Virus record (IMG/VR): IMGVR_UViG_3300028196_000007
Location: 22,140-86,139 of that record
Length of the DNA: 64,000 nt
Source: a virus
Strand: one strand, 5' to 3'
Shown here: piece after piece, positions 1 to 64,000 of the stretch
How the letters are laid out: every line of letters starts with the position of its first letter
How positions within the stretch are numbered: the stretch's first letter is position 1
Notes under the pieces: model-generated
Seen by the model: only the letters and a program-made list of their open reading frames with translations
The model's database searches: none
What the model was told of the DNA's origin: nothing
Position numbers and translations under genes: made by a program

Positions 1-338
1 TCACCAGCATCACCAATTACATCTGTAGAACCTTTTTTAAGTTCAAGGAACTTTTCATTATCTGAGTGGTATAAGTCATTTGTATATAGTTCACAACCTA
101 CGATTGGATTTATATTACTTTCCTTTGCATGTTTATAAAACTTGTAGAAAGACGACATATTTCCATGTTCGGTTAGTGATATACCAGGTGCACCAACCTC
201 TTTTGCACGCGTCATTATATCTTCAATTTTTGTTACGCCATCCCCTTGTGAGTAAGTAGAATGGCCATGCAAAGGAACGTAATTTGTAAATTTATTTCCT
301 GTTTTGTATTTTAGTTTTAAGTCACACTTTTGACACAT
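1..338 (-). CDS. dnaE: DNA polymerase III alpha subunit (DnaE), N-terminal PHP domain; partial, runs off window start
   Basis: Not in ORF track. Manual translation from ATG 338: MCQKCDLKLKYKTGNKFTNYVPLHGHSTYSQGDGVTKIEDIMTRAKEVGAPGISLTEHGNMSSFYKFYKHAKESNINPIVGCELY. Contains the LHxHSxYS..DG, LTEHGN and PIVGCE PHP motifs typical of DnaE. Confidence 0.85.
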   Translation of the reverse strand, partial: MCQKCDLKLKYKTGNKFTNYVPLHGHSTYSQGDGVTKIEDIMTRAKEVGAPGISLTEHGNMSSFYKFYKHAKESNINPIVGCELYTNDLYHSDNEKFLELKKGSTDVIGDAG

Positions 339-363
339 AGATTACCTTTTTTATATTATACTA

Positions 364-393
364 TAATATAACAAATTTATGGGAGATATGAAA
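364..393 (-). promoter_or_regulatory. Class B (early/middle-type) promoter motif, degenerate box
   Basis: Aligns without gaps to the 30-bp motif TTTTATATGTCGGA-N6-TGTTATATTA; lies upstream of dnaE. Confidence 0.55.
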
Positions 394-422
394 GGATTTG
401 AGGAAGTATTTTTTGAAAGTTA

Positions 423-914
423 TTAACAATAAGTCCACGGCTTATTTCCATTCTCCATAAACCTATGAAGAGATGTTATCTTAACATATATTTTTCCAGG
501 CCTATATTTTGGCCAACAAGCTATAAGTGCAGACATAACCATCATATAAGTCTGGTTGTCATAGCAGAAATTGTTATCGAAGTTTTGACTTCTTACAAAA
601 ACATGCAGGTCTATCTTTCCATCTCTTGCTATTGCCTGTATTGTAGAAAGACATGCTGCTAAATCTGGATTATCTTGATAAGCTTTATGAAGTACACACT
701 GTCTAGACTCTATGCCTTTTGTTTCGCATATCTGAAGTATGTCTTCTATAATCTCGTTTCTTTCAATCTCATCGCCTTCTAAAGCAGGAGGTATTTTTTT
801 ATCCATAAAGTCTGAATCGACCTCTACCTCGTAATTAAAATTGTATACTTCTCTATACGTGCCACTGTCTTGTTTGCTTAACAGGCTTTCTATTTTCTGT
901 GCTATTTTCTTCAT
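423..914 (-). CDS. Short thymidylate synthase / dCMP-modifying enzyme homolog
   Basis: TS-fold motifs in order: ESRQCV, catalytic Cys in ACLSTIQ, LHVFVRSQN..FCYD, G...KITSLHRF. Asp occupies the Asn177 position. Confidence 0.75.
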   Translation of the reverse strand: MKKIAQKIESLLSKQDSGTYREVYNFNYEVEVDSDFMDKKIPPALEGDEIERNEIIEDILQICETKGIESRQCVLHKAYQDNPDLAACLSTIQAIARDGKIDLHVFVRSQNFDNNFCYDNQTYMMVMSALIACWPKYRPGKIYVKITSLHRFMENGNKPWTYC

Positions 915-1917
915 AATGCTTTGCTATCGATAAATATGTTTTTGTTATACCTTCTGCTGAATTCATTGCATTTGCAGACAGATTGTAATGTTGATATAAT
1001 TTATAAAAGTTTTCTGATTTCCCATTGTGTCTTGCAAGATAGTCACCTTCTGGAATTAAATTTATGTGTTCTGTTAAATCGTTGCATTGTGTAATTTCTT
1101 GAATAAGGTATAAGTAATTTTCAAATGGCATTGGCTTATCTTTACTTATAATAAAGTCTTTACCCCAACCATTATCCATCATAAGTATAGTCAAAAACAT
1201 ATCAGCGAAATATTCATATCTCATATAGTCTTTTTCTATTGAAGGGTCAAGTAATACATCAAGTTTGCCATTTTTGTTAAGTGGAGACAATGTATAAGGT
1301 ATGTTGTTCTTACTACAATATACTTTTTCTGTTATCTTTCTTATCATAGACGAGTTATCGAATGGTGCGTCACCATAAATAAACACAGGCTTTATTACCA
1401 TCATTTTTTCGAAGTCCATAGCCTGTTTTACAGCAAGCTCACCTGAATACTTTGAAAGACCATATAGTGTTTTTGGGTCTATAGGTGCTGTTTCATTAAA
1501 CTCTCCATTGTTCTTCATGTATTCATCAGGATTGAATACGGCTGTAGTAGAAAAGTATATCATTTTACAACCAACACTGCTTGCTATGTTAATAAGATTT
1601 TGAGTACTTATAATATTTGAGTTAACAGCTTCGTATGAAAAGTCATCGCACTTATCTGTATTCACATAAGCAGCAGTGTGAATTATAATATCGTCTTCAG
1701 TAAGTCTTGATGCTACCTTGTCTAGTACATCAGTATCTGTAACATCTACCTCTTTTGATTTCACAAGCTTTCCGTTTAAATAACTAAAGTCATTTGTATA
1801 TTCTGCTAAATCAGAATTGTCCATTACCTCAAATCTTTCTGTCCCGCTTTCTTCCAACGCTTTAATTATAGAGGTTGCTAGCATTCCACTTTCACCTGTT
1901 ATAAATAATTTTCTCAT
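853..1917 (-). CDS. RmlD-like NDP-sugar reductase/epimerase (extended SDR)
   Basis: FITGESGMLA Rossmann motif, HTAAYVNTDKCD, IYFSTTAVF, catalytic YGLSK. Confidence 0.85.
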   Translation of the reverse strand: MRKLFITGESGMLATSIIKALEESGTERFEVMDNSDLAEYTNDFSYLNGKLVKSKEVDVTDTDVLDKVASRLTEDDIIIHTAAYVNTDKCDDFSYEAVNSNIISTQNLINIASSVGCKMIYFSTTAVFNPDEYMKNNGEFNETAPIDPKTLYGLSKYSGELAVKQAMDFEKMMVIKPVFIYGDAPFDNSSMIRKITEKVYCSKNNIPYTLSPLNKNGKLDVLLDPSIEKDYMRYEYFADMFLTILMMDNGWGKDFIISKDKPMPFENYLYLIQEITQCNDLTEHINLIPEGDYLARHNGKSENFYKLYQHYNLSANAMNSAEGITKTYLSIAKHYEENSTENRKPVKQTRQWHV

Positions 1918-2336
1918 AATTTCTCCTGTATTTTTTCTGCTGATTGTGACACTGTATCTTTTGTCGTATCTATTCTTTTTATATCCATTCCATAGAAATT
2001 TTCTGCAATTTCAAGTACATGGTAAAACACTCTTCTGTGTTCTTTCCAATCTCTTATATCCAAATCTTTTTCATCGTGCTTTACAAATCTTTCTTTAACA
2101 AGCTCAAAAGAACAGTCGATAAAATAAAACTCTTCACCTCTACTGTAAGCTTCTTTCCACAATGAAAACCACTTGTCTTCATCTATGTCTCTATTATATA
2201 ATCTAGAGTACACTATTTGTGATAAAAAAGACCTGACATAAACTAGCGCGTTTCCTTCTGCGTTGCTTACAACCTGTCTTCTTATAGAATCTTTTCCTGT
2301 TTTATCAGGTCCATCTATGTGTATTATTTTTGCCAT
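1914..2336 (-). CDS. Thymidylate-kinase-like nucleoside monophosphate kinase
   Basis: IIHIDGPDKTGKD P-loop, VRSFLSQIVYS (DR-like motif), C-terminal IDTT. Confidence 0.75.
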   Translation of the reverse strand: MAKIIHIDGPDKTGKDSIRRQVVSNAEGNALVYVRSFLSQIVYSRLYNRDIDEDKWFSLWKEAYSRGEEFYFIDCSFELVKERFVKHDEKDLDIRDWKEHRRVFYHVLEIAENFYGMDIKRIDTTKDTVSQSAEKIQEKL

Positions 2337-2704
2337 ATTTTCATTTTAGTTGATATATAAGTTAGCTGTTCTGTTTCTACCTTTCCAAATATAAGTACTT
2401 TGTTATATACAAGTATATCGAATTCATTTTCTCTATGTAAACCAAATACATCATCTGCAACTTTAGTAGGTTCGAAATCTCTGTTTAAATCTTGTAGAGG
2501 TATGCAGCATAAGAATTCTCGTTCGTCATCTTTTTCTAATGAATATCCCCAATTGTCTCCTATAAAAGACTTTGTTTTTATTCTATCCTCTACCAAAGAT
2601 TCCCAAAACTTAATTTCTTGTTTTGCAGCTGGATTCTCGTAGAAGCAATAAGTTAACTTAACTTCCTGTACTACCAAATCCTCCATCTCCTCTACTTGTA
2701 TCAC
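2324..2704 (-). CDS. Hypothetical protein (true start possibly 2686)
   Basis: Fills the gap between dUTPase and kinase, overlapping both; no recognisable motif. Confidence 0.6.
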   Translation of the reverse strand: MIQVEEMEDLVVQEVKLTYCFYENPAAKQEIKFWESLVEDRIKTKSFIGDNWGYSLEKDDEREFLCCIPLQDLNRDFEPTKVADDVFGLHRENEFDILVYNKVLIFGKVETEQLTYISTKMKIWQK

Positions 2705-3119
2705 TTAACTCATCAACTTCTTTAAATTCAAAATTAGGCACAGGCATGATAATAATCTGACCTACTCTATCACCTGGTGAATATCTTGAAATGTCTGTTG
2801 AACAACCTGATTTTTTAAATCTTAACTTTACAGGGCCTCTGTAACCTGAGTCAACTACTCCGACACAGTTTGCTAGCATTAGATCTGTTTTTGATACAGA
2901 GCTTCGCGGGAATAGATAACCTACATATCCTTCAGGTATTTCCATAGCCAAGCCTGTATCGTATTCGATATACTTAACTTCTTTTGATGTATAACCTTCT
3001 TTATCGTCACTATATTTTATCTTCATTGACACTGATGTTAAATCCATACCTGCATCGCCTTGCTTTGCATATTTTGGTATTACCGCTGTTGGGTCTAATT
3101 TTTTTATATTAATCTTCAT
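2658..3119 (-). CDS. dut: Trimeric dUTPase
   Basis: GDAGMDL, PRSS, GVVDSGYRG, GDRVGQ and RGDGGFGSTG motifs all present. Confidence 0.97.
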   Translation of the reverse strand: MKINIKKLDPTAVIPKYAKQGDAGMDLTSVSMKIKYSDDKEGYTSKEVKYIEYDTGLAMEIPEGYVGYLFPRSSVSKTDLMLANCVGVVDSGYRGPVKLRFKKSGCSTDISRYSPGDRVGQIIIMPVPNFEFKEVDELSDTSRGDGGFGSTGS

Positions 3120-4047
3120 TGTGAATAACCTCTATTATATTTCCGTTAATTGTTTTAATTCCTTCGTTTAGTTTTCTATCAAGTGTTTTCTGTGAGTATA
3201 TACCTAAGTTCTTTCTTAGGAACACTTTGAATCCACTGTCATGAAGCTTGTTTGCATTTTGTATATCATCATCTATACAGAAAGCTACTTTATCTGTATC
3301 AAAGTTATTGATAATATATTTTTCTTTTTCTTCATCAAATACAATAGCATCATAACAAATATTGTTATCAGCCAACCACTTTATTGTATCTGAATATATT
3401 CTAAAGTATTTCTTGTATGGTCTTGCTGTAAGCAATACTACATTATATTCTTCACATGTCTTCTTCATAAAAGATTCTACACCTGACAATACTTTAAGTT
3501 TAGCTTTAATACCGCAAGTTCTATATTCAGACTTAATTTTGTATTGCTCTTTTTTGTCAACCTGACTTTTGAATTCAGCAAGAGATTTATACCCTGCCCA
3601 TTCTAAAAAACCACCTGGCCAATCGGCAAGTACTCCATCGATATCAATAAAAGCTATTTGCTTATCTGAAGCCTTAATTCTATCCATTACTTCTTCTTGA
3701 TTGAACTTTGCTTCAACAACTTTTGATTTATCTATAAATTTTTCATACAAATCATCTACACCAAAACCATTTAATTGTATAATACCAAATAAGTATTTTA
3801 GTACATCAACACATTCTTCTAATACATTGTCGTTAATATCTTCTGTATTTTTAGAAGTGTGCATTTTCCAATCTATCTCATCGAGTACTTCATATACCTC
3901 TTTAGACAGCGCTAGAACGTACTCCTTGTTCCATTTAATCTTAAGTTCTTTATCCTCCATCACCTCATTTAACGATAAACCTTGTTTTTCGAAAAATTTA
4001 TTAGTAAATTCTTTTTGTATCTTAAATACTTCTTTTAATCTATCCAT
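3109..4047 (-). CDS. All-alpha NTP pyrophosphatase (dimeric dUTPase/dCTPase, gp56-like) fused to HAD nucleotidase-like domain
   Basis: N-terminal EVYEVLDEIDWKMH...VLEECVDVLKY (ExxE..WK..EExxD); C-terminal DIDGVLAD, LLTARP, CIDDD HAD motifs. Confidence 0.75.
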   Translation of the reverse strand: MDRLKEVFKIQKEFTNKFFEKQGLSLNEVMEDKELKIKWNKEYVLALSKEVYEVLDEIDWKMHTSKNTEDINDNVLEECVDVLKYLFGIIQLNGFGVDDLYEKFIDKSKVVEAKFNQEEVMDRIKASDKQIAFIDIDGVLADWPGGFLEWAGYKSLAEFKSQVDKKEQYKIKSEYRTCGIKAKLKVLSGVESFMKKTCEEYNVVLLTARPYKKYFRIYSDTIKWLADNNICYDAIVFDEEKEKYIINNFDTDKVAFCIDDDIQNANKLHDSGFKVFLRKNLGIYSQKTLDRKLNEGIKTINGNIIEVIHNED

Positions 4048-4979
4048 TCTTTCACCCTGTCTAATACTTCGTTAGCTTTTATTTTATGATTCCATTCTGC
4101 AAATCTACCTAACAAAGTGATTCCTTTTATTTCATTGATTTTTTGGCTTTTCTCTATCTGTATAGGTAAATCCTCAAACTTCATTTCTATTTTATTTCCT
4201 TCGATGCTGTCACCTTCTATAGGCTTAACAGATTCGTATACAATATAATCTTTAAAATATGTACATCTTGTCCAGTCTGCATGTATTGAATATATGTAGT
4301 CATATGTTAATGAAGGATGCTTACTATCCATAGCCTCAGGTACTGTAAATCCATAACTACATTTATAAAAAGATTTTTTGCTTGTTGAAAAATCAAATCC
4401 TAGTTTTGTACATTCGTTATCAACATCTGCGCATATCTTTCTTAATATGTTTATATTTAAAGTATTTATTATATTACCATATTCTAATGTTGAGCCATTT
4501 GCTAACTCTAATTGGCTCAAGGTTGTGTCAATTGATTTTACAGATGTTTTTATTAACTGACCTCTTTCTTCTATAATACTAAGTAGTCTCGTAAATATTT
4601 CTTTATAGCTATCTTCACCCAACTCATCAACTTCGCAATGCATGATTTCTGTCTTACCTTCTGACAAATGACTGCCTTCGCCTTCATTGCCTCTTGTTCT
4701 CATGCTGTATTTCTTTTTAAAGTTTTCGTCAGGTGAATCATACACACCTTCTTTTTCATGATAACCTATAACACACTTTTCAATTTTTAATTCTAAATCA
4801 TTTGCAACTTCCTTTACAAACCATTTCATGTTTGGATTTGACTGCAAAAGTCTAGGGCCTGGTATAAACGGCATGTTTAATTGACCTAAAGGTTTTTCGT
4901 CTATAACCTTATAGTCTTTATTAAAATATGCAGCTATCAAACCTGCTGGTCCTGCTCCTAATATGTAATTTTGTTTCAT
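4035..4979 (-). CDS. FAD-dependent protein, UDP-galactopyranose mutase-like
   Basis: YILGAGPAGL dinucleotide-binding motif and C-terminal LLGRFAEWNH typical of the UGM/HemY-like flavoprotein fold. Confidence 0.65.
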   Translation of the reverse strand: MKQNYILGAGPAGLIAAYFNKDYKVIDEKPLGQLNMPFIPGPRLLQSNPNMKWFVKEVANDLELKIEKCVIGYHEKEGVYDSPDENFKKKYSMRTRGNEGEGSHLSEGKTEIMHCEVDELGEDSYKEIFTRLLSIIEERGQLIKTSVKSIDTTLSQLELANGSTLEYGNIINTLNINILRKICADVDNECTKLGFDFSTSKKSFYKCSYGFTVPEAMDSKHPSLTYDYIYSIHADWTRCTYFKDYIVYESVKPIEGDSIEGNKIEMKFEDLPIQIEKSQKINEIKGITLLGRFAEWNHKIKANEVLDRVKEWID

Positions 4980-5001
4980 CTGTAACCTTTTTATTTATAT
5001 A

Positions 5002-5031
5002 TAATATAACAAATTTTTACGACATATAATA
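5002..5031 (-). promoter_or_regulatory. Class B promoter motif driving the nucleotide/sugar cluster
   Basis: TATATGTCG box plus TTGTTATATTA at the conserved spacing. Confidence 0.65.
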
Positions 5032-5065
5032 CATTTTATAGTATAATTGTTGTATCCAATCTTCT

Positions 5066-6925
5066 CTAATTGATTTCACAACTACCTCCTGCACATGCTA
5101 GCTCACCAGATAGATTTGTATTATCTTCAATTTCTATAACATTTGATAAATCTACATCTGTTAGTACCTTCATCATCTCGTTGTATTTTTCTTTAGTAAT
5201 ATCTTCGAATGGAGCTTGAGTATATGTTCCGCCATCATAAGGTAGAACTGATAGGCCATTGTAGTATTTTCTATTAAGCCACATCCATTCTCCTGCTAAA
5301 TCCCATTCGTTTTCTTTCAAGCTAATCGTTGCAGAAACGTTATGTGTGTTACTGCCATTTCTATGTCCTGGTACTACCCATTCAGTTGCAACTTTCTTAA
5401 CTCTTTCAAGTGTGTTAAATGGAGATTCTGTTCTTAATATCGAACCTTCAGGTGATTTTTGAGGTACTTGAATAACTGCAGTATCATGTGGTCTAAAATA
5501 TTCATCTTCAACTAACTCTGGATGGTTTGTTTTTAGATGTTGGTATATTGACTCGTTTTTGCCAACTCGAATTCTACGTACATAGTATTCATTGTGCCAT
5601 GCATGAATACCTGAACTTGTACCTAAAACTAAACTTGTAGTACCTGCTGGCTTTACAGTCGTTGTTCTAGCTGATTTGTTTATTCCGATAATTTTAGCAA
5701 CTCGAGTATTCTCTCTCTTAACTAAACTTGCTGCTTTTTTCATATCATATCCAAGTACTACACCTGAACCAATACCTGTCATACTTACACCAATCAACGC
5801 ATCCTTTTCTGTTGTTTCTCTCCAAACATCTCGCAAATAATGAAAATCTGTATACCCTGCCTGTAAAGTTCCAACAAACGCAGCAGCCTTAACTCTTTCG
5901 TTTAAATCTTCTTGTGATTCTATATTAGAAACATTTACTTCACAAAGATTACAGAACTGATTTGGTCTTAATGCTATTTCACAACAAGGATTGGTTCCCC
6001 AATCTTTATCGTTATTAAAGTATATACCTGGTTCACCAGCACCTGAAAGCTCTACTCTTTTCCATAGGTCCATAAAGAATTCTTGAGTTATTTTATGTCT
6101 CATTAGACAAGCTGAATTGTTCGCTCTACCTCTTTGTGGATTTGTTTCCCACCAGTTACCGCTTTTACAACTAATCATTTCGTCATCATCAGCATTGAAT
6201 AAACTAATAAGTGCGGCTCTTCTAATACCGCCAGCCAATACAGCATCAGCAATGTGGCAAATAATATCATGAGCTTCCAATGTAGTTAGTCTTTCTCCAG
6301 CCTGCTTAGTCTCCAATATTCCTGTAAGTTTAAGAATACATTCTTTTAATGGCTGAGGTCCTGGAGCTTTACCACCAGAAGTAACTAGCATAGAACCTTT
6401 AGGTCTTACATCTGAATAATCAAATTCTATATTACTTCCACCACCATTCATATATGATTTCATAAGAACTTTGATAGCGTCAGCCCAACCTTCAATAGAA
6501 TCACCTACTAAAAATCTTCTCTTTCTTTTCGGCCAAGGTTTTTGTATTACAGGTAGCTTGTTTACGTGATGTCTTTGTACTGAGTATCCAACTCCAGTAC
6601 CACCTAGTAATAAAAACATAGTTTCACTAAAAGCGTCAACGCAATCGATTGGAAGATACGCACAGTTGTAAATTCTGTTTGGAGATATCTCAATAGGTTT
6701 TCCACCAAATTGTAAACTACGCATTGACGGTAGTATTTTTTTATCATACACTAATTTATATTTTTCTTCAATCTCATCTTTTAACATCGGGAATTTCTTT
6801 TGGTGCATTTTTTTATTACGAGTCACCAACTCTTCCCACGTCTCTCTTCTGTTTAAATCTGTCGCATACTTTGCGTATTTCATATAAACTGTAATTTCCG
6901 ATAATATTTGATTTGATATTTCCAT
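5066..6925 (-). CDS. nrdJ: Class II (B12-dependent) ribonucleotide reductase
   Basis: NCAY, GGTGVG, GTNPCCEI, CNLCEVN, TVKPAGT and C-terminal ACAGGSCEI. Confidence 0.95.
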   Translation of the reverse strand: MEISNQILSEITVYMKYAKYATDLNRRETWEELVTRNKKMHQKKFPMLKDEIEEKYKLVYDKKILPSMRSLQFGGKPIEISPNRIYNCAYLPIDCVDAFSETMFLLLGGTGVGYSVQRHHVNKLPVIQKPWPKRKRRFLVGDSIEGWADAIKVLMKSYMNGGGSNIEFDYSDVRPKGSMLVTSGGKAPGPQPLKECILKLTGILETKQAGERLTTLEAHDIICHIADAVLAGGIRRAALISLFNADDDEMISCKSGNWWETNPQRGRANNSACLMRHKITQEFFMDLWKRVELSGAGEPGIYFNNDKDWGTNPCCEIALRPNQFCNLCEVNVSNIESQEDLNERVKAAAFVGTLQAGYTDFHYLRDVWRETTEKDALIGVSMTGIGSGVVLGYDMKKAASLVKRENTRVAKIIGINKSARTTTVKPAGTTSLVLGTSSGIHAWHNEYYVRRIRVGKNESIYQHLKTNHPELVEDEYFRPHDTAVIQVPQKSPEGSILRTESPFNTLERVKKVATEWVVPGHRNGSNTHNVSATISLKENEWDLAGEWMWLNRKYYNGLSVLPYDGGTYTQAPFEDITKEKYNEMMKVLTDVDLSNVIEIEDNTNLSGELACAGGSCEIN

Positions 6926-6959
6926 TTTCTTCCCTTTATTTTTAAGTGTTCTGACTTAT

Positions 6960-6981
6960 AATGCCAACAGCTGTTGGCATT
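6960..6981. repeat. Perfect 22-bp palindrome in nrdJ leader
   Basis: AATGCCAACAGCTGTTGGCATT equals its own reverse complement. Confidence 0.9.
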
Positions 6982-6986
6982 GCTAG

Positions 6987-6995
6987 TATAAATAT
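6987..6995 (-). promoter_or_regulatory. Class A (late-type) promoter motif ATATTTATA
   Basis: One of about 19 copies found just upstream of genes on the coding strand. Confidence 0.65.
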
Positions 6996-6996
6996 A

Positions 6997-8346
6997 TTAG
7001 TCATCAAGTTCTTCGAACCTCTTTTTCATTTCTTTTCTTAAATATTCTTGATGGTTACTCATCTGAGTTGTTAGCTCTTTACCTGTAACTGAGTTTTCAT
7101 CAAATATGTTAAAGTTACCGTTGTTTGTATTTATCTGACTTGGAAAAGTTATACCATCAGGCCCAAATCTATTTTTGATAACATGTATTCTACCTGTGCC
7201 TCCAACTTTATCTTCTATCTTTCTAGATAATGACATTACAAAATCTGCTGTCATAATCTTTGAATATGATTCTGCAATCTTGTCTGCCTGGATTACATCT
7301 TCCTGAAGTGCAGATCTGTTTGCTTGTGATGCTGTCCAAACTGGCACATCTAAAGTACCTGCAAGACCTCTTAGTTCTTCATAAATATTACCTAGCTCTA
7401 ACCTATAGTCTTTTTGTCCGCCGTTACCTCTTAATAAATCTGCATAATCCAAAATTACCATATCAGGTTCTTTACCTAGCATTCTGTACCTTTCGACATG
7501 AGAAGCTATTGTTGATATAGCAGCTGTTTTTGTTGGATAGTATTTTACAATTAAATTACCTGGTATCTTTTCAACTGTTTCCTTTACAGAATCGATATTA
7601 TATTTAAGCTCTTGGTTTGCAATTCCTGTTATAACTGAATCGTATCTTAATCCAACATAAGCTTCGTTTAATTCGAGTGTATAGTGTAGTACATTCTTAC
7701 CTTGTTTGATAACATTTGCACCTAAGTTAACAAGCAGAAACGATTTACCAATTCCAGCTGGTGCAACAACAACTCCAAGCTCGCCTTTACCTAACCCGCC
7801 GTCCATAAGATTATCAATCACATCCCAGCCTGTAGGTAATATGTGTCTTGTTGCTTGGTTATATCTTTCTTCTACCATTGCAACGTAATCATGGCCTACA
7901 TTTCTTTCTGTACCTGCTGTCATTGCAGCATCAACCTTAGCTTTTATTGCGTCATATTTTCCTGATTTTAGTAATTCGACAGAGTCAATTATTGCATTCT
8001 TTAAAACTTTATTTTTACAAAAGTCCAATGTTTGCTTCATTACAAAATCTAGGTCTTGTGAGTCTACATATTTAAAAGTGTCCTTTACGTTAGCAACTAT
8101 ACTTTTCTTAAACACATCGTCAGTAATTTCAGATATCTTTACCTTTAATACCTCTGCTGTTGGCTGAGATTTATATTCCTTAAAATATTCTTTTATAACT
8201 GAAACCAAAAATTGATTTGATTCATTCTCAAAATATTCAGGTTGAAGTATATCGTCAATCTGTTGAAGAAACTGTTTGTCTTTTAGTAGACATGTTATAA
8301 TTTTTATCTGGAATGTATAACCAAACTCGCTTAATCTATCACTCAT
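6997..8346 (-). CDS. DnaB/gp41-like replicative helicase
   Basis: PTGW, APAGIGKS Walker A, ILDYADL, WTASQANR, KNRFG. Confidence 0.95.
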   Translation of the reverse strand: MSDRLSEFGYTFQIKIITCLLKDKQFLQQIDDILQPEYFENESNQFLVSVIKEYFKEYKSQPTAEVLKVKISEITDDVFKKSIVANVKDTFKYVDSQDLDFVMKQTLDFCKNKVLKNAIIDSVELLKSGKYDAIKAKVDAAMTAGTERNVGHDYVAMVEERYNQATRHILPTGWDVIDNLMDGGLGKGELGVVVAPAGIGKSFLLVNLGANVIKQGKNVLHYTLELNEAYVGLRYDSVITGIANQELKYNIDSVKETVEKIPGNLIVKYYPTKTAAISTIASHVERYRMLGKEPDMVILDYADLLRGNGGQKDYRLELGNIYEELRGLAGTLDVPVWTASQANRSALQEDVIQADKIAESYSKIMTADFVMSLSRKIEDKVGGTGRIHVIKNRFGPDGITFPSQINTNNGNFNIFDENSVTGKELTTQMSNHQEYLRKEMKKRFEELDD

Positions 8347-9385
8347 AACTTTTTGATGCCATTGCTTCTAGGTGAGAAAAACATGTTTTTAGCCAAAGGT
8401 CTGGATTTCTAATTGCAGAGTTTGTCTTATCCTCTAACATGAGTTTCTGGAATTTATACTTTACTAATCTATTTATAGGTTTTCTAACTGCATCAATTAT
8501 TCCTGATTTTATACTACCAGGAATGTCAACGTTGCTTAGTTGCATCAAATCATAGTTTAACCTTATCATATCTTCACTATTTTTAATATCTGATATTACT
8601 TTTGAAGTGTCGTCTAAATCTTTTACATGACTAATCATTTCGTCCAAAGTAAGTTTTTTATCTTCAAATAATATAGGAAGTTTTTTCTTTAATGTCTTTA
8701 CACCTACACCTCTTATACCAGGAATATTATCCGATGCATCACCTTTCATAGTTCTATAAAGCAAGAAGTTGTGAGCAGGTATTTCAAAGTCATCATTTAC
8801 TGTTTCTTTAAAATAGTATTTCTTTTTAGTAGGTGACCAAACTTGTACTCTATCATCAACAAGTTGTAGAAAGTCTTTGTCAGTTGACATTATATAGAAG
8901 TGACTTTCAGGATAAACTTGTTGTGACAAGTACGCCATAGCATCATCAGCTTCTATGTTTTCTGGTGCTATCACCGTAATTGGTAGAGTGTCAAGATACT
9001 GAGTTAATCTACGAATTTGATTTTTCATAGATATACTTTCATCTTCTTGATTGTGGAAGGAGTCTAGACGGGTTAACCGCTTTCTAACTTTTCTGTTTGC
9101 TTTGTACTCGGGAAAGAGTTTTCGCCTTTTACTAGAACCACCTTTACCATCAAAACATACAATAACTCTTGTAGGCTTGATGTTTTTTATTGCGTAACCA
9201 ATAGACTGCAGAAAACCCGTCATCCCTCCAATATGTATACCGTCTTCGTTCATACTAGGGTTGACGGCAAATGCCCTAATAAATGTGTTTAATCCATCAA
9301 TCACGAGTATTCTATCGTCTGGTGACTGATTTACTGAATCATCTTTTTTTAGATTTTTCAGGATTTCTATATAACTTTGTTTCAT
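8339..9385 (-). CDS. 5'-3' exonuclease / flap nuclease (T4 RNase H, PolA-N like)
   Basis: IDGLN, FDGKG, YKANR, EADD, STDKDFLQL, GDASDNIPGIRGVGVKT. Confidence 0.95.
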   Translation of the reverse strand: MKQSYIEILKNLKKDDSVNQSPDDRILVIDGLNTFIRAFAVNPSMNEDGIHIGGMTGFLQSIGYAIKNIKPTRVIVCFDGKGGSSKRRKLFPEYKANRKVRKRLTRLDSFHNQEDESISMKNQIRRLTQYLDTLPITVIAPENIEADDAMAYLSQQVYPESHFYIMSTDKDFLQLVDDRVQVWSPTKKKYYFKETVNDDFEIPAHNFLLYRTMKGDASDNIPGIRGVGVKTLKKKLPILFEDKKLTLDEMISHVKDLDDTSKVISDIKNSEDMIRLNYDLMQLSNVDIPGSIKSGIIDAVRKPINRLVKYKFQKLMLEDKTNSAIRNPDLWLKTCFSHLEAMASKSYE

Positions 9386-9390
9386 ATATC

Positions 9391-9420
9391 TAATATAATA
9401 AAAATATCCGACATATAAAA
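9391..9420 (-). promoter_or_regulatory. Class B promoter motif (probably leaderless transcript)
   Basis: TTTTATATGTCGGATATTTTTATTATATTA; TATATT ends 6 nt before ATG 9385. Confidence 0.75.
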
Positions 9421-9424
9421 ATAA

Positions 9425-9442
9425 TTAACGTACTAAGTAGGC
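9425..9442. repeat. 18-bp inverted repeat, arm downstream of hsp20
   Basis: TTAACGTACTAAGTAGGC is the exact reverse complement of 9916-9933. Confidence 0.95.
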
Positions 9443-9448
9443 TGTTTG

Positions 9449-9883
9449 TTATTTTATTTCTATAAACTTGGCTTTTGCCGTTTCGAATTTTGGAACTGTG
9501 ATTTGTAATAAACCATTTTTCATTTCTGCATCCAGACTTGTTAAGTCAAAGTCCGGACTGACCTTCCATCCCATATCAAAACTACGTCTTGCAATTCCTC
9601 TATGGATATAAGTTGGTGCTTCTTTATTTGATGGGTTTGATTCGACAGTAGGTTTTTTGTAGGTAACCTTTAAAGTGTTTCCTTCTACTAAAACGTGTAT
9701 GTCGTCTTTTTCCAATCCAACACATGCGATATCAAAGCATAGTACTTCGTTGTCAACAAATACGTCAACCGGATAATCAGGCTTTGTATCCATTGCTGAA
9801 CCAAATCCTACATTTGTGTCGAAAAAATTTTTGAATAATAAATCGGTAGAGAAGAGTCTCTCACCTAATAAGTGTCTTGTCAT
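9449..9883 (-). CDS. Small heat shock protein (Hsp20/alpha-crystallin)
   Basis: YPVDV, YIHRGIARRSF, AEMKNGLLQITVPK, C-terminal IEIK (IxI). Confidence 0.95.
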   Translation of the reverse strand: MTRHLLGERLFSTDLLFKNFFDTNVGFGSAMDTKPDYPVDVFVDNEVLCFDIACVGLEKDDIHVLVEGNTLKVTYKKPTVESNPSNKEAPTYIHRGIARRSFDMGWKVSPDFDLTSLDAEMKNGLLQITVPKFETAKAKFIEIK

Positions 9884-9915
9884 AATAAATCTCCTTAAAT
9901 AATTTTAATGTTATC

Positions 9916-9933
9916 GCCTACTTAGTACGTTAA
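9916..9933. repeat. 18-bp inverted repeat, arm upstream of hsp20
   Basis: GCCTACTTAGTACGTTAA is the reverse complement of 9425-9442. Confidence 0.95.
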
Positions 9934-9937
9934 CATA

Positions 9938-9946
9938 TATAAATAT
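9938..9946 (-). promoter_or_regulatory. Class A promoter motif for hsp20
   Basis: ATATTTATA 4 nt upstream of the inverted-repeat arm. Confidence 0.65.
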
Positions 9947-9960
9947 ACAGCTGCTCAGTA

Positions 9961-10305
9961 TTATTTCTGATTCGCTATATGAAACATTTCTTCACCTGCT
10001 TTCCAGTAACTCCTTTTAGAGTCTTTGCATATTGCTATTGTATACTTAGACCTAACATCAGAAAGAGCTGCTTCAACAGCTTTACTATCTTTCAAGTCTC
10101 TAACTGTTATTGTAGTATACGTCTTAAATCTTCCTTTAGATTTAGATTTTTTACCATCATCTGACTCAGCTTGAGCTTTGTCTTTTATACCCTGGTCTAT
10201 ACCTCTTTGATAAGCTGATATTGATGTAGACTTTTTTGTTTTAGCCACTGGCTTTTGAGTGTCAACTGTTTGTTGGTTCTCTAAATGTACTGTCAATCTT
10301 TTCAT
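9961..10305 (-). CDS. Hypothetical basic protein
   Basis: 114-aa Lys-rich ORF on the coding strand; no motif recognised. Confidence 0.7.
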   Translation of the reverse strand: MKRLTVHLENQQTVDTQKPVAKTKKSTSISAYQRGIDQGIKDKAQAESDDGKKSKSKGRFKTYTTITVRDLKDSKAVEAALSDVRSKYTIAICKDSKRSYWKAGEEMFHIANQK

Positions 10306-10331
10306 ATAATTTCTTTTTTTAGTTTAAAAAT

Positions 10332-10427
10332 AAAGGCTCTTGGTTGGTTAAATAAATCTTTACCATAGTGAGGATTTTTAACTCTTAACATTCTGCACCA
10401 CGTGAAGGTGGCCTTTGTTAGCAGAAC
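10332..10427 (-). ncRNA. HDV/CPEB3-like self-cleaving ribozyme
   Basis: P1 GUUCUGC/GCAGAAU with G1-U wobble; P2 AAAGGCC/G(A)GCCUUU; P3 ACC/GGU; L3 UUCACGU; GU after P1; long P4; J4/2 CCAA. Confidence 0.85.
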
Positions 10428-10435
10428 TAGGTGCT

Positions 10436-10633
10436 TTACAACACCTTGATTACATCAGATTTTTTAACTTCAACAACCTCAAATTCTACTGAGTCATTGG
10501 CAAAGTCTTTATTTACTATTGCTTCTGCATCCGTAACTGATACCGCTGAAACTAAATAAGCTTCTTTTTTCCAAGTAACCTTAGTTCCGTTGTCGGTCGC
10601 TACTTTAACTCTTGCTAAATAATACATATCCAT
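10436..10633 (-). CDS. DUF4494-like small protein
   Basis: YYLARVK...KEAYLVSAVSVTDAEA...FEVVEVKKSDVIKV pattern resembles the Bacteroidota/phage DUF4494 family. Confidence 0.65.
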   Translation of the reverse strand: MDMYYLARVKVATDNGTKVTWKKEAYLVSAVSVTDAEAIVNKDFANDSVEFEVVEVKKSDVIKVL

Positions 10634-10644
10634 AATTTTCTCCT

Positions 10645-11184
10645 TTATTTTCTTATATATAATTTTTGATTTCTAATATACATTTTACCTGTAGGTATTT
10701 CTGTTAACTCTCTACCTAGCATATCGTATATTTTATTACTCATACAACAACTACATCCCATTTGACATTCATATTCTAATATTGCAGTTGGTACTCCAAT
10801 GTTGCTCATTAACATCCAAGCTTGTCCGTCCCATACTTGATTGAAACAACAACTCATTGTGTCAACATAACCTAATGAATCTGTTAAAGTATAAGATATA
10901 CACGTTGTTATTGTATCATAAGGCATTCCTGTGGTTGGATTGTAATTGTATACTAAGTGTGTACAAGGACCACTAAAACAACTGTCTTGACCCAACATTG
11001 TTTGACCACCATAAGTTACAGCATACAAAGGTGCCATAGTAGGCAAACTATTTCCAGTTACTGGTATTGCTATTTCTAATTGATATTGTGAGCCTATTGT
11101 GTAAGTCATGTTTGAATCACATAAGGTTTGTGCTTGTGTTTGTAGTCCAAGCGAAACTAATAATACTGCTAATAATCTTTTCAT
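10645..11184 (-). CDS. Secreted Cys-rich protein with T9SS C-terminal-domain-like tail
   Basis: Signal peptide MKRLLAVLLVSLGLQTQA|Q; C-terminus KIYDMLGRELTEIPTGKMYIRNQKLYIRK. Confidence 0.6.
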   Translation of the reverse strand: MKRLLAVLLVSLGLQTQAQTLCDSNMTYTIGSQYQLEIAIPVTGNSLPTMAPLYAVTYGGQTMLGQDSCFSGPCTHLVYNYNPTTGMPYDTITTCISYTLTDSLGYVDTMSCCFNQVWDGQAWMLMSNIGVPTAILEYECQMGCSCCMSNKIYDMLGRELTEIPTGKMYIRNQKLYIRK

Positions 11185-11228
11185 ATTTTATTCTTTTATT
11201 CTTTTTAAATTAATTTAATATAATAATA

Positions 11229-11448
11229 TCTATGCGGTTGGATTCGAACCAACAGTTTTTCAAGTACAAATTTGTAGGCTAAAAACTTAAAAAAAGCCTT
11301 ATAGTTCCTGTACTCTTGAGGAACTCGGGGTCGTTGTTAGCGCCACCATAAACCTTAGTAGCTACAAGTAGCTTATAAAGGTTGCGTATCTCCAAGCTAA
11401 TATATTCATGTTTTATATACATGTCAATTAGCATTCCGCCACGCATAG
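11229..11448 (-). ncRNA. 220-nt tRNA-like RNA with enlarged D loop and multi-hairpin central region
   Basis: Acceptor CUAUGCG/CGCAUAG plus discriminator A; U8G9; D stem GCG/CGC; perfect T arm GUUGG-UUCGAAU-CCAAC; no canonical anticodon arm. Confidence 0.8.
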
Positions 11449-11454
11449 TTATTA

Positions 11455-12582
11455 TTATCCTATTGGCACATCATCATTTCCGATTTCAATATCATCGATA
11501 CCTAAATCATCTGTTTTGTATGCCATAATCAATGTTTCGCAAATCTTGTTATATATTCTCTCTTTCCTTTCGGGGTCAGAAAGTACTAACTTTTCAAAGT
11601 CTTTTGATAAAAACTTTATTTCTTTGCCTGTTACATCATCAGTATAAGTATACCAAGAACCGCCTTGTTTAATAAGGCTGTAGTCTTTTAACACCTGAAG
11701 CCAACCACCAAAGTCATCGATGCCTGATTCGAAATAAATATTAAATTCTGCTTCTCGTAAAGGTGGTCCCATTCTGTTCTTGACAACCTTTGCCTTTGTT
11801 TTAATACCTATAACTTGTTCTTTACCGTTAACCTTAGCTTTAATCTGTCCTGCTGCTTTCAATCTTAATCTACAACTAGCATGAAACTGGATTGCTTTAC
11901 CGCCTGATGTAGTATATTTGTCACCAAACATAACACCTAGCTTTTCTCTTAGCTGATTTGTAAATATCAAACATACTCTTTCTCTACCAATTAACTGAGT
12001 AATTTTTCTCATACCTTTTGACAACACAATTGCTTTTGACGTAGCCCAACCTTCTTTGTCATAGTCTTGAGCCTGTTCAATTTTTGTTGTTGCTGCAGCT
12101 ACTGAGTCTACTGCAATTGATACCAATCTATTTTTGTCTGATTCTTTTACTTTTAAGATTATATTTTCAATAACCTCAAATATATCTTCTACAGCTTCGA
12201 GTTGAATATACAACATCTTAGAAATGTCCATTCCTATAGCAGTTAAAAACTCCTCATTCATGGCATTTTCTGTATCTATGTATACTGCAAGGCCTCCTTG
12301 CTTTTGCGTGTTAGCGAGTAGATGAGCTGCAATGAGTGATTTACCAGAAGCTTCCATTCCAGTAATTTCTGTAATTCTACCTACCGGTAAACCACCATTA
12401 GCTCTATTTGAAATAGCTAGGTCAAGTAAAGATGAACCTGTACTTATCCATTCAGTTAAGTCAGTTGGTGTTTCATCTGCACCATCTAGAAAGTATGCAA
12501 CTTTCATTCCTTTAAACTGTTTGTTTAATGAGTCAGCTAATACGCTGGCTAATTCATCTCGTTTTGTCTTATCCTTTGCCAT
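11455..12582 (-). CDS. recA: RecA/UvsX recombinase
   Basis: ISTGS, GGLPVGRITEITGMEASGKS, YIDTENA, VDSVAA, FTNQLR, TSGGKA, KNRMGPP. Confidence 0.95.
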   Translation of the reverse strand: MAKDKTKRDELASVLADSLNKQFKGMKVAYFLDGADETPTDLTEWISTGSSLLDLAISNRANGGLPVGRITEITGMEASGKSLIAAHLLANTQKQGGLAVYIDTENAMNEEFLTAIGMDISKMLYIQLEAVEDIFEVIENIILKVKESDKNRLVSIAVDSVAAATTKIEQAQDYDKEGWATSKAIVLSKGMRKITQLIGRERVCLIFTNQLREKLGVMFGDKYTTSGGKAIQFHASCRLRLKAAGQIKAKVNGKEQVIGIKTKAKVVKNRMGPPLREAEFNIYFESGIDDFGGWLQVLKDYSLIKQGGSWYTYTDDVTGKEIKFLSKDFEKLVLSDPERKERIYNKICETLIMAYKTDDLGIDDIEIGNDDVPIG

Positions 12583-12594
12583 GTTAATTTCCTC

Positions 12595-13347
12595 TTACTC
12601 GTTAAATAAATCATCAAATGCTGATTCAACATCTTTTGTTGATGATACGCCTGTTGCTGCAGCTGTTGATGTTTGAGCTGGAGCTGCTTCACCACCATCT
12701 GGGTTCAACCATTCTTCCAATACAGCTTTTAAGTCATCGTATGAATTTTTTCTAAAAATTTCAAAGATTTCTTTTTGTCCACTAACAATTTTATCTGCAA
12801 TGTTTGCATCTGTTGTTGCTGGTGTCTGATTTGGTTTTACACGGATTGCAGTTTTAGGATAGTTCCCTACTCCTTCTGCTGGTGTGAATTCTACAGAGAT
12901 ATCTCTACCAGATTTTACATCTGTGATATCACCATAGTCTGGGTCTGAAATAAATCCTAGCAATTCAGTATATACCTGCTTACCAAATCCCCAAAATTTA
13001 ACACCATCAGATTCTTCTCCTCTAACAATAACTGGCACATAACATCTCATTTTCGGTGATAGTTTTCTTGCCAATTTAAAGTCATCAGATTTACCTGTTG
13101 CTCTAAGCTTTTGTGCAAACTCTTCTACTGGGTCTGCTTCGCCATAAGTTACTGGTGATAGGTAATTCTTTTTACCTAAGTCATAGTGAAAATACATTTC
13201 AATAAACGGATTTTCTTTGTTGTGTTGGTAAGGTACAATTCTTACTTGGTTCTTACCTGGTTCAGGTTTCCACAAGTTGTCTTGTCTTCCTGTTTGTGTT
13301 TGTAAGTTATTTAACTTACGTCGGATTGCTTCTAAATCAATAGCCAT
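12595..13347 (-). CDS. Single-stranded DNA-binding protein (gp32-like)
   Basis: LWKPEPG, VRIVP, GVKFWGFGKQVY, DITD..GRD, acidic tail AFDDLFNE; adjacent to RecA. Confidence 0.85.
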   Translation of the reverse strand: MAIDLEAIRRKLNNLQTQTGRQDNLWKPEPGKNQVRIVPYQHNKENPFIEMYFHYDLGKKNYLSPVTYGEADPVEEFAQKLRATGKSDDFKLARKLSPKMRCYVPVIVRGEESDGVKFWGFGKQVYTELLGFISDPDYGDITDVKSGRDISVEFTPAEGVGNYPKTAIRVKPNQTPATTDANIADKIVSGQKEIFEIFRKNSYDDLKAVLEEWLNPDGGEAAPAQTSTAAATGVSSTKDVESAFDDLFNE

Positions 13348-13378
13348 TTTTTTCTCCTGTTTTTAATTATTATTTAGT

Positions 13379-13408
13379 TAATATAACAAAAATATTCCAC
13401 ATTATAAA
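13379..13408 (-). promoter_or_regulatory. Class B promoter motif (degenerate box)
   Basis: TTGTTATATTA conserved; upstream box only partly conserved. Confidence 0.5.
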
Positions 13409-14418
13409 ACTTTATGTAAACTATTTTTGTATTTTTTTAAGTAGCCTATTACAGCTATTTCCTTATGCTTTGCTTCGACAACCACATCGATGTCTAGACC
13501 ATAGTCGTTGATTTCGTCTACAACTAAGTCTGAATGTGCTTGTACTTTTATTTTTTGAGATTCCTTGTGTAGCTTTTCCATAGTAGGATATTCGGATAAC
13601 TTTTCCATTGGTATATTACTGTTTTTAAGAAAAGTTTCAACTATGAGTCCTTGTTCTCGCCTACGTGATTCGGAATAATGAGTACAAGGTTTTACATCAC
13701 CCCATGTAGATGCTGCTAGTTTTAGTGCTTGTTCTTCGGTAAGACCACCTGTACAGAATTTGTGGTGGTGATAATCGAATACAATAGGTATACCTGTATT
13801 TTGGAATACACCTGTATATAAATCTTGAACTGAATACATGCTAGCTTTGTCGTCGTTTTCCACTGTTAACCTGGATTTTGCTGATTCTGATAATTTGTCG
13901 AAATTATTGCAAAACCTAACAAGAGCTGTTTCCTTGTTGCCATAAGCACCGCCAACATGTATATTGATTTTTGCCATACGTGTTCGTGGTAAACCCATAA
14001 GGTCCATAATTTGAGCAGACTTATTAAGTTCGTTCCAAGCACCTTCTACTGTTTTTTGAGTTGGTGAAGCTAGCACTGTAAACTGGCCTGGGTGGAATGA
14101 CAACCTTTGGCCATAACCTTGAGCCAAGTCGCCAGCTTGCTTTAATAGCACACATAATTCATCGTAGCCAGGCAGGTCTGTAAATTCATATTCAGACATC
14201 CACGGATATATGTCACTAGACATACGGAATACTTTTATTCCATTGTCCTCATTCCATTGAATAATCTTGATTAAGTCTTTGGTATTTGCTATACACAATT
14301 CTGACACATAGTCTAGACCTTTTGCATCGAATGTTCGCCTAATCATTGAGCGGCCTGTGTATATACCTTGTTTTCGTAAGTGCATGTTTATACATGCGTA
14401 TCCTAATTGCTTTGCCAT
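13402..14418 (-). CDS. uvsE: UV damage endonuclease UvsE
   Basis: LGYACIN, FRMSS, RLSFHPGQFTVL, INIHVGG, LTVENDD, VFDYHHH, HYSES, AHSD, VEAKHKE. Confidence 0.95.
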   Translation of the reverse strand: MAKQLGYACINMHLRKQGIYTGRSMIRRTFDAKGLDYVSELCIANTKDLIKIIQWNEDNGIKVFRMSSDIYPWMSEYEFTDLPGYDELCVLLKQAGDLAQGYGQRLSFHPGQFTVLASPTQKTVEGAWNELNKSAQIMDLMGLPRTRMAKINIHVGGAYGNKETALVRFCNNFDKLSESAKSRLTVENDDKASMYSVQDLYTGVFQNTGIPIVFDYHHHKFCTGGLTEEQALKLAASTWGDVKPCTHYSESRRREQGLIVETFLKNSNIPMEKLSEYPTMEKLHKESQKIKVQAHSDLVVDEINDYGLDIDVVVEAKHKEIAVIGYLKKYKNSLHKVL

Positions 14419-14424
14419 ATTCTA

Positions 14425-14454
14425 TAATATAATAAATTTTTCCGACATATAAAA
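14425..14454 (-). promoter_or_regulatory. Class B promoter motif (probably leaderless)
   Basis: TTTTATATGTCGGAAAAATTTATTATATTA; TATATT ends 7 nt before ATG 14418. Confidence 0.75.
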
Positions 14455-14455
14455 A

Positions 14456-14800
14456 TTATTTCCATAATATTTGTATACAAACTAGTGTCGTTGCTAATAC
14501 AAGTGAAACTGCAGTTTTTGTTGTTATACCTTCTCCCATAAAAATCCATGTTAATACAACAAACGATATCATTCCTGTGCCAAAGCCTATAAATCTGCCT
14601 GGCCAAAGCAAGCCATCAAAGTGAGCTACAACATGTTTGGTAGCAAATATAAACATATAGGATATTATACTTCCCATGCCTATTGATAAAATTATTGGAT
14701 TTTTTTCGAACCATTTCCATATGAATTGGCCGTTTGTCTGGAACCAGATTAGAGACTGGCCCGCGAAGAATAGTACTATTGCTAGTGTCAATTGTTTCAT
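14456..14800 (-). CDS. Small four-helix membrane protein (SMR/DMT-like)
   Basis: Four hydrophobic segments in 114 aa, with GE..T before the last helix. Confidence 0.6.
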   Translation of the reverse strand: MKQLTLAIVLFFAGQSLIWFQTNGQFIWKWFEKNPIILSIGMGSIISYMFIFATKHVVAHFDGLLWPGRFIGFGTGMISFVVLTWIFMGEGITTKTAVSLVLATTLVCIQILWK

Positions 14801-14833
14801 TCGTTAATTATTATTCGTTATTACTTATTTATA

Positions 14834-14866
14834 TATAAATATACACAAATTATCCGAGATATAAAA
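14834..14866 (-). promoter_or_regulatory. Overlapping class B and class A promoter motifs
   Basis: TTTTATATCTCGGA box (14866-14853) and ATATTTATA (14842-14834). Confidence 0.6.
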
Positions 14867-14902
14867 ATTTTTTGATGTTTTTTTTATAAAGTTATTAACA
14901 AT

Positions 14903-15304
14903 TTATTTTTTAACTTTTATGTATATAACTTCTTTTACTGATGTATCTATTCTTCTCAAGCCTTCATCATTTGTTACAAGTATTGAGTTTCTATAGTTAT
15001 CCCATTCTAATTGAAAGCGAGTATCTAAAACACCATTGTTGCATATTTTTATACATTCATTTAATGCGTTTATTGTATATAAAGTGTTTGTCTGCTTTTT
15101 TCTATGTAAAGAAATAGTATCAGGTATTATCTCTATTTTGTTTGTCGAGTCTATATTATATGTACACATCAACTCAGACTTGTTCTCTTCGTTATTAAGT
15201 ATAAACAACTTGTTATATAATATGTCGTATGTGTCGACAATTCTATCTATAGTTTTTGTAAGAAACTTTGATTTTGTAAATGTGCATAGTAATTGTGATT
15301 TCAT
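14903..15304 (-). CDS. Conserved-looking phage hypothetical protein
   Basis: 133-aa ORF coupled to the upstream gene (stop/start overlap at 15304). Confidence 0.75.
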   Translation of the reverse strand: MKSQLLCTFTKSKFLTKTIDRIVDTYDILYNKLFILNNEENKSELMCTYNIDSTNKIEIIPDTISLHRKKQTNTLYTINALNECIKICNNGVLDTRFQLEWDNYRNSILVTNDEGLRRIDTSVKEVIYIKVKK

Positions 15305-17340
15305 TATATCTTTCCTAATACTCTTCTTCCAGGTATTATACTACCACCACTTACTGAAAATGATAGTGTTGATTCAGAGCCTGAACGGAAGTCTACTTGT
15401 GTATATTTTGTTCCATTTTCTGATATTGAATGTAATATCCATGCTTTAACAGAGCAATGCCCTGCTCCTTGAATAGAAGAGTCAACAACAACGCCTGGAA
15501 TATATTTGCCATCTTTAACAGCATCATTCATTGTCATAGCTTTTAATCTGTCTTCTCTAAATTCTTTACCACTTTTAAGAAATTCGTAAGCTTTTCCACT
15601 AGGGTCTGCTCCATAAACTTTAAATAAAGGTAGTTCGGTTCTACCAAAATACATTTCTTTTTCTAGCTCAACAAATTCTTCTAATACTTTTGATACGTCT
15701 TTTATACTTCCTTTAGAGCTTTTTAACATAGCATTAAGATGCTGATACCCCATTACGTTTATCATAATTTTTAGCACATATTTTCTGCCTTCATCTACAC
15801 TTGATATTGACATTTTTTTAGGACCTGCTGATTGTGATGTTCTGTCTATTCCATCATCTGGAGCATCTAACATCTTTGACAACGTACTCCATTCACTGTT
15901 AGCAAGACTTAACAACATATCGATTTCTTTGTAGTTATTCTGCATTGCAAGTTTAGAACACATTTCAGCATAAGCGTTATATGAATATTTCTGCTTTGCC
16001 TCTTTAATTAGTTTTGATGAAGTGTTAAATCTTTTTTTCATAAAAGAATTTAATTTAGGTGTAGGCTTTGTTGTTTTCATACTTAGTTTTTTAACAATTC
16101 CACCACTAAAGTTTTTAATTTTATCTTTTGCCTTTACTATCAAATCTGTAAATGTATCTTTAATAAATTTTAATCCCTGCTTAAAGTAATCTCCTAGGCC
16201 TTCGCTTAGAATAAATTTTGATTCTTCGTATTTAAGTATTTCGTTTGTAAGCTGGAGTCTCCACGTATCACCTGGTGATTTTGTACCATACATATCTCTA
16301 AAGCTTCCAACAATTCTACCTAGTTGTGCGCCACCATCAGATTTTTTATTACTTATCTGATAGAATTCATCACCTGATTCTGTGGTACATTTACCATTAC
16401 TATCAAACGTAACTTTATCTTTTGCAATATTTGCAATTAGTGTTGCTGGCTGTGATTTTGTAATAATTGTGTCTGCTGTATTATCTTTAAATCCTTTTGA
16501 ATCTAGATTTTCATTTCCATATCCTGAACTATAAAACTTATTTATACTTTTATGTATAAAATTCCAGCCTTTACATCCGTGAGCCTCTGCAAATTTTTGT
16601 ACGCCTATTGCTAATTGTAGAGCTTGTAATAAATCTGGTATAGCTGTTAGCTTGCCTTTTAACTCACTGCCTCCTGCAGATTCACTTCCTAGTGCGCCTT
16701 CAAATGCAGATATTGCAGCTTGTTGGTCCGCGAGTGTCACATTAGGATTCATTATTTTATTATAGTGAGATACAGCATCGAAATACAGACCTGTACATGC
16801 AGCTGACTCTAGTGTTTTTTCGTTCCAGCTTACGTTAGATGAGCTCTTACCTTTGCCAACTTTACCAAACATTTGTTTAGCTGCAGCCTTTGATGCTGTA
16901 ATTTTATATACATCGCTACCTGATTTTACATAAAATGTAATACCTGAACTTATATTAACTTCGATTGCATTGTCAACAGGTGGTGATTTGAAGAACGGTC
17001 CTTTAGGTGCAGTAACTCCGCCTTTTGCAAATAAAGAATCTGTATTTTTAATTGAAACAAATTCAGTTCCAACAGAGTATTTATCTTCATATACAGAAGC
17101 TTCAGTTAGTAAGCTTTCTTTACTTACTATTTTTCCAACCTCTACACAAAATTGTTGGAATCTCTTTTCATCTCTATATGGATTTTTTATACTATCAATA
17201 TACGCGGATATAAAATCGTCGGAATATTTGTAGTCTCGTAAGACCGCTTCAAGTAACTCAAGATGATTTCTATTTTTTGGGTCAGGCATTCCGTCATTTA
17301 CTCTATATGCCCAATCTGTAATTAAATGATTTATATTCAT
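15304..17340 (-). CDS. Hypothetical late protein, possibly internal head protein
   Basis: 678 aa; class A motif at 17358-17366; LLTE, LTNE, ILSE and LIKE resemble prohead-protease sites. Confidence 0.7.
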   Translation of the reverse strand: MNINHLITDWAYRVNDGMPDPKNRNHLELLEAVLRDYKYSDDFISAYIDSIKNPYRDEKRFQQFCVEVGKIVSKESLLTEASVYEDKYSVGTEFVSIKNTDSLFAKGGVTAPKGPFFKSPPVDNAIEVNISSGITFYVKSGSDVYKITASKAAAKQMFGKVGKGKSSSNVSWNEKTLESAACTGLYFDAVSHYNKIMNPNVTLADQQAAISAFEGALGSESAGGSELKGKLTAIPDLLQALQLAIGVQKFAEAHGCKGWNFIHKSINKFYSSGYGNENLDSKGFKDNTADTIITKSQPATLIANIAKDKVTFDSNGKCTTESGDEFYQISNKKSDGGAQLGRIVGSFRDMYGTKSPGDTWRLQLTNEILKYEESKFILSEGLGDYFKQGLKFIKDTFTDLIVKAKDKIKNFSGGIVKKLSMKTTKPTPKLNSFMKKRFNTSSKLIKEAKQKYSYNAYAEMCSKLAMQNNYKEIDMLLSLANSEWSTLSKMLDAPDDGIDRTSQSAGPKKMSISSVDEGRKYVLKIMINVMGYQHLNAMLKSSKGSIKDVSKVLEEFVELEKEMYFGRTELPLFKVYGADPSGKAYEFLKSGKEFREDRLKAMTMNDAVKDGKYIPGVVVDSSIQGAGHCSVKAWILHSISENGTKYTQVDFRSGSESTLSFSVSGGSIIPGRRVLGKI

Positions 17341-17370
17341 AGTTATCCCTTTATCTATATAAATATCAAA

Positions 17371-18381
17371 TTAGAGGTCCAAAGACCTCATATTGTGATA
17401 GTCTCTACCTATTTTAAGCTTAGTAGGAAAAACCATTAGTTTCTTTATTTCCTTTAAAATTTCTTTTCCATCATCTGAACTAATATCAAATACAAAAGCA
17501 TCGTATACATAAAGAATCATCTTGCTAAATTTATTTTCTAACATATCTAAAATATTTTTTAGATTTTCAGAATTCTTTTCTGTTTCGAATGCTTGTATAA
17601 AATAGTTAAATAATTTTTGAGGATTCATATCCTTAAAATTTCTTTTATAAAACCTTCGCTTTAAAATTGGTGTTTCTATATAACCTTTACTATTATAAAT
17701 ATCCCACAACTTAAAAATATAATCATTAGTCTTGCTGAAATATTCTATATGTAAAAACTCTTTTGGAATACCTCCATATAGTATTTGAAAACTTATTTTT
17801 TTAGAGTCATTATATTGCTCATCGGTTAGGTTATCTGTGTCGAAATAAAGTTTACCTAGATATTTGTGGAAACTACCTTCTGGCTGTTCTATGCCTATAA
17901 GCTCTGCAATTAGTCTAAGATGATACGCGTCATAGTCAAGCTCTGCAATAATACCACCTTGATGCCTGCTTATGTATTTCATTCTTGTGCCGTCTTCTTT
18001 ATTAAGAGCAGCATAGTTTATACCATTTTTAGAGTTGGAAGGTCTGCCTGTAGTTGTGAATACGTTGTATTTTGTATACTCAAATCCATCTTCAGTCCAC
18101 AAGCCGCTTTCTTCAATTTTTCTAAAAGTATTAACAACATTATCATTATAAGATTGAAATATGCTATCAGACACATCAGGAATCGCATGCGATATAGCGT
18201 TTAAATGGTCTTTTTCTTCTCTAATCTTGTTAGAAGGTATAATGTCATATATGTTATATCGATCACCGTAAAGCCTTTTATAAAAAGTGTTTATAGGCAA
18301 ATCTAGACTATGAATATCTATAGACTTGTTATTGTGTAGATAGTGTTTTATTTGTATTTTATTTCGAAGTTCAGATAACAT
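17371..18381 (-). CDS. Stand-alone, divergent family A DNA polymerase domain
   Basis: TTTGRPSN; motif A DYDAYHLRL; motif B SKKISFQILYGG; FNYFIQA; motif C YVYDAF. Confidence 0.85.
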   Translation of the reverse strand: MLSELRNKIQIKHYLHNNKSIDIHSLDLPINTFYKRLYGDRYNIYDIIPSNKIREEKDHLNAISHAIPDVSDSIFQSYNDNVVNTFRKIEESGLWTEDGFEYTKYNVFTTTGRPSNSKNGINYAALNKEDGTRMKYISRHQGGIIAELDYDAYHLRLIAELIGIEQPEGSFHKYLGKLYFDTDNLTDEQYNDSKKISFQILYGGIPKEFLHIEYFSKTNDYIFKLWDIYNSKGYIETPILKRRFYKRNFKDMNPQKLFNYFIQAFETEKNSENLKNILDMLENKFSKMILYVYDAFVFDISSDDGKEILKEIKKLMVFPTKLKIGRDYHNMRSLDL

Positions 18382-18386
18382 GTATC

Positions 18387-18416
18387 TAATATAACAAAAT
18401 TATCTGAAATATAAAA
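18387..18416 (-). promoter_or_regulatory. Class B promoter motif (probably leaderless)
   Basis: TTTTATATTTCAGA-N6-TGTTATATTA; TATATT ends 6 nt before ATG 18381. Confidence 0.7.
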
Positions 18417-19247
18417 TTATTTAGGTAGTTTTATTTTTGGCCTGTAATATGGGTCGTCGTTTACATCATATATATATTTTGCGCACCAATAATTATCTCT
18501 AACTTCTGCGTCAAATTTTTCACAAACTCCATTTTCATAAAAAAAGCAATTTGCACAATTTTGATTAGGAGGCACCAAAGCGTTAACTTGTTCAGTTCCT
18601 AAGTTGCCTATCTGAAATGCTGCTGGTAAATTTGTAGGTACTAGCATTTCCCCTCCTTCGTATATTCTTCTACCATCAGGACTTGTAGATACGCCTTTAG
18701 GGTTTGCTGGCCAATTCATATAGTCTGTAGGTAGTACAAATTTATGAATATTTTTTATTGTCTGCTTCGCTTCCAATATTGCCTCATAATTAAGCCCTAC
18801 AGCTTTTGTAGAAATTTTTAATTTTATTTCTACCCATAATAAGTTTTTATGATAAGGTGTGCTGTCTTTTTTAAAGTACTTATACTGCTCTTTGTCAACC
18901 TCGCATATTGCGCCTGTATTTTGTACTTCTGTAAAATATCTAGTATACTCACCTTTTTCTATTTCTTTTTCTGTAAGTTTGTGTTTATAAGGAACAGGTT
19001 CCCTAAAGTTTCTATTATACTCAGGCTTTATCTCGTCATATAAAATGTTGTTTTTAGATGCCTGAAATGGATACAGCCGCATATTTTTCTGTACTTCTTT
19101 TGTCATTGACTCACCACCAAAAGGGTTGCCAGCATAGAATACTATCGGACCTATATATTCTGCAATTCGACCTTTTTTATCTTTTGTCATCCACTCTTTA
19201 CCTGGAGTAAATCCTTTCGTAATATATTTCTTTTTATATACTCTCAT
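18417..19247 (-). CDS. Hypothetical protein with C-terminal HiPIP-like four-Cys domain
   Basis: NCANCFFY..GVCEKF...V...YWCAKY. Confidence 0.6.
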   Translation of the reverse strand: MRVYKKKYITKGFTPGKEWMTKDKKGRIAEYIGPIVFYAGNPFGGESMTKEVQKNMRLYPFQASKNNILYDEIKPEYNRNFREPVPYKHKLTEKEIEKGEYTRYFTEVQNTGAICEVDKEQYKYFKKDSTPYHKNLLWVEIKLKISTKAVGLNYEAILEAKQTIKNIHKFVLPTDYMNWPANPKGVSTSPDGRRIYEGGEMLVPTNLPAAFQIGNLGTEQVNALVPPNQNCANCFFYENGVCEKFDAEVRDNYWCAKYIYDVNDDPYYRPKIKLPK

Positions 19248-19254
19248 GATAAAC

Positions 19255-21279
19255 CTATTCTGCTATTCTTAATGCAGTTTCTATACTTGTTGTCCAGTCT
19301 TGTTGAGATACAGAATGTTTTATACTTGTCACTTGAAACTGGTGCTTTACGGCAAGTACAGATGACGTTTGGTCTGTTGTAAACATCATCCCCCAGTGCA
19401 GCCCTCCTATTCCATCAAACGTTCCATCAAAACCAATAGGTACTACAGTACCACCTACATCAGTTGGTGGTTTTATTTTATTCCAATATGCTTTCATAGC
19501 TCCTTTAACTTCATCAACAGCTTCATCGTCTCTATTATCAGCTAGCGTTGCCATTGCATCTTCAAGTGCTTTTTTAGGGTCTGCAGCTTCACCATCTCCA
19601 CTTTTTGAAGTACCTCCTGAATCCGGACGGCATTTTTCACCAAAATTAAGAGTATTGTCAAGCTGCTGGTTTCCCATCATTGTATCTTTTATACCTTCAG
19701 CATAATCGAAGTACGCTCCTTGTGGTTCATCTGTATTTTTAGCTCCTTTTTTAGTTTTTCTTTGGGTTCCCATCATTATAGAATGTCGAAGTGCTTGAGG
19801 TATTTCAGTACTCATTCCCCAATTTCTACAAGACGTGTTACCATATATATTTAAGTTAGGATAGGTTGTTATATTTGGTACATAGTTCTTGTCTATTATT
19901 CTCATTGTTGAAGGGTCTGACGGGTCGTCTACTAGTTCTATATTCCAAAAACCACCACACACGTCGTTAACTTTTCTTGCAACTTTAAGTACATACTCAT
20001 CTATTGTTTTAGAATCCTGAAATGTTTTCCAAAGAAAGAATGTGTTTAGAAGTACTCTTCCTAAGTACAAGTAACCGTTAGAATGAACTGCAGGTTTGGC
20101 TCCTTGCAGACCTTGTGCTTTTTTAATACCAAATGATGAACCATTATCACCGCCTGTTGCATTTCCGCTATACCAGTGAAACCTACCTGGAATTAAACAA
20201 ACCCATGGGTCAGCTGACGCATAAGGCAGACCTGCAGGACATTTCATTCTAGATTCTGAACTATCAAGTCTCCATACAAAACCTTTGTTCCATTTTATCA
20301 TATGTGATTCAATACCTACTGATTTAAGTACTTTACTTTTTGCGTGGCCTGGAGTTACTGGTGCCATACCTGAAACTATAGTTGACTCCCACCAGTTCCA
20401 TGTCACATAATAATTCATAGTTGGAGAACCAAAAAATCCTGTTACGTTATCCCACCACGATGTGTCTTCTTTTGCATCTTCATCTAGATTTACCGAACCT
20501 CCGGCATAAATCGTTTGTATTTTCCACGGATGGTTTTCTCTTATATTTCTTTCAGCAATATCTTTTAGTGCAACTTTCATCCAATTTCCATTACCATCAC
20601 CTTTGTCATCTTCTTCTTTACCAGCACAGCCTGCAGCTCCTTTATTTGAAACATCAATAGGTCCACTTATGTAAGCTTTACCTGGTGAATCTATTGTAAT
20701 ATCACACGAATAAGATTTTGTTGCAGGATCGAACGACCAATTGAAGTCTGATATAACACCTAGCATAGCATCCATACATCCTTTTTCTGCTTTAATCTTA
20801 TCCTGTATATCTATCTGTCCTTGATTCCAACTTTCAAAACTTGTTGCAGAAAGCTTTGTTATTGTTCCACCAGCAGAATCCATGTTCCAACCCCATTGAG
20901 CAAAAGCTGTAAGTCCTGGTACGAAGTAAGCACGCTGAGCTTTTTTAAGCTGGTCTAAAGAATATAGCGTAAATTTAACTGTAGATTTTTTCATAGAACC
21001 GTTAGTACCTGTTGTATTAACTTCTATAGATTGTAATACAGGTGATGCAACAAGTCTTCCACTAGCTGCTTTATCATAAAAATCTGATTGTTTTCTTTTT
21101 TCGTACCCTGCTATAGGCATTGGTTCGCTTGAAAAAGATGTTAGATGCATCCAGGGTTTCTTTGAAACTTTCCATTTAGATGCAGGATTTGCTTTACCTC
21201 TTGCATTTATTTCATCTGCCACTGCATCTGGAATAGTAGCATTATTCAAATAAAAAGATGATGGTTTTTGCATTGCCAT
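19255..21279 (-). CDS. Probable baseplate hub protein (gp27-like)
   Basis: Position in baseplate module; C-terminal GIGG...FQVTSIKHSV...WTTSIE typical of hub proteins. Confidence 0.55.
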   Translation of the reverse strand: MAMQKPSSFYLNNATIPDAVADEINARGKANPASKWKVSKKPWMHLTSFSSEPMPIAGYEKRKQSDFYDKAASGRLVASPVLQSIEVNTTGTNGSMKKSTVKFTLYSLDQLKKAQRAYFVPGLTAFAQWGWNMDSAGGTITKLSATSFESWNQGQIDIQDKIKAEKGCMDAMLGVISDFNWSFDPATKSYSCDITIDSPGKAYISGPIDVSNKGAAGCAGKEEDDKGDGNGNWMKVALKDIAERNIRENHPWKIQTIYAGGSVNLDEDAKEDTSWWDNVTGFFGSPTMNYYVTWNWWESTIVSGMAPVTPGHAKSKVLKSVGIESHMIKWNKGFVWRLDSSESRMKCPAGLPYASADPWVCLIPGRFHWYSGNATGGDNGSSFGIKKAQGLQGAKPAVHSNGYLYLGRVLLNTFFLWKTFQDSKTIDEYVLKVARKVNDVCGGFWNIELVDDPSDPSTMRIIDKNYVPNITTYPNLNIYGNTSCRNWGMSTEIPQALRHSIMMGTQRKTKKGAKNTDEPQGAYFDYAEGIKDTMMGNQQLDNTLNFGEKCRPDSGGTSKSGDGEAADPKKALEDAMATLADNRDDEAVDEVKGAMKAYWNKIKPPTDVGGTVVPIGFDGTFDGIGGLHWGMMFTTDQTSSVLAVKHQFQVTSIKHSVSQQDWTTSIETALRIAE

Positions 21280-21281
21280 AA

Positions 21282-21686
21282 TTATTCCTCTTCTGTTTCA
21301 GGCTGCGGTGCCTGATATAACCTTTCTTTTAACATTGCTTGATATTCATCTATTATTTTAGGTAGTCTATCAGGATGAGGTATTCTAATTCTCTGTCCTG
21401 GTTTAACATACATTGAACCTTTACCTATTCCTTCTTTCATACTTGTTGTAATACCATAATTAGTAGATCTGTCAAGCTTATTTCCATTAGCTATAATCCA
21501 CCACAGCGTTACGTCATCATAATATTGGTATGCTAAATTATCAAGTCTATCCTCTTGTAACACATCGATATAATAATCATCTACGTGTCGTTCTATTTTA
21601 GGATATATTATTGTTGCATAAACCTTTTTAGGTTTTAAATTAAATTTGTCAGTTCTTTTAGTTTTATTAGACTCATATCTTTTCAT
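21282..21686 (-). CDS. LysM-like baseplate wedge protein (gp53 / tail X-like)
   Basis: DRLDNLAYQYYDDVTLWWIIANGN...PGQRIRIP. Confidence 0.8.
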   Translation of the reverse strand: MKRYESNKTKRTDKFNLKPKKVYATIIYPKIERHVDDYYIDVLQEDRLDNLAYQYYDDVTLWWIIANGNKLDRSTNYGITTSMKEGIGKGSMYVKPGQRIRIPHPDRLPKIIDEYQAMLKERLYQAPQPETEEE

Positions 21687-21688
21687 TG

Positions 21689-24028
21689 TTAGCTCCAGAT
21701 TTCAGATTTAAAGAATTGTCCACCAGATTGCCATATTGTACCATCTGCATTAACCAAGAATTTACCACTCATTTTTATGTCAAATAACATAGGCAATTCT
21801 TTTCCTGAAGTTTCTTTACCTTCTCCATGATTTATATCCCAGCCTGCATCTAAATTTACAGTATAGTCAAAGCTGTCAACTATACAAGGTATATTATCCC
21901 AAAGATGTCCTACAGTTATTTTTTGGATTCTACCACCACCAACTTCGCTATACATTTTTGGTGATATATAACCCATAATACTGTTAAGTGTTTTGTAATT
22001 CTGCTTTAGTTCTTCAGATGTAAATGCGGGCATTGTTAAACCTAAGCTCCATTCTCTAGATATTTTATCGAACATATAAGCATTAACAGGATTACCTGCA
22101 TATGATATCTCTGAGTATGATGGGCTAAGCTTGTCACTTATTTCTGTTATATAAGCACGTAATTTAATATCATCGTTGAATCTTATTTTTACGTAATCTT
22201 TTCCATAATCTAAGTCAGATTCTGACTCACCTGGTTTTGTTGCGCCATAATCTTTTATTCCAATTCGTTTAACAGAATTATTTTCATAACTATCTGTATC
22301 ATCTTTCTTTCTAAAATCTCTAAAAGATTTAGGGTTTCTTCTATGATTACCTAAGTCTATATAACTAAATACTGAAAATTCTTTATCTCCACTTCCTGGA
22401 TAAATCTCTCCACTGTTAGCAGGTGATTGTACATATAAGTTCTTATCTGTATTCTTTGTAGCTTTAGGTGCGCCTTGAGTATCTTCATCTATACCAAATT
22501 TAGATTGTTCGAAAGTTTCAAGGTCTGGGTTTCCATATTTATTATCACCTGCATCGTTTCCAAACTTGTCATGTATTCCAGAATAATCTTTTGTTTTGTA
22601 CTTACCTTGATTAACTCCTGTTGGGTCGATGTCTCCTTCATGTTTTGGAAAGCCTTTCCAGCTATCAGTTGAATCCTGCACATAAGGTTCATATCCATTG
22701 TCGCCTTTAAAAGTAAGAATACCTAAAGATAAATCTTCATTGTCTTCACCTTTAGAAGCTTCTGATATTTTTCCGTCATCATAGTGAGTTGTAGCTTTCT
22801 GCTTGTAATAAGGTTCATCAGGTGTATACAGAAAAGTACTTTCTAATCTTCTACCAGATGTATGTTTATATATTGTAGATTGTCCTATTCCAAAGAAAGA
22901 ATGAGGTCCCATAATTCCTGATAGTCTTTTTATAGGTTGACCTACTCCTCTCATTTTTGCAAGCATTGTTGTAAATTTAGTGTAAAGCTTTTCTAGACCT
23001 TTTAGCTTTTGAGGCATTAAGCCTTTACGAGGATTTTTAAAAAACCCAACTTCCATATCTTCACCTAGCTTCACAAGTCTATTATCTCCACCAGGACTTC
23101 CAGGGTTTTTATTTTCTATTGCAGATACTATTCTTTCATATGTAATATCTCTAGGATTTAATTGACCTAGTGAATGTCTGTCTCCGTGTATACCTAAAGC
23201 GCTTAATGGTACTTGAAGTGCTAAAGCTAGTGGATTGTATATTCTGTCAGCATTAGGTAAGCCTAGCTGCCAAAACTGTTTTTTAGGATTTGTTGCCTGA
23301 AGACCGAACTGTTTTAAGTTAAACAACAAGCCATCAGGGCTTACCATGTATTTAGCAATTCTAGCAGTATCTATTACTGGAGCTGTTAACATGTTTATTC
23401 TTTCAAATAATCCTGATGGATTATCTTTACCTCTCTGTATACCTCTCTGCATAAATGGTGATTTTAGCCAAAGTGGAGACCTAGGGTTATTTCTTTCTGC
23501 TTCAGTTCTTATATCGACAAAATCATTTTTACCTACTTTTTTATAAAACTGGTCTACCTGGTCATTCTTAACCCTCATCTTTCTAATGTTGCCAGCAACT
23601 CCTGCAGGAATAGAATCATTACCATCCCAAGGTTCATCAGTTGGTCTAACTCTTGCGAAATAGTTATTGTATTGCAATCTAGTAAATGTATTTGATGAAC
23701 CACCTATAGGAAGTTTTTCATTAAACTTAAATTTTGTAGTACCATCTCTTTTATCAGGCTGTGAGTCTATTTTTAAAAAACCTGACGTCATATTATTCAT
23801 GTGAGTTATTTTAGGTGTGCCTTGAGCTGCAAATATAGGCACTCTATCACCTGGCGTTAGTCCAGCAAATAATTGTAATAATGCGCTTTGCTTAGGTTTT
23901 ACTTTAGCCATAGGTGATATAGGGTTTGTTGTAGAATGAGCATCACCAATTATTTTAGGACTAATAATATCGTTCCTATTCTTTCCACTTAAGTAGTATT
24001 CTTCTAGATTTTTAAAATTAAATGCCAT
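21689..24028 (-). CDS. Baseplate/tube-initiator-like structural protein
   Basis: Follows the tape measure; C-terminal RAYITEISD...YAG...LPM region resembles tube-initiator (gp48/gp54-like) domains. Confidence 0.55.
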   Translation of the reverse strand: MAFNFKNLEEYYLSGKNRNDIISPKIIGDAHSTTNPISPMAKVKPKQSALLQLFAGLTPGDRVPIFAAQGTPKITHMNNMTSGFLKIDSQPDKRDGTTKFKFNEKLPIGGSSNTFTRLQYNNYFARVRPTDEPWDGNDSIPAGVAGNIRKMRVKNDQVDQFYKKVGKNDFVDIRTEAERNNPRSPLWLKSPFMQRGIQRGKDNPSGLFERINMLTAPVIDTARIAKYMVSPDGLLFNLKQFGLQATNPKKQFWQLGLPNADRIYNPLALALQVPLSALGIHGDRHSLGQLNPRDITYERIVSAIENKNPGSPGGDNRLVKLGEDMEVGFFKNPRKGLMPQKLKGLEKLYTKFTTMLAKMRGVGQPIKRLSGIMGPHSFFGIGQSTIYKHTSGRRLESTFLYTPDEPYYKQKATTHYDDGKISEASKGEDNEDLSLGILTFKGDNGYEPYVQDSTDSWKGFPKHEGDIDPTGVNQGKYKTKDYSGIHDKFGNDAGDNKYGNPDLETFEQSKFGIDEDTQGAPKATKNTDKNLYVQSPANSGEIYPGSGDKEFSVFSYIDLGNHRRNPKSFRDFRKKDDTDSYENNSVKRIGIKDYGATKPGESESDLDYGKDYVKIRFNDDIKLRAYITEISDKLSPSYSEISYAGNPVNAYMFDKISREWSLGLTMPAFTSEELKQNYKTLNSIMGYISPKMYSEVGGGRIQKITVGHLWDNIPCIVDSFDYTVNLDAGWDINHGEGKETSGKELPMLFDIKMSGKFLVNADGTIWQSGGQFFKSEIWS

Positions 24029-24029
24029 G

Positions 24030-26939
24030 TTATGCTCCTATAGGTCCTGATGCTAATTGAATTACTTTACCTACTTCTTTTCCGTCCATAACCACTTTAC
24101 CACCAGCTTGAATAACTGATATAAGTTCATCTAATTTCTTGATGATTTCATCGGAACCACCTGCGTTTTTAGTTTCTGATTGTGATTCTCCACCACCTTC
24201 TCCCATACCAAATAAACCAAGTGAACCTAGTTTTTCCATTACAGGCAAGAGAGGTACAAGTAATAATAATGATGCTGCAAATAAAGTTAAAGCTCCAGCC
24301 ATCATAACAAATCCTAGTGAACCTGGAACTAAAGTTATACCTGCTAAACCTAATGCTGCTGTTCCTGCAGCGAAGCCTATCATATCTAAACCTAGAGGTA
24401 TTGAGCCTAGAGCTGCACCATATCCTGGTAGTGCAAGTGATATAGCTGATAAACCTATTGTACCTAATAGTATCGCAGGTAAGAATGCCCCTATTCCACC
24501 AACTGCTGCTCCTATGAGTCCTAGTCCTACACCGAATCCAATTATACCTTTAGGGTCTATTCCTGATAATCCTGATAGTGCTTCAACGGCTGGTTCTATT
24601 GCAAAGCCTAAAGCGTGTGCAGATAAAGCGCCTAATAGTATTGCAGGTAATAAGAAACCCATCCCTGCTACTGCTGCAGCCATTAAACCAAGACCTACAG
24701 CAAATCCAGTAATTGCTGCAGGGTCAACTCCTGCTAGATTACTCATTGCCATTGCTGCAGGTATAATTGCAACACCTAATATTGCTAATGCCGCCGAACC
24801 TAGTGCAACCATAGGGAATATAAATCCTAAACCTGCAGCTGCAAGTCCTAGTATTGCTAGTGAACCTGAAAATGCAATCATAGCCATTGGGTCAACACCT
24901 TCCAATAATCCAAATGCTAATGCTGCAGGTATCATTGCAACACCTAATAATCCTAATACAAGTAATCCTTTTAAGATACTTGAAAATCCTTTCCCGAGTG
25001 ATTTAAGACCTTGAGCTAAAAACTTAAAGTTTGTTGCCAACATAGCAAGTGGTACTAACCCCATAAACATTAAGAACGGTATCGATGGTAAAGCCAATAA
25101 TAGTGCAGGTCCTGCTAATGCTAATGCTGCAATACCTTTAAATGTACCTTTACCCATCGATCTAAGTCCAGCAGCAAGGTCTTGCATTTTCTTTTTAATG
25201 CCACCTTTTTTACCGCCAGCTCCTAATTTGTCTGATGAGCCTAGTTCTTTTTTACCCATGTCAGCCATATCTGCTGATTTGTCTTTACCGTGGCCTAACA
25301 TCGAACCAAGCTTTGTAGATTTTAATTTATCTCCAACTTTACCGCCAAGTCCTTTTAATGCTGGAGCGAAAGAGCCTATACCTTTTGCCATAGAACCTAA
25401 AAGATTTCCTGTTGCTGCAAGTGTTGTTGCGTTTTCTTTTAGATATCCGCCATATCTTGCTGTAGCTTCTGCAATTGCAGCTGAGGTTGCTGATTGTTTT
25501 TCTCCTGTCTCTGTCAGACCTGCTGCTTTATTTAATTGCTTTTCAAGTTCTCCAGTAGTTACACCCATTAACTCTGCAGCTTGTTTCTTCTGGTAATAAT
25601 CCATTTGATTAAAGCCTTGTATGCCACCAAGCTGTCCTAGCATTTCTTTATATGCGCCTGATATATCGCCTTCGTATATAAGTTGTTGTGCTTTATCTAC
25701 ATTTACTTGTCTACCAAGCATCACACTTAGCTCCATTGCGCTAGCCCTTGCATTGTCTATATCCATTAACTTGTCGCCTAAAGCACTCATTTGGCTAAGT
25801 GAAGTTCCTAACTTTCCAGCCTCTACTGCCATATCACCTAATTGTGATACTGATATATTACCGAACTTGGATGTGAGCTCCATGTTTTCTGCAACGTCTG
25901 ACATTACTTTTCCTATAGGGAGGTTTGCACCACGTGCTAGATTTGAAACTGTTTTTAGTGTTTCTTTAGATTGAGCTATAGATGAACCTTCAACAAGACT
26001 CATATGACCAACAAGCTTACCTGCATTTATTTCTGATAAACCTGTCTGCCTTGCTATATTTCCAACTTGTACAACAGCACTTGCAGAAATATCTTTAAGA
26101 CTTCCCATACCTTCAACAAGTCCTGCCATAGAATCAGCATTTTGCTTTGCTGATAATCCGAATAGTGCACCTTGTATATTAGCACCTAACATTTCATCGG
26201 CCATTCCTGCCGTTTGTGTTCTAGACATACCAATAGCATCACCAGCACTCGACATAGTATCTGTAAACTTACTTGCCTGTCTTCCCATCTCTACAAGAAA
26301 TAATCCTCTAGCTACTTTAGGGTCTGATATTATATCTTTAAAATCTTCAAATCTATCTCTGAATCCAGAAAAAGTCTTGTCAATTTCTTCATGTCTAGCT
26401 TTTTGTTTTTTAAGAGATTCTAATATTTTTGTATTTGGGTCTTGCAGTGCTTCTTTTTCCAGCCTCTGCTGTAATACAAAGTTAGATATTGCTTCTTCAC
26501 TAGTAGCTCTTTGTTCATTTAACTTAGATGATAACAAATCATCTTGATATGCTTGATTTTTTGAAAGTGCTATTCTCTTTTGAGAATCATATGCAGATGC
26601 TATTGAAGCAACCTTAGCATTGTCTATATCTAGCTCCATTTGCATTTTCTGCAACCTGGAGTTTTGTATCATTTTTATCTTATTTTCATTTTCAGATAGA
26701 GCATCTACAATCTGACTTCGCTTCTCATACATTTGAGTAAGAAGCTCTTCTTTTTTAACCTGTTTATTTGCAGCTGCTAATATATTGTCCTTAGCATTTT
26801 CTTGTCTAGTAAGTATTGCAGATAGAGAAGTTTGTATACCTTGTTCTTTTTTGGCAGCTTCTATTCTAGCCTTCTCTCGCTTTTCTTGCGCCTCATAAAA
26901 GCGCTTCATGTTATCTCTATCTCTATCGTTCATTGCCAT
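24030..26939 (-). CDS. Tail tape measure protein
   Basis: 969 aa; coiled-coil N half, Ala/Gly/Leu hydrophobic repeats, C-terminal VVMDGKEVG; downstream of tube and chaperone. Confidence 0.85.
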   Translation of the reverse strand: MAMNDRDRDNMKRFYEAQEKREKARIEAAKKEQGIQTSLSAILTRQENAKDNILAAANKQVKKEELLTQMYEKRSQIVDALSENENKIKMIQNSRLQKMQMELDIDNAKVASIASAYDSQKRIALSKNQAYQDDLLSSKLNEQRATSEEAISNFVLQQRLEKEALQDPNTKILESLKKQKARHEEIDKTFSGFRDRFEDFKDIISDPKVARGLFLVEMGRQASKFTDTMSSAGDAIGMSRTQTAGMADEMLGANIQGALFGLSAKQNADSMAGLVEGMGSLKDISASAVVQVGNIARQTGLSEINAGKLVGHMSLVEGSSIAQSKETLKTVSNLARGANLPIGKVMSDVAENMELTSKFGNISVSQLGDMAVEAGKLGTSLSQMSALGDKLMDIDNARASAMELSVMLGRQVNVDKAQQLIYEGDISGAYKEMLGQLGGIQGFNQMDYYQKKQAAELMGVTTGELEKQLNKAAGLTETGEKQSATSAAIAEATARYGGYLKENATTLAATGNLLGSMAKGIGSFAPALKGLGGKVGDKLKSTKLGSMLGHGKDKSADMADMGKKELGSSDKLGAGGKKGGIKKKMQDLAAGLRSMGKGTFKGIAALALAGPALLLALPSIPFLMFMGLVPLAMLATNFKFLAQGLKSLGKGFSSILKGLLVLGLLGVAMIPAALAFGLLEGVDPMAMIAFSGSLAILGLAAAGLGFIFPMVALGSAALAILGVAIIPAAMAMSNLAGVDPAAITGFAVGLGLMAAAVAGMGFLLPAILLGALSAHALGFAIEPAVEALSGLSGIDPKGIIGFGVGLGLIGAAVGGIGAFLPAILLGTIGLSAISLALPGYGAALGSIPLGLDMIGFAAGTAALGLAGITLVPGSLGFVMMAGALTLFAASLLLLVPLLPVMEKLGSLGLFGMGEGGGESQSETKNAGGSDEIIKKLDELISVIQAGGKVVMDGKEVGKVIQLASGPIGA

Positions 26940-26945
26940 AATTTA

Positions 26946-27233
26946 TTAACTAAATATATCTGCCTTTGCCATTAAATCATCTGCTTTCTTAACAGCATCA
27001 TCTGTAGCTTCTATTTTTTTTATTAAATCTTCAACAGCCTTTTTGCCTTTAGGTCCTGATGCAGCAATCTTTTCTAGATTAGCTTTAAATCTTTTGTCGT
27101 TTGATTTCTTAAGTATTCCTGATATGTGGTTCAAAACGCCATCAACTATACCTTCACGTGTAAGCTCACTGTTTTCTGAAAGTTTTTTAGAAATTATGTT
27201 TTTGATGTATTCTCGAAGTTCTTTGTTCTTCAT
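26946..27233 (-). CDS. Hypothetical protein
   Basis: 95 aa, GGAG SD, class A motif at 27267-27275. Confidence 0.7.
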   Translation of the reverse strand: MKNKELREYIKNIISKKLSENSELTREGIVDGVLNHISGILKKSNDKRFKANLEKIAASGPKGKKAVEDLIKKIEATDDAVKKADDLMAKADIFS

Positions 27234-27274
27234 GTATACTCTCCGTATTACGCTTAATTAGTTTTATATAAATA

Positions 27275-27523
27275 TCAACGTTTTCCGGATTTCGAGAAGC
27301 TTGGACGCTTAATAGATGTGTTACTTGAACTACCTTTTTTAGCTTTATCCATCTCCTCTCTTTCAGTTTTATGCTGATCGTTTAGTTTTCGTAAATAAAA
27401 TAACCTAAGATATACAGGCATTTTATAAACGTCATCATGACTAAACCCACCATTAGAGAAATACAGTAACTGAAATATCTGTTCGTGTAGAATGGCCTTA
27501 TAATTAAGACCTAGGCCAAAAAA
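27275..27523 (-). CDS. gp51-like baseplate/tail assembly chaperone frame with no start codon; probably reached by frameshift
   Basis: Not in ORF track. Open frame FFGLGLNYKAILHEQIFQLLYFSNGGFSHDDVYKMPVYLRLFYLRKL... begins at the T7 run at 27524-27518. Confidence 0.7.
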   Translation of the reverse strand, partial: FFGLGLNYKAILHEQIFQLLYFSNGGFSHDDVYKMPVYLRLFYLRKLNDQHKTEREEMDKAKKGSSSNTSIKRPSFSKSGKR

Positions 27524-28364
27524 ACTCTACGGTCATAGGTATAGATACTGAAGTTTCATGTCCGCATTCTTCGCATTCGAAATATATGTTCATATCAACA
27601 TCAGGTGTTACCTTGTCAAGATTGTTTCTGAACGCTAATGAATCTCTAGATATAAACTCATTTTCTACAAAATTGTTTATTGTCTTTCTAGTTTCATCAC
27701 CATCAACTGCTACAATAAGCTGCTTTAATCTACTTGTTAAATCATAAGATATTGTAGATTGATGCGTTTTCTTCTTCATTCTTTTTACCTCTGCTTGTAT
27801 TTTTTCTTCATCAGCATGAGATAATAACTTAAATGTTAAAGTCTTTTTACTTAAAGGTAATTCGAATTCAAATCTGTTTCCATTATCTACTATCTCTACA
27901 TCTTTATTTTCTAATGTAGCAAGATCGATAGTCTCTTTTTGTTTATGACCACAAGCAGGACAAGGTATTTCTACAGGATATTCTGCACCATAACCTAATA
28001 CTCTGGCTGCAATCATTACTGCATTTTTATCACCTAGTAATAGGTCATCATAGTTTACTCTTTTGCCTTCACCGTTACCCATAATTAAAGAGCGTAAAAG
28101 CATATCAATAACCACACCTTTCTGTATAAGGTTTTGAGAAGTCAAGATGTCTTCTTCTTTTGCGGTCATGTACTTCATTTCTATCTTACCTGTTCTTAAA
28201 GGATGTCCTTCAGGATATAATAAACCTTTTGTTGGTAAGTCTATAATCTCAGTAGGGAATTTAGAGTCAGAAATATTCTTAATCTGAGTCTCTTCTATTA
28301 ACTGTTCTTTTAAATCGTCTGTTGATAGTTCCTTTCCAGGATAATTGTCTGTCATTTTTGCCAT
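27504..28364 (-). CDS. gp26-like baseplate hub assembly / tail chaperone protein
   Basis: IDLPTKG..Y, YMTAKEEDIL, two CxxC, ends EFFWP; follows tail tube. Confidence 0.8.
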   Translation of the reverse strand: MAKMTDNYPGKELSTDDLKEQLIEETQIKNISDSKFPTEIIDLPTKGLLYPEGHPLRTGKIEMKYMTAKEEDILTSQNLIQKGVVIDMLLRSLIMGNGEGKRVNYDDLLLGDKNAVMIAARVLGYGAEYPVEIPCPACGHKQKETIDLATLENKDVEIVDNGNRFEFELPLSKKTLTFKLLSHADEEKIQAEVKRMKKKTHQSTISYDLTSRLKQLIVAVDGDETRKTINNFVENEFISRDSLAFRNNLDKVTPDVDMNIYFECEECGHETSVSIPMTVEFFWPRS

Positions 28365-28434
28365 AATATATAACTCCTTTTGTATTGTTTTGTATAACTA
28401 GTATATATAAATATATATGAACTTAAAAGTTTGC

Positions 28435-28462
28435 AAAAAAATAGCCTGAATTAACAGGCTAC
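28435..28462 (-). terminator. Intrinsic terminator after tail tube
   Basis: GUAGCCUG-UUAAUU-CAGGCUAU followed by a U run. Confidence 0.8.
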
Positions 28463-28501
28463 TTAATTTTAATATATGAAATTTGCCATCTATAAATCTT
28501 C

Positions 28502-28993
28502 TTAGTACTGTAGAATCCAGTAGTCACATCTTATAGTTAAAGCGATGATAGCCGGAACACCGTCATTTTCCCAAGATATTTCACCAAAGTCAGCATCTAC
28601 AAGGAAAGCACCTTTACCAGTCCATTCTTCTACTTTATCACCTACAGGTCCAAGTACATTGATTGTCACATCTTTCTTATAGAAGTCTGCGTAACCATTT
28701 CTACCTGTTACTGATTCGTGGTGAAGTCTTGCCCATTCCATAACAGCTTGTGCGCCTGATGGTACAATTGGGTCATATAACTCTACAGTTATAGCATCCC
28801 AATTACTTCTTCCTTTAATAAATCTTGAATTATTGATATGTTTTATTTCAGTTTCACCATTAACAAGTTTCGGTCTAGCCGCTTTTCTTATTAAGTATGA
28901 AGGTATACCATCTACGTAAAATACGAATCTGTTTGTTACCTTTGGCTCAAAGGCCGTGAACATTAGTTCTGTTGGGTCAATTAAATTTGCCAT
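28502..28993 (-). CDS. Tail tube protein (gp19-like)
   Basis: FEPK..NRF, W..ITVELYDP, VEEW..KGAF; follows the sheath gene. Confidence 0.9.
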   Translation of the reverse strand: MANLIDPTELMFTAFEPKVTNRFVFYVDGIPSYLIRKAARPKLVNGETEIKHINNSRFIKGRSNWDAITVELYDPIVPSGAQAVMEWARLHHESVTGRNGYADFYKKDVTINVLGPVGDKVEEWTGKGAFLVDADFGEISWENDGVPAIIALTIRCDYWILQY

Positions 28994-29025
28994 TTTGTTT
29001 TATCTCCTATTTAGTATAAATATCA

Positions 29026-31260
29026 CTAATCGTTAAATGTTGCGCCTGTTGGCATTATGTTAAAGTCAACAACAATGAATTCAGCGGCTTTAGCTGGTTG
29101 AATAAATATATCACCTTTCATGATGTTTCTATCAATGATATCTGGTGTATTGTTTGTTTCATCCATTACAACCTTGAAAGCATAAAGACCTTGTCTTTGT
29201 TGAACTGATTCCATATAAGGATTAACTTGTGATAAGAATCTATTTCTAGTTGCTGTTGTATTGTTTTCAAATAATAAGTATTTAGATACTGATGCAATAA
29301 ATTTCTTAAGATTTATTAGTAATCTTCTTACGTTTACACGGTCAAGAGCAGAAGCTTTCTTTTGAAGAGTTTTCTGTCCCCATACACAAACACCTTCACC
29401 TGGGAATGTTGCAACTGGGTTAACTGAACCTTCATATAATACATCCCTGTTAGCGTGTGTTAGTTTTCTTTTAGCTTGTACTACTGTTTCCTGTCCACCT
29501 CTATTTAAACCAGCAGGAGCAAACCATTCTGCAGATACCTTATCGTTAAATGCATAGATACTTGGCATAATTACAGATTGTGGAACCCAGATATATTTAC
29601 CTGTTTGAGGGTCCGCAATTTGTACCCATGGCCAATACATTGCTGCATATGATGAGTCAAAGTTTTCTGCTTCTTGAGTTACAGATGCTATTTCGTTAGT
29701 TGAATAATCTACTGGATCGATTATAGTCATCACATCACCACGTTCTTCACATACAGTAACCATTTTATTAGCTAGTCCTGTCATAGATTGAGCTGTAATT
29801 CCTGGAGCGATTAGTAAGTTAATATCGAATTCATCTTGATTAGCTAATAGATTGAATGCACATTCGTATGCAATATATCCAGTATCTGTTACTGCTGCTA
29901 CATCCAACCCTTGGAAGTTTCCAGCAGTTGCGTTTTCATAGTAATTAGCTGCACCTGGAGTTGATGAACCTAATGGAGAATCTACAATAAAGTTTGTACC
30001 ATCAGCACCACCAAAGAATGAACCAGAACCTATTTGAGGTAACGATGCAGTTGCATTAGTATCTCTAATGTTTCCGTTTTCATCTAAATAATCTACTGTA
30101 TTTAATATTGAAGCTTCATCGATGTAAACGTATTGTGAACGGTTTTTAAAATTACCGCTTGGTTGTATATATGGATTTGCAGATGTTGCGTCTCCAATTG
30201 TCGATCTTTGAGTACCTATTACCGAACCAACATAATTTTTTTCGTTAGGGTCAAGTGAGCAATTATTCCATGTTTCAAGAATAACTTTTCTCTTTTTAGA
30301 ATCATCACCTCTACGAATAGCTAAAGTAAATGTACCTTTCTTTTCGTTAACGTTTGATATTTCCCATCTAAGATTATTTCTTGTTCCAAATTTAGTTCCT
30401 GTTCCATTAAGAGATGCAGATACGTGTACTTGGTTAGCAGCAACCTTAAGATTAGTTGTAGTTGAACCAGGTAAGCTATTCATAAGCTGACCATCAGTAT
30501 GTGTGTATATTTCGAATGATACAGTGTTTGAAGAATATGTTGAACCAGATGAAACTACACCTGTTACTGCAGCTAATGAGCTAGTTGATGCAACAGCGTT
30601 AGTTGATAGTGTTGTTGTTGAACCAGATATAAATTGAATTTCTGCACCATCTGCTGTAGCTGAACCAGATACCGAGAATGTACCATCAGAATGTGATACT
30701 GCAGTTCCAGCACCAACAACTGTATTCATTTCAGCTGCAAGATTTGTCATTGTCTCACCAACAAGAGTTGCTATATCATAGTAGTAAATACCAGCAGCTG
30801 TGTTATCAGCTGGAATAGTACCTGTTTCTCCAATGAATTGATATGCAGTACCATCAGAATGAGTATACTGAATCATAACTCCATCGGCAAGAATTTTGAA
30901 TGTACCAGCTGAAGCAGAAGGAGCAATACCAGCATTAGCCGTTTGGTCTAAATGAGTATATGAATTTGCATTTCCAGAATCAGTAGGCATTATCCTTACG
31001 ATAGTAGCAGGGCCACCATGCTTTAAGTATTCTTTTGCAGTGATTGATGTTAAGTATTGATAGTAATTACTACCTGATTTAAAAGAGTCTCCATATAGAG
31101 CTTGATACTCTGAATATGAAAATACTTGTGTCGGTACTAGTGCCTGTCCTTTTACAGTTGGTCCTACGATCGCAGCACCAATTTGAGCGACGCCTTGCTG
31201 TACAAATGATAAATCATTTTCTCTTGTAAATACACCAGGGCTAATTATTTTTTCAGCCAT
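29026..31260 (-). CDS. Tail sheath protein (gp18-like)
   Basis: ISPGVFTREND, YWPW, WFAPAGLNRG, WGQKTLQ, DRVNVRRLL, AEFIVVDF. Confidence 0.97.
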   Translation of the reverse strand: MAEKIISPGVFTRENDLSFVQQGVAQIGAAIVGPTVKGQALVPTQVFSYSEYQALYGDSFKSGSNYYQYLTSITAKEYLKHGGPATIVRIMPTDSGNANSYTHLDQTANAGIAPSASAGTFKILADGVMIQYTHSDGTAYQFIGETGTIPADNTAAGIYYYDIATLVGETMTNLAAEMNTVVGAGTAVSHSDGTFSVSGSATADGAEIQFISGSTTTLSTNAVASTSSLAAVTGVVSSGSTYSSNTVSFEIYTHTDGQLMNSLPGSTTTNLKVAANQVHVSASLNGTGTKFGTRNNLRWEISNVNEKKGTFTLAIRRGDDSKKRKVILETWNNCSLDPNEKNYVGSVIGTQRSTIGDATSANPYIQPSGNFKNRSQYVYIDEASILNTVDYLDENGNIRDTNATASLPQIGSGSFFGGADGTNFIVDSPLGSSTPGAANYYENATAGNFQGLDVAAVTDTGYIAYECAFNLLANQDEFDINLLIAPGITAQSMTGLANKMVTVCEERGDVMTIIDPVDYSTNEIASVTQEAENFDSSYAAMYWPWVQIADPQTGKYIWVPQSVIMPSIYAFNDKVSAEWFAPAGLNRGGQETVVQAKRKLTHANRDVLYEGSVNPVATFPGEGVCVWGQKTLQKKASALDRVNVRRLLINLKKFIASVSKYLLFENNTTATRNRFLSQVNPYMESVQQRQGLYAFKVVMDETNNTPDIIDRNIMKGDIFIQPAKAAEFIVVDFNIMPTGATFND

Positions 31261-31348
31261 TTATTTGTCTCCTATTATTGTAAGAATTAACCTTTTTGGG
31301 TCATGTTATTTCTAATATAAATATAATGTTACAGTCTCAAAAATATTT

Positions 31349-31609
31349 TTATTCAGGCATAAATACGCCTGTTTCAAGATTTAATTGACCAACTCCATAC
31401 TTTTTAGAAAGCTCTTGTACAAAAGCTTTTTCTTCTGCTCGTGTTTTATTATATTCTTTTCTTATTTGGTTTTCCGATTCGTCCAAAACTAATCTATCCA
31501 TTGCAACTTGTCCATAACTAACTGTTATAGTATCATATTTGTTTTTGAATCCTTCAACCTTTTTCATTTCTTCTTCTGTAAATTTTGTGCCTTCTTTAAT
31601 CTCAGCCAT
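31349..31609 (-). CDS. Hypothetical small coiled-coil protein (start revised to 31609)
   Basis: AGGAG SD precedes ATG 31609 (MAEIKEG); ends LSKKYGVGQLNLETGVF. Confidence 0.7.
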   Translation of the reverse strand: MAEIKEGTKFTEEEMKKVEGFKNKYDTITVSYGQVAMDRLVLDESENQIRKEYNKTRAEEKAFVQELSKKYGVGQLNLETGVFMPE

Positions 31610-31625
31610 TTTGTTCTCCTTATAA

Positions 31626-32450
31626 CTATTTATCGAAACCTTTTTTCTTTTTAAATTCAGCCTCATCTGGAGCGAGGTTTCTGTTTATATCCTCCATCGT
31701 TGAAACTGTTTCGTTGTTAACTGTTATCTTTACTTTACCATAATCTTTAGGATTATAGTTGCTCATAGCTTTTTGTATATTATCAGGTATAACAAATCCG
31801 CTCATACCTATTGAAAAACTAGCTTTTGCAATTCTATCTTCTCCCTGTGCTGCAGCTGATTCGATATCAAAACTATCTATTTTAGAAAGAAACTTAAATG
31901 TATTATCCTGTCCCCAATATTGACCTTCAGCATAATTTATATCTTCTACTATCTTATTTAGCTGCTCCAAGTACTCTGCATATATTACGCATTCGTATGT
32001 GAGTTTTACATAATCAGGTATTACTATGTTGTGGAATTCTGTTTCAGGTTTTCTTCCTATGAGTATATCAAATCTATCGTATCTATTTCTTTTAGAATAT
32101 TTTTTTTGAAAGCCGTAGTATAAAGGATTGTTTGTATCAACTTTACTTCCTAAGTCTCTACGTTTTTCTACACTAGTTCTTTTGTAAACAATTGCAGGAT
32201 ATTGTACCTTTCCTTTCTTGTCTCTATATATTCCTGTTTTCTGTATAGACTTCCATCTTTCAGGTGAACCATATACTACAGGTACATTAACTCTTTCTCC
32301 ATCTTCCATTACACTTGGCTGTATTACATTGTCAAAATAGTATTTAATTACAGAGTCAACATCATATAGATTTACAGACAAATCTTTTACATTATCATCT
32401 CTTCTGATTTGATTTGCTCTGTCAACGTTTTTATAATTAGGATTATCCAT
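31626..32450 (-). CDS. Tail terminator / sheath stabiliser (gp15-like)
   Basis: VPVVYGSPERW, PDYVKLTYE; lies between neck and sheath genes. Confidence 0.7.
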   Translation of the reverse strand: MDNPNYKNVDRANQIRRDDNVKDLSVNLYDVDSVIKYYFDNVIQPSVMEDGERVNVPVVYGSPERWKSIQKTGIYRDKKGKVQYPAIVYKRTSVEKRRDLGSKVDTNNPLYYGFQKKYSKRNRYDRFDILIGRKPETEFHNIVIPDYVKLTYECVIYAEYLEQLNKIVEDINYAEGQYWGQDNTFKFLSKIDSFDIESAAAQGEDRIAKASFSIGMSGFVIPDNIQKAMSNYNPKDYGKVKITVNNETVSTMEDINRNLAPDEAEFKKKKGFDK

Positions 32451-33045
32451 AAAGTCCTCCTCTCTGCTCGTCTATTTTTGTCCCGCTAACATACTCATCA
32501 TATCCAGCTCTTACATTTTCAAGTGTATTTATCTTACTTCTTCTCATTTCGTGTGTTTCTATAATAACAGACCAGCTAGCTCCGTGTGTACCACCAAGAG
32601 AATCTGTTGCTGGATTTTTGCCAAATAGATATTGGCCTTGTGCTACTGTATCGATTTCACAGTACATATTATCCCAAAATATTACATCGCCAACTTCTAG
32701 GAATATGTCTGCTTCTTGTGCGTTTTCATTAGGGTCTGTAGTATTGTTTGTAGAACCTAATTCTAGTGCTGCAAGGTCGTCTCTTAAAAATGAGAATTTT
32801 ATATTTCTAGTATAATCCGAACCAATATCTTCAGAAGTATATGACTTGGCATCCATTTCTATAAGACCTGCAACTCGGACTCCTGGCTTGAATACTTTAC
32901 TAAGAGCTTCTCCATAAAGATTTTCCTTTGTATCAAATATTGAATACTTAAATATATCACATCGAGTATCGATTATTTCGTTTATCAATTCTCTGTTCAA
33001 ATGTCTAAATAGACTTATATCTCTGCTTCCTCCGAATAGTGCCAT
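32443..33045 (-). CDS. Neck/head closure protein (gp14-like)
   Basis: NLYGE and EVGDVI motifs; synteny. Confidence 0.7.
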   Translation of the reverse strand: MALFGGSRDISLFRHLNRELINEIIDTRCDIFKYSIFDTKENLYGEALSKVFKPGVRVAGLIEMDAKSYTSEDIGSDYTRNIKFSFLRDDLAALELGSTNNTTDPNENAQEADIFLEVGDVIFWDNMYCEIDTVAQGQYLFGKNPATDSLGGTHGASWSVIIETHEMRRSKINTLENVRAGYDEYVSGTKIDEQRGGLYG

Positions 33046-33046
33046 G

Positions 33047-34183
33047 TTATCCTATGTATATGTTAAGCGGTGCTTTGTTAAGCATACCTTGTTGAAAATC
33101 TGTTATTTCTTGTTCTTTCTCCATCAAGTTTCTTCTTGATGCAGCTTCTAAGTCTTCTCTTAATGTGGCTATTAAAGCTTCTGCTTCTGCAATACCTTCA
33201 GATCGTAATGTGTCGCCATCTAAAGTTGTATCTGCTCCTGGAATTGGAATTGTACTATATTTACTTCTAATAGAGCCTAGAATCTGCTTTGTTAGTGCTA
33301 ATGTATATTTTCTTATCCACTGCAATCCTGGGTCGTTGATATTTGCATATGTCATATTATCGTATGTCATGTTTGAATAATCAGATATTGAAGCTGAAGT
33401 TATTAAAGTGTCTCTATCTGAAGTATGTATATATTCTACATAAAACTTAAAAGACGAATTAGGTCTAGGGAATATTTTTAGTTTATTATTGACAAGTTCA
33501 AAAGTGTAGTGAGATTTACGGATAGTGTCATTGAACTCTGTCTGCTGTATTTTTAGTAAATCGTCATAAATTGGCATTGCTAGATATTGAGCTCCACCTA
33601 AACTACCTCCCCAACCAAAGTTGTTAAGTGCGTAATCAAAACCTAGTCCCTGATCGTAATGTCTATCAGCTGCTGGTGATATATGGTGGAATACTCTTTT
33701 TACTTCTATGTCTGAAGTTTCAACTACATCAGCTGAAGATGTTAATACCAAGTTTAAATCGTATTCCTGTACACTTGCTGTTGTATTTATGTATCCTTTT
33801 CTCCAGTCAACATTACCTCCACTACCAGCTTCTGAGCCATACTGCTTTGATAGTGCTATTAGTCTACCTAAATTTGGAGTTATTGCTTTATGTGTAAAAT
33901 TTGTCGATGTTGAATTACCTTTCGCACTTAATAGATTTTCTCTTATATTGAATCTATTTACCTGAGCACTATATTCAGTTACAGATTCTTCAAAACATGC
34001 AAAGAATTGATCGTTGCTCATTTCTATATCTGTTATGGGATATCCTAAACGTGATGCGCACCATACTGCAGTTTTTGCAGATGCAGTTACGTATGATTGG
34101 TCGTTATCATATAAGCCAAATGGTGTACTACCACTTACTGAAGATGATGCTACCGTTCCATTATATATTGCTATGTTTGCCAT
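33047..34183 (-). CDS. Neck protein (gp13-like)
   Basis: RLGYPITDIEM, WIRKYTLAL.K..LG.IRSKY, TLDG. Confidence 0.85.
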   Translation of the reverse strand: MANIAIYNGTVASSSVSGSTPFGLYDNDQSYVTASAKTAVWCASRLGYPITDIEMSNDQFFACFEESVTEYSAQVNRFNIRENLLSAKGNSTSTNFTHKAITPNLGRLIALSKQYGSEAGSGGNVDWRKGYINTTASVQEYDLNLVLTSSADVVETSDIEVKRVFHHISPAADRHYDQGLGFDYALNNFGWGGSLGGAQYLAMPIYDDLLKIQQTEFNDTIRKSHYTFELVNNKLKIFPRPNSSFKFYVEYIHTSDRDTLITSASISDYSNMTYDNMTYANINDPGLQWIRKYTLALTKQILGSIRSKYSTIPIPGADTTLDGDTLRSEGIAEAEALIATLREDLEAASRRNLMEKEQEITDFQQGMLNKAPLNIYIG

Positions 34184-34235
34184 TATTTATTCCCTATATT
34201 AGTTTTATATAAATATCAAGAACTAGTCTCTTTGT

Positions 34236-34898
34236 CTACATACCCATTAGCATTTCAAACACATTGTCAATTGCTGGATGTCTGTGGTTATCTAGTAGTA
34301 TTCTTTTGTATACATAAGGCGATTCTTTTATTTTTGAGACATCTACTATTGCAGAGTAGTTTATATCTTTTAAATCTATCTGTTGATTGTCACCACAGAA
34401 TATCATTGTAGAACCTTTACCTAGCCTACCTAATGCCATTCTTAGCTGAGCCCTAGTTAAGTTCTGGAACTCATCTATAATTACAACTGAATTTTCAAAT
34501 GTGCGGCCTCTGAAGTGAGCAAGTGATACCAATTCTATATCTTCGCTGCTTTCCATTTTTTCTAATATCTGAGGTTTGTTATATACCTTTCGCATATTTG
34601 AGCGTATAGGTACTAACCACGGCTCCATCTTTTCTTTTTCAGAACCTGGTAAAAAACCGTTGTCTTCTGTAGACACTGTAGGTCTTGTTATAATAATCTT
34701 GTTTATCATTCTTTTAAAAAACATATCAAGTGCAACCTGGCATGCTAGTAGTGTTTTACCTGAGCCGGCTTTTCCTACAATAAAATTATAGGGATGGTGC
34801 AGCATTGCTTGCTTTGCTGACTTCTGTTCTTCTGATAGTGATATTGAAAATTTTACGTTTCCTTTGGGCGGTGTTTTTTCAATGTTTTGTTTAGCCAT
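34236..34898 (-). CDS. phoH: PhoH-like ATPase
   Basis: GKAGSGKT, GFLPG, RGRTF, IDEFQN, RLG, GD..QID. Confidence 0.95.
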   Translation of the reverse strand: MAKQNIEKTPPKGNVKFSISLSEEQKSAKQAMLHHPYNFIVGKAGSGKTLLACQVALDMFFKRMINKIIITRPTVSTEDNGFLPGSEKEKMEPWLVPIRSNMRKVYNKPQILEKMESSEDIELVSLAHFRGRTFENSVVIIDEFQNLTRAQLRMALGRLGKGSTMIFCGDNQQIDLKDINYSAIVDVSKIKESPYVYKRILLDNHRHPAIDNVFEMLMGM

Positions 34899-34920
34899 AA
34901 TTAACCTCCATTGTATTTAC

Positions 34921-34929
34921 TATAAATAT
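34921..34929 (-). promoter_or_regulatory. Class A promoter motif for phoH
   Basis: ATATTTATA between the capsid terminator and phoH. Confidence 0.65.
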
Positions 34930-34937
34930 CACTATAC

Positions 34938-34965
34938 AAAAAAAGACCCCTCCGAAGAGGGGTCC
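34938..34965 (-). terminator. Intrinsic terminator after major capsid gene (cUUCGg loop)
   Basis: GGACCCCUC-UUCG-GAGGGGUCU followed by a U run. Confidence 0.93.
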
Positions 34966-34998
34966 TTAAATAAAATATAATCTGTTTCTTAACTAATA

Positions 34999-36597
34999 TT
35001 AGCTATTGAAAGAACCAGAAATTGAACCAAATGAAGATACCCAAGCAGCATCGTCGACAGTGATTTTACCGTAGAAGTCGTTTCTTACAACTTTCTTAGC
35101 GTATCTTGTCATCACACCTTTTCTTGGAGTAAAGTTAGTTGGGTCATATACTAGTGGAGTCATGATTAACGGAATGTATGGAGCAAATACAGCACCAGTT
35201 TCAAGGAATTGTGTTCCTCTAAATCCTGTTAAAATTTCTTGTCCTGTCCAGTAAGGGTTTTTGTAAATTGTAAATCTGTTCGAAAGTGAACCGATTGCAG
35301 TTACACCCATTGCAAAGCTTCCTGCAGTACCATCAGTATTTGCAGAGTAACCAGCGATAGACTCTAAGTATGTAGCGATTTGTGGAGAACAAACAGCGAA
35401 GTTAGCTCCTCCTCTCATCGTTGATTGGTGGATAGTGTTCGACATTACTTGCATTGTGATTCCTAGTTGAGCAAAAGCATCACCATAAGTTTCACCAGCT
35501 TGTGGTACGTCAGCAGTGAATGTTGCAGAGAATCCAGCAGCTTTTGAAAGCATTGCTAAAATTTCCATGTCGATTTCCATTGAAATGTATTCAGATAGCA
35601 TAGATGTTAATTCTGCTTCAGCATCAATTGAATGATAAGCATTTAAATCTTGTGCGAATTCTGGTGACCATTTAACTTTAAGTTTTCTAGTCTTAGCAAC
35701 TAAAGCTTCTTGAGTTAATTGAACATCAATTTCTGGAATTTCTAAATCTGAACCAACTCCAGTACTAGCACCTCCCATTTCAATACCTACTGAATCTTCA
35801 AAGTCACCTCTTAAGGTAGCAGTTTGAGTATTTCTGTAGTAGAATAAGTTTCCACCTGTTCCAGGTAAAGCCATGTTAGAACCAGCTAATGTAGCAGCAC
35901 TTCCAAGTCCTTTAAATGTTACAGATGTAGTACCATTATAAGCAGATGCAGTAAATACCGTATCTCCTGCAGCACCACCAGTTGAACCAGATACAACATA
36001 AAATGCTGAAGCTAAATCGTAGTCTACGTCAGTTGGAGCATCTCCGAAAGATAAAGTACCTGCAAGGTTTAATACACCAGCAGCTAAATCAGCTGAGTTA
36101 GATACAGCAACTTTTACTTTTCCTAATGAATATCCAGCAGGACGTCCACCCATATCTGAATCCCAGTTTCCGTATAATCCATCGTTCATGTTTGGTTTGT
36201 TTTTACCAGAACCACCGTATAAAGAATTGCCATCTTCATGACGTCCTTTAGCTGTTCCGTATTTGAAATCTAACCAGAAAACTAGACCTGAAGGTAAGTT
36301 CATTGGTTGTACGCTGACAAATTCCTTTGCAGAAATTTCAGCAAAGATTCTTCTAACTAATGGTAAAGCTACACCATTCCAGTCCTCACGACCACCAGCA
36401 TCGGTAGCGTTAGCTTCTGAAATAAGTTGTTTAGCTTGATTTTCTAAAAGGATTGCAGTATTGTGTTTGTTATACTCCTCAGTAACTCCTTCTAAAAGAC
36501 CAGTTTTTTCCCATTTAGTTACAAGACCTTTAGTTTGGTTTCTCTGAGCAGCAAATTGTGCTTGAGAATCTTGTAATAAATCGTTAATTTGTGACAT
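34999..36597 (-). CDS. Major capsid protein (gp23-like)
   Basis: LLENQ, LPLVRR, VQPMNLPSG, AKTRKLK..WSPE.AQDL, APYIPL, MTRYA. Confidence 0.97.
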   Translation of the reverse strand: MSQINDLLQDSQAQFAAQRNQTKGLVTKWEKTGLLEGVTEEYNKHNTAILLENQAKQLISEANATDAGGREDWNGVALPLVRRIFAEISAKEFVSVQPMNLPSGLVFWLDFKYGTAKGRHEDGNSLYGGSGKNKPNMNDGLYGNWDSDMGGRPAGYSLGKVKVAVSNSADLAAGVLNLAGTLSFGDAPTDVDYDLASAFYVVSGSTGGAAGDTVFTASAYNGTTSVTFKGLGSAATLAGSNMALPGTGGNLFYYRNTQTATLRGDFEDSVGIEMGGASTGVGSDLEIPEIDVQLTQEALVAKTRKLKVKWSPEFAQDLNAYHSIDAEAELTSMLSEYISMEIDMEILAMLSKAAGFSATFTADVPQAGETYGDAFAQLGITMQVMSNTIHQSTMRGGANFAVCSPQIATYLESIAGYSANTDGTAGSFAMGVTAIGSLSNRFTIYKNPYWTGQEILTGFRGTQFLETGAVFAPYIPLIMTPLVYDPTNFTPRKGVMTRYAKKVVRNDFYGKITVDDAAWVSSFGSISGSFNS

Positions 36598-36628
36598 TTT
36601 TTAAGTCTCCTATTTTTTAAAAATTAAA

Positions 36629-37582
36629 TTATTTTAATCCTGCTAACCTTTGCATTCTAGCTGCAAAAGTATTTGATTCAACAATTACATCTTTCGATGG
36701 CTTTGTAGAACCGATTGTTTTTGATGCGAAGCTTTCGTTAACTTTCTTCTTTGGAACATAGTTCGTGATTGATTCAGCTAATGTAGAATAAACTAATTTA
36801 ACTTCTCTTACAGAATTTGCTCTATCGAATGTTTCGATAACTTTCATCTTTTGTGATTCTGATAAACTGTTTCCTCTGAATAATTTGTTTGAATAAAGTA
36901 ATTTAGAGTTTAGTAAGTTTACTTCGTTAATTTTAGATTTTAAAAATCTAATAACTTTGTAAGCTTCTTCTAATTCATCTTCTTCTTCAAGTTCTTCAGT
37001 TTCTTCTAATTCATCTTCTTCTCTTAGTGCAGAAATAATCTCTTCTAAGTCCATTTCTTCCTCAACTTCATCTTCTTCAGATAGGGCTTTGGCGTCGTTA
37101 TCAGGTTCAGCATCAAGTGACTTTTCGTTAGCAGCTGGGTCTTCAGTATCGGCTTTTAATTCGCCTTCTTCTAAATCCTCATCTTCTTCAAGTTCCTTAA
37201 TGATTTCTTCCAATTCCATTTCGTCTTCGTCCATTTCTTCTGTTTCTTCGATTTCCTCAGTCTCATTGTATGATTCATCAGCAGGCATATCTGCACCTGT
37301 TTCGTCTGTTTCATCATCAGCAGAGCCAGTGTCAGCAGCATCAGCAGTAGTGTCAGCGATAGCAACTTCTTCGTCCTCAATTGAGGTATCAGTAGCAGCT
37401 AATTCATCTTCTTCTTCTAATTCTTCATCCATTTCTTCGGCAATCTTATTAGATAACATAGATTGTAGTTTGGGAGTAAATGCTTCTTCAAGAGCTAATT
37501 TCGCGTTTGCTATTGCAGTTGAACGAACCGCTTTAGCGTCGGCAATTGCCTCTTTTAATAAGTCGTTTTTTGACATTATCAT
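36629..37582 (-). CDS. Prohead scaffold protein (gp22-like; start may be 37576)
   Basis: Very acidic centre with many LxE sites; C-terminal RMQRLAGL; directly upstream of the capsid gene. Confidence 0.8.
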   Translation of the reverse strand: MIMSKNDLLKEAIADAKAVRSTAIANAKLALEEAFTPKLQSMLSNKIAEEMDEELEEEDELAATDTSIEDEEVAIADTTADAADTGSADDETDETGADMPADESYNETEEIEETEEMDEDEMELEEIIKELEEDEDLEEGELKADTEDPAANEKSLDAEPDNDAKALSEEDEVEEEMDLEEIISALREEDELEETEELEEEDELEEAYKVIRFLKSKINEVNLLNSKLLYSNKLFRGNSLSESQKMKVIETFDRANSVREVKLVYSTLAESITNYVPKKKVNESFASKTIGSTKPSKDVIVESNTFAARMQRLAGLK

Positions 37583-37602
37583 TCTCCTTTAATTTTTGTT
37601 CT

Positions 37603-37696
37603 GGAAATAAGGTTATTAGGAACCTTAATAGGGTAGTTATAGTTTGTGTATTGTATTATATAGAGATAATACATTTTGTATACACGTAATTTTTCC
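37603..37696 (-). promoter_or_regulatory. Structured 5' leader of scaffold/capsid operon
   Basis: GGAAA/UUUCC encloses a bulged 6+8-bp hairpin and a 7-bp hairpin; class A motif at 37699-37707. Confidence 0.45.
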
Positions 37697-37728
37697 TATA
37701 TAAATATATATGTAAAACCTGAAAAACT

Positions 37729-37752
37729 AAAAAAGAGCTTAAAAAAGCTCTT
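37729..37752 (-). terminator. Intrinsic terminator after bS21
   Basis: AAGAGCUU...AAGCUCUU followed by U residues. Confidence 0.6.
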
Positions 37753-37771
37753 CTTTATAAAAATATTTTAT

Positions 37772-38116
37772 TTATTTTGCCCTGCCTTCTTCTATGGCGA
37801 CCCAAACATATCCCTTTTCATTTCTTTTAGCAATTCTTTCTTTATATTGCTGGGACCTTATTGCCTCCTCTTTCTTCTTTCTTCTAACTTGTGCAGGTTT
37901 AATATATTCGTTTTTAGCTCTATACTTAGATATCTTATCTGAATCTTTTAATTGACGCTTAAGATATTTCAGTGCTCGTTCCAGTGTATATGTATTAGTG
38001 TCTGGAACTTTTACTCCTTCGGGATTTCCTTCTAGATAGAAGTCATGTCTTCCAAAGCTTTTCTTTTTAAAAGGCTTTTTCTTAAAGTCCTTTTTGTAAT
38101 TGGGTTTGTGTTTCAT
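37772..38116 (-). CDS. rpsU: Phage-encoded ribosomal protein bS21 homolog with basic N-terminal extension
   Basis: V.V....LERALKYLKRQ......YRAKNEYIKPAQVRRKKKEEAIR matches the bS21 pattern. Confidence 0.85.
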   Translation of the reverse strand: MKHKPNYKKDFKKKPFKKKSFGRHDFYLEGNPEGVKVPDTNTYTLERALKYLKRQLKDSDKISKYRAKNEYIKPAQVRRKKKEEAIRSQQYKERIAKRNEKGYVWVAIEEGRAK

Positions 38117-38148
38117 TTGTATTATTTACGTTAAACTTAATTTATATC

Positions 38149-38196
38149 TAATATAACAAAAAAATCCGATATATAAAACATATACCGGACTTTTTT
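38149..38196 (-). promoter_or_regulatory. Class B promoter of bS21 overlapped by a terminator hairpin
   Basis: Promoter at 38178-38149; hairpin GUCCGGUAUA/UAUAUCGGAU plus U run uses the promoter box as its 3' arm. Confidence 0.7.
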
Positions 38197-38219
38197 AAAT
38201 ATACTATTTTTATTGTATT

Positions 38220-39626
38220 TTATCGCTGCTTGCTTTCATTTGCCATGTTATATCTTACATCTTCTAACCAATCAGATACATCGAAATCTCCATAGTCTTT
38301 TACAAAATCCATTGGTTTTTTTCTTGCAATTTGCTCAATAGACTTTAGATAATCTTTAACATAATTTTTATCTAATTTTCTACCACCTGTTGTTTTCATC
38401 AAAGCTTTAACTGCATTAGTTAAAGTGTCTTTTGCTGTTGCTTCATTTAATTTGCCTTCATATAACAAATCAAACATTGTGTTTTGTACTTTAGTTGAAC
38501 TAGCTCTACCACCAGCTTTTTCAATTGCTCTTCTAGCTTTTAGAGCATTTTTCTTAAGTACCATATAATATCCATTTCTAGGACCACCCATTTTCTTAAT
38601 ATATTGTGCACCTTGTATTTTAGAACCAACAGGTCTTGAATTACCTCTAGGGTCTATTATTACAAATTCTCTAGATTCATTTATAGATTCTTTAACTATG
38701 TCTCTGTATTCGCCTTGATTAACTATCTTAGCTTTCTGTAGCATGTCAGTATAATAATCTTTGATTTCTTTCATATAGTTTGCAACGTAATCAGTTCTCC
38801 AAGATGTATCAACATCTTTTCCTTTCATTGCTGCCTTTTCTTTTTCTGCAGCAGCAAATTCTTGTTTGTATCTTACGTACGAGTCAACCATTCTAGAATA
38901 TCTATCAGTAACAGTTTTATATGTATCCCACGATGTTTGGTATTTACCTTTTTTAAGCATCTGAGTATTTTTATCTATTACCTGTTGAACTACCTTAGCA
39001 GCTTGAGCCATAAGCTTTTCCATACCTTCTGCGCCTGTTGCTGCAACTTTCATAGTTAAAGCTTTTTTATATCTCTTATGATTTGCGTTAGCAACATCTC
39101 TAGCTTGCATTAATGCCGTAGCACCTTTTTGAGCTTCTGCTCTAGCAGCTTGTTTTTCTTTTGCTGAAGGTATATCTGATAAAGCAATGCTGATTACTCT
39201 GTCGGCTACTTCAGAATATCTTTTGTAATTGTCAACTGACTTCTGTTGATTACCTACCATACTAGGTGTAGATGAATATCTTTGCTTTGGCCAATACATA
39301 GATTTTTTACCTATAGTAATTCCTATAATACCTTTTCTAAGTCTTCCGTATTCACTAGTTCGTTGGAATGGATTTTCTTTATCGTTATCTAATACAAAGA
39401 TATTCATATAATCATTTGAAGGGTTAGCACTTGCTCCTACGTTTTTATCTTCTACATCAGACCAAGCGAAGCCTCTAGTTTTAGCAGTAGAGCCAAAAAA
39501 TCTCTGGTCTGTTGAATCCATCATTTTAAATAATTGAGTTATCTTGCTGGAAGCAAACTTTTCTGTAATTAGAGATTTCATTATTTCTTCTCTAATTATT
39601 TTTCTTAATTTTTCTTCTTTATTCAT
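38220..39626 (-). CDS. Hypothetical head-module protein (likely internal, multi-domain)
   Basis: 468 aa with LITE, SINE, KLNE and MANE putative protease sites. Confidence 0.7.
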   Translation of the reverse strand: MNKEEKLRKIIREEIMKSLITEKFASSKITQLFKMMDSTDQRFFGSTAKTRGFAWSDVEDKNVGASANPSNDYMNIFVLDNDKENPFQRTSEYGRLRKGIIGITIGKKSMYWPKQRYSSTPSMVGNQQKSVDNYKRYSEVADRVISIALSDIPSAKEKQAARAEAQKGATALMQARDVANANHKRYKKALTMKVAATGAEGMEKLMAQAAKVVQQVIDKNTQMLKKGKYQTSWDTYKTVTDRYSRMVDSYVRYKQEFAAAEKEKAAMKGKDVDTSWRTDYVANYMKEIKDYYTDMLQKAKIVNQGEYRDIVKESINESREFVIIDPRGNSRPVGSKIQGAQYIKKMGGPRNGYYMVLKKNALKARRAIEKAGGRASSTKVQNTMFDLLYEGKLNEATAKDTLTNAVKALMKTTGGRKLDKNYVKDYLKSIEQIARKKPMDFVKDYGDFDVSDWLEDVRYNMANESKQR

Positions 39627-39630
39627 TGTA

Positions 39631-40521
39631 TTACCCTATCTTTGTTAGTTTGTGAGTTTGAGTTGACATCCAATAGTCACCGCTTAACCCTGCCATTTTT
39701 GATGCTTTTTTAATAGCTTCAACTGTTGAGCGTGCTTTAACTTTATATTTCTTCTTAGGGTCTAAATCTACACCACCTAGCTTCATTGGAGCAAATTGCA
39801 TTTCCCATGTTGCGAATCCTTCATTTATATTTTTATTACTTCTCATATTTACTGCAATGCCTGGAGCAGATACTACATTTGATAAACCTTCGAATGCTTC
39901 GTTAACCAATTTTTGGTAAGATTTTTTACCTTCGTTCTTTCCTTTGTGCATCTTGTCAACTTTGTTAAAGAAGTCTTTCTTTTCTTCGTCGTCCAATTCT
40001 GCTGGAGAATCTACTCCTTCATCATCTAATGCAGCTTTGAATTTAGCTTGATATTTGTCTTGAGCCTCTGATTCTTCTACTGAATCACAAGTGCAATTGC
40101 CTGTAGGACATCCGCAGTCATCTTCGTTTAACTCTGCTATTTCGTAGTATTTACCAAGCTTACCACCAATGTCTTCGAATACAGATTCCAATCTTTGTTG
40201 CAGTGTAGAGATTTCCTTGAATGTTCCTTCAAACACCTTTATAGATTCTCCTATAGCTTTAGTATCTCTTTTTACAGATACTGCATCGAACCAATCAGCT
40301 GTTTCTTCTATTGCCATTCTGCTAGCATTTTCAGCCATCATCTTGATATTTTCTACCAATTCGCTTATTTCGTTTGTTTTGTATATGTTTTGACCAAGCT
40401 CGTTAAATCTTTTAACAGCTTCTAAAGTCTGCTTCTTTTCTTGCTCTGTCATTCTTTTTTGAGACGAAGACTCGTTTAAGTAGTTTTTGTTTCTCCAATC
40501 TCTGATGTTGAATTTACTCAT
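39631..40521 (-). CDS. Hypothetical head-module protein
   Basis: 296 aa with YLNE, ELNE, LVNE, NINE; follows the protease gene. Confidence 0.7.
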   Translation of the reverse strand: MSKFNIRDWRNKNYLNESSSQKRMTEQEKKQTLEAVKRFNELGQNIYKTNEISELVENIKMMAENASRMAIEETADWFDAVSVKRDTKAIGESIKVFEGTFKEISTLQQRLESVFEDIGGKLGKYYEIAELNEDDCGCPTGNCTCDSVEESEAQDKYQAKFKAALDDEGVDSPAELDDEEKKDFFNKVDKMHKGKNEGKKSYQKLVNEAFEGLSNVVSAPGIAVNMRSNKNINEGFATWEMQFAPMKLGGVDLDPKKKYKVKARSTVEAIKKASKMAGLSGDYWMSTQTHKLTKIG

Positions 40522-40522
40522 T

Positions 40523-41155
40523 TTATTTGCTCCTTGTTGGTAGTGCGCATTTGCAAGTTAAATCGCAAAGCATTTCGTTTATTATATTGTTTACCTTATC
40601 GTATTTATTTATATAAATATCATTTACTGATTCCTTAATAGGTGCCATGAACGCTCCATGTGTCGATGGGTTAGATACAAAATCCCAGCATACTAATTCG
40701 AAGTCAGGTTGTACTTCAAGTGTTCCATCTTCAGAAAGTTGTTTTACTGAACCTAGTCCTCTTGATGATATTCCTAGTTTCACACCAGCTTTTAAAAGCT
40801 CTTTGAGAATGTTACCAGAAGGTGTACCTAGTACTTCTACCTGGCCTAACAAATCATCGCCTTTCCACCATATTTTTTTTATATTATGTGATACGTTCTG
40901 TAAATTTACAACTGAAGATTCTGGATGGTCTAATTCTCCAAGTGCTCTATTCTCTGCAATTTGTTCATTAGAATACTTTGATGCTTCACGCATAAGTGTT
41001 TCTTTAGGATATACTCTGCCATTCTGGTTTTTAGCTCCAGCTCTTTGAAGTACACCGGTTACTATAACACGGCCTTCATTTCTTTCTTCTGATTCTTTAA
41101 TCATCTGAGGTGTTATTTCAAATGATGTATAATCTATTAACACTTCTTTTGACAT
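40523..41155 (-). CDS. Prohead protease (gp21-like)
   Basis: NQNGRVYP, ALGELDHP, GISSRGLGS, DFVSNPS. Confidence 0.97.
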   Translation of the reverse strand: MSKEVLIDYTSFEITPQMIKESEERNEGRVIVTGVLQRAGAKNQNGRVYPKETLMREASKYSNEQIAENRALGELDHPESSVVNLQNVSHNIKKIWWKGDDLLGQVEVLGTPSGNILKELLKAGVKLGISSRGLGSVKQLSEDGTLEVQPDFELVCWDFVSNPSTHGAFMAPIKESVNDIYINKYDKVNNIINEMLCDLTCKCALPTRSK

Positions 41156-41619
41156 TAGAATCTCCTTAGTTTTTCAGACAGCCGCTCCATTTTACCAGAA
41201 ATTTTTTCTAGATTCTCTCTAGTTGATTTCCAATATTTAGCCTCATCTATTCCTGTTTCTGTCTTGAGTTTGATATTTTGGTTTATTATTCTTTCTATCT
41301 TGAACAATTTGCTATTAACTTCCTTTATAGCTCTATTTACTTTTTGCTTTGACGTTGCTGATTCATCTTTCTTATAATCATTGTAGTTAGCTTCATTCAT
41401 TAACGTAAGCTTAGCCATCTTCATAAAAGTTGATTCTTTTACTTGCTTCATGCCTTTGAGACCTACAGTTGCATCTTTCTTCTTTTTGTTACTAAATGCG
41501 TATTTTGTATCATATTCTCCACCTGCATCAGCTGTTGAGTTTGATTCTTCTATTTCAGATTCAAATGTCTTTTTGAAGTCTTCTTTAAACATTTTATCTA
41601 ATTTATCATTTAATGACAT
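41155..41619 (-). CDS. Hypothetical head-module protein
   Basis: 154 aa between portal and protease; coupled stop/start. Confidence 0.7.
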   Translation of the reverse strand: MSLNDKLDKMFKEDFKKTFESEIEESNSTADAGGEYDTKYAFSNKKKKDATVGLKGMKQVKESTFMKMAKLTLMNEANYNDYKKDESATSKQKVNRAIKEVNSKLFKIERIINQNIKLKTETGIDEAKYWKSTRENLEKISGKMERLSEKLRRF

Positions 41620-42451
41620 TGTTTATCTCCTTTATAAGGTCGTAAGCTCTTAGAACAGAAAGCATATGCTTATCTTGAATTTTTCTTTCTTTCTTTATAA
41701 GTCTTAACTGTGTTACAACTTCATTTAGCTTTATTGAAACTACATCATCTTTAACTTTTTTAGAAAGTGATTTTAAAGAAGATGCAGTTTTATTTATCTC
41801 TGAATGTAAATAAGTTTTAAGCTTTTCTGTATTTGATATATTGTTTATGTATTCTCGTAAAAGAGTTTTTTGGCCAGCGCTTAACGTGCCATACTTATCA
41901 TTAAACTTTTCTAACATTATCTTGTATGAAAGCAATCTAATATCTTTATCTTGTTTAGAATACATTTGGTATGTTTCATCTACTCTAGATATTTTCTTTT
42001 TCTTACTTGTAATTGTTTCTATAAGTGAATATCTAAATCTTACGTTTTGTGCAGGGGAAGTTTTTTCTTCGAATAAACAGAATATAGATGCGTTATCAGA
42101 ATAGTTTTCAACTTTAGCTTTAAAAAATTCTACAACGTTATAATTATTTTTCACTTCTTTTATAAGGTTATATTTTTGTTTTCTAAGCTCTGTTGATGAT
42201 AACTGCTTTCTTTCTTTCAATACCGCTGCGATAAACTTTTCAGCTTTCTTTTCAGTATTAAACTTTTCTTTTAAAAGAGTTTGATAAAGTGCAAGCTCTT
42301 TCTTTAAAGTTGTATTTTTCTTAAAAAATTCTTTAATAATGCCTATTGCAGGAGACTTATCAACTCCGTTAATAGTGTCGCTTGTTATTTGTCGTACTAA
42401 CAGCTCGAATAATATTCCAGTGTTTTTGTATTTCGAATGTTTTGCTTTCAT
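41606..42451 (-). CDS. Hypothetical head-module protein (start probably 42451, MKAKHSKYKNTG)
   Basis: Helical basic protein after the portal; class A motif at 42488-42496. Confidence 0.7.
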   Translation of the reverse strand: MKAKHSKYKNTGILFELLVRQITSDTINGVDKSPAIGIIKEFFKKNTTLKKELALYQTLLKEKFNTEKKAEKFIAAVLKERKQLSSTELRKQKYNLIKEVKNNYNVVEFFKAKVENYSDNASIFCLFEEKTSPAQNVRFRYSLIETITSKKKKISRVDETYQMYSKQDKDIRLLSYKIMLEKFNDKYGTLSAGQKTLLREYINNISNTEKLKTYLHSEINKTASSLKSLSKKVKDDVVSIKLNEVVTQLRLIKKERKIQDKHMLSVLRAYDLIKEINNVIK

Positions 42452-42508
42452 TTGTTTTCTTTCCCGCATATATCTTTATATATTATATATAAATATACAT
42501 AAACTAAT

Positions 42509-44320
42509 TTATATATCCTCTTCTAGTATGTTGCTTTCGTTTAAAAGGTCAGATTTATATTTCTTACTTTTGTTGAACAATCTACTTATTTTTCTAGATT
42601 CAAACTTTCGCTGAGATTTGTTATTTTTAAGTTTAGTGTCCCGTTTTCTTTCCTCTTTACCAACAGTATCTCTACCTCTTGCAGAGTCTTGAGTTCCGTA
42701 TTTCAAACCTTCTTCAGGTCTTCCTTGTCCTGGTTCATTTTCACCAGAACCAAATAAGTCTGAGTCTTGACCATCAGTATTTTCAGGGTCAATAGTCGCC
42801 AAAGTGTGTGGTGTTCCAAGTGCTTCACCTGAGCTTTGTGGGTCATTTCCTTCCATTTCAATTTGAGATTTTCTAAACTTCTGCTTGATGTCTTCTACAA
42901 CTTTAGCTCTTTCTACTTTCACCTCTTCATCATTCATATTAAATACATTTTTATATATCCAATCTTCTGATACCATCTGTCCTTCTTTTATTGTCGATGC
43001 CAAATCAAGTTTACTAGACCATAATTCTAATTTTTCTTGTTCTGCAATTGATGATGGGTTGGTAAGCATTATTTCAAAGTCAACCATTTGCTCTTCAGTG
43101 AATCCTTGAGAATACAAGTGAACCATTGCAATTTTAGTTAACTCAGAAATAAATATTCTTTGTATTCTTTCTATGGTTCTTGCAAATCTAACATCTTGAG
43201 CTGCAAGTGTAGCTTTACCTTCTACTCCTTCCTCATATCCTAAGAAAGCTTTCGGCACCTTTAGTGCAGCAAACATTCTTGCTTTTAAATAATCGACGTC
43301 TTCTATTCCTCCAAACTCCATACCACTTAAAGTGTCTATTTCAGTTCCTGATTGTCCACCTCTAACTGGAAGATATACGTCTTCTAACATATTTGACATG
43401 TTAAATTTAAGATTATATTGTCCTGTTTTCTCATCGATATATGGCGTCTTCTTCATTTGATTAACAACACGCTGCATATAAGTATCAACTTCTGCTGGTG
43501 GGATATTACCTATATCTATTTTGTATATTCGTTTTTCTGGTGCACGCATTATTCTGTGAATTAACATTGCGTCTTCCATAAGAGTTAGCTGTTTCCATGT
43601 CTTCCTTGCAGGTTCTATCATAGCTTTACCATAAGGTAAGAAGTTCATATCATTAAGCATTCTAAAATGAGCAATTTCATAGTTTTCATAATGAGTGTTT
43701 GTTGCCTGTTTTCCGAAACTGCTATGACCTGTTTGACCTCCCATGCTAGGGTCATGTGTAAACTTAACCATATCAGGATTTTTTGGGTCGATGCCTTCTT
43801 CTCTAAACATCTCGTATGAAGACATAGGTATTGCATTCGTTATACCTACCTTCTCTGTAATATCCAATTTTAGATAAAAGTCTCCATACTTGCACATGTT
43901 TCTTACCCATGGCCATGCGTTAAATTCTATATTAAGTACATCATAAAATAAATTATTCAATACTTTCTTTACTTTCTCGTCTTCTGTCTTTATATCAAGC
44001 ACATTGCCGAATTCGTTTTTAAGAGTTGACTCATCAGAATATATGTCCAGTGCAGATGAGATTATAGAGTCTTCATCCATAATTTCATAGTCTGAATATA
44101 ACTGTAGTCTTAGTGTGTGAAAATTAGCCTGTTGGTTATACCCATGGCCTTCAGTTTGATATATTCTGTTATATCTGTCAACTAGTCTATTTGTAGCTAG
44201 TTTTGTGTTTGCTTGTACTTTGCTTAGGTCGGCAACCTTTAATCCGTTGTCTGTTCTTCTAACAATTGTACCTGTTGAAAATAAAGTTTTTAATCTTCCA
44301 AAAAATGTTTTATCAGCCAT
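42509..44320 (-). CDS. Portal protein (gp20-like)
   Basis: LMEDAMLIHRIMRAPEKR..IDIGN, EDVYLP, TEIDTL.G, ALKVP. Confidence 0.97.
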   Translation of the reverse strand: MADKTFFGRLKTLFSTGTIVRRTDNGLKVADLSKVQANTKLATNRLVDRYNRIYQTEGHGYNQQANFHTLRLQLYSDYEIMDEDSIISSALDIYSDESTLKNEFGNVLDIKTEDEKVKKVLNNLFYDVLNIEFNAWPWVRNMCKYGDFYLKLDITEKVGITNAIPMSSYEMFREEGIDPKNPDMVKFTHDPSMGGQTGHSSFGKQATNTHYENYEIAHFRMLNDMNFLPYGKAMIEPARKTWKQLTLMEDAMLIHRIMRAPEKRIYKIDIGNIPPAEVDTYMQRVVNQMKKTPYIDEKTGQYNLKFNMSNMLEDVYLPVRGGQSGTEIDTLSGMEFGGIEDVDYLKARMFAALKVPKAFLGYEEGVEGKATLAAQDVRFARTIERIQRIFISELTKIAMVHLYSQGFTEEQMVDFEIMLTNPSSIAEQEKLELWSSKLDLASTIKEGQMVSEDWIYKNVFNMNDEEVKVERAKVVEDIKQKFRKSQIEMEGNDPQSSGEALGTPHTLATIDPENTDGQDSDLFGSGENEPGQGRPEEGLKYGTQDSARGRDTVGKEERKRDTKLKNNKSQRKFESRKISRLFNKSKKYKSDLLNESNILEEDI

Positions 44321-44336
44321 CTGTTTATTTACTCCA

Positions 44337-45914
44337 TTATAGTAGCCAGGTTAAGTCTTCGTCGTCGTTACCAATCTTTTGTTTCCAAGGGTCTTGTCCA
44401 GAAAAACTGTTTCCTGTATAAGCACCTTTGGTATTAACTATATTATTTATTGCGTTTTTGTTCATGCTTAATCCTTCTGTATGTAGTCGGATAGCGTTAT
44501 CTCTAACAAATAATGCAATAGAAAAAGCCATTGTTAAATCGTCGTTATAACCACGTTGAGCTTCTGCTCTATGGCCATTCCAAATAAAGACAAACAGTTC
44601 ATCTATAAGCCTTTTCGATTTGATTGTGCACGCTTTTTCCCTAAAATAAATATCTAGCTTCGATATCAAAAGAGGTCTTGTTCGTGTTGAAGTAGTAAAA
44701 CCTGGGGTCATGTTTTCCCTATTTTTTAGGTCATAACCTTTTGTTAATTGTGTTGCTGCGTCATGAACTCCTTCATGTTTGTATGTATAATAAAGGTTTC
44801 GATACCCTCTATCTATAGCAGGTTGTAGCGCAGCCCAACCTATATTTGCATTTTCTACAACTAATAAAGCTTCGTTGTATTCTGTAGCTATGTTGACAAG
44901 TAAGTTTCCAAATTCTTTTGTACCTATTTGGTTTTTATACTCGGCAACTTGCTCCATCTTTTCTATATCTATTACGTGAAAAGTAGAATAGTCACTTCCA
45001 TCTCCTCTGGCTACATCGGCAACTACCATGTACGCTCTTGAATAATCTGCATAATCCCATATCCAAAGCTCTTCTTCTGCTCCTCGTTTTTCAACAGGGT
45101 CTTTAACCATATTTTCTGAATACCATTCAAGTAGCTCACCTGATACAACAGAGTTACCAGATGTTACGAAATCACAGTCACATTCTTGTGCCGCCATCTT
45201 ACTTCCTAGTAGCTCATCTTGTGTATCTCTCCATTTTTGGTCACGTTCAGGGTGTAGTGTCCAGTGTAGTTTTATTGGATTGAATTGACCTTCGCCTCTT
45301 TCGGCCTGTGTCCATATCTTATGAAATAAGTTACCTGTACCATTAGGTGTAGATAGCAGAACTGCAGAACCACCGGTTGCTAGTGTTTGCTGTGCAGATG
45401 TCCATATCTCTTCAACCTTGTCTATAAATGCAGCTTCATCTATTACTAAAAGTGATAATGCTTCAGAACGAGCAGCATCAGGTGCAGATGAAACAGCTTT
45501 TATTTGAGAGCCATTTTTAAATCTTAGAGAAAGTCTATTATCTTCTTCAGAACCTACCTTTAACCAAGAAGGTAATAGTTCATGCATTACTCTAACTTTT
45601 GTAATAAGATTTTTTGCAGTATCTTGTTTTATTGCAATAACCAAAACATTAAAGTCTTCTCTAAATATCATATTCCATACAGAGTAGCCGGCTGTAAGTG
45701 TTGATATTCCCATCTGCCTAGACTTAAGTATGATATTAAATCTATTTTCTTTTAGCTGTACTAGTGAGTTGTCTTGGAAAGGAAACAAATCAAACTTTAT
45801 TTTACCTCTCTGAGGATGCTGTATAAAGCAGTACTTCCTCATAAAATATACGGGGTCTTTCGAGCACTTCACGTACTCGTCAACTAAAGCTTGTTTGATT
45901 GTTTTGTTTGTCAT
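44337..45914 (-). CDS. Terminase large subunit (gp17-like)
   Basis: KSRQMGIS, VIDEAAF, STPNG, QECDCDF, DVARG, NDDL. Confidence 0.97.
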   Translation of the reverse strand: MTNKTIKQALVDEYVKCSKDPVYFMRKYCFIQHPQRGKIKFDLFPFQDNSLVQLKENRFNIILKSRQMGISTLTAGYSVWNMIFREDFNVLVIAIKQDTAKNLITKVRVMHELLPSWLKVGSEEDNRLSLRFKNGSQIKAVSSAPDAARSEALSLLVIDEAAFIDKVEEIWTSAQQTLATGGSAVLLSTPNGTGNLFHKIWTQAERGEGQFNPIKLHWTLHPERDQKWRDTQDELLGSKMAAQECDCDFVTSGNSVVSGELLEWYSENMVKDPVEKRGAEEELWIWDYADYSRAYMVVADVARGDGSDYSTFHVIDIEKMEQVAEYKNQIGTKEFGNLLVNIATEYNEALLVVENANIGWAALQPAIDRGYRNLYYTYKHEGVHDAATQLTKGYDLKNRENMTPGFTTSTRTRPLLISKLDIYFREKACTIKSKRLIDELFVFIWNGHRAEAQRGYNDDLTMAFSIALFVRDNAIRLHTEGLSMNKNAINNIVNTKGAYTGNSFSGQDPWKQKIGNDDEDLTWLL

Positions 45915-45951
45915 AACCTATATATAAATATATATGTATATAAAAGTTACG

Positions 45952-46347
45952 TTATTTTTTTGAACGCTTTTCGAAACTTCTTCCTCCGAAATACGCGCCA
46001 ATTACTGTTATCAATACTAGCTGTAACAGGTCAGTCCATTTTTCTTCTACTTCAAAAGAAATTGTACCTGCATCAATAAATATCATTAAAACTGTACATA
46101 CTACTAGGAATATAAGCACCATAGGTCTAACGTTTTTAGACAACCAAGAATCAGAATTCATATCTGATTTCCATCTGTCCGTTATGTTTGCCTCCATTTC
46201 TGTTTCGTATTTTGCGATCAGTTCTTTGACTTTCTGCTCTGCTTTTAACTTTTCTTCTTTAGATGTATGAAGATTATCTATCACGCCTCCAACACCTTTT
46301 ACTAAGTCAGCAGCTCCTCCTGAAAATAAATTTGTTAATATGCTCAT
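45952..46347 (-). CDS. Holin (3TM/GTA-holin-like)
   Basis: D..SDSWLSKNVRP, two hydrophobic helices, YFGGRSFEK. Confidence 0.75.
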   Translation of the reverse strand: MSILTNLFSGGAADLVKGVGGVIDNLHTSKEEKLKAEQKVKELIAKYETEMEANITDRWKSDMNSDSWLSKNVRPMVLIFLVVCTVLMIFIDAGTISFEVEEKWTDLLQLVLITVIGAYFGGRSFEKRSKK

Positions 46348-46928
46348 TGTTCTTCTCCTTTTAATAATTCTTCTGTAAGTTTTGATTCAGAATCTATCCA
46401 TTCCTCAAAACGGTTTTTTATTTCTTGCTTTGCAGACTTGGTTAGTTTAGACCAATCTTCCACTTCACCTGATTCTGTTATATAGTTATTAGAATCCATT
46501 CTGGAAAACCAAGAATTAAATCTTTCTTCTTGTGAAGTTTTCCAAGAACCAAAGTTTTCTCTTATTGTCTTTTCCATCCAGTCTTTGTAAATACCTTTTG
46601 CTCTCATATCAAGTTCAAACTTGTTTTGACAGAATAAGCAGTGTTCGTATAATCTATACATTTTTTTATGTGAAGAGCTTTTCATAGCTGACTTACATTT
46701 AGGACACGATAAAGGTACTCTTAATTTTTTTCTAGCATCATTGAGTTTTGTATAGTTTTGTTTTATACCATTTTTTATAGTCCAAGTCTTACCATCTTCT
46801 TCCCATATATCACCTTCTGACATTTTTTTCGAATATTTTTTATATCCGCTGCTTGACTTAGTTTTTTCACTATAGTTACCTGTTGCCAGGTTTCTCATTC
46901 TTTGTATTTTATCTTTAGAAAATTTCAT
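46344..46928 (-). CDS. Hypothetical protein with Zn-finger (CPKC...CLFC)
   Basis: Two CxxC pairs; EGDIWEEDGKTWTIKNG motif. Confidence 0.7.
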   Translation of the reverse strand: MKFSKDKIQRMRNLATGNYSEKTKSSSGYKKYSKKMSEGDIWEEDGKTWTIKNGIKQNYTKLNDARKKLRVPLSCPKCKSAMKSSSHKKMYRLYEHCLFCQNKFELDMRAKGIYKDWMEKTIRENFGSWKTSQEERFNSWFSRMDSNNYITESGEVEDWSKLTKSAKQEIKNRFEEWIDSESKLTEELLKGEEQ

Positions 46929-46937
46929 ATATAACCT

Positions 46938-49211
46938 TTAGAAGTACATCATACCTGTGATTTGGTTTACTGGTGCAAAAGCTCCGGTTAGCTTGTATGT
47001 TTTTCCCTTGTATACAAATACTAAACCTTCACTTGGCACTATAGAATCCATACCACCGATAGAATTTAATTTATTTAATTGCTGCTTTAACCTATTTATT
47101 TTTTTTATGTCGCCACCTTTTTTAACTACAGATATTGCTGTCTTAATTTGCTTTCGTATATTCTGAACTGCTTTGTCTGGATTTGCAGCCAAAAAGCCTT
47201 CTGCATTCTTAAGTACTTCTGCGCCTAGTTCAAAAAATAATTTTTCAAAAGGAAGCATGTTCGTTTTAACTTGGTCAGCATGTTTCATCTTATCTATTTC
47301 GATAACACTTGCAAGAATCTTTTCGTCTGATATTGTTTTCTTATTAAGTCTAAATGATTTATCAAAGAATGCCCATCGTTTTATAAGTCCAGTCTTTATA
47401 GTGTTGTCGATGCCTTTAAACTTCTTGTCTATATAATCAGACCACCAAGCTTGATGATATTCACTAAACGTATTTGAATCTGACATGTTGAATTTAGACA
47501 TTAACTTATTAAGCTTTCCTAAGAAATAAGGTTTTCTAGCAGAATAATCCTGGTGTGGATTTACTTTTAGAAATTGAGGTCCTATAATTGTAAAGTTCTT
47601 CTGTACAGATTGATTTACTTGAGCAATCATTCCTGCAAGAATTCTAGCTCCATCTGCAACAGAACCCACAGGCATTCCATCTTTATATTGCAATACATTG
47701 TGGAACTGTAGATGTGGTGCGTCATAGTTAATTACGTTTGAAGATGCAGGGTACATTATTTCCATATTTATCCAATTGTTACCATCATCAAATATTTTCT
47801 TAAGCTGTTTATCATTTAATGATTTTATAGCTTTCGACAAATCGCTCATGGCGTAGTTAAAAGCTTTTTCTATATTACCTCTGCCTGAAAACTTCTTTGC
47901 GATAGCACTTGAATCGATGCCTCCTCTTTTTATATCACCTGTGTTTCTTGCAGCTAGCAATTTTTTATTCCAAGTTATAAATAAGTTTTGTCCATCAGTC
48001 TTTTCTGTTGCTCCAGTTTCTAGGTCAAGCTTTCCTTGTAATGAAATATCGATTATCTGTCTGAAGTCACCGAACTTCAAACCTCTATCATCAAATGGGT
48101 GTGACATGTGGCCGTATGCTCCTCCTTCTAATAAAAGTCCTTCTGAAAGACTTCCTGGTTTTTGAAGCTCTATAGGTTCGTCAGTGTTTGAATCTCTAGA
48201 TACTTCTGCACCTAAAAAGCTTACAAACTCATACCCAACTCTTGTTGCAATATACTTAGACCACTTTGCCCATCTGTCATAAGCAACTCTACCTTTTTTA
48301 TCTTTAAGCACATTTGTTCCTGCTATAGCTCCTGGAACTCCAGTTGGCCAATATGATACAGCACCTGTAGGTCCTCCACTCATATCTTTTTTAAACTCTG
48401 TATTATGTACAAAAAACTCTTCGTTGCCTGAAATGTAATTAAGTACCTCCATACCTAAGCTTTCTGCAGATCGCTTACCAAAACTCTTCCAAGATTTTTG
48501 ATTACCCCAATAGCCTCTAGGTCCATCATCTACAATATCCCCTGATTGACTACTGTTTTCTTTTAAAAATTTTGGCATATCAAAGTAATTACAAAAGCCT
48601 TCCATAACTTCATTTAGTTTTTCTAATTTATTTACTATTAAATTATAATTTTTTGTATGTCCAAATATACCTTTGAATATTTTTGTTTTTTGTTTTTTAT
48701 CTATATCTTTATCACCTAAAGCTTTTCTTATTGCAGTACCACTCATCTCTCCATATCCTGGTACATTCATGCTAACATGTGGTGCTACTAATATATAAGC
48801 GCCTTCTCTATATCCAACCTCGGCTTTTCCTTTCCATTCTGTGAAAAACTTTCCACTTGTAAGTCTACCTGCATCTTTTGCTCCAAATATAAATACTGCA
48901 GCAGTTGTATCTGGATTGTATTTTTTCAGTATTTCCTCAGCTTTATAGGGACTCTTTACTTGAACTACATTAGATATACCATATGAATTTACGATTTTTT
49001 TCTTTTCTGAAAATGAGAAAGGTGATTTTGGTAAATCAACTTTTCCGCTTGTTGCAACGTATGCGTCTTTAAACTTAGACTGTAGCCACTTAAATGTCTT
49101 TGCGTGGTGAGCTCCCATAGGCTGAAACCTTCCAGGATATATTGCAACGATATCTTTTATATTAGAATCTTCGTTAATTATATTTTCAGCAAGCCAATTA
49201 CCTAAACTCAT
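46938..49211 (-). CDS. Cytidylyltransferase-like domain fused to ligase-like (KxDG) nucleotidyltransferase domain
   Basis: N-terminal IYPGRFQPMGAHH and SGTAIR; C-terminal HMSHPFD, TEKTDGQN, EGLVF..KLTG. Confidence 0.65.
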   Translation of the reverse strand: MSLGNWLAENIINEDSNIKDIVAIYPGRFQPMGAHHAKTFKWLQSKFKDAYVATSGKVDLPKSPFSFSEKKKIVNSYGISNVVQVKSPYKAEEILKKYNPDTTAAVFIFGAKDAGRLTSGKFFTEWKGKAEVGYREGAYILVAPHVSMNVPGYGEMSGTAIRKALGDKDIDKKQKTKIFKGIFGHTKNYNLIVNKLEKLNEVMEGFCNYFDMPKFLKENSSQSGDIVDDGPRGYWGNQKSWKSFGKRSAESLGMEVLNYISGNEEFFVHNTEFKKDMSGGPTGAVSYWPTGVPGAIAGTNVLKDKKGRVAYDRWAKWSKYIATRVGYEFVSFLGAEVSRDSNTDEPIELQKPGSLSEGLLLEGGAYGHMSHPFDDRGLKFGDFRQIIDISLQGKLDLETGATEKTDGQNLFITWNKKLLAARNTGDIKRGGIDSSAIAKKFSGRGNIEKAFNYAMSDLSKAIKSLNDKQLKKIFDDGNNWINMEIMYPASSNVINYDAPHLQFHNVLQYKDGMPVGSVADGARILAGMIAQVNQSVQKNFTIIGPQFLKVNPHQDYSARKPYFLGKLNKLMSKFNMSDSNTFSEYHQAWWSDYIDKKFKGIDNTIKTGLIKRWAFFDKSFRLNKKTISDEKILASVIEIDKMKHADQVKTNMLPFEKLFFELGAEVLKNAEGFLAANPDKAVQNIRKQIKTAISVVKKGGDIKKINRLKQQLNKLNSIGGMDSIVPSEGLVFVYKGKTYKLTGAFAPVNQITGMMYF

Positions 49212-49909
49212 TTCTTTCTCAACTCAATTTCTTTTTTAATCCATTTTTTTGCAATATGGTTTTGTATAGGTCTTGTTACAAATTCTCTTGCCTTTGATTT
49301 CACAATTTTAGCAAACTCTTTGTATTCCGAATTATCTACAACAAGCATATTACTAGAACCAAACAAACCTTGAAATTTACCTAAGTTATTTTGTACAGCT
49401 TGCCAAGATGATTTTACCAATTCAGTTGGAAGCTTTCTTTCTCTCTGCTGGTTTCTTTCAAGAGCAACGTCTAGGTCAGTATTTACAAAAATCATAAAAC
49501 AGTCATAACCTACATCCTGTAATCGTTTTTTCTGTTTCGCTATATTTCCATAATTTTTGCCTGTACCATCAATAAGTAAACCTAGCCTTGAATTTATATA
49601 ATTTTTTAGTGCTGCATCTCTAACTTTTTTACTTTTCTTTCTTAGCAGCATTGCCTGTTCATATTCTTCTGGATTTAACCTTGCTATATCTTGACTTAAT
49701 CCTTTCATTTGTAAATATGTTTCAAAGTACTTATCACTATTAACAGACTTAAGGCCTTGTGCAGAAACAAAAGGCATTTTTTCTGGCATTCCGAACAATG
49801 ATGATGCTGCATATGATTTTCCACTACCAGGGCCGCCAGCTGTAAAAACTGCTTTAAAAATGCCTGGGTCATATACTCCTTCGTTAATTATGTCTTGTAG
49901 TTTTATCAT
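49208..49909 (-). CDS. Zeta-toxin/AAA_33-like P-loop kinase
   Basis: AGGPGSGKS, VNSD, LLIDGTG, ALERNQQRER. Confidence 0.8.
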   Translation of the reverse strand: MIKLQDIINEGVYDPGIFKAVFTAGGPGSGKSYAASSLFGMPEKMPFVSAQGLKSVNSDKYFETYLQMKGLSQDIARLNPEEYEQAMLLRKKSKKVRDAALKNYINSRLGLLIDGTGKNYGNIAKQKKRLQDVGYDCFMIFVNTDLDVALERNQQRERKLPTELVKSSWQAVQNNLGKFQGLFGSSNMLVVDNSEYKEFAKIVKSKAREFVTRPIQNHIAKKWIKKEIELRKK

Positions 49910-49941
49910 ATATATAAATATCAGTTTAATCGATTCCTTGT

Positions 49942-51309
49942 TTAAAAACTATTCTGATCTAGTTTAAATATGACTGTTACGTAATAATTTTTAGCTGCAT
50001 CTAGAGGTGCTTGTAAAGATACTAATAATCTATCTCCTTCTACAAAAGTTCTTCCTTCTTGTTCTGAAAAATCTAATACATTCTTAAAGTTGGTTGCTGA
50101 TGTTGTAGTTGTTGCTGCGGATGTTGCCCTTACAGTACTATTTCTGTCTGTTATATTATGTAATTTACCTGTGAGTGTAACTCCTGTTCCTCTATCGTAC
50201 AAACTTGAATTGCTTCTAATAACAATTTTATATATTTCTCCTGAACATGGTGCTACAAAATTATCTCGTCTTCCAGTAATACTTGTTCCTTCGGTTTCAC
50301 CATCTGATAAAGGGACATATTGCTGAGTGTTTATATTACCATTAAAGTTTGCTATTACTGGATAATGTATATATCTAGCGTCTCGTTTAGCAGTATTAGC
50401 AGTGATTGCAGATGCTTGACCAGATGTTATACCTGTTTTAGCAGTGTTTGCAGTAATAGCAGAAGCCTGTCCGGATGTTATACCAGTCTTTGCAGTATTA
50501 GCTGTAATTGCTGAAGCCTGTCCTGAAGTAATTCCAGTCTTAGCCGTGTTAGCTGTTATGGCTGAAGCCTGACCAGAAGTAATTCCAGTTTTAGCAGTGT
50601 TGGCTGTGATAGCAGATGCTTGGCCTGAAGTAATACCAGTTTTAGCAGTATTTGCTGTGATTGCTGTTTCAACATTTGCTATGTTTGGTATTGCAACGGT
50701 ACCGGTAAATGTTGGTGAAGCTTTAGGAGCTTTAAGTGCTAATGCAGTTGTAAGAGTTGAAGAATAATCGTCATCATCATTAATCGCAGCTGCTAATTCA
50801 TTTAATGTATCTAATGTTCCTGGAGCTCCACCTATTAAATCAGTAAGCTCTGTTTGAACATAAGCTGTAGTAGCTATTTTTGTTGAGTTATCATTGGACG
50901 ATGGTGTTGGTGCAACAGCGTTTCCAGTAAATGTAGGACCAGCAAACATAGTCGCTTTACTTTCATTAGTAGCGTTTCCTAAACCTACATCACCTGCTGT
51001 AGTGCCTTGTGCTCTAAGCGAAGCGAATGTTCCATCATTATCAAAGTTGTCTCCTGTTGCATACCCTGCTGAAGCGTGGTTTCCCCAACCATGTGCTGTA
51101 GCTGCCTTTGCTCCATCTGCTGCAACATCTCTGCCATCAACCGTACCACCTACAGTCACGTTGTTTGTTATTGCTACGTTTGCAAATGTAGGTCCGCTTG
51201 TAGTTAATACATTTTGGTCCATGTCATATAATTCGTTTGCACCTTGACCTGTATTTAATGTATCTGTATCAATTGCTAAGTGTCTTTTTGTTCCTGTTAC
51301 TGTTGCCAT
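49942..51309 (-). CDS. Tail fibre-like protein with 17-aa tandem repeat
   Basis: APTP..NDNSTKIATTAYV, APGTLDTLNELAAA and SPTFTG fibre motifs. Confidence 0.8.
   Translation of the reverse strand: MATVTGTKRHLAIDTDTLNTGQGANELYDMDQNVLTTSGPTFANVAITNNVTVGGTVDGRDVAADGAKAATAHGWGNHASAGYATGDNFDNDGTFASLRAQGTTAGDVGLGNATNESKATMFAGPTFTGNAVAPTPSSNDNSTKIATTAYVQTELTDLIGGAPGTLDTLNELAAAINDDDDYSSTLTTALALKAPKASPTFTGTVAIPNIANVETAITANTAKTGITSGQASAITANTAKTGITSGQASAITANTAKTGITSGQASAITANTAKTGITSGQASAITANTAKTGITSGQASAITANTAKRDARYIHYPVIANFNGNINTQQYVPLSDGETEGTSITGRRDNFVAPCSGEIYKIVIRSNSSLYDRGTGVTLTGKLHNITDRNSTVRATSAATTTTSATNFKNVLDFSEQEGRTFVEGDRLLVSLQAPLDAAKNYYVTVIFKLDQNSF
50386..50664 (-). repeat. 51-bp coding tandem repeat (5 units plus partial): AITANTAKTGITSGQAS
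   Basis: Identical peptide units whose DNA differs at synonymous positions. Confidence 0.95.
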
Positions 51310-53033
51310 TATATCAACCTCTTTCTTGTTATATTATATCCATGCGATTCTTTTTCTGCAGAGTGTAATGTTCCGTATACGCAAATCATGCCACCGCTAT
51401 ATCCTAAATCATATGCTTGCTTTGCCTCTGTTCCACTTGATGCTATTTTATATCTTAACTGTGTACCTGTTGTTGAAAAAATATGTTTAGGTTCATTTGC
51501 ATAATCATATGATTCCCAGTCTGTTCCATTGTTGTTAGATACATGTACTGTTATTGTTACTCCTGCAGGTGCTATTAAATTAACATTGCTAATTATTGCG
51601 TAATCTACATTTGCAGAAGCGTCTAATGTAAATGTTCCAAATACTACTTCCCAATTACCTCTTAGCAAATCGGGGTCATCTGCATCGTTCCATACCATAA
51701 ATCTGTGACCATCAGCACCATACCCTACCATTACCCAGTATTTAGTTCCATTGGCAGATGCCATTCTTATCATATTACCACCATAGTCGTGTCTAACTGA
51801 TCTGCTGTAACCATTAGATGTGTCTTCAGTAATGTCGATGTATTTATGCATTCCTGGTGTTTTAAGATTAGTTCTATCAATAAATCCACCTAGCATATTA
51901 TATCCTCTATCAGCATGAGTTCTTACATAGGTAGGATGGTCGGGGTGTTTATCCATTGGTACGCCACTTGTTTTTTGATATTTATAACCAAACCTAAAAT
52001 TGCTAGCAAATAAAACATTAGATGCATTATTCGTGTATATTTGATTAACTATTGTTGGGTCGCCTCCTGTAAGGCAAGGGGTAATGTCTACTTCTACTAT
52101 TCTATCACTACCCCCCACTATAATTTTATTAGGATAATTAACTGGGTCGTCACAATGGAAACCTTGTTCATACCCATCATCACCAACTCCTGCGTCTCCC
52201 ATATCGCACCAAACTGTTTTGGGTGATGATGTTGATGCTGATACTATTAATGTAAAATTTGCATTATAGTAAGGAAAATGATACATTCTATCATTTACTT
52301 CATCATAAAATAAACATCCTCTATAACCATTTCTATCTATAACACCTGAACCTGAAAGATAAATGTCGCTTGATGTTTGGTCTAATCTTTCTTCTGCACC
52401 TGTTCTTAGGTTTCTTCTCATTATTTTTTTATAATGATGTGAATCATGGTCACTAGCGTAAATCCATTCTCCTGCAGCTGCTAAACCACTTGTGTAACTA
52501 GTACCAACTCTATTTACATATCCACCACCTGTATCTTGAGAACCAATAAAAGCATCGGGTGTACTGTGGGTGGGTCTATCATGTTTTACAAATGTAGTAC
52601 CACTACCTGTACATCCACTATAATCAAATGTAGTATAACCTTCAACATTATACGACATCACAACACCTAATTTGTTTATAGTGTCAATTGCAACTGATTG
52701 CATATGATTGTATGTTGATGCTGTATCTCTCCATAAGAAATAAGTTTCTTGAAATAATTTAGTCATTGAACCATCATTATTTAATCTTCTAACTGCAAAG
52801 CCATCACCCCAACCTGTTGTAAACAACAAATCGCCGTCTACTTCAAAGCCATTTGGAAAACCTATTACTCTATCGCCGCCATCATATTCTCCACCACTAC
52901 TATTTACAAGGGTGGTTCCATAACCACCTTTTCTCTGAGGCATAATTGCTTGCTGACCACCATAGTCATTCATAGCTGCATTAGTAATAGAAACAATATT
53001 GCTGCGTGATATTTTTTGTGTTTTACTCGCCAT
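51309..53033 (-). CDS. Beta-rich (propeller-like) tail-associated protein
   Basis: 574 aa, Gly/Asp/Tyr-rich, SNNNGTDW Asp-box-like motif; in the fibre cluster. Confidence 0.6.
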   Translation of the reverse strand: MASKTQKISRSNIVSITNAAMNDYGGQQAIMPQRKGGYGTTLVNSSGGEYDGGDRVIGFPNGFEVDGDLLFTTGWGDGFAVRRLNNDGSMTKLFQETYFLWRDTASTYNHMQSVAIDTINKLGVVMSYNVEGYTTFDYSGCTGSGTTFVKHDRPTHSTPDAFIGSQDTGGGYVNRVGTSYTSGLAAAGEWIYASDHDSHHYKKIMRRNLRTGAEERLDQTSSDIYLSGSGVIDRNGYRGCLFYDEVNDRMYHFPYYNANFTLIVSASTSSPKTVWCDMGDAGVGDDGYEQGFHCDDPVNYPNKIIVGGSDRIVEVDITPCLTGGDPTIVNQIYTNNASNVLFASNFRFGYKYQKTSGVPMDKHPDHPTYVRTHADRGYNMLGGFIDRTNLKTPGMHKYIDITEDTSNGYSRSVRHDYGGNMIRMASANGTKYWVMVGYGADGHRFMVWNDADDPDLLRGNWEVVFGTFTLDASANVDYAIISNVNLIAPAGVTITVHVSNNNGTDWESYDYANEPKHIFSTTGTQLRYKIASSGTEAKQAYDLGYSGGMICVYGTLHSAEKESHGYNITRKRLI

Positions 53034-53178
53034 TGTATTCCTCTATCTGCTTTTCAAGTTCTTCAATATTAGTTTTAAGAAGTTTATAAAGAGTTTCTTC
53101 TTTTTCTTCTCTTAGTTCTTCTAACCTTAAATCTTCTTGACGAGCTTCTAATTGTTCTTGTAATTCTTCTAATGTCAT
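53023..53178 (-). CDS. Small acidic coiled-coil protein (51 aa)
   Basis: Not in ORF track: MTLEELQEQLEARQEDLRLEELREEKEETLYKLLKTNIEELEKQIEEYNGE; fills the gap exactly. Confidence 0.7.
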   Translation of the reverse strand: MTLEELQEQLEARQEDLRLEELREEKEETLYKLLKTNIEELEKQIEEYNGE

Positions 53179-53179
53179 A

Positions 53180-53947
53180 TTATGCTACCGTTATCTCTAC
53201 CCAAAATTGATGAAACTTTGCTTTATCTTCATCTGCAATTGTGTACATTAAATTTGTTCTGTCTCCTGTATAAGCTAGCGTTGCGCTGCTTCTTGATAAA
53301 CTTCCTTGTGTTTCATGTGCATGTTTATATACTTTATAATTACCTACAAATCTTGAATTTGCAGAAGGCTTGTCCCATTGTATATAGTATGTTGTATTTA
53401 ATGGAGTAACAGATAAGTTTGTAGGTTCTAAGCTTGATATTGTAAATGACTTAGATGCTGTTGCTGCATTAGAATAAACACCGCCTTTTACTGCATATAC
53501 TTTATACGCTATTGTTCCTGTTTGGTCAAATGTGTTATCTATTACTGACATAGTATTAGCCATATCAGCTGGTGATATTACAGATATAAGTCCATAATCT
53601 CCACCGTCTATTGAGTTAAACACTAGATAGTAATCGATGTTTGCTGTCGCTGATTTTGTTATACGTAAATCTATAGTGTCGTTAACTATAGAAGTTGATA
53701 CTCCAGCTGGTGCACCAACTTGTGTTATTTCTAAATTTGACTGAGTAACAAGTTCATCTACACGAGCATTAAGTGCAATGATTGCTGCAATTTCTGGTAC
53801 GTTGTCTTGTAGTTCTGTATCTCCTAAAAGCTCTGCTGTTATTGAATATTGTTCCTTCTTTGCGAAATCCTCATTTCCTGAATCTAAAGTACCTGCCTTA
53901 GATTGAGCAAGCATTTGAGTCATAGTTAATATTGTTCTTCTTGCCAT
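53180..53947 (-). CDS. Fibronectin type III-like structural protein
   Basis: APAGVS...YKVYAV and PTNLSVT...IQWDKP...YKVY FN3 patterns. Confidence 0.65.
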   Translation of the reverse strand: MARRTILTMTQMLAQSKAGTLDSGNEDFAKKEQYSITAELLGDTELQDNVPEIAAIIALNARVDELVTQSNLEITQVGAPAGVSTSIVNDTIDLRITKSATANIDYYLVFNSIDGGDYGLISVISPADMANTMSVIDNTFDQTGTIAYKVYAVKGGVYSNAATASKSFTISSLEPTNLSVTPLNTTYYIQWDKPSANSRFVGNYKVYKHAHETQGSLSRSSATLAYTGDRTNLMYTIADEDKAKFHQFWVEITVA

Positions 53948-54921
53948 TATGATATTCTCCTAGTACCTGAAATTGTAAAGCTTGCTTTTACTGCATTTGT
54001 GTTGCTGTTTGTTGTATCTAAAAATCCTACAGCTATAAATATTAGCTGACCTTCATCAACGTCTACTGTTGCTTCTCCATCAAAGTTTCTAAATCTTCCT
54101 GACGTAGTTGACTGGTTTATATGTATTATTTCTGTTATTGATATAGCAGAATTTGTATTATCAGATCTGTCTCCAATGAAAACCATCATTGAAATTGTAG
54201 GAGAGTCACCCGAAGGTCTTACTTGGCCTTTAAGCTTTATCTTTTTTAAATTATAAGGTACTTGCATACCGCAGTTTGAGTTGTCTTCACTAATAGTCAT
54301 AGCGCTGGCAGAAGTTACTTGCTGACTCCAGTTGTGGTGGTTCCAGCCATAACTACCATTTCCAATATTCATTTGAGTAGTAGACTTATTTGTAAAATAT
54401 ATATTACCACACCAAAGTGAGTTGTCCGAACCTTCGACTTCACCTGATACGTTGATGTCTCCTGTTACACCTAATGTGCTTCCGTCGTATGTTAAACCAG
54501 ATTCACCGTTTAGCGAATTTGAATCTGTAGCTGTTACAACTCTATTATTAACACCATTAGACAAGTTTGCTAATGTGCTTCCCCACACTCTTGAATCTAT
54601 CTCATCTGTTTTTACTATATTTGATGAGTCCAGGACAAGTACTGTATTATCTGTACCTGCTAATGCCGTGGCTAATTTAAGTTGGTTGTTGACTGTTGTG
54701 TGTGAGGCATCGATGTTGACCATTGACTGGTCCCTAACTATTAAGTCTATATCTGTTTTAGGAACAACTTCAAGACCATCGGTAGAATCGAATTTTATAC
54801 CTGATACGGTTCCCATACTTGTGAGATGTTCGATTCTATTTGTTCGCATCCCTAGCGAACTTGTAACTTCATTTAATTGCGCATTCGATCCCGAAGTTAC
54901 GACTTTTTTCCAATTTGGCAT
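53947..54921 (-). CDS. Tail fibre-like protein
   Basis: N-terminal MPNWKKVVTSGS; NNRVVTA...LNGESGLTYDGS.L fibre repeat. Confidence 0.7.
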   Translation of the reverse strand: MPNWKKVVTSGSNAQLNEVTSSLGMRTNRIEHLTSMGTVSGIKFDSTDGLEVVPKTDIDLIVRDQSMVNIDASHTTVNNQLKLATALAGTDNTVLVLDSSNIVKTDEIDSRVWGSTLANLSNGVNNRVVTATDSNSLNGESGLTYDGSTLGVTGDINVSGEVEGSDNSLWCGNIYFTNKSTTQMNIGNGSYGWNHHNWSQQVTSASAMTISEDNSNCGMQVPYNLKKIKLKGQVRPSGDSPTISMMVFIGDRSDNTNSAISITEIIHINQSTTSGRFRNFDGEATVDVDEGQLIFIAVGFLDTTNSNTNAVKASFTISGTRRIS

Positions 54922-54930
54922 GTTTTTCTC

Positions 54931-54980
54931 CTATGGTTGGTTACAGATAAATCTGCCCACTTCCCTTTCGGGCCTAATAG
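54931..54980 (-). promoter_or_regulatory. Three-way-junction RNA leader overlapping the SD
   Basis: CUAU-UA-GG[CCC-GAAA-GGG]AAGU[GG-GCAGA-UUUA-UCUGU-AA-CC]AA-CC-AUAG(GAG); class A motif at 54986-54994. Confidence 0.6.
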
Positions 54981-55008
54981 TTTAATATAAATATATAGAT
55001 AAGTTTTA

Positions 55009-55155
55009 TTAAGCTGTTAGCTTCTTACTTTCTTTGGTAATCTGCTTGTCGACTTTATCTAAAACTGTAACTACAAACCTTGCATCTTTGCCTGTTATTT
55101 GTGATGCGTTAATAGCTGCTTTTATAAAATTTAACTCGTGAATAGTATAACTCAT
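55009..55155 (-). CDS. Small hypothetical protein (48 aa)
   Basis: Not in ORF track: MSYTIHELNFIKAAINASQITGKDARFVVTVLDKVDKQITKESKKLTA; AGGAG SD. Confidence 0.7.
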   Translation of the reverse strand: MSYTIHELNFIKAAINASQITGKDARFVVTVLDKVDKQITKESKKLTA

Positions 55156-55173
55156 ATTTTTCTCCTTTTATAT

Positions 55174-55220
55174 CAATATAATAAAAAAATCCGACATATA
55201 AAAATATACATCGGACTTTT
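55174..55220 (-). promoter_or_regulatory. Class B promoter overlapped by a terminator hairpin
   Basis: Promoter at 55203-55174; hairpin GUCCGAUGUAUA/UAUAUGUCGGAU plus U run. Confidence 0.7.
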
Positions 55221-55221
55221 A

Positions 55222-55434
55222 CTATTTATTGTATTCTTTCTGAAGCTTAGAAGTAAGATGATATAGCGAATCTATCATGTTACCATTAAAGTTTGAGTTT
55301 TTCACAAGCTGCAAAACAATTCCTATTTCATCATTAGTTAATTGAACTAAGTGATACTCTTGTTTTCTTGTTTTTACACCTCTTATTTCTGAAATTTTCT
55401 TTCCTTTTATTGCCATGTATAACCTTTTTAACAT
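55222..55434 (-). CDS. Small hypothetical protein (start may be 55416)
   Basis: Follows a fibre gene; C half resembles the 48-aa neighbour in pattern. Confidence 0.65.
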   Translation of the reverse strand: MLKRLYMAIKGKKISEIRGVKTRKQEYHLVQLTNDEIGIVLQLVKNSNFNGNMIDSLYHLTSKLQKEYNK

Positions 55435-55440
55435 TTTATC

Positions 55441-56646
55441 TTATTCAACGTAAACGTAAATCTCTGAACTTTCAATTTTTATATTACCATTGTATTGGTA
55501 AGAAGCGTTTGAGCCTGTAACTACCATAGCAACAAATGCATCTGATGCTATTGCGCTTTGACCTTCTGTTGCTCCGCTAAAATCAAATCCTAATCTAGAA
55601 GCTGATTCGTCCCAACCTAATGAAGCACCTTGTCCTTCAAATACTAAACCAGCATCTGCTGCAGCACCACCATCATTTAAGTTGATGAATTTATCTGTTA
55701 TATTTAAGTTTGTTACGTTTGCAGTTATAGTGTCACCTGATACAGTTAAATCACCAGTTACTACGAAGTCTCCACCAGCAGTCATTGTTACGCCATTACC
55801 AATAGTAGTAGCAGTATCAATTTGAGGTAGTCTTGCTTCTAAGTTACCAACACTAACATCTACATCAGTATTTGTAATAGCTCCAGAAGCTGCTCCTAAA
55901 TATCCCCATTGTGCAGCTGATATTGAAGTTGAGCCAATGTTTTCTAGCTGAGCACCTTGAGTTGACGTTAGATTAGAAAGCTCTGTTACTTGAGATATTG
56001 CTATTGTTTTGTTAGTTAATGTTTGTGTGCCATTTAACGTTACATCACCCGTGTTAGTTGTATATCCAAAACCAGTAACAAATGTATGGATTTGGTCAGC
56101 TGTTGCTAATCCAGTACCACTATCTGCAATTGCGGCTGTATCTAATACGGCACCTGTTCCTAAACCTAATGTTGCTATAGCTGCAGCTGCATCTGCATCA
56201 TCAATTAAAGTTTTACCAAATGCTGATATTGTTGTATTTGAAGGTAAAGATAAAGTTTTAATGTCTGCATCTACATCTGCTTCTGGTAATGCAGCATCTG
56301 CTGTTGCTCCTTGAGCTGCTGTTGCATAGTTTGTTGCAGCTGTTACTGCAGCGCTTCCTAAACCAAGACTTGCTCTAAGTGTTGTTCCTGATTCTAGTAC
56401 AAATGCAGAGCCATTACCTATTAGAACATTACCATCACCTGGTGATGCTGATAATCCTGCTATGTCTGCTAAATTTGCATCGTATGCTTGTACATCTGAA
56501 CCTATTGCTAAACCTAAGTTAGCTCTGGCGTCTGCAGCTGTAGAAGCTCCTGTACCACCTTGTGCGACTGCTAAATCTGTTGTTAGTGTTAGTGATGCTA
56601 AGGATGCAGCCGCTCCTTCAACAATTACCTTTTTCCATGATGCCAT
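55441..56646 (-). CDS. Tail fibre-like protein
   Basis: MASWKKVIV, LAVAQGGTGASTAADARANLGL, TQTLTNKT, GDLTVSG motifs. Confidence 0.8.
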   Translation of the reverse strand: MASWKKVIVEGAAASLASLTLTTDLAVAQGGTGASTAADARANLGLAIGSDVQAYDANLADIAGLSASPGDGNVLIGNGSAFVLESGTTLRASLGLGSAAVTAATNYATAAQGATADAALPEADVDADIKTLSLPSNTTISAFGKTLIDDADAAAAIATLGLGTGAVLDTAAIADSGTGLATADQIHTFVTGFGYTTNTGDVTLNGTQTLTNKTIAISQVTELSNLTSTQGAQLENIGSTSISAAQWGYLGAASGAITNTDVDVSVGNLEARLPQIDTATTIGNGVTMTAGGDFVVTGDLTVSGDTITANVTNLNITDKFINLNDGGAAADAGLVFEGQGASLGWDESASRLGFDFSGATEGQSAIASDAFVAMVVTGSNASYQYNGNIKIESSEIYVYVE

Positions 56647-56745
56647 TTGTTTTTCCTCTTTATTTTTTTAATTTGACATTTATTTACTTTCTGTCAGTGA
56701 CAGATGGTTGGTTATTCATAATATAAATATACAGTACTTTATTGT

Positions 56746-57093
56746 TTATGCGTTATCTCCAACATAAAACACACCTTGTCTATAATATATACCACCTTCT
56801 ACTGGAGTAGGTGTGTTTCCAGCACTTCCTAGTACAGTAATACCTTGTGAGTTTATTTTAAACTTTTCTGCAGAACCTGTTACGTCGTCCATTCTTATTA
56901 TAAATGAATCAGCAGCAGAGCTTGAAAGTACAAAGCTTCCTGACACTGACACTTGTTCTGTAGATGTAAATTGTAATTTAGTCGACGATGAAAACTCAAC
57001 AAGTGAATCAGACGCTGTTATATATGCAACGGTGTTAGCCGAGCCTGTAAATTGTAGTACGCCTAGTCCAGGCCTTATTATTATATCTGCCAT
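56746..57093 (-). CDS. Small tail-associated protein
   Basis: 115 aa, PTPVEGGIYY motif; in the fibre cluster. Confidence 0.65.
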   Translation of the reverse strand: MADIIIRPGLGVLQFTGSANTVAYITASDSLVEFSSSTKLQFTSTEQVSVSGSFVLSSSAADSFIIRMDDVTGSAEKFKINSQGITVLGSAGNTPTPVEGGIYYRQGVFYVGDNA

Positions 57094-58692
57094 CTATTTC
57101 ACCGTCTTTAGTTTTTTAACATCTTTTCTTGTAGCGTGTACTACATAATATGCGTTTACTTTACTACTAAATAAAGCATCGTTATTTATAAATATCTTGT
57201 TATCTGATACATCCTTTACAAATAAATTCTGGCTTTTACCTATAGCAGTCAACTGCACTGTAATACTATCTTCGTGTACAAGCCATTTCCACTCTTCAGG
57301 TAGTTCTATAATTTTATCTTGTGTTTTTCCTCTTACATATACAGAATGCTCAGGTCCTTCAAGTACACCGTAAACCAATTTCTTACCTTCAATACTTTGA
57401 TGAGGTATGCTAAATGATTTTACAGCAGCTTCTATCGTGCCGGTAAACTCTGCATCTTCTGCAAATATATTTCCACTTGCACTTATATTACCTGAGGCTG
57501 TTATATTACCGCGAAAAGTATGAGGTTTAGATGTTCCTAATCTACCGTATGTATAGCTATCCCATTGGCCTGCATTATCTAGGCCTAAAACACCTGAAGT
57601 GCCTTCATCAAATACAAATTTACTATTTAGTCGTAAGTGTCCACCATTTATACCACCACTTGCACTTATATTACCTGAGGCTGTAATGTTACCATTTGCA
57701 TATATACCTCCATCCTGAAAGGTGTACTCGCCAGAACCAGCAGCTGTATTTTTAAGTATTCTATTTAGTCCTTCACCTAATGTGATGTGGGTAAAGCTTC
57801 CTTCATACCCTTGAAGTTTTCCAGTAGCTCCACTTGCAATTATATTATCTGCCGTTAAATCTCCGCTTGCACTTATGTCACTAGTTACTCCAGCACCGCT
57901 CAATACTAAACTACCAGATATAGTTGTTGTTCCATCATCATCTAAATGTAATACATTATGATTTGCTGTGAAATGTAACCCTCCTTGTGAGAATTTATTT
58001 CTTATAGCCCAGTCTGGTGTCTGATTATTTTTTAATTCTAATGTTGCATTTCCATTACCTGTTGTTTCAAGTACAGCATTTACACTTTGAGAATCTTTAA
58101 CATGAAGTTGATATGATTGTGCTGCAGCAGGAGAATCTCCTATTTGAATTGTATCAACTTCCAAATTACCTGATGCAGTAATACTACCGTTGAATGTATG
58201 GTTGTCATTTGCAGCATCACCAAAAATATTTGAACCACTAGAATAAATAATTGATGATGTAACTATAGAAGCTGTTATGCTTGTTATATCTATACTGTTT
58301 GCTGAAATTGTGTCGAAAGATACAGCAGACGTAGTAGTAAGATTTTGGTTTATAGATTTTAGTGCTGCAACGTTTGTACACTCAGATTCAAGTAATGCGC
58401 CTTGTGCGTCAATAGATAGATTAGTTATTCCAGAGCCATCACCTACAAAATAACCTGCACTTACTGTTCCACTTGCAGTTATGTTTCCGGTACCTGTATG
58501 ATTACCTAAATGATTTCTTATTTTATTGGAAGCTGTTATCTCACCAAACATCCAATTAGAGTGTGTTGCGTTAGAAGAACCTGAGCCATACCATAGCGAA
58601 CCTGAAGATACATTTATCGCTAGCTCACCTTGTAAAAGTGATGCTGGTGCTGATGAACCTGTTCCATTTTTTATTTGTATTGTTTGTGCCAT
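57094..58692 (-). CDS. Tail fibre-like protein with ITASGNISASG repeats and C-terminal chaperone-like domain
   Basis: IQIKNG...L.QGELAIN head, repeated GNITASG, KSFSIPH..LEGPE tail. Confidence 0.8.
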   Translation of the reverse strand: MAQTIQIKNGTGSSAPASLLQGELAINVSSGSLWYGSGSSNATHSNWMFGEITASNKIRNHLGNHTGTGNITASGTVSAGYFVGDGSGITNLSIDAQGALLESECTNVAALKSINQNLTTTSAVSFDTISANSIDITSITASIVTSSIIYSSGSNIFGDAANDNHTFNGSITASGNLEVDTIQIGDSPAAAQSYQLHVKDSQSVNAVLETTGNGNATLELKNNQTPDWAIRNKFSQGGLHFTANHNVLHLDDDGTTTISGSLVLSGAGVTSDISASGDLTADNIIASGATGKLQGYEGSFTHITLGEGLNRILKNTAAGSGEYTFQDGGIYANGNITASGNISASGGINGGHLRLNSKFVFDEGTSGVLGLDNAGQWDSYTYGRLGTSKPHTFRGNITASGNISASGNIFAEDAEFTGTIEAAVKSFSIPHQSIEGKKLVYGVLEGPEHSVYVRGKTQDKIIELPEEWKWLVHEDSITVQLTAIGKSQNLFVKDVSDNKIFINNDALFSSKVNAYYVVHATRKDVKKLKTVK

Positions 58693-58717
58693 TTTTTATC
58701 TTCCTATTATATAAATA

Positions 58718-59395
58718 TCAAAAAGTCCCGCCTGTTAACTTATTAAAGAATATTTCTTGACAATGAATATCATTACTAGCACTTACAGTACCATTGTCTA
58801 AAACTGTAAATCCTTCAGACAAGTTAACTTCTCTAACAACTAGGTATTGGAGTTCCATCTTAAATCTTGAGCCTTGAGCATCGTTAATCCTTAATCCATT
58901 GTTTTGGTCAAACTTTAAATCACCAAGTTTATTAGAAGACGCGTCTTGAAACTCTATGGTTTCGTGTCTTGTTATTATGTGATCGAATTTACCAATTTGT
59001 GCATATGCTGTAGTTGCTGAAATATTGTTAGCTTGAATATTATTTGCGGTTACTGTCGAGCCGCTTACAGTACCTGTAGTTTTTATAGAACAATCTTCTC
59101 CTTCCAGATTAATGTTTCCACCACCTGTATAATCTCCTGGATTTTCAATACCTGTAAGATAACCAATACCTTTTGAGTGTATTCCACCAGTGCTAACTCT
59201 AAGGTCGTGTGTGGTAGAACCTAGTACTCCACTTCCTACGTCAAGTTTGCCTGTTGCATGTACACTTTGTCCAGAAATCTCTAACGGCATAGTACTTCCA
59301 GTACCGTTGTACATCTTACCTAAATTATCTAGATGCAATACCCTTTGATAGGTATCTTGTATGTTAGAGCCTGATAAGCTTGGTAAAAAAGCCAT
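58718..59395 (-). CDS. Tail-associated protein ending GGTF
   Basis: 225 aa; beta-repeat composition. Confidence 0.65.
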   Translation of the reverse strand: MAFLPSLSGSNIQDTYQRVLHLDNLGKMYNGTGSTMPLEISGQSVHATGKLDVGSGVLGSTTHDLRVSTGGIHSKGIGYLTGIENPGDYTGGGNINLEGEDCSIKTTGTVSGSTVTANNIQANNISATTAYAQIGKFDHIITRHETIEFQDASSNKLGDLKFDQNNGLRINDAQGSRFKMELQYLVVREVNLSEGFTVLDNGTVSASNDIHCQEIFFNKLTGGTF

Positions 59396-59406
59396 AACCT
59401 ATTCCC

Positions 59407-59967
59407 TTATTTTCGTTTCTGTAAAACTTTAATAACCTTCTCAATTATAGGAAGCTTTGTTTCTTCCTTTATTGGATTGTGTTGTACGTATTCTGCAACG
59501 ATATTATTTAATTTATTCTTTTTTATTGTCAAGTTGTCTATATTTATTTCTTCCTTAATAAGCATTTTTACTAAATTTAAAATATGCTGTTTTTCCGTTA
59601 ATGTAGGTTGGGATAATATATTGACTGTATTTTTGGTTTTTTGCAATATTGGTTTTTCCTGTGTTATTACCTCTACTGTAACCTTCTTTGACTGATGTAC
59701 TTTAAATGTAGATTCCCAAGGTGTAAAATAAGTATCTTCTGCTATAACTTCTAAGCGTATAGTACCTTCTGTACTTTCGTCTATCAAGCCTCTAAGTCTC
59801 TTTACAGGTATGTTAACCTTGCCTGATTCAGATATAGTTCCTTTAAATAGTATATCGAATCCATCAGCTTCAACAACTAGTCTTGCTTTTGACTTTTTTA
59901 ATGAAGCTCCTTCTAGCTTTATGTTGGCTTCGAAATTTTCAATTTTATCAGTGTATAATTTGTACAT
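59407..59967 (-). CDS. Hypothetical protein
   Basis: 186 aa, LEVIAEDTYFTPW; coupled to the upstream gene. Confidence 0.7.
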   Translation of the reverse strand: MYKLYTDKIENFEANIKLEGASLKKSKARLVVEADGFDILFKGTISESGKVNIPVKRLRGLIDESTEGTIRLEVIAEDTYFTPWESTFKVHQSKKVTVEVITQEKPILQKTKNTVNILSQPTLTEKQHILNLVKMLIKEEINIDNLTIKKNKLNNIVAEYVQHNPIKEETKLPIIEKVIKVLQKRK

Positions 59968-60232
59968 TTCTTTTTATCTCCTCAGCGATTATTTTTATAT
60001 CGTCTAAATATATTTCTATATTCTGTATTTCTTTTGTTTCGTCATAGACTTTTATACCTCTTCTTTCCATAACAAGCCTAATTACTTTTCTTTTCTTTTC
60101 TTCTAGCTTTTTGTCTTTCTTTCTATTGGCCTTGCTTCGACCTTCTATGCTAGAAATTACATCGTTTACATCATTCCATAAATTTGAATTGCTGTTCCAT
60201 GTAAAATTTGCTTTATCCCATGTTAATGTCAT
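59948..60232 (-). CDS. Hypothetical protein with Trp-repeat N-terminus
   Basis: TWDKANFTWNSNSNLWND; class A motif at 60234-60242. Confidence 0.65.
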   Translation of the reverse strand: MTLTWDKANFTWNSNSNLWNDVNDVISSIEGRSKANRKKDKKLEEKKRKVIRLVMERRGIKVYDETKEIQNIEIYLDDIKIIAEEIKRNVQIIH

Positions 60233-60253
60233 ATATAAATATCAACCTATTTA

Positions 60254-61489
60254 TTAAAAGGTTCCTCCATCAATAGGAAGTACACTACCTGTAAAAGTAG
60301 GATATCCTCCTGTAACTCTTAATTGATCTGCATATAAATCACCTTGTATTACTACATTACCAGCGGCATCTAATTCAAAATCATTGTTTGTCGTGAAACC
60401 TATTGAGCTATGTATTGAAAATTTACTTTGACTTTCATCAACACCCATTACCCATCTTTTTTCTACTTCCTGATTATAGAATATTATTTCTCTATCTGAA
60501 TCATCGTAAGTGTGTCCTACATACATTTTTCCGTGAGTATGAAGTGAAGCGTCATAATCTACTTTTGAACTTGAAAGTATTAAGCCTCCTTCATGCAATT
60601 GCATTGTCTCACTTATAGGTTCTCCAGCAACTGAACTACCAATAGCAAAATTCATTGAGCCTTTTATTGCAGAGCCATCATTAGCAACTCCGTTTACAAC
60701 CCCTTGTATTTGCATTGCTGTAGCATCTCTTCTTTCACTGATTGAAAGGTCTTCCCACGTAATAGTACCTAGTGCGTCTCCTACCGATGCTGTTGAAGGT
60801 GCATTGAATGTTCCTGGTGTGTATGACATTACTATTTCTGACCCAGACGTTTCTGTTACAGTTTCCCCTCCAGTAGCAATGCCTTTAAATTTCTTTGTTG
60901 TAAACTTACCGTTTGTAAATTCTAATTCTTTACTTCCGTCATCTGATCTAAACTTTATACTGTCAGCTTTAAAATCTATGTCGTCTTTAGGATTCTCTGT
61001 TTTAAATCCTAGTTTACCTGAGCGTGAAACATACATAAAAGTTTTTTCATGCTGAGTAAAATTGCGAGTTGGGTTGCTCTCTAAAGGCTTATATATACTC
61101 CAGTCTCCATCATCGCTAAACCCTAGTGATAGTGAAGAAGTTATAGCTCTAGGAAATACAGATGTTGTTGCATTGTGCGTAACGTGTCTGTAGAATCTTG
61201 AATGTGATGCATAGCCATTTGATTCTGTGACAACACCTATCATCTCAAACGAACCAGTAGTTGTAGTATTACCATAGTGGTGTAATGATTGAGATACTGA
61301 TATAGATACAAATGAACTGGTAAAATAAGAAACAGCTGCATATGCAGATGAAGATACATTGTTTGCTGGATTTGAACCGGACCATATTGGATGGTTTGAC
61401 AAACTCGATGTCGTGCTTCCTGTTGCAATACTTAAACTTGTTGTAGTAAATAATATAGAACCTGTATTGAATATTATAGTATGCGGCAT
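60254..61489 (-). CDS. Tail-associated protein ending IDGGTF
   Basis: 411 aa, Ser/Thr/Gly-rich; coupled to the upstream fibre gene. Confidence 0.7.
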   Translation of the reverse strand: MPHTIIFNTGSILFTTTSLSIATGSTTSSLSNHPIWSGSNPANNVSSSAYAAVSYFTSSFVSISVSQSLHHYGNTTTTGSFEMIGVVTESNGYASHSRFYRHVTHNATTSVFPRAITSSLSLGFSDDGDWSIYKPLESNPTRNFTQHEKTFMYVSRSGKLGFKTENPKDDIDFKADSIKFRSDDGSKELEFTNGKFTTKKFKGIATGGETVTETSGSEIVMSYTPGTFNAPSTASVGDALGTITWEDLSISERRDATAMQIQGVVNGVANDGSAIKGSMNFAIGSSVAGEPISETMQLHEGGLILSSSKVDYDASLHTHGKMYVGHTYDDSDREIIFYNQEVEKRWVMGVDESQSKFSIHSSIGFTTNNDFELDAAGNVVIQGDLYADQLRVTGGYPTFTGSVLPIDGGTF

Positions 61490-64000
61490 TATCTTTTCTC
61501 CAATATTGATATTCGTTCTTTTAATTCATCAATCATCTTCTGCTGATCTTGCACCGATTTAACAAGCAGAGGTATCATTGCGTTATAATCCATAACCATA
61601 GGACTTGATATAGGGTCAGGATTCTGTTCTTCATCTCCTGTTACTGCGTCTGGGAATACTTCTGCTACTTCCTGTGCAATAAATCCTGATACTCTCATAC
61701 CTCCTTCTGATTGTGGAGTTGCCTTCCATTCAAAATCTCTTACAGGTATTCCCATAAGATGGTCTATGTTAAGTACTGTGTCAGTTATATCTTGTTTTAG
61801 CCTTCTGTCTGAAACTAAATCTATTTTTATAGCGTTTTTATAATTATAGTGGTCTTTACGTATACCACCAGCATAATGGTCTACAAGTGTATTAGCTCCG
61901 GTAAGATTGTTAACCTCCCACCCTTTGTGAAACAGAGACAGATAGAAAACGTTACCTTGTCCACAAGGAGGTCCAGGTTTTGTTTGATTCAATCCATTCG
62001 CTGGGTTTACCCAACTGTAATATCCTGGTGTACCTGCAATTGTACAATTGAGAAAAGGTTCGTGTTCATTGTTTGCAGAATTTGCCCCTCCACCTTTTAA
62101 AGGAATTGTTCTAGGTGCAGAAGAGACTCCAATTTTCACACCATGACCTGCTCCTGCTTCCATACAATCAAATTCGTCGCTACCTAACAACTGAGGGTCT
62201 GGCATCTTATTAAATATTGCAGCATAGTGCATTCCAGTCTTTGCATCAAAGCTAGAGTTTTGGAATATTGCTTCACCTGGAGGGCAGTCCATAGAGTTAA
62301 AGCCATTGACCATAAGCCAAGCTGTTTCATCGTTTGTGCCTGCAAAAGAAGTCCATCCTTTATGCATTCCAGTTAAACTATCAGGAATATATAAAGGCGG
62401 ACCTATTGTAGTAGTACAGTTTATATAAGTCCAACCTTCTAGTCCATTACCATTAGCTGCTCCAAAAAAAGGATTAAATCCTGTGATTCCTACGCTTGCC
62501 TTGTCCAATCTACCTGTTGTAAGACAAGCACCGTTACTACCAAATGTATTTTCTCTTATATATGATAACTCGCCTGTATCTGTATTATATTTTACATTGT
62601 GGAAAGTGTCTGCTTCTTTAAGACTATAGAAGTGCCAGTCATTATTACCTTTTATTTGCATACCACCATGGGTTGATAACAATGTTTGTGCGAAAGTAAG
62701 ATTTCCAGGTTTAAAACTAAATCCATCTACATCGTCTGCTATCTCAAATTTATTAGTATACGATCCGACGTTTCTTAACATCAATACGTCTGCAGCAGTC
62801 CTTTGTATGTCTGCATAGTTTACGTTAGGAGTTGATGGCCACGCGTGTCCGTAACGAGCACTACTTGTTATCCAGTTGTTACCCATCTGTAAATCTGTAG
62901 TTGCAGTATGATTTCCTAAGTTATCTGCACCGCCTGCTCCACTCATACTTACGGACATAGTTATTGCATCTGTTGACGCATTAGATGATAAGGTTACGTT
63001 TGTACCTCCAACAAGAGTAAGAGTATCTGTTGGGCTGTCGGCAACTACACTGGATATTGCAGGACCTGGCAGTGATGAATGCGTTACTGCTATTGTTTTG
63101 AATACGTCTTGATTACCAGCTGTGTTTGTTATTATGTTGGTTAAATAAGCTGATGACATAGATATATGAATTTCACCAGGTCCACCGAATGACGTTGTTA
63201 TACCACCGTATCCATGAAACTTCATTGCTTCGTTACAACTAGCTGCTGCTTGTGTTGTTCCACCATCTACACCAAATGTTCCATAACTTGTTTTACAGAA
63301 TCCATTAACTGCAAAGGTCACCTCGTCAGAAGCTGGAGCAGTAGAAATAGTTACGTTTGCACCTTCTACGAAAGTAAGTACATCAGTTGTAGTATCTGCA
63401 ACAACATCTGTCTGTCCTGATACTCTGATTGTTTCAAATAAATTTTGGTCAGGGTCACCGCCTAGCCCAGCTGATGATGTTACTTTTAACTGACCTGTTA
63501 TCGGGTCCCAATTTACAATCTTAGTTTGAGAAGCTTCTGGTAAGCAAGGTAGATATACTGAACCTGATATTATCCAAGAATCATTACAGTCTTGTCCAAA
63601 TAATCCTGGCCCAGACATTGTAATTGGTCCGCCTGCTGTTATAGGTCCTGAAAATGATACAGGTCCAGATATTGTTGTGTTACCACCAAATAAGTTAGGT
63701 CCGCTGGAACTCATACCTCCACTAAATGTTGTTGGTCCATTAAAGTTAACAGTAGAACTAAATGTAGTAGGTCCTGAAAATGAATTTGTACTAAAATAAT
63801 TAGGACCACTTGCACTTATACCTCCACTAAACGTTGCAGGGCCTGTAGCTGTTACAGTATTTGTAACTATATTTGTAAATGTTGCTGTTAATTCGTTTTT
63901 CCAAGGGACGTGAGGTACTACTGCAGTATAATTTGCTATGTCTCCATAATCATTATAAAATTCAAATTTAAAGTCTAATGAGTCATATCTATCAACATTA
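61489..64000 (-). CDS. Tail fibre/spike with C-terminal intramolecular chaperone (S74-like); partial, start beyond window end
   Basis: SDRRLKQDI, GFIAQEV..VFP, DYNAMIPLLVKSVQ. The frame stays open upstream of ATG 63714 to the window edge (NVDRYDSLDFKFEFYND...). Confidence 0.85.
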   Translation of the reverse strand, partial: NVDRYDSLDFKFEFYNDYGDIANYTAVVPHVPWKNELTATFTNIVTNTVTATGPATFSGGISASGPNYFSTNSFSGPTTFSSTVNFNGPTTFSGGMSSSGPNLFGGNTTISGPVSFSGPITAGGPITMSGPGLFGQDCNDSWIISGSVYLPCLPEASQTKIVNWDPITGQLKVTSSAGLGGDPDQNLFETIRVSGQTDVVADTTTDVLTFVEGANVTISTAPASDEVTFAVNGFCKTSYGTFGVDGGTTQAAASCNEAMKFHGYGGITTSFGGPGEIHISMSSAYLTNIITNTAGNQDVFKTIAVTHSSLPGPAISSVVADSPTDTLTLVGGTNVTLSSNASTDAITMSVSMSGAGGADNLGNHTATTDLQMGNNWITSSARYGHAWPSTPNVNYADIQRTAADVLMLRNVGSYTNKFEIADDVDGFSFKPGNLTFAQTLLSTHGGMQIKGNNDWHFYSLKEADTFHNVKYNTDTGELSYIRENTFGSNGACLTTGRLDKASVGITGFNPFFGAANGNGLEGWTYINCTTTIGPPLYIPDSLTGMHKGWTSFAGTNDETAWLMVNGFNSMDCPPGEAIFQNSSFDAKTGMHYAAIFNKMPDPQLLGSDEFDCMEAGAGHGVKIGVSSAPRTIPLKGGGANSANNEHEPFLNCTIAGTPGYYSWVNPANGLNQTKPGPPCGQGNVFYLSLFHKGWEVNNLTGANTLVDHYAGGIRKDHYNYKNAIKIDLVSDRRLKQDITDTVLNIDHLMGIPVRDFEWKATPQSEGGMRVSGFIAQEVAEVFPDAVTGDEEQNPDPISSPMVMDYNAMIPLLVKSVQDQQKMIDELKERISILEKR

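Follow-up and report, generated by a model that had tools for sequence, protein, structure and literature searches.

A putative long-P4 HDV-like self-cleaving ribozyme in the replication gene region of uncultured marine phages

Does a 96-nt element in the spacer between two small phage genes cut the RNA in which it is transcribed, and what would such a cut do to the message? The element lies in a 64-kb stretch of DNA (hereafter the window), part of an 86-kb IMG/VR virus record whose completeness is estimated at about half. Nearly all genes of the window are carried by the minus strand, and the element occupies 10332..10427 of that strand. The gene upstream of it encodes a 65-amino-acid DUF4494-like protein (10436..10633, minus strand), which matches Pfam PF14902 with 27.5 bits against a cut-off of 27 and aligns to positions 12–62 only of the 139-position DUF4494 profile. 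The downstream gene (9961..10305, minus strand) encodes a protein of 114 amino acids that belongs to no family, and its ATG is 26 nt past the element. We considered whether the 65-amino-acid ORF is the front half of a split DUF4494 gene and rejected this, because that form is kept at full length in at least 30 contigs and the 114-amino-acid ORF has no DUF4494 match. A preliminary description of this DNA had proposed a ribozyme resembling those of hepatitis delta virus (HDV) and CPEB3. Judged from sequence comparison, we think it probable, at roughly 0.8, that this is an HDV-like self-cleaving ribozyme of an uncultured marine phage, which cuts at its own 5′ edge and thereby punctuates the minus-strand message.

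In the numbering used here, ribozyme position p corresponds to window coordinate 10428-p, and all elements of the fold are on the minus strand. From 10427 to 10332 the sequence reads as had been claimed, and every structural element was found where the preliminary description had placed it. The 5′ strand of P1, G1–C7 (10421..10427), pairs over 7 bp with positions 32–38 (10390..10396), and its first pair is the wobble G10427·U10390. J1/2 (10420-10417) is followed by P2, in which A12–C18 (10410..10416) pairs with positions 89 and 91–96 (10332..10339), leaving A90 (A10338) bulged. P3 has 3 bp (positions 19–21 with 29–31, that is, 10409-10407 with 10399-10397), and L3 comprises 7 nt (positions 22–28, 10406-10400). 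The putative P1.1 is one standard pair, C24 (C10404) with G39 (G10389), and no standard pair is possible between U23 and U40 beside it. J1/4 is G39 U40 (10388..10389), both letters of which are invariant in alignment A6; presumably, L3 and J1/4 are like those of the CPEB3 ribozyme. P4 spans 10347..10382 and joins 10382-10373 with 10358-10347 (positions 46–55 with 70–73 and 76–81) in the order 6 bp, 2-nt bulge and 4 bp, under a loop of 14 nt. J4/2 is long, with three nucleotides separating P4 from C85 (C10343), the proposed catalytic cytosine, which stands four nucleotides before the 3′ strand of P2 (P2′). The predicted cut, between 10428 and 10427, falls 8 nt past the stop codon of the DUF4494-like ORF (10438-10436), again as described.

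A search with HDV descriptors had been suggested as a check, and a hand-written descriptor was applied to both strands of the window. It asked for a 7-bp P1 with the G·U pair, a 3-bp P3, an L3 of 7–8 nt, the motif C-N-A-A and a P2 of 6–7 bp with at most one bulge; a C at the third L3 position, pairing with the G of J1/4, was also required. The flagged site was the sole match in 64 kb, and any match at all was seen in 1 of 100 dinucleotide shuffles, in agreement with the earlier proposal. The single-sequence minimum free energy, calculated with pseudoknots left out of the model, is ordinary (z = -0.62; 49 of 200 shuffles fold as well), which is expected because the fold is a pseudoknot, and it gives no support.

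At gathering thresholds, Rfam models had no match in the window, and the HDV families RF00094, RF00622, RF02682, RF01787 and RF01788 all remained below them. The best permissive match on 10250-10500 was RF02682 (23.0 bits against a cut-off of 44; E = 0.022), with model position 1 on G10427 and with P1, P3 and L3 aligned. The spacing of C-N-A-A and P2′ is also that of the RF02682 consensus, whereas P4 was not aligned. RF01787 reached 15.8 bits against a cut-off of 37 and aligned the P3/L3 core, and RF00622, like the other HDV families, had no match at E≤10 on this interval. Nothing apart from one tmRNA was called at gathering thresholds in 20 related loci. A tmRNA gene (L029:2087-2476; RF00023, 75.7 bits) is present on a 72.6-kb viral contig which also carries a distant DUF4494 homologue.

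Homologues were collected by several routes. Contigs encoding the 65-amino-acid protein comprised 35 viral loci; the element stands behind the gene in 21 of these and is absent from 13 more distant ones, and one locus reaches the contig edge. An exact 20-base pattern taken from the P3-L3-J1/4 region was found in 28 viral contigs, 8 of them new, and a looser gapped pattern gave at least 119 metagenome stretches. Two models were used, R1 with P1, P3 and P4 (P2 not included) and R2 with P2, P3 and P4 (P1 not included), to which the window ribozyme scores 120.5 and 115.3 bits, respectively. R1 has one match in the full 86-kb record. Of 43 sources, 29 gave a match, with a single one on each contig, and the best score apart from these is 14.3 bits; R1 found nothing in the 13 distant DUF4494 loci. 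Among the matches listed, 48 of 80 and 21 of 39 metagenome loci were R1 matches. The merged set from viral contigs and the metagenome matches listed holds 60 distinct ribozyme sequences and 72 distinct contexts, each made of 100 nt, the ribozyme and 100 nt. The viral and metagenome collections share some contigs, and the 60 sequences are related, with 55 close variants and one divergent group of five (L091, L108, L120, L125 and L133).

To count pairs, the 60 sequences were aligned to R2 and the full pseudoknotted structure was then scored; R2 was used because MAFFT misplaced one P4 gap in the five divergent rows. Standard pairs fill 99.6% of 1675 cells, and pairing falls to 32.6–45.0% when partners are slid by 1–3 columns. 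Three unpaired P1 cells belong to a single row, L120, which R2 set 2 nt out of register. Compensatory changes were observed in 15 of 28 pairs, namely five in P1, five of the seven in P2 and five of the ten in P4; in P1, G1·U38 is kept in 60 of 60 sequences and five of the other six pairs covary. For four measures (the percentage of paired cells, the counts of covarying pairs and of covarying cells, and the covariation score), none of 500 shuffles came up to the observed value. For a fifth measure, the number of further standard pair types, the value was 17 versus 22.2 in shuffles, and all 500 shuffles were at least as high.

An alignment fitted to a model leans to that model. The covariation of P2 is independent of R1, because P2 is not part of R1 and the R1 alignment has the same P2 variants; P1 covaries though it lies outside R2, and an anchor-based count without alignment gave the same P2 pair types. 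In MAFFT alignments of 22 sequences (18 distinct) and 30 sequences (20 distinct), 99.6% of cells were paired in each case, with seven and eight compensatory pairs, respectively. The deepest covariation comes largely from the divergent group of five.

Invariant in all 60 sequences are G1·U38, the three P3 pairs, C24-G39, C85, A87 and A88. Since P3 and P1.1 are invariant, no covariation is possible in them and their backing is conservation. C85 can be singled out as the functional cytosine because it is invariant while its neighbors vary: the nucleotide after it (C10342) may be C, U or A, and C82 (C10346) is deleted in six sequences. Within the P4 loop (10359-10372, minus strand), the 5′ half (columns 55–60) is nearly invariant and the 3′ half drifts. 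On these comparative grounds, the evidence shows that the RNA forms the nested double pseudoknot of P1, P2, P3 and P4, probably with P1.1, and that this fold is under selection. The proposed helix order, with its 7-bp P1, G1·U wobble and 3-bp P3, survives comparison with relatives, the P2 with a bulged purine and the long P4 hold up as well, and the cytosine named as catalytic proves to be the invariant one.

The place of the ribozyme in these phages is a variable region between recA and a 5′-3′ exonuclease gene, with one copy per phage. In the window, these anchor genes lie at 11455-12582 (recA) and 8339-9385 (exonuclease, followed by dnaB), and small genes are inserted between them on both sides of the ribozyme. 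Judged by RecA, the closest cultured relative is Microcystis phage Mel-JY01 (54% identity), which has the same gene order with a recA-exonuclease gap of just 68 nt, and which has no R1 match and no ribozyme. A blastn search of 9300-11500 against the cultured-phage collection gave no match. The exact 20-base pattern had 0 matches in a set of one genome per prokaryote species, so neither a host nor a prophage was found there.

Further features were noted in the same gap. An ORF of 179 amino acids (10645-11184, minus strand) has a signal-peptide-like start, is cysteine-rich and has no Pfam, PHROG or NCBIfam match; that it ends in a T9SS sorting domain was a guess which neither Pfam nor NCBIfam confirmed. 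The stretch 11229-11448 (minus strand) contains a nominal ORF of 55 amino acids (11279-11446), and its end resembles the T arm and acceptor strand of a tRNA; ARAGORN called no tRNA in the window. A promoter-like motif shared by some relatives ahead of the ribozyme occurs eight times in the window versus 8.6 expected, which is not above chance.

What precedes the predicted cut falls into a few types. Among the 72 contexts, a DUF4494 gene is upstream in 23, with its stop codon 8–11 nt ahead of the cut; recA is upstream in 10, 53 nt ahead of the cut and with a hairpin; in 10, gene and cut are separated by an uncatalogued RNA, structured and about 85 nt long; other ORFs are found in 18; and 11 have no callable upstream ORF. 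Nine of the 18 other ORFs, of about six kinds, have the stop codon 0–5 nt ahead of the cut, and in three contexts of this class the stop codon abuts G1. Altogether, the cut lies 0–11 nt past a stop codon in 32 of 72 contexts (23 DUF4494 and nine other ORFs), representing at least seven unrelated upstream genes, and these statistics rest on few context types, with DUF4494 (23) and recA (10) dominating. A DUF4494 gene is no fixed partner of the ribozyme, which also follows recA and at least six other genes. In the simplest relatives, recA is followed by a hairpin of 18 bp that stops 1 nt short of the cut; then come the ribozyme, a 65-nt spacer and the 5′-3′ exonuclease gene. No tRNA was found before the cut in any related locus.

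In 43 of 71 contexts, a helix of 5 bp or more terminates no further than 2 nt from the cut; among positions picked at random in these loci, this was so for 206 of 1309. The independent cases are few because the DUF4494 and recA types dominate the 43. In the window, RNAfold of the 60 nt upstream of the cut predicted a 7-bp hairpin (10429..10446, minus strand), which holds the DUF4494 stop codon in its 4-nt loop and whose stem ends 1 nt before the cut. The relatives L052, L044 and L129 keep this stem through a G-C to A-U change. By eye, six letters of the ribozyme at 10405-10410 (the end of P2, the 5′ strand of P3 and the start of L3) recur in the 3′ strand of the hairpin, so that the coding 5′ strand could pair with either copy. 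The hairpin may serve as a decoy and so prevent misfolding of the ribozyme by the coding sequence.

The RNA of about 85 nt was located on the minus strand in seven loci (L098:842-929, L114:144-231, L116:1260-1347, L135:1594-1681, L156:1677-1764, L056:5668-5752 and L074:1164-1248) and in three others (L014:422-506, L180:3447-3531 and L054:1339-1423). It contains a covarying hairpin of 4–5 bp with an invariant 12-nt loop, which is all that RNAalifold recovered, and an outer stem. This closing stem ends 1–2 nt before the cut in the 10 contexts, in much the way that the acceptor stem of a tRNA borders a theta ribozyme. The RNA has no Rfam match and is not a tRNA according to ARAGORN, and its loop motif is missing from the window.

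The downstream side of the ribozyme is variable. An ORF starts within 35 nt in 33 of the 72 contexts and within 36–90 nt in 29. In L059, L065 and L153, a tRNA-Ala starts 3–5 nt after the last P2 base, an arrangement that is the reverse of theta and in which the ribozyme would be a tRNA 5′ leader. In L091, L108 and L133, a terminator-like hairpin with a T-run begins 7–10 nt past the ribozyme, which here apparently is at the end of a transcription unit and not before a gene. Such variation bears on the possibility that the HDV fold has been kept and the cutting lost, leaving a compact structured element such as a protein-binding site, an exonuclease block or an aid to translation of the gene that follows. 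The downstream partner may be a gene, a tRNA or a terminator, and no one function suits them all. It is true that covariation speaks to the fold and not to catalysis, and that the P4 loop is conserved in its 5′ half although the HDV core makes no use of it. This loop is complementary to downstream Shine-Dalgarno-like stretches in L070, L075 and L111, and according to a review the R2 and L1Tc HDV-like ribozymes may help translation too (PMC6765202). However, the loop has no such complementarity in the window, whose downstream gene is without a Shine-Dalgarno-like stretch, and residues that only catalysis would call for (G1·U, C85, A87 and A88) stay the same in all 60 sequences, among neighbors that drift. 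We consider a fold that no longer cuts to be unlikely.

The released ribozyme could also itself be the product, as a trans-acting small RNA of about 100–130 nt ending at a terminator or a U-rich run. The three loci with a terminator-like hairpin would suit such a product, as would the conserved P4 loop motif and the 8 nt after P2, which average 65% T. But a terminator-like site occurs within 80 nt in just 4 of 69 contexts (one of them inside a gene), and the window has none behind its ribozyme; together with the closely following ORFs and tRNAs, this makes a small-RNA product quite unlikely. The T-rich run after P2 would also fit an element that is chiefly a transcription terminator or attenuator, in which the hairpin before the cut and the U-rich P1 strand stop RNA polymerase, and in eight contexts the upstream hairpin and the first P1 bases do conform to a simple terminator pattern. 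Yet the window's own site is not called terminator-like, and termination would leave unexplained the 15 covarying pairs of a pseudoknotted 96-nt fold as well as the invariant C85 and G1·U; we regard it as highly improbable.

HDV ribozymes cut so that a 2′,3′-cyclic phosphate is left on the upstream RNA and a 5′-OH on the downstream RNA. By this chemistry, the window ribozyme, transcribed within a long minus-strand message, would cleave itself between 10428 and 10427, with C10343 acting as general acid and a divalent ion bound. The upstream message would then end 8 nt past the DUF4494 stop codon in a cyclic phosphate, with the 7-bp hairpin at its new 3′ end, and the downstream RNA would begin with the 5′-OH of G10427. 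Such a cut would uncouple the upstream message from the 114-amino-acid gene here, and from a gene, tRNA or terminator in relatives. Because only the upstream side (gene end, hairpin or structured RNA) is constant, we read the element as punctuation of the message, by which the upstream RNA would gain an exact 3′ end. A C-to-U change abolishes cleavage of a phage HDV ribozyme (PMC13635239; PMC10879173). For hammerhead and twister ribozymes located near phage genes, a part in the processing of polycistronic messages has been suggested but is not settled (PMC6765202).

The stretch is present in many sea-water DNA runs and in six RNA-library runs. Logan contigs of four of the latter (X13, X20, X21 and X22), in which DNA carry-over is possible, were compared over 9400-11600. 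One X20 contig spans 10045-10407 and one X13 contig spans 10493-10933, leaving at 10408-10492 a gap in contig cover that speaks neither for nor against cleavage. The cut is not bridged by any contig, and the runs all stop at different places. Over 10806-11175, the contigs have a word depth far above that of the flanks and several sequence variants, which may come from relatives in other organisms.

A wider role is conceivable, which we put forward tentatively and with the odds against it: the ribozyme may be a portable maker of 3′ ends, set behind any RNA that needs a precise end without host enzymes, whether a message cut 0–11 nt past its stop codon, a message capped by a hairpin or the RNA of about 85 nt.

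How does this ribozyme compare with known systems? HDV-like ribozymes in phages are already known, and by its sequence features the present family is a long-P4 marine subfamily of them. The literature that we searched describes neither this family nor an HDV-like ribozyme of marine phages that stands behind recA; supplementary lists (PMC10879173; Weinberg et al. 2015) may hold members. Among the closest known systems are the theta ribozymes of Caudoviricetes (Kienbeck et al. 2024; PMC10879173), minimal forms located at tRNA 3′ ends, which likewise are phage-borne HDV-like cores, sense to their neighbors and in non-coding DNA. That report also gives 526 further hits without tRNA association and of unknown function, and places more than 80% of hits in gut phages. 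A minimal ribozyme of locus L102 has a P3/L3/J1/4 core identical in every letter to that of the window family, and its G1 is, by our own count, 1 nt past a tRNA 3′ end in a tRNA array, the published theta arrangement. This phage-like array (L102:1593-5254) has 12 tRNA matches.

The differences are equally clear. A theta ribozyme has by definition a P4 of minimal size and cuts no more than 5 nt from the 3′ end of a tRNA, and the window ribozyme shows neither feature; its P4 has 10 bp and a 14-nt loop. In the published motif the catalytic C is first in J4/2, whereas J4/2 here is three nucleotides longer before it. The published hits are mostly from gut phages (PMC10879173), and theta ribozymes cut at tRNA 3′ ends and have the tRNA before them; the window family is marine, would cut behind protein genes, a hairpin or the RNA of about 85 nt, and has the tRNA after it in three relatives. 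Another candidate family, GC-rich and HDV-like with the same P3/L3 core, was seen in L086, L085, L112, L121, L122, L147, L157 and L184, including three copies in one 4.4-kb contig (L086). Rfam gave no positive control in this respect, because just tRNAs were called in 10 loci with other HDV-like candidates.

Three other systems offer partial parallels. The HDV-F-prausnitzii ribozyme (RF02682) is likewise full-size with a P4 and, as noted above, aligns over P1, P3, L3 and the C-N-A-A spacing; it stands upstream of glmM in a bacterium (PMC6765202), whereas the window ribozyme lies in a phage replication-gene region. An HDV-like ribozyme with a P4 and a crystal structure was reported from Ackermannviridae (Luo et al. 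2026; PMC13635239). It was shown to cleave at the expected site, is inactivated by a change of its catalytic C to U and belongs to a phage that is described as infecting Enterobacteriaceae. The 5′-end ribozymes of the R2 and L1Tc retrotransposons free the downstream RNA from a longer co-transcript and stay on it as a 5′ leader (PMC6765202); those are eukaryotic retroelements, and no reverse transcriptase or mobile element was seen here.

Few functions have been assigned to self-cleaving ribozymes in bacteria and phages, and theta ribozymes at tRNA 3′ ends in gut phages are the best-argued phage case. The present family would add a full-size HDV-like group that current Rfam models miss, which argues for wider HDV covariance models. 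It is common in sea-water phage DNA, with 69 of 119 metagenome loci among the matches listed and 28 viral contigs that share its core pattern. Its fixed place in the replication and recombination block, around which genes are swapped, offers a natural series on the effect of a ribozyme cut on neighboring messages. If the tentative role as a maker of 3′ ends is true, the theta principle, in which tRNA 3′ ends are made by a ribozyme, would apply to messages too, and to small phage RNAs of a new class.

What the first reader, a model, noticed from the sequence alone, without database searches (positions are those of the whole stretch)
11229..11448. 220-nt tRNA-like RNA: intact elbow and acceptor, giant D loop, no anticodon arm
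It starts 6 nt after the recA stop. It has a perfect 7-bp acceptor (CUAUGCG/CGCAUAG, discriminator A, no encoded CCA), a class II-like UG-GCGGAAU...UGGAGAUACGC D arm and a perfect T arm. A 37-nt hairpin (GCUAAU/AUUAGC, CAUG/CAUG) is inserted in the D loop. About 130 nt of helices (AACCUU/AAGGUU topped by AGCUA/UAGCU; AGUUCCU/AGGAACU; AGGCU/AGCCU; a possible loop pseudoknot CAAGAGUAC:GUACUUG) replace the anticodon and variable arms. It is not a normal tRNA, not an alanine-identity tmRNA (no G3-U), and shows no obvious group I intron. Hypotheses: RNase P/Z processing punctuation, decoy for anticodon nucleases or tRNA-binding defence proteins, a ribosome-binding or tmRNA-like RNA (an internal frame reads ANNDPEF..., weak evidence), or a multiply interrupted tRNA.
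Basis: partly seen in the sequence, partly recalled or inferred. Interest (0 to 1): 0.85.

Follow-up and report, generated by a model that had tools for sequence, protein, structure and literature searches.

The report
Knotted tRNA-shaped RNA of marine phages
Right behind the recA gene this uncultured marine phage encodes a 220-base RNA that keeps the upper body of a leucine tRNA but carries two conserved RNA knots in place of a codon-reading part; it belongs to a widespread, uncatalogued phage RNA family whose job is still unknown.

Summary
On the minus strand at 11229-11448, 6 nt after the recA stop, lies a 220-nt RNA with a 7-bp closing stem, a D arm, a T arm and no anticodon loop. ARAGORN and Rfam 15 do not recognise it.

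It is a family, not a decayed tRNA. I collected 56 distinct full-length relatives from uncultured marine phages, always just behind recA or an ATP-dependent DNA ligase gene.

Covariation supports every core helix and two pseudoknots. In the 3' domain 97.9% of cells pair against 78.9% in shuffles. H3 has double changes in 7 of 7 pairs, PK1 in 5 of 6, PK2 in 2 of 7.

The D arm equals that of E. coli tRNA-Leu with a 37-nt hairpin inserted. Discriminator, G3:U70, CCA and the internal ORF are not conserved, so a tmRNA-like or charged role is unlikely.

Best reading (0.5): a tRNA-Leu-derived chassis that recruits host tRNA-processing enzymes to cut the operon after recA and releases a stable RNA whose knotted domain binds an unknown partner.

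Earlier notes of this scan describe tRNA-Leu 'shell' RNAs in other phages. By sequence, nothing like this element was noted outside its own genome.

The parts
11450..11458 (-). P0, 5' strand of an outer helix (AUAAUAAUA); overlaps the recA stop codon
   Evidence: Pairs with 11220-11228 (9 bp). Over 52 members the flank helix averages 7.3 bp against 4.3 in shuffled flanks, with different sequences in different lineages. About 5 members lack it.
11442..11448 (-). P1 (acceptor-like stem), 5' strand CUAUGCG
   Evidence: 7 of 7 pairs in 43 of 52 members; 23 distinct 5' strands; 6 of 7 pairs with changes on both sides.
11437..11439 (-). D stem, 5' strand GCG, preceded by U8 G9
   Evidence: 99.4% paired; 3 of 3 pairs covary (GCG/CGC, GUG/CAC, AUG/CAU, GCA/UGC).
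11396..11432 (-). 37-nt hairpin inserted in the D loop; its loop is A-rich (UAUAUAAAA)
   Evidence: The inner stem covaries in 4 of 4 pairs (helix 4). The loop motif AUAUAAAA / CAAAA is kept across subfamilies.
11384..11395 (-). 3' part of the D loop (UUGGAGAUA, holding the G18 G19 equivalents) and D stem 3' strand CGC
   Evidence: GG and flanking A are invariant columns in 52 sequences. With the 5' part it matches the D arm of E. coli tRNA-Leu(CAG).
11351..11383 (-). Arm at the anticodon-arm position (AACCUU...AAGGUU topped by AGCUA/UAGCU); no anticodon loop
   Evidence: Folds as a hairpin of variable length in nearly all members. It is 5 bp plus a UACG/UGCG/UAAG tetraloop in L007, L121, L204 and L022-25.
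11327..11346 (-). H2 hairpin with conserved loop UA(A/G)YN
   Evidence: The two pairs next to the loop are paired in 52 and 51 of 53 members, the outer one in 31 of 53; all 3 pairs show changes on both sides (helix 1). The loop is conserved.
11303..11325 (-). H3 hairpin AGUUCCU / AGGAACU with loop CAAGAGUAC
   Evidence: 98.9% paired; 7 of 7 pairs with changes on both sides.
11310..11315 (-). PK1, 5' strand (GAGUAC, in the H3 loop)
   Evidence: Pairs with 11262-11267. 100% paired in 53 sequences; 5 of 6 pairs with changes on both sides.
11276..11299 (-). H4 hairpin AGGCU / AGCCU with loop UUUUUUAAGUUUUU
   Evidence: A stem of 3-5 bp in 49 of 49 members; 18 distinct stems.
11281..11287 (-). PK2, 5' strand (AGUUUUU, 3' half of the H4 loop)
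   Evidence: Pairs with 11254-11260. 99.5% paired. Two pairs have compensatory changes in the diverged members L030, L033, L034 and L042.
11262..11267 (-). PK1, 3' strand (GUACUU)
   Evidence: Variants by subfamily: GUACUU, GCACUU, GUGCUU, GUUUGU, GUUCGU, GUAGAU, GUAAUC, AUAGUU. Each matches its own H3 loop.
11254..11260 (-). PK2, 3' strand (AAAAACU), directly 5' of the T arm
   Evidence: A scan that did not require this tract found it in 21 of 21 family loci.
11237..11253 (-). T arm GUUGG-UUCGAAU-CCAAC
   Evidence: 100% paired; 2 of 5 pairs covary. It is the only part that Rfam's tRNA model matches (13.8 bits against a cut-off of 29).
11230..11236 (-). P1, 3' strand CGCAUAG
   Evidence: RNA contigs of two studies end at 11233 and 11235.
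11229..11229 (-). Base at the discriminator position (A); no CCA follows
   Evidence: Not conserved: A 24, C 16, U 11, G 1 of 52.
11220..11228 (-). P0, 3' strand (UAUUAUUAU)
11455..12582 (-). recA, the gene directly upstream on the same strand
   Evidence: Pfam RecA 2e-58. One 2382-nt metatranscriptome contig runs through recA and the RNA.

Best explanation
The element is one member of a conserved family of phage RNAs, 194-265 nt long, built on the chassis of a class II (leucine-type) tRNA.

**Anatomy**
- It keeps the closing stem, the T arm, the D arm and the canonical core positions: U8, A14, A15 with U48, G18 G19, and the T loop UUCGAAU.
- The anticodon arm has degenerated to a variable hairpin.
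- A conserved hairpin has been added in the D loop.
- The variable-arm position has grown into a domain of about 100 nt: hairpin H2 plus two interlocked H-type pseudoknots (H3 with PK1, H4 with PK2).

**Proposed working**
1. The RNA is transcribed together with the upstream recA gene (the ligase gene in other lineages).
2. Its tRNA shape recruits the host's tRNA-processing enzymes: RNase P at the 5' border and a 3' endo- or exonuclease. RNase III may cut the outer flank helix where there is one.
3. This separates the recA message from the variable accessory genes downstream.
4. It also releases a compact, nuclease-resistant RNA whose knotted domain and conserved loops are the working part, binding a partner not yet known.

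**Shown:** the family, the structure, the context, the tRNA-Leu-type D arm, and presence in RNA libraries.
**Inferred:** cleavage by RNase P or Z, stability, and action in trans.
For: **Family and structure**
- 56 distinct full-length members (52, 4 more).
- Covariation of P1, D stem, H3, PK1, PK2 and T arm. An independent RNAalifold run on 18 sequences recovers P1, D stem, H2, H3 and T arm.
- G-U pairs are frequent (for example GU in 35 of 53 at one PK1 pair), so selection acts on RNA of this strand.

**tRNA-Leu chassis**
- The window reads UGGCGGAAU[37 nt]UUGGAGAUACGC. E. coli tRNA-Leu(CAG) reads UGGCGGAAUUGGUAGACGC.

**Context**
- The RNA starts 6 nt after the recA stop in the window. Subfamily A lies behind recA in 26 complete loci, plus one locus cut by its contig end.
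- Subfamilies B and C lie behind an ATP-dependent DNA ligase in 5 of 5 tested loci.
- The downstream genes vary.
- C and D members are followed within about 10-20 nt by genuine tRNAs.
- In relatives, look-alikes of this window's candidate HDV-like ribozyme sit in the same post-recA slot. That candidate sits 8 nt after the stop of the ORF at the other end of the accessory cassette.

**Expression**
- Four marine metatranscriptomes hold the stretch.
- One contig spans recA and the RNA.
- Contigs of two studies end at 11233 and 11235, one of them with an Illumina adapter attached. A third ends at 11438, 10 nt inside the 5' border.

**More than a cleavage signal**
- The most conserved columns outside the tRNA core lie in the H4 loop, the A tract, the H2 loop and the D-insert loop.
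Against: - No end mapping exists. Contigs cannot show ends, strand or abundance, and DNA carry-over in the RNA libraries is not excluded.
- The outer helix P0, continuous with P1 in subfamily C, would hinder RNase P and leaves no free 3' end.
- The base at +1, the base at -1 and the discriminator are not conserved.
- No partner protein is identified. SmpB, TROVE/Ro, CCA-adding enzyme and RNase III genes were not found in the record, which is estimated 50% complete.
- The invariance of the T loop and of AAAAACUG is partly forced by my search patterns. The four diverged members came only from recA synteny.
- A purely cis-acting role would explain the fixed place behind a stop codon equally well.
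Confidence: 0.5

Rival explanations
1. It is only a cis-acting element. A tRNA-shaped punctuation mark and/or end-protecting structure defines and stabilises the 3' end of the recA (or ligase) message or the 5' end of the downstream message. The excised RNA has no function of its own, and the knots only make the fold rigid.
For: - It starts 6 nt behind the recA stop in the window, and ~8-20 nt (by eye) behind the ligase stop in B and C, on the same strand.
- P0 overlaps the stop codon.
- The same slot in relatives holds ribozyme look-alikes or tRNAs.
- Plant mitochondrial t-elements work this way (PMC1920247, abstract read).
Against: - RNase P or Z recognition needs only the closing stem, the T arm and the elbow.
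- That does not explain loop sequences and two pseudoknots held across lineages whose stems have diverged completely (mean column identity 49%).
- Nor does it explain a conserved insertion in the D loop.
Confidence: 0.25
2. It is a decoy or sponge. As a tRNA look-alike it occupies a host protein that binds the tRNA body: a defence nuclease or toxin, a modification enzyme, or RNase P itself.
For: - The tRNA core and elbow are intact without any decoding ability.
- It is phage-only: 0 true matches in one genome for each of 185,579 prokaryote species with a 23-base pattern.
- Subfamily A contigs hold no ordinary tRNA (0 in 4 contigs).
Against: - It has no anticodon loop, and the known tRNA-targeting defence nucleases that I recall mostly cut there.
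- No candidate target was identified.
- No link to any defence or counter-defence gene was seen.
Confidence: 0.12
3. It is a charged, ribosome-directed RNA: a tmRNA-like or leucine-accepting tRNA mimic that receives CCA, is aminoacylated and enters the ribosome.
For: - tRNA-Leu-type D arm, A at the discriminator position in the window, and an A15-U48 type core.
- From recall: LeuRS does not read the anticodon.
- Pseudoknots beside a tRNA-like domain recall tmRNA.
Against: - The discriminator is A in only 24 of 52 members. G3:U70 occurs in 1 of 52. CCA is never encoded.
- P0 pairs the would-be 3' end in most members and runs on from P1 without a break in subfamily C.
- The ORF is not conserved.
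- Rfam's tmRNA model matches only the T arm (14 bits against a cut-off of 47). ARAGORN finds no tmRNA.
- No SmpB in 6 fragmentary records.
Confidence: 0.06
4. It is a decayed tRNA, an integration scar, a chance fold, or a small protein gene (the 55-codon ORF 11279-11446).
For: ARAGORN and Rfam do not call it. A 55-aa ORF overlaps it.
Against: - 56 distinct relatives keep every helix through compensatory changes.
- No integrase context was seen.
- The ORF is cut to 24-31 codons in the nearest relatives and lacks its ATG in 33 of 52 members.
Confidence: 0.02

Closest known systems
Bacterial class II tRNA-Leu (Rfam RF00005)
   Same: - 7-bp closing stem and canonical T arm.
- 3-bp D stem with U8 G9.
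- D-loop sequence GAAU..UGG.AGA as in E. coli tRNA-Leu(CAG).
- The extra domain sits where class II tRNAs carry their long variable arm.
   Different: - No anticodon loop.
- A 37-nt hairpin inside the D loop.
- About 100 nt with two pseudoknots in place of a short variable arm.
- The discriminator is not conserved and no CCA is encoded.
- In most members the flanks pair beyond the stem.
- The tRNA model scores 13.8 bits against a cut-off of 29.
Phage T4 RNA C (species 1 RNA, rnaC) and RNA D
   Same: - Phage-encoded stable RNAs of unknown function (PMC9697503, passages read).
- rnaC ends in a T arm and an imperfect closing stem and has no anticodon.
- It lies beside tRNA genes, as subfamilies C and D do here.
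   Different: - No detectable homology. Family profiles hit the T4 region only at T arms, with E 0.14-0.83.
- rnaC is 139 nt, has no D arm with GG, and lacks the H2/PK1/PK2 domain.
tRNA-like processing signals: plant mitochondrial t-elements (PMC1920247, abstract read); MALAT1 mascRNA (recalled)
   Same: A tRNA-shaped structure next to a coding region that is thought to direct RNase P or RNase Z cuts and so define mRNA ends.
   Different: As I recall them, those are minimal tRNA look-alikes without a conserved extra domain. Here, half of the conserved positions lie outside what a processing signal needs.
tmRNA (RF00023)
   Same: A tRNA-like domain combined with pseudoknots; no anticodon.
   Different: - It has a true D stem and an arm at the anticodon position.
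- No G3:U70 and no conserved tag frame.
- No long helix joining the 5' and 3' halves next to the T arm.
- About 220 nt.
- No SmpB gene seen.
Bacterial and phage Y RNA-like YrlA (from recall)
   Same: A non-decoding tRNA mimic with conserved D and T arms and no free CCA end.
   Different: - The topology is reversed. As I recall it, in YrlA the RNA ends lie on the anticodon side and the acceptor is closed by a loop.
- No Ro/TROVE gene in this record.
- No Rfam hit.
'tRNA-Leu shell' RNAs noted earlier in this scan (e1-5631648, e1-5697611, e1-5784588, e1-5326165)
   Same: Phage-only RNAs that keep the top half of a leucine tRNA and carry structured cargo in place of the decoding part. They are absent from Rfam.
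   Different: - Here the closing stem varies freely.
- The cargo sits at the variable-arm position and in the D loop.
- The cargo itself is conserved across lineages, not swapped.
- No look-alike by sequence was on record outside this genome.
- I did not see their sequences.

Membership tests
tRNA (RF00005) | Cloverleaf scored by the family model or by ARAGORN | tested here: not met
   ARAGORN finds 0 genes in 64 kb. Rfam finds 0 at gathering score. Only the T arm matches, 13.8 bits against a cut-off of 29.
tRNA (RF00005) | 7-bp acceptor stem stacked on a 5-bp T stem with loop UUCGAAU | tested here: met
   43 of 52 members have 7 of 7 pairs.
tRNA (RF00005) | D arm with the G18 G19 elbow contacts | tested here: met
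   The D stem is 99.4% paired and GG is invariant. The D loop is interrupted by a hairpin.
tRNA (RF00005) | Anticodon stem with a 7-nt loop | tested here: not met
   The arm varies in length. Several members have tetraloops.
tRNA (RF00005) | CCA end and aminoacylation | not testable with these tools
   CCA is not encoded in 52 of 52 members. Only contigs, not raw reads, were available.
tmRNA (RF00023) | G3:U70 alanine identity pair | tested here: not met
   G-U at 3:70 in 1 of 52 members.
tmRNA (RF00023) | Conserved tag reading frame with resume and stop codons | tested here: not met
   The ORF is not conserved. Changes follow the helices, not the codons.
tmRNA (RF00023) | Match to the family model or ARAGORN's tmRNA search | tested here: not met
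   T arm only, 14 bits against a cut-off of 47.
tmRNA (RF00023) | SmpB partner | tested here: inconclusive
   0 of 6 phage records hold SmpB, but the records are 23-60% complete and a host SmpB could serve.
YrlA / Y RNA | Ends paired on the anticodon side, closed acceptor, Ro (TROVE) gene nearby (features from recall) | tested here: not met
   The RNA ends lie at the acceptor side. No TROVE in G000. No Rfam hit.
T4 RNA C (species 1) | Sequence homology to T4 rnaC | tested here: not met
   nhmmer with the family profiles gives T-arm hits only, E 0.14-0.83.
tRNA-like processing signal (t-element type) | tRNA-like fold next to a coding region | tested here: met
   6 nt after the recA stop in the window. 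The same arrangement in all 56 members, behind recA or ligase.
tRNA-like processing signal (t-element type) | Transcript ends generated at its borders by RNase P or Z | tested here: inconclusive
   RNA contigs end at 11233, 11235 and 11438, but another contig runs through. Contigs cannot prove ends.
Class II tRNA-Leu descent | Leu-type D arm and an extra domain at the variable-arm position | tested here: met
   D arm compared with E. coli tRNA-Leu(CAG), T4 tRNA-Leu and T4 tRNA-Ser. Only these three reference tRNAs were compared.
Class II tRNA-Leu descent | A73 discriminator (LeuRS identity element, from recall) | tested here: not met
   A in 24 of 52 members.

The most novel reading that the evidence does not exclude
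This is a new class of trans-acting phage RNA. A leucine-tRNA chassis serves as a self-processing, nuclease-resistant carrier for a conserved double-pseudoknot module that binds a host machine (the ribosome, RNase P, a tRNA-handling enzyme or a defence protein) during infection. It is widespread in marine phages of several lineages and is part of a larger, uncatalogued world of phage 'tRNA-shell' RNAs.
Probability: 0.35. Interest if true: 0.85.

Novelty: new variant of a known kind. Interest (0 to 1): 0.7.

Why it matters
- Phage tRNA-shaped RNAs that cannot decode have been known since T4 RNA C, yet no function has been found for them.
- This family offers unusually firm footing. It has dozens of diverged members, a fully covarying structure with two pseudoknots, a clear tRNA-Leu ancestry and a fixed genomic place.
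- If the RNA is cut out by host tRNA enzymes, it is a natural version of the laboratory 'tRNA scaffold' for stable RNA expression.
- It would also be a bacterial-virus counterpart of the tRNA punctuation of organelles.
- If the knotted domain binds a host factor, it would be a new kind of phage takeover or counter-defence RNA in abundant marine phages.
- At the least it is a sizeable structured RNA family that is missing from Rfam 15.

Tried and rejected
**Detectors and catalogues**
- ARAGORN and Rfam gave nothing beyond the T arm.
- blastn of the window element and of subfamily B and C examples against 50,697 isolated phage records found no match. The nearest isolate by RecA is Microcystis phage Mel-JY01 at 54%, so no cultured host system is at hand.

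**Pattern scans that led nowhere**
- The genome-contig scan gave 3 hits, all chance matches in coding sequence.
- The loose pattern returned mostly real tRNAs and no new member.
- A scan for the PK2 module without a T arm returned 41 loci. Seven were known family loci and the other 34 looked like chance AT-rich matches, so there is no sign of the knot domain outside the tRNA chassis at that stringency.
- The second T-arm-like match in the window (61368-61378) lies inside coding sequence.

**Ideas weakened or dropped**
- A U.A-U triple helix formed by the 5' U tract of the H4 loop: subfamily D has no U tract there. RNAalifold offers an alternative pairing of that tract with ACUUGAAAAA, which conflicts with the better supported PK1. 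This stays unresolved.
- A kissing contact between the A-rich D-insert loop and the U-rich H4 loop: I saw no covariation, by eye only.
- A sigma-70 or T4-late-type promoter before subfamilies B and C: the TATAAT-like words overlap the end of the ligase gene. I did not pursue it.

**Partner genes and reads**
- SmpB, TROVE, CCA-adding enzyme and RNase III were not found in fragmentary records.
- Laid contigs showed no joint inside the RNA. Parts without cover mean nothing.

**Papers**
- Searches found no description of this family.
- PMC150520 is not held.

**Rows dropped**
- Family loci cut by contig ends (for example L016, L114, L141, L161, L174) and L222, whose 5' half is unrelated sequence, were left out of the 52 full-length members.
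- The 3'-domain set holds 49, then 53, distinct rows.
- H4 and the outer H2 helix were left out because MAFFT misplaces them. H4 was counted by script.
Full report
**What is there**

The feature lies on the minus strand. The ORF at 11455-12582 (-) is RecA (Pfam 2e-58). Its neighbours are gp32-like, UvdE, HSP20, a 5'-3' exonuclease and a DnaB-like helicase, so this is a phage replication and recombination module. The record is an 86-kb virus contig estimated 50% complete.

The RNA starts 6 nt after the recA stop. ARAGORN finds no tRNA or tmRNA in the 64 kb. Rfam 15 finds nothing at gathering score. With relaxed thresholds only the T arm matches the tRNA model, at 13.8 bits against a cut-off of 29. 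The fold of the single sequence is only moderately better than shuffles (z = -2.68).

**It is a family**

- *Subfamily A.* A scan of IMG/VR for RecA relatives gave 80 loci. The 220-nt element matched 27 of them by blastn. It lies directly behind recA in L001-L027, with L016 cut by its contig end.
They lie directly behind an ATP-dependent DNA ligase gene in 5 of 5 tested loci, with an NT5C-type nucleotidase gene further upstream. Subfamily C is followed by a genuine tRNA-Ala.
- *Subfamilies D and E.* Reading the post-recA spacers that the patterns had missed showed two more diverged forms: L030, L033 and L034 (followed by a tRNA) and L042.

In all I have 56 distinct full-length members of 194-265 nt.

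No member was found among isolated phages by blastn. None was found in one genome for each of 185,579 prokaryote species with a 23-base pattern: the 3 hits are all chance.

**Structure**

On a MAFFT alignment of 52 members the pair counts are as follows:

| Helix | Cells paired | Pairs changed on both sides |
|---|---|---|
| P1 (closing stem) | 94.5% | 6 of 7 |
| D stem | 99.4% | 3 of 3 |
| H3 | 98.7% | 6 of 6 |
| PK1 (H3 loop with a downstream segment) | 100% | 4 of 6 |
| T arm | 100% | 2 of 5 |

The whole-structure covariation score is 0.491, against 0.184 in shuffles (0 of 500 reach it) and at most 0.104 when partners are slid.

On the 3' domain of 53 sequences, which includes the diverged forms:

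- 97.9% of cells pair, against 78.9% in shuffles.
- H3 has changes on both sides in 7 of 7 pairs.
- PK1 has them in 5 of 6 pairs.
- PK2 (the 3' half of the H4 loop with the tract just before the T arm) has them in 2 of 7 pairs. Its variants are AGUUUUU:AAAAACU, AGUGUUU:AAACACU, AGUACUU:AAGUACU and AGUGCUA:AAGCACU.

Further points:

- H4 is a stem of 3-5 bp in 49 of 49 members, with 18 different stems.
- The arm at the anticodon position and H2 fold as two hairpins in nearly all members. In several members the former is only 5 bp plus a tetraloop, so no anticodon can exist.
- RNAalifold, run blind on 18 sequences, recovers P1, the D stem, H2, H3 and the T arm.
- G-U pairs are common, so the selected molecule is RNA of this strand.
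- In most members the flanks pair beyond P1. This outer helix P0 averages 7.3 bp against 4.3 in shuffled flanks and covaries between lineages. It is absent in about 5 of 52 members and in subfamily D. In the window it covers the recA stop codon.
- The conserved unpaired parts are the D-insert loop (AUAUAAAA or CAAAA), the H2 loop (UA-R-Y-N), the A-rich 5' part of the H3 loop and the H4 loop.

One caveat applies. My patterns required the T loop and AAAAACUG. A scan that did not require the A tract still found it in 21 of 21 family loci.

**Ancestry**

The window's D arm reads UGGCGGAAU, then the 37-nt hairpin, then UUGGAGAUACGC. E. coli tRNA-Leu(CAG), fetched from the K-12 record, reads UGGCGGAAUUGGUAGACGC. 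T4 tRNA-Ser and T4 tRNA-Leu differ more.

The extra domain sits where class II tRNAs carry their long variable arm. The base before the T stem is U and the second base after the D stem is A, which fits an A15-U48 pair. I therefore read the RNA as a derivative of a class II leucine tRNA. Only three reference tRNAs were compared.

**What it is not**

- The base at the discriminator position is A in 24, C in 16, U in 11 and G in 1 of 52 members. G3:U70 occurs once. CCA is never encoded.
- The 55-codon ORF is cut to 24-31 codons in the closest relatives, and 33 of 52 members lack its ATG.
- Rfam's tmRNA model sees only the T arm.
- No SmpB gene is found in 6 fragmentary phage records.
- Four metatranscriptomes show no joint inside the RNA.

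A tmRNA-like role, a family-wide aminoacylated role, a spliced tRNA, a protein gene and a decayed scar are therefore all unlikely.

**Context and expression**

- Downstream genes differ between members, while the upstream gene is fixed.
- In relatives that keep recA next to the 5'-3' exonuclease gene there is no RNA and no accessory genes. The RNA therefore marks the start of a variable cassette.
- At the other end of that cassette, 8 nt after the stop of ORF 10436-10633, lies a candidate HDV-like ribozyme. It scores 23 bits on RF02682 against a cut-off of 44, with E = 0.039.
- Look-alikes of that candidate sit directly behind recA in L067, L068, L074, L075, L077 and L079. Their P1 helices differ by compensatory changes, judged by eye. 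None reaches Rfam's gathering score.
- HDV-like ribozymes that process phage tRNAs are in print (PMC10879173; search listing and start of the abstract only).
- The slot behind recA therefore appears to hold interchangeable RNA-cutting devices. This is indirect support for a processing role.
- Thirteen runs hold part of the stretch. Laid on it, one 2382-nt RNA-library contig runs from 11128 to 13400. Contigs of two other studies end at 11233 and 11235, the latter with an Illumina adapter attached. A fourth ends at 11438. These are weak hints of ends near both borders. Contigs cannot show ends or abundance, and DNA carry-over is possible.

**Reading**

I commit to a two-part mechanism at 0.5. 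The tRNA-Leu-derived chassis recruits host tRNA-processing enzymes that cut the transcript behind recA (or ligase) and release a compact stable RNA. The conserved double-pseudoknot domain and loops are its working part and bind an unknown partner.

The rivals are:

- a purely cis-acting punctuation and stability element (0.25);
- a decoy for a tRNA-binding host protein (0.12);
- a charged, tmRNA-like RNA (0.06);
- a scar, a chance fold or a protein gene (0.02).

**Comparison and novelty**

- The closest known kinds are class II tRNA-Leu (the ancestor) and T4 RNA C. T4 RNA C is an analogue of still unknown function (PMC9697503, passages). No homology is detectable.
- tRNA-like processing signals such as plant mitochondrial t-elements (PMC1920247, abstract) are a further analogue.
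- More remote are tmRNA and YrlA.
- Earlier notes of this scan describe tRNA-Leu 'shell' RNAs in other phages. I tested only the tRNA-Leu likeness myself. By sequence, nothing like this element was on record outside its own genome.
- I found no description in four paper searches. The supplements of PMC10690425, which I could not open, may list it.
- I rate it a new variant of a known kind (a non-decoding phage tRNA mimic), with interest 0.7.

Noticed in passing
window 10333-10427 (-): Candidate HDV-like self-cleaving ribozyme that starts 8 nt after the stop of ORF 10436-10633. By eye: P1 GUUCUGC/GCAGAAU with a G-U first pair, P3 CACC/GGUG and P2 AAAGGC/GCCUUU. Rfam RF02682 gives 23 bits against a cut-off of 44, E 0.039.
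   Followed up: partly
L067, L068, L074, L075, L077, L079 (directly after recA); L035 (further downstream, after an inserted ORF): Look-alikes of that ribozyme candidate sit in the slot that the tRNA-like RNA holds in the window. Their P1 differs by compensatory changes (GUUCUAC/GUAGAAU, GUCCUAC/GUAGGAU). In L075 a genuine tRNA-Ala follows. None reaches Rfam's gathering score.
   Followed up: partly
L064, L066, L076, L078, about 10-200 nt after recA: Another conserved, structured-looking spacer (shared words GCUGA(A/U)ACCAAUGU ... a terminator-like hairpin) occupies the post-recA slot in a further lineage. It has no Rfam match at gathering score.
   Followed up: no
L001 against window 11229-12582: L001 encodes a RecA 100% identical to the window's, yet its tRNA-like RNA is only 88% identical. 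The differences sit mostly in helices and are compensated. This suggests either fast evolution of the RNA or a recombination boundary at the recA stop.
   Followed up: no
G001-G004 (contigs of L024, L022, L005, L002) and the window: Subfamily A phage contigs of 50-116 kb hold no ordinary tRNA gene (0 of 4 contigs by RF00005; 0 in the window by ARAGORN). The tRNA-shaped RNA is the only tRNA-like gene seen there.
   Followed up: partly
window 11279-11446 (-): A 55-codon ORF lies wholly inside the RNA. It is not conserved in relatives and would be a false gene call.
   Followed up: yes
subfamily B loci (e.g. L180, L110), flanks of the RNA: The outer helix is made of a conserved inverted repeat, AUGAUAAC(C/U) ... 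(A/G)GUUAUCAU. It is kept even where P1 differs. It could be a protein or RNase III site as well as a helix.
   Followed up: no
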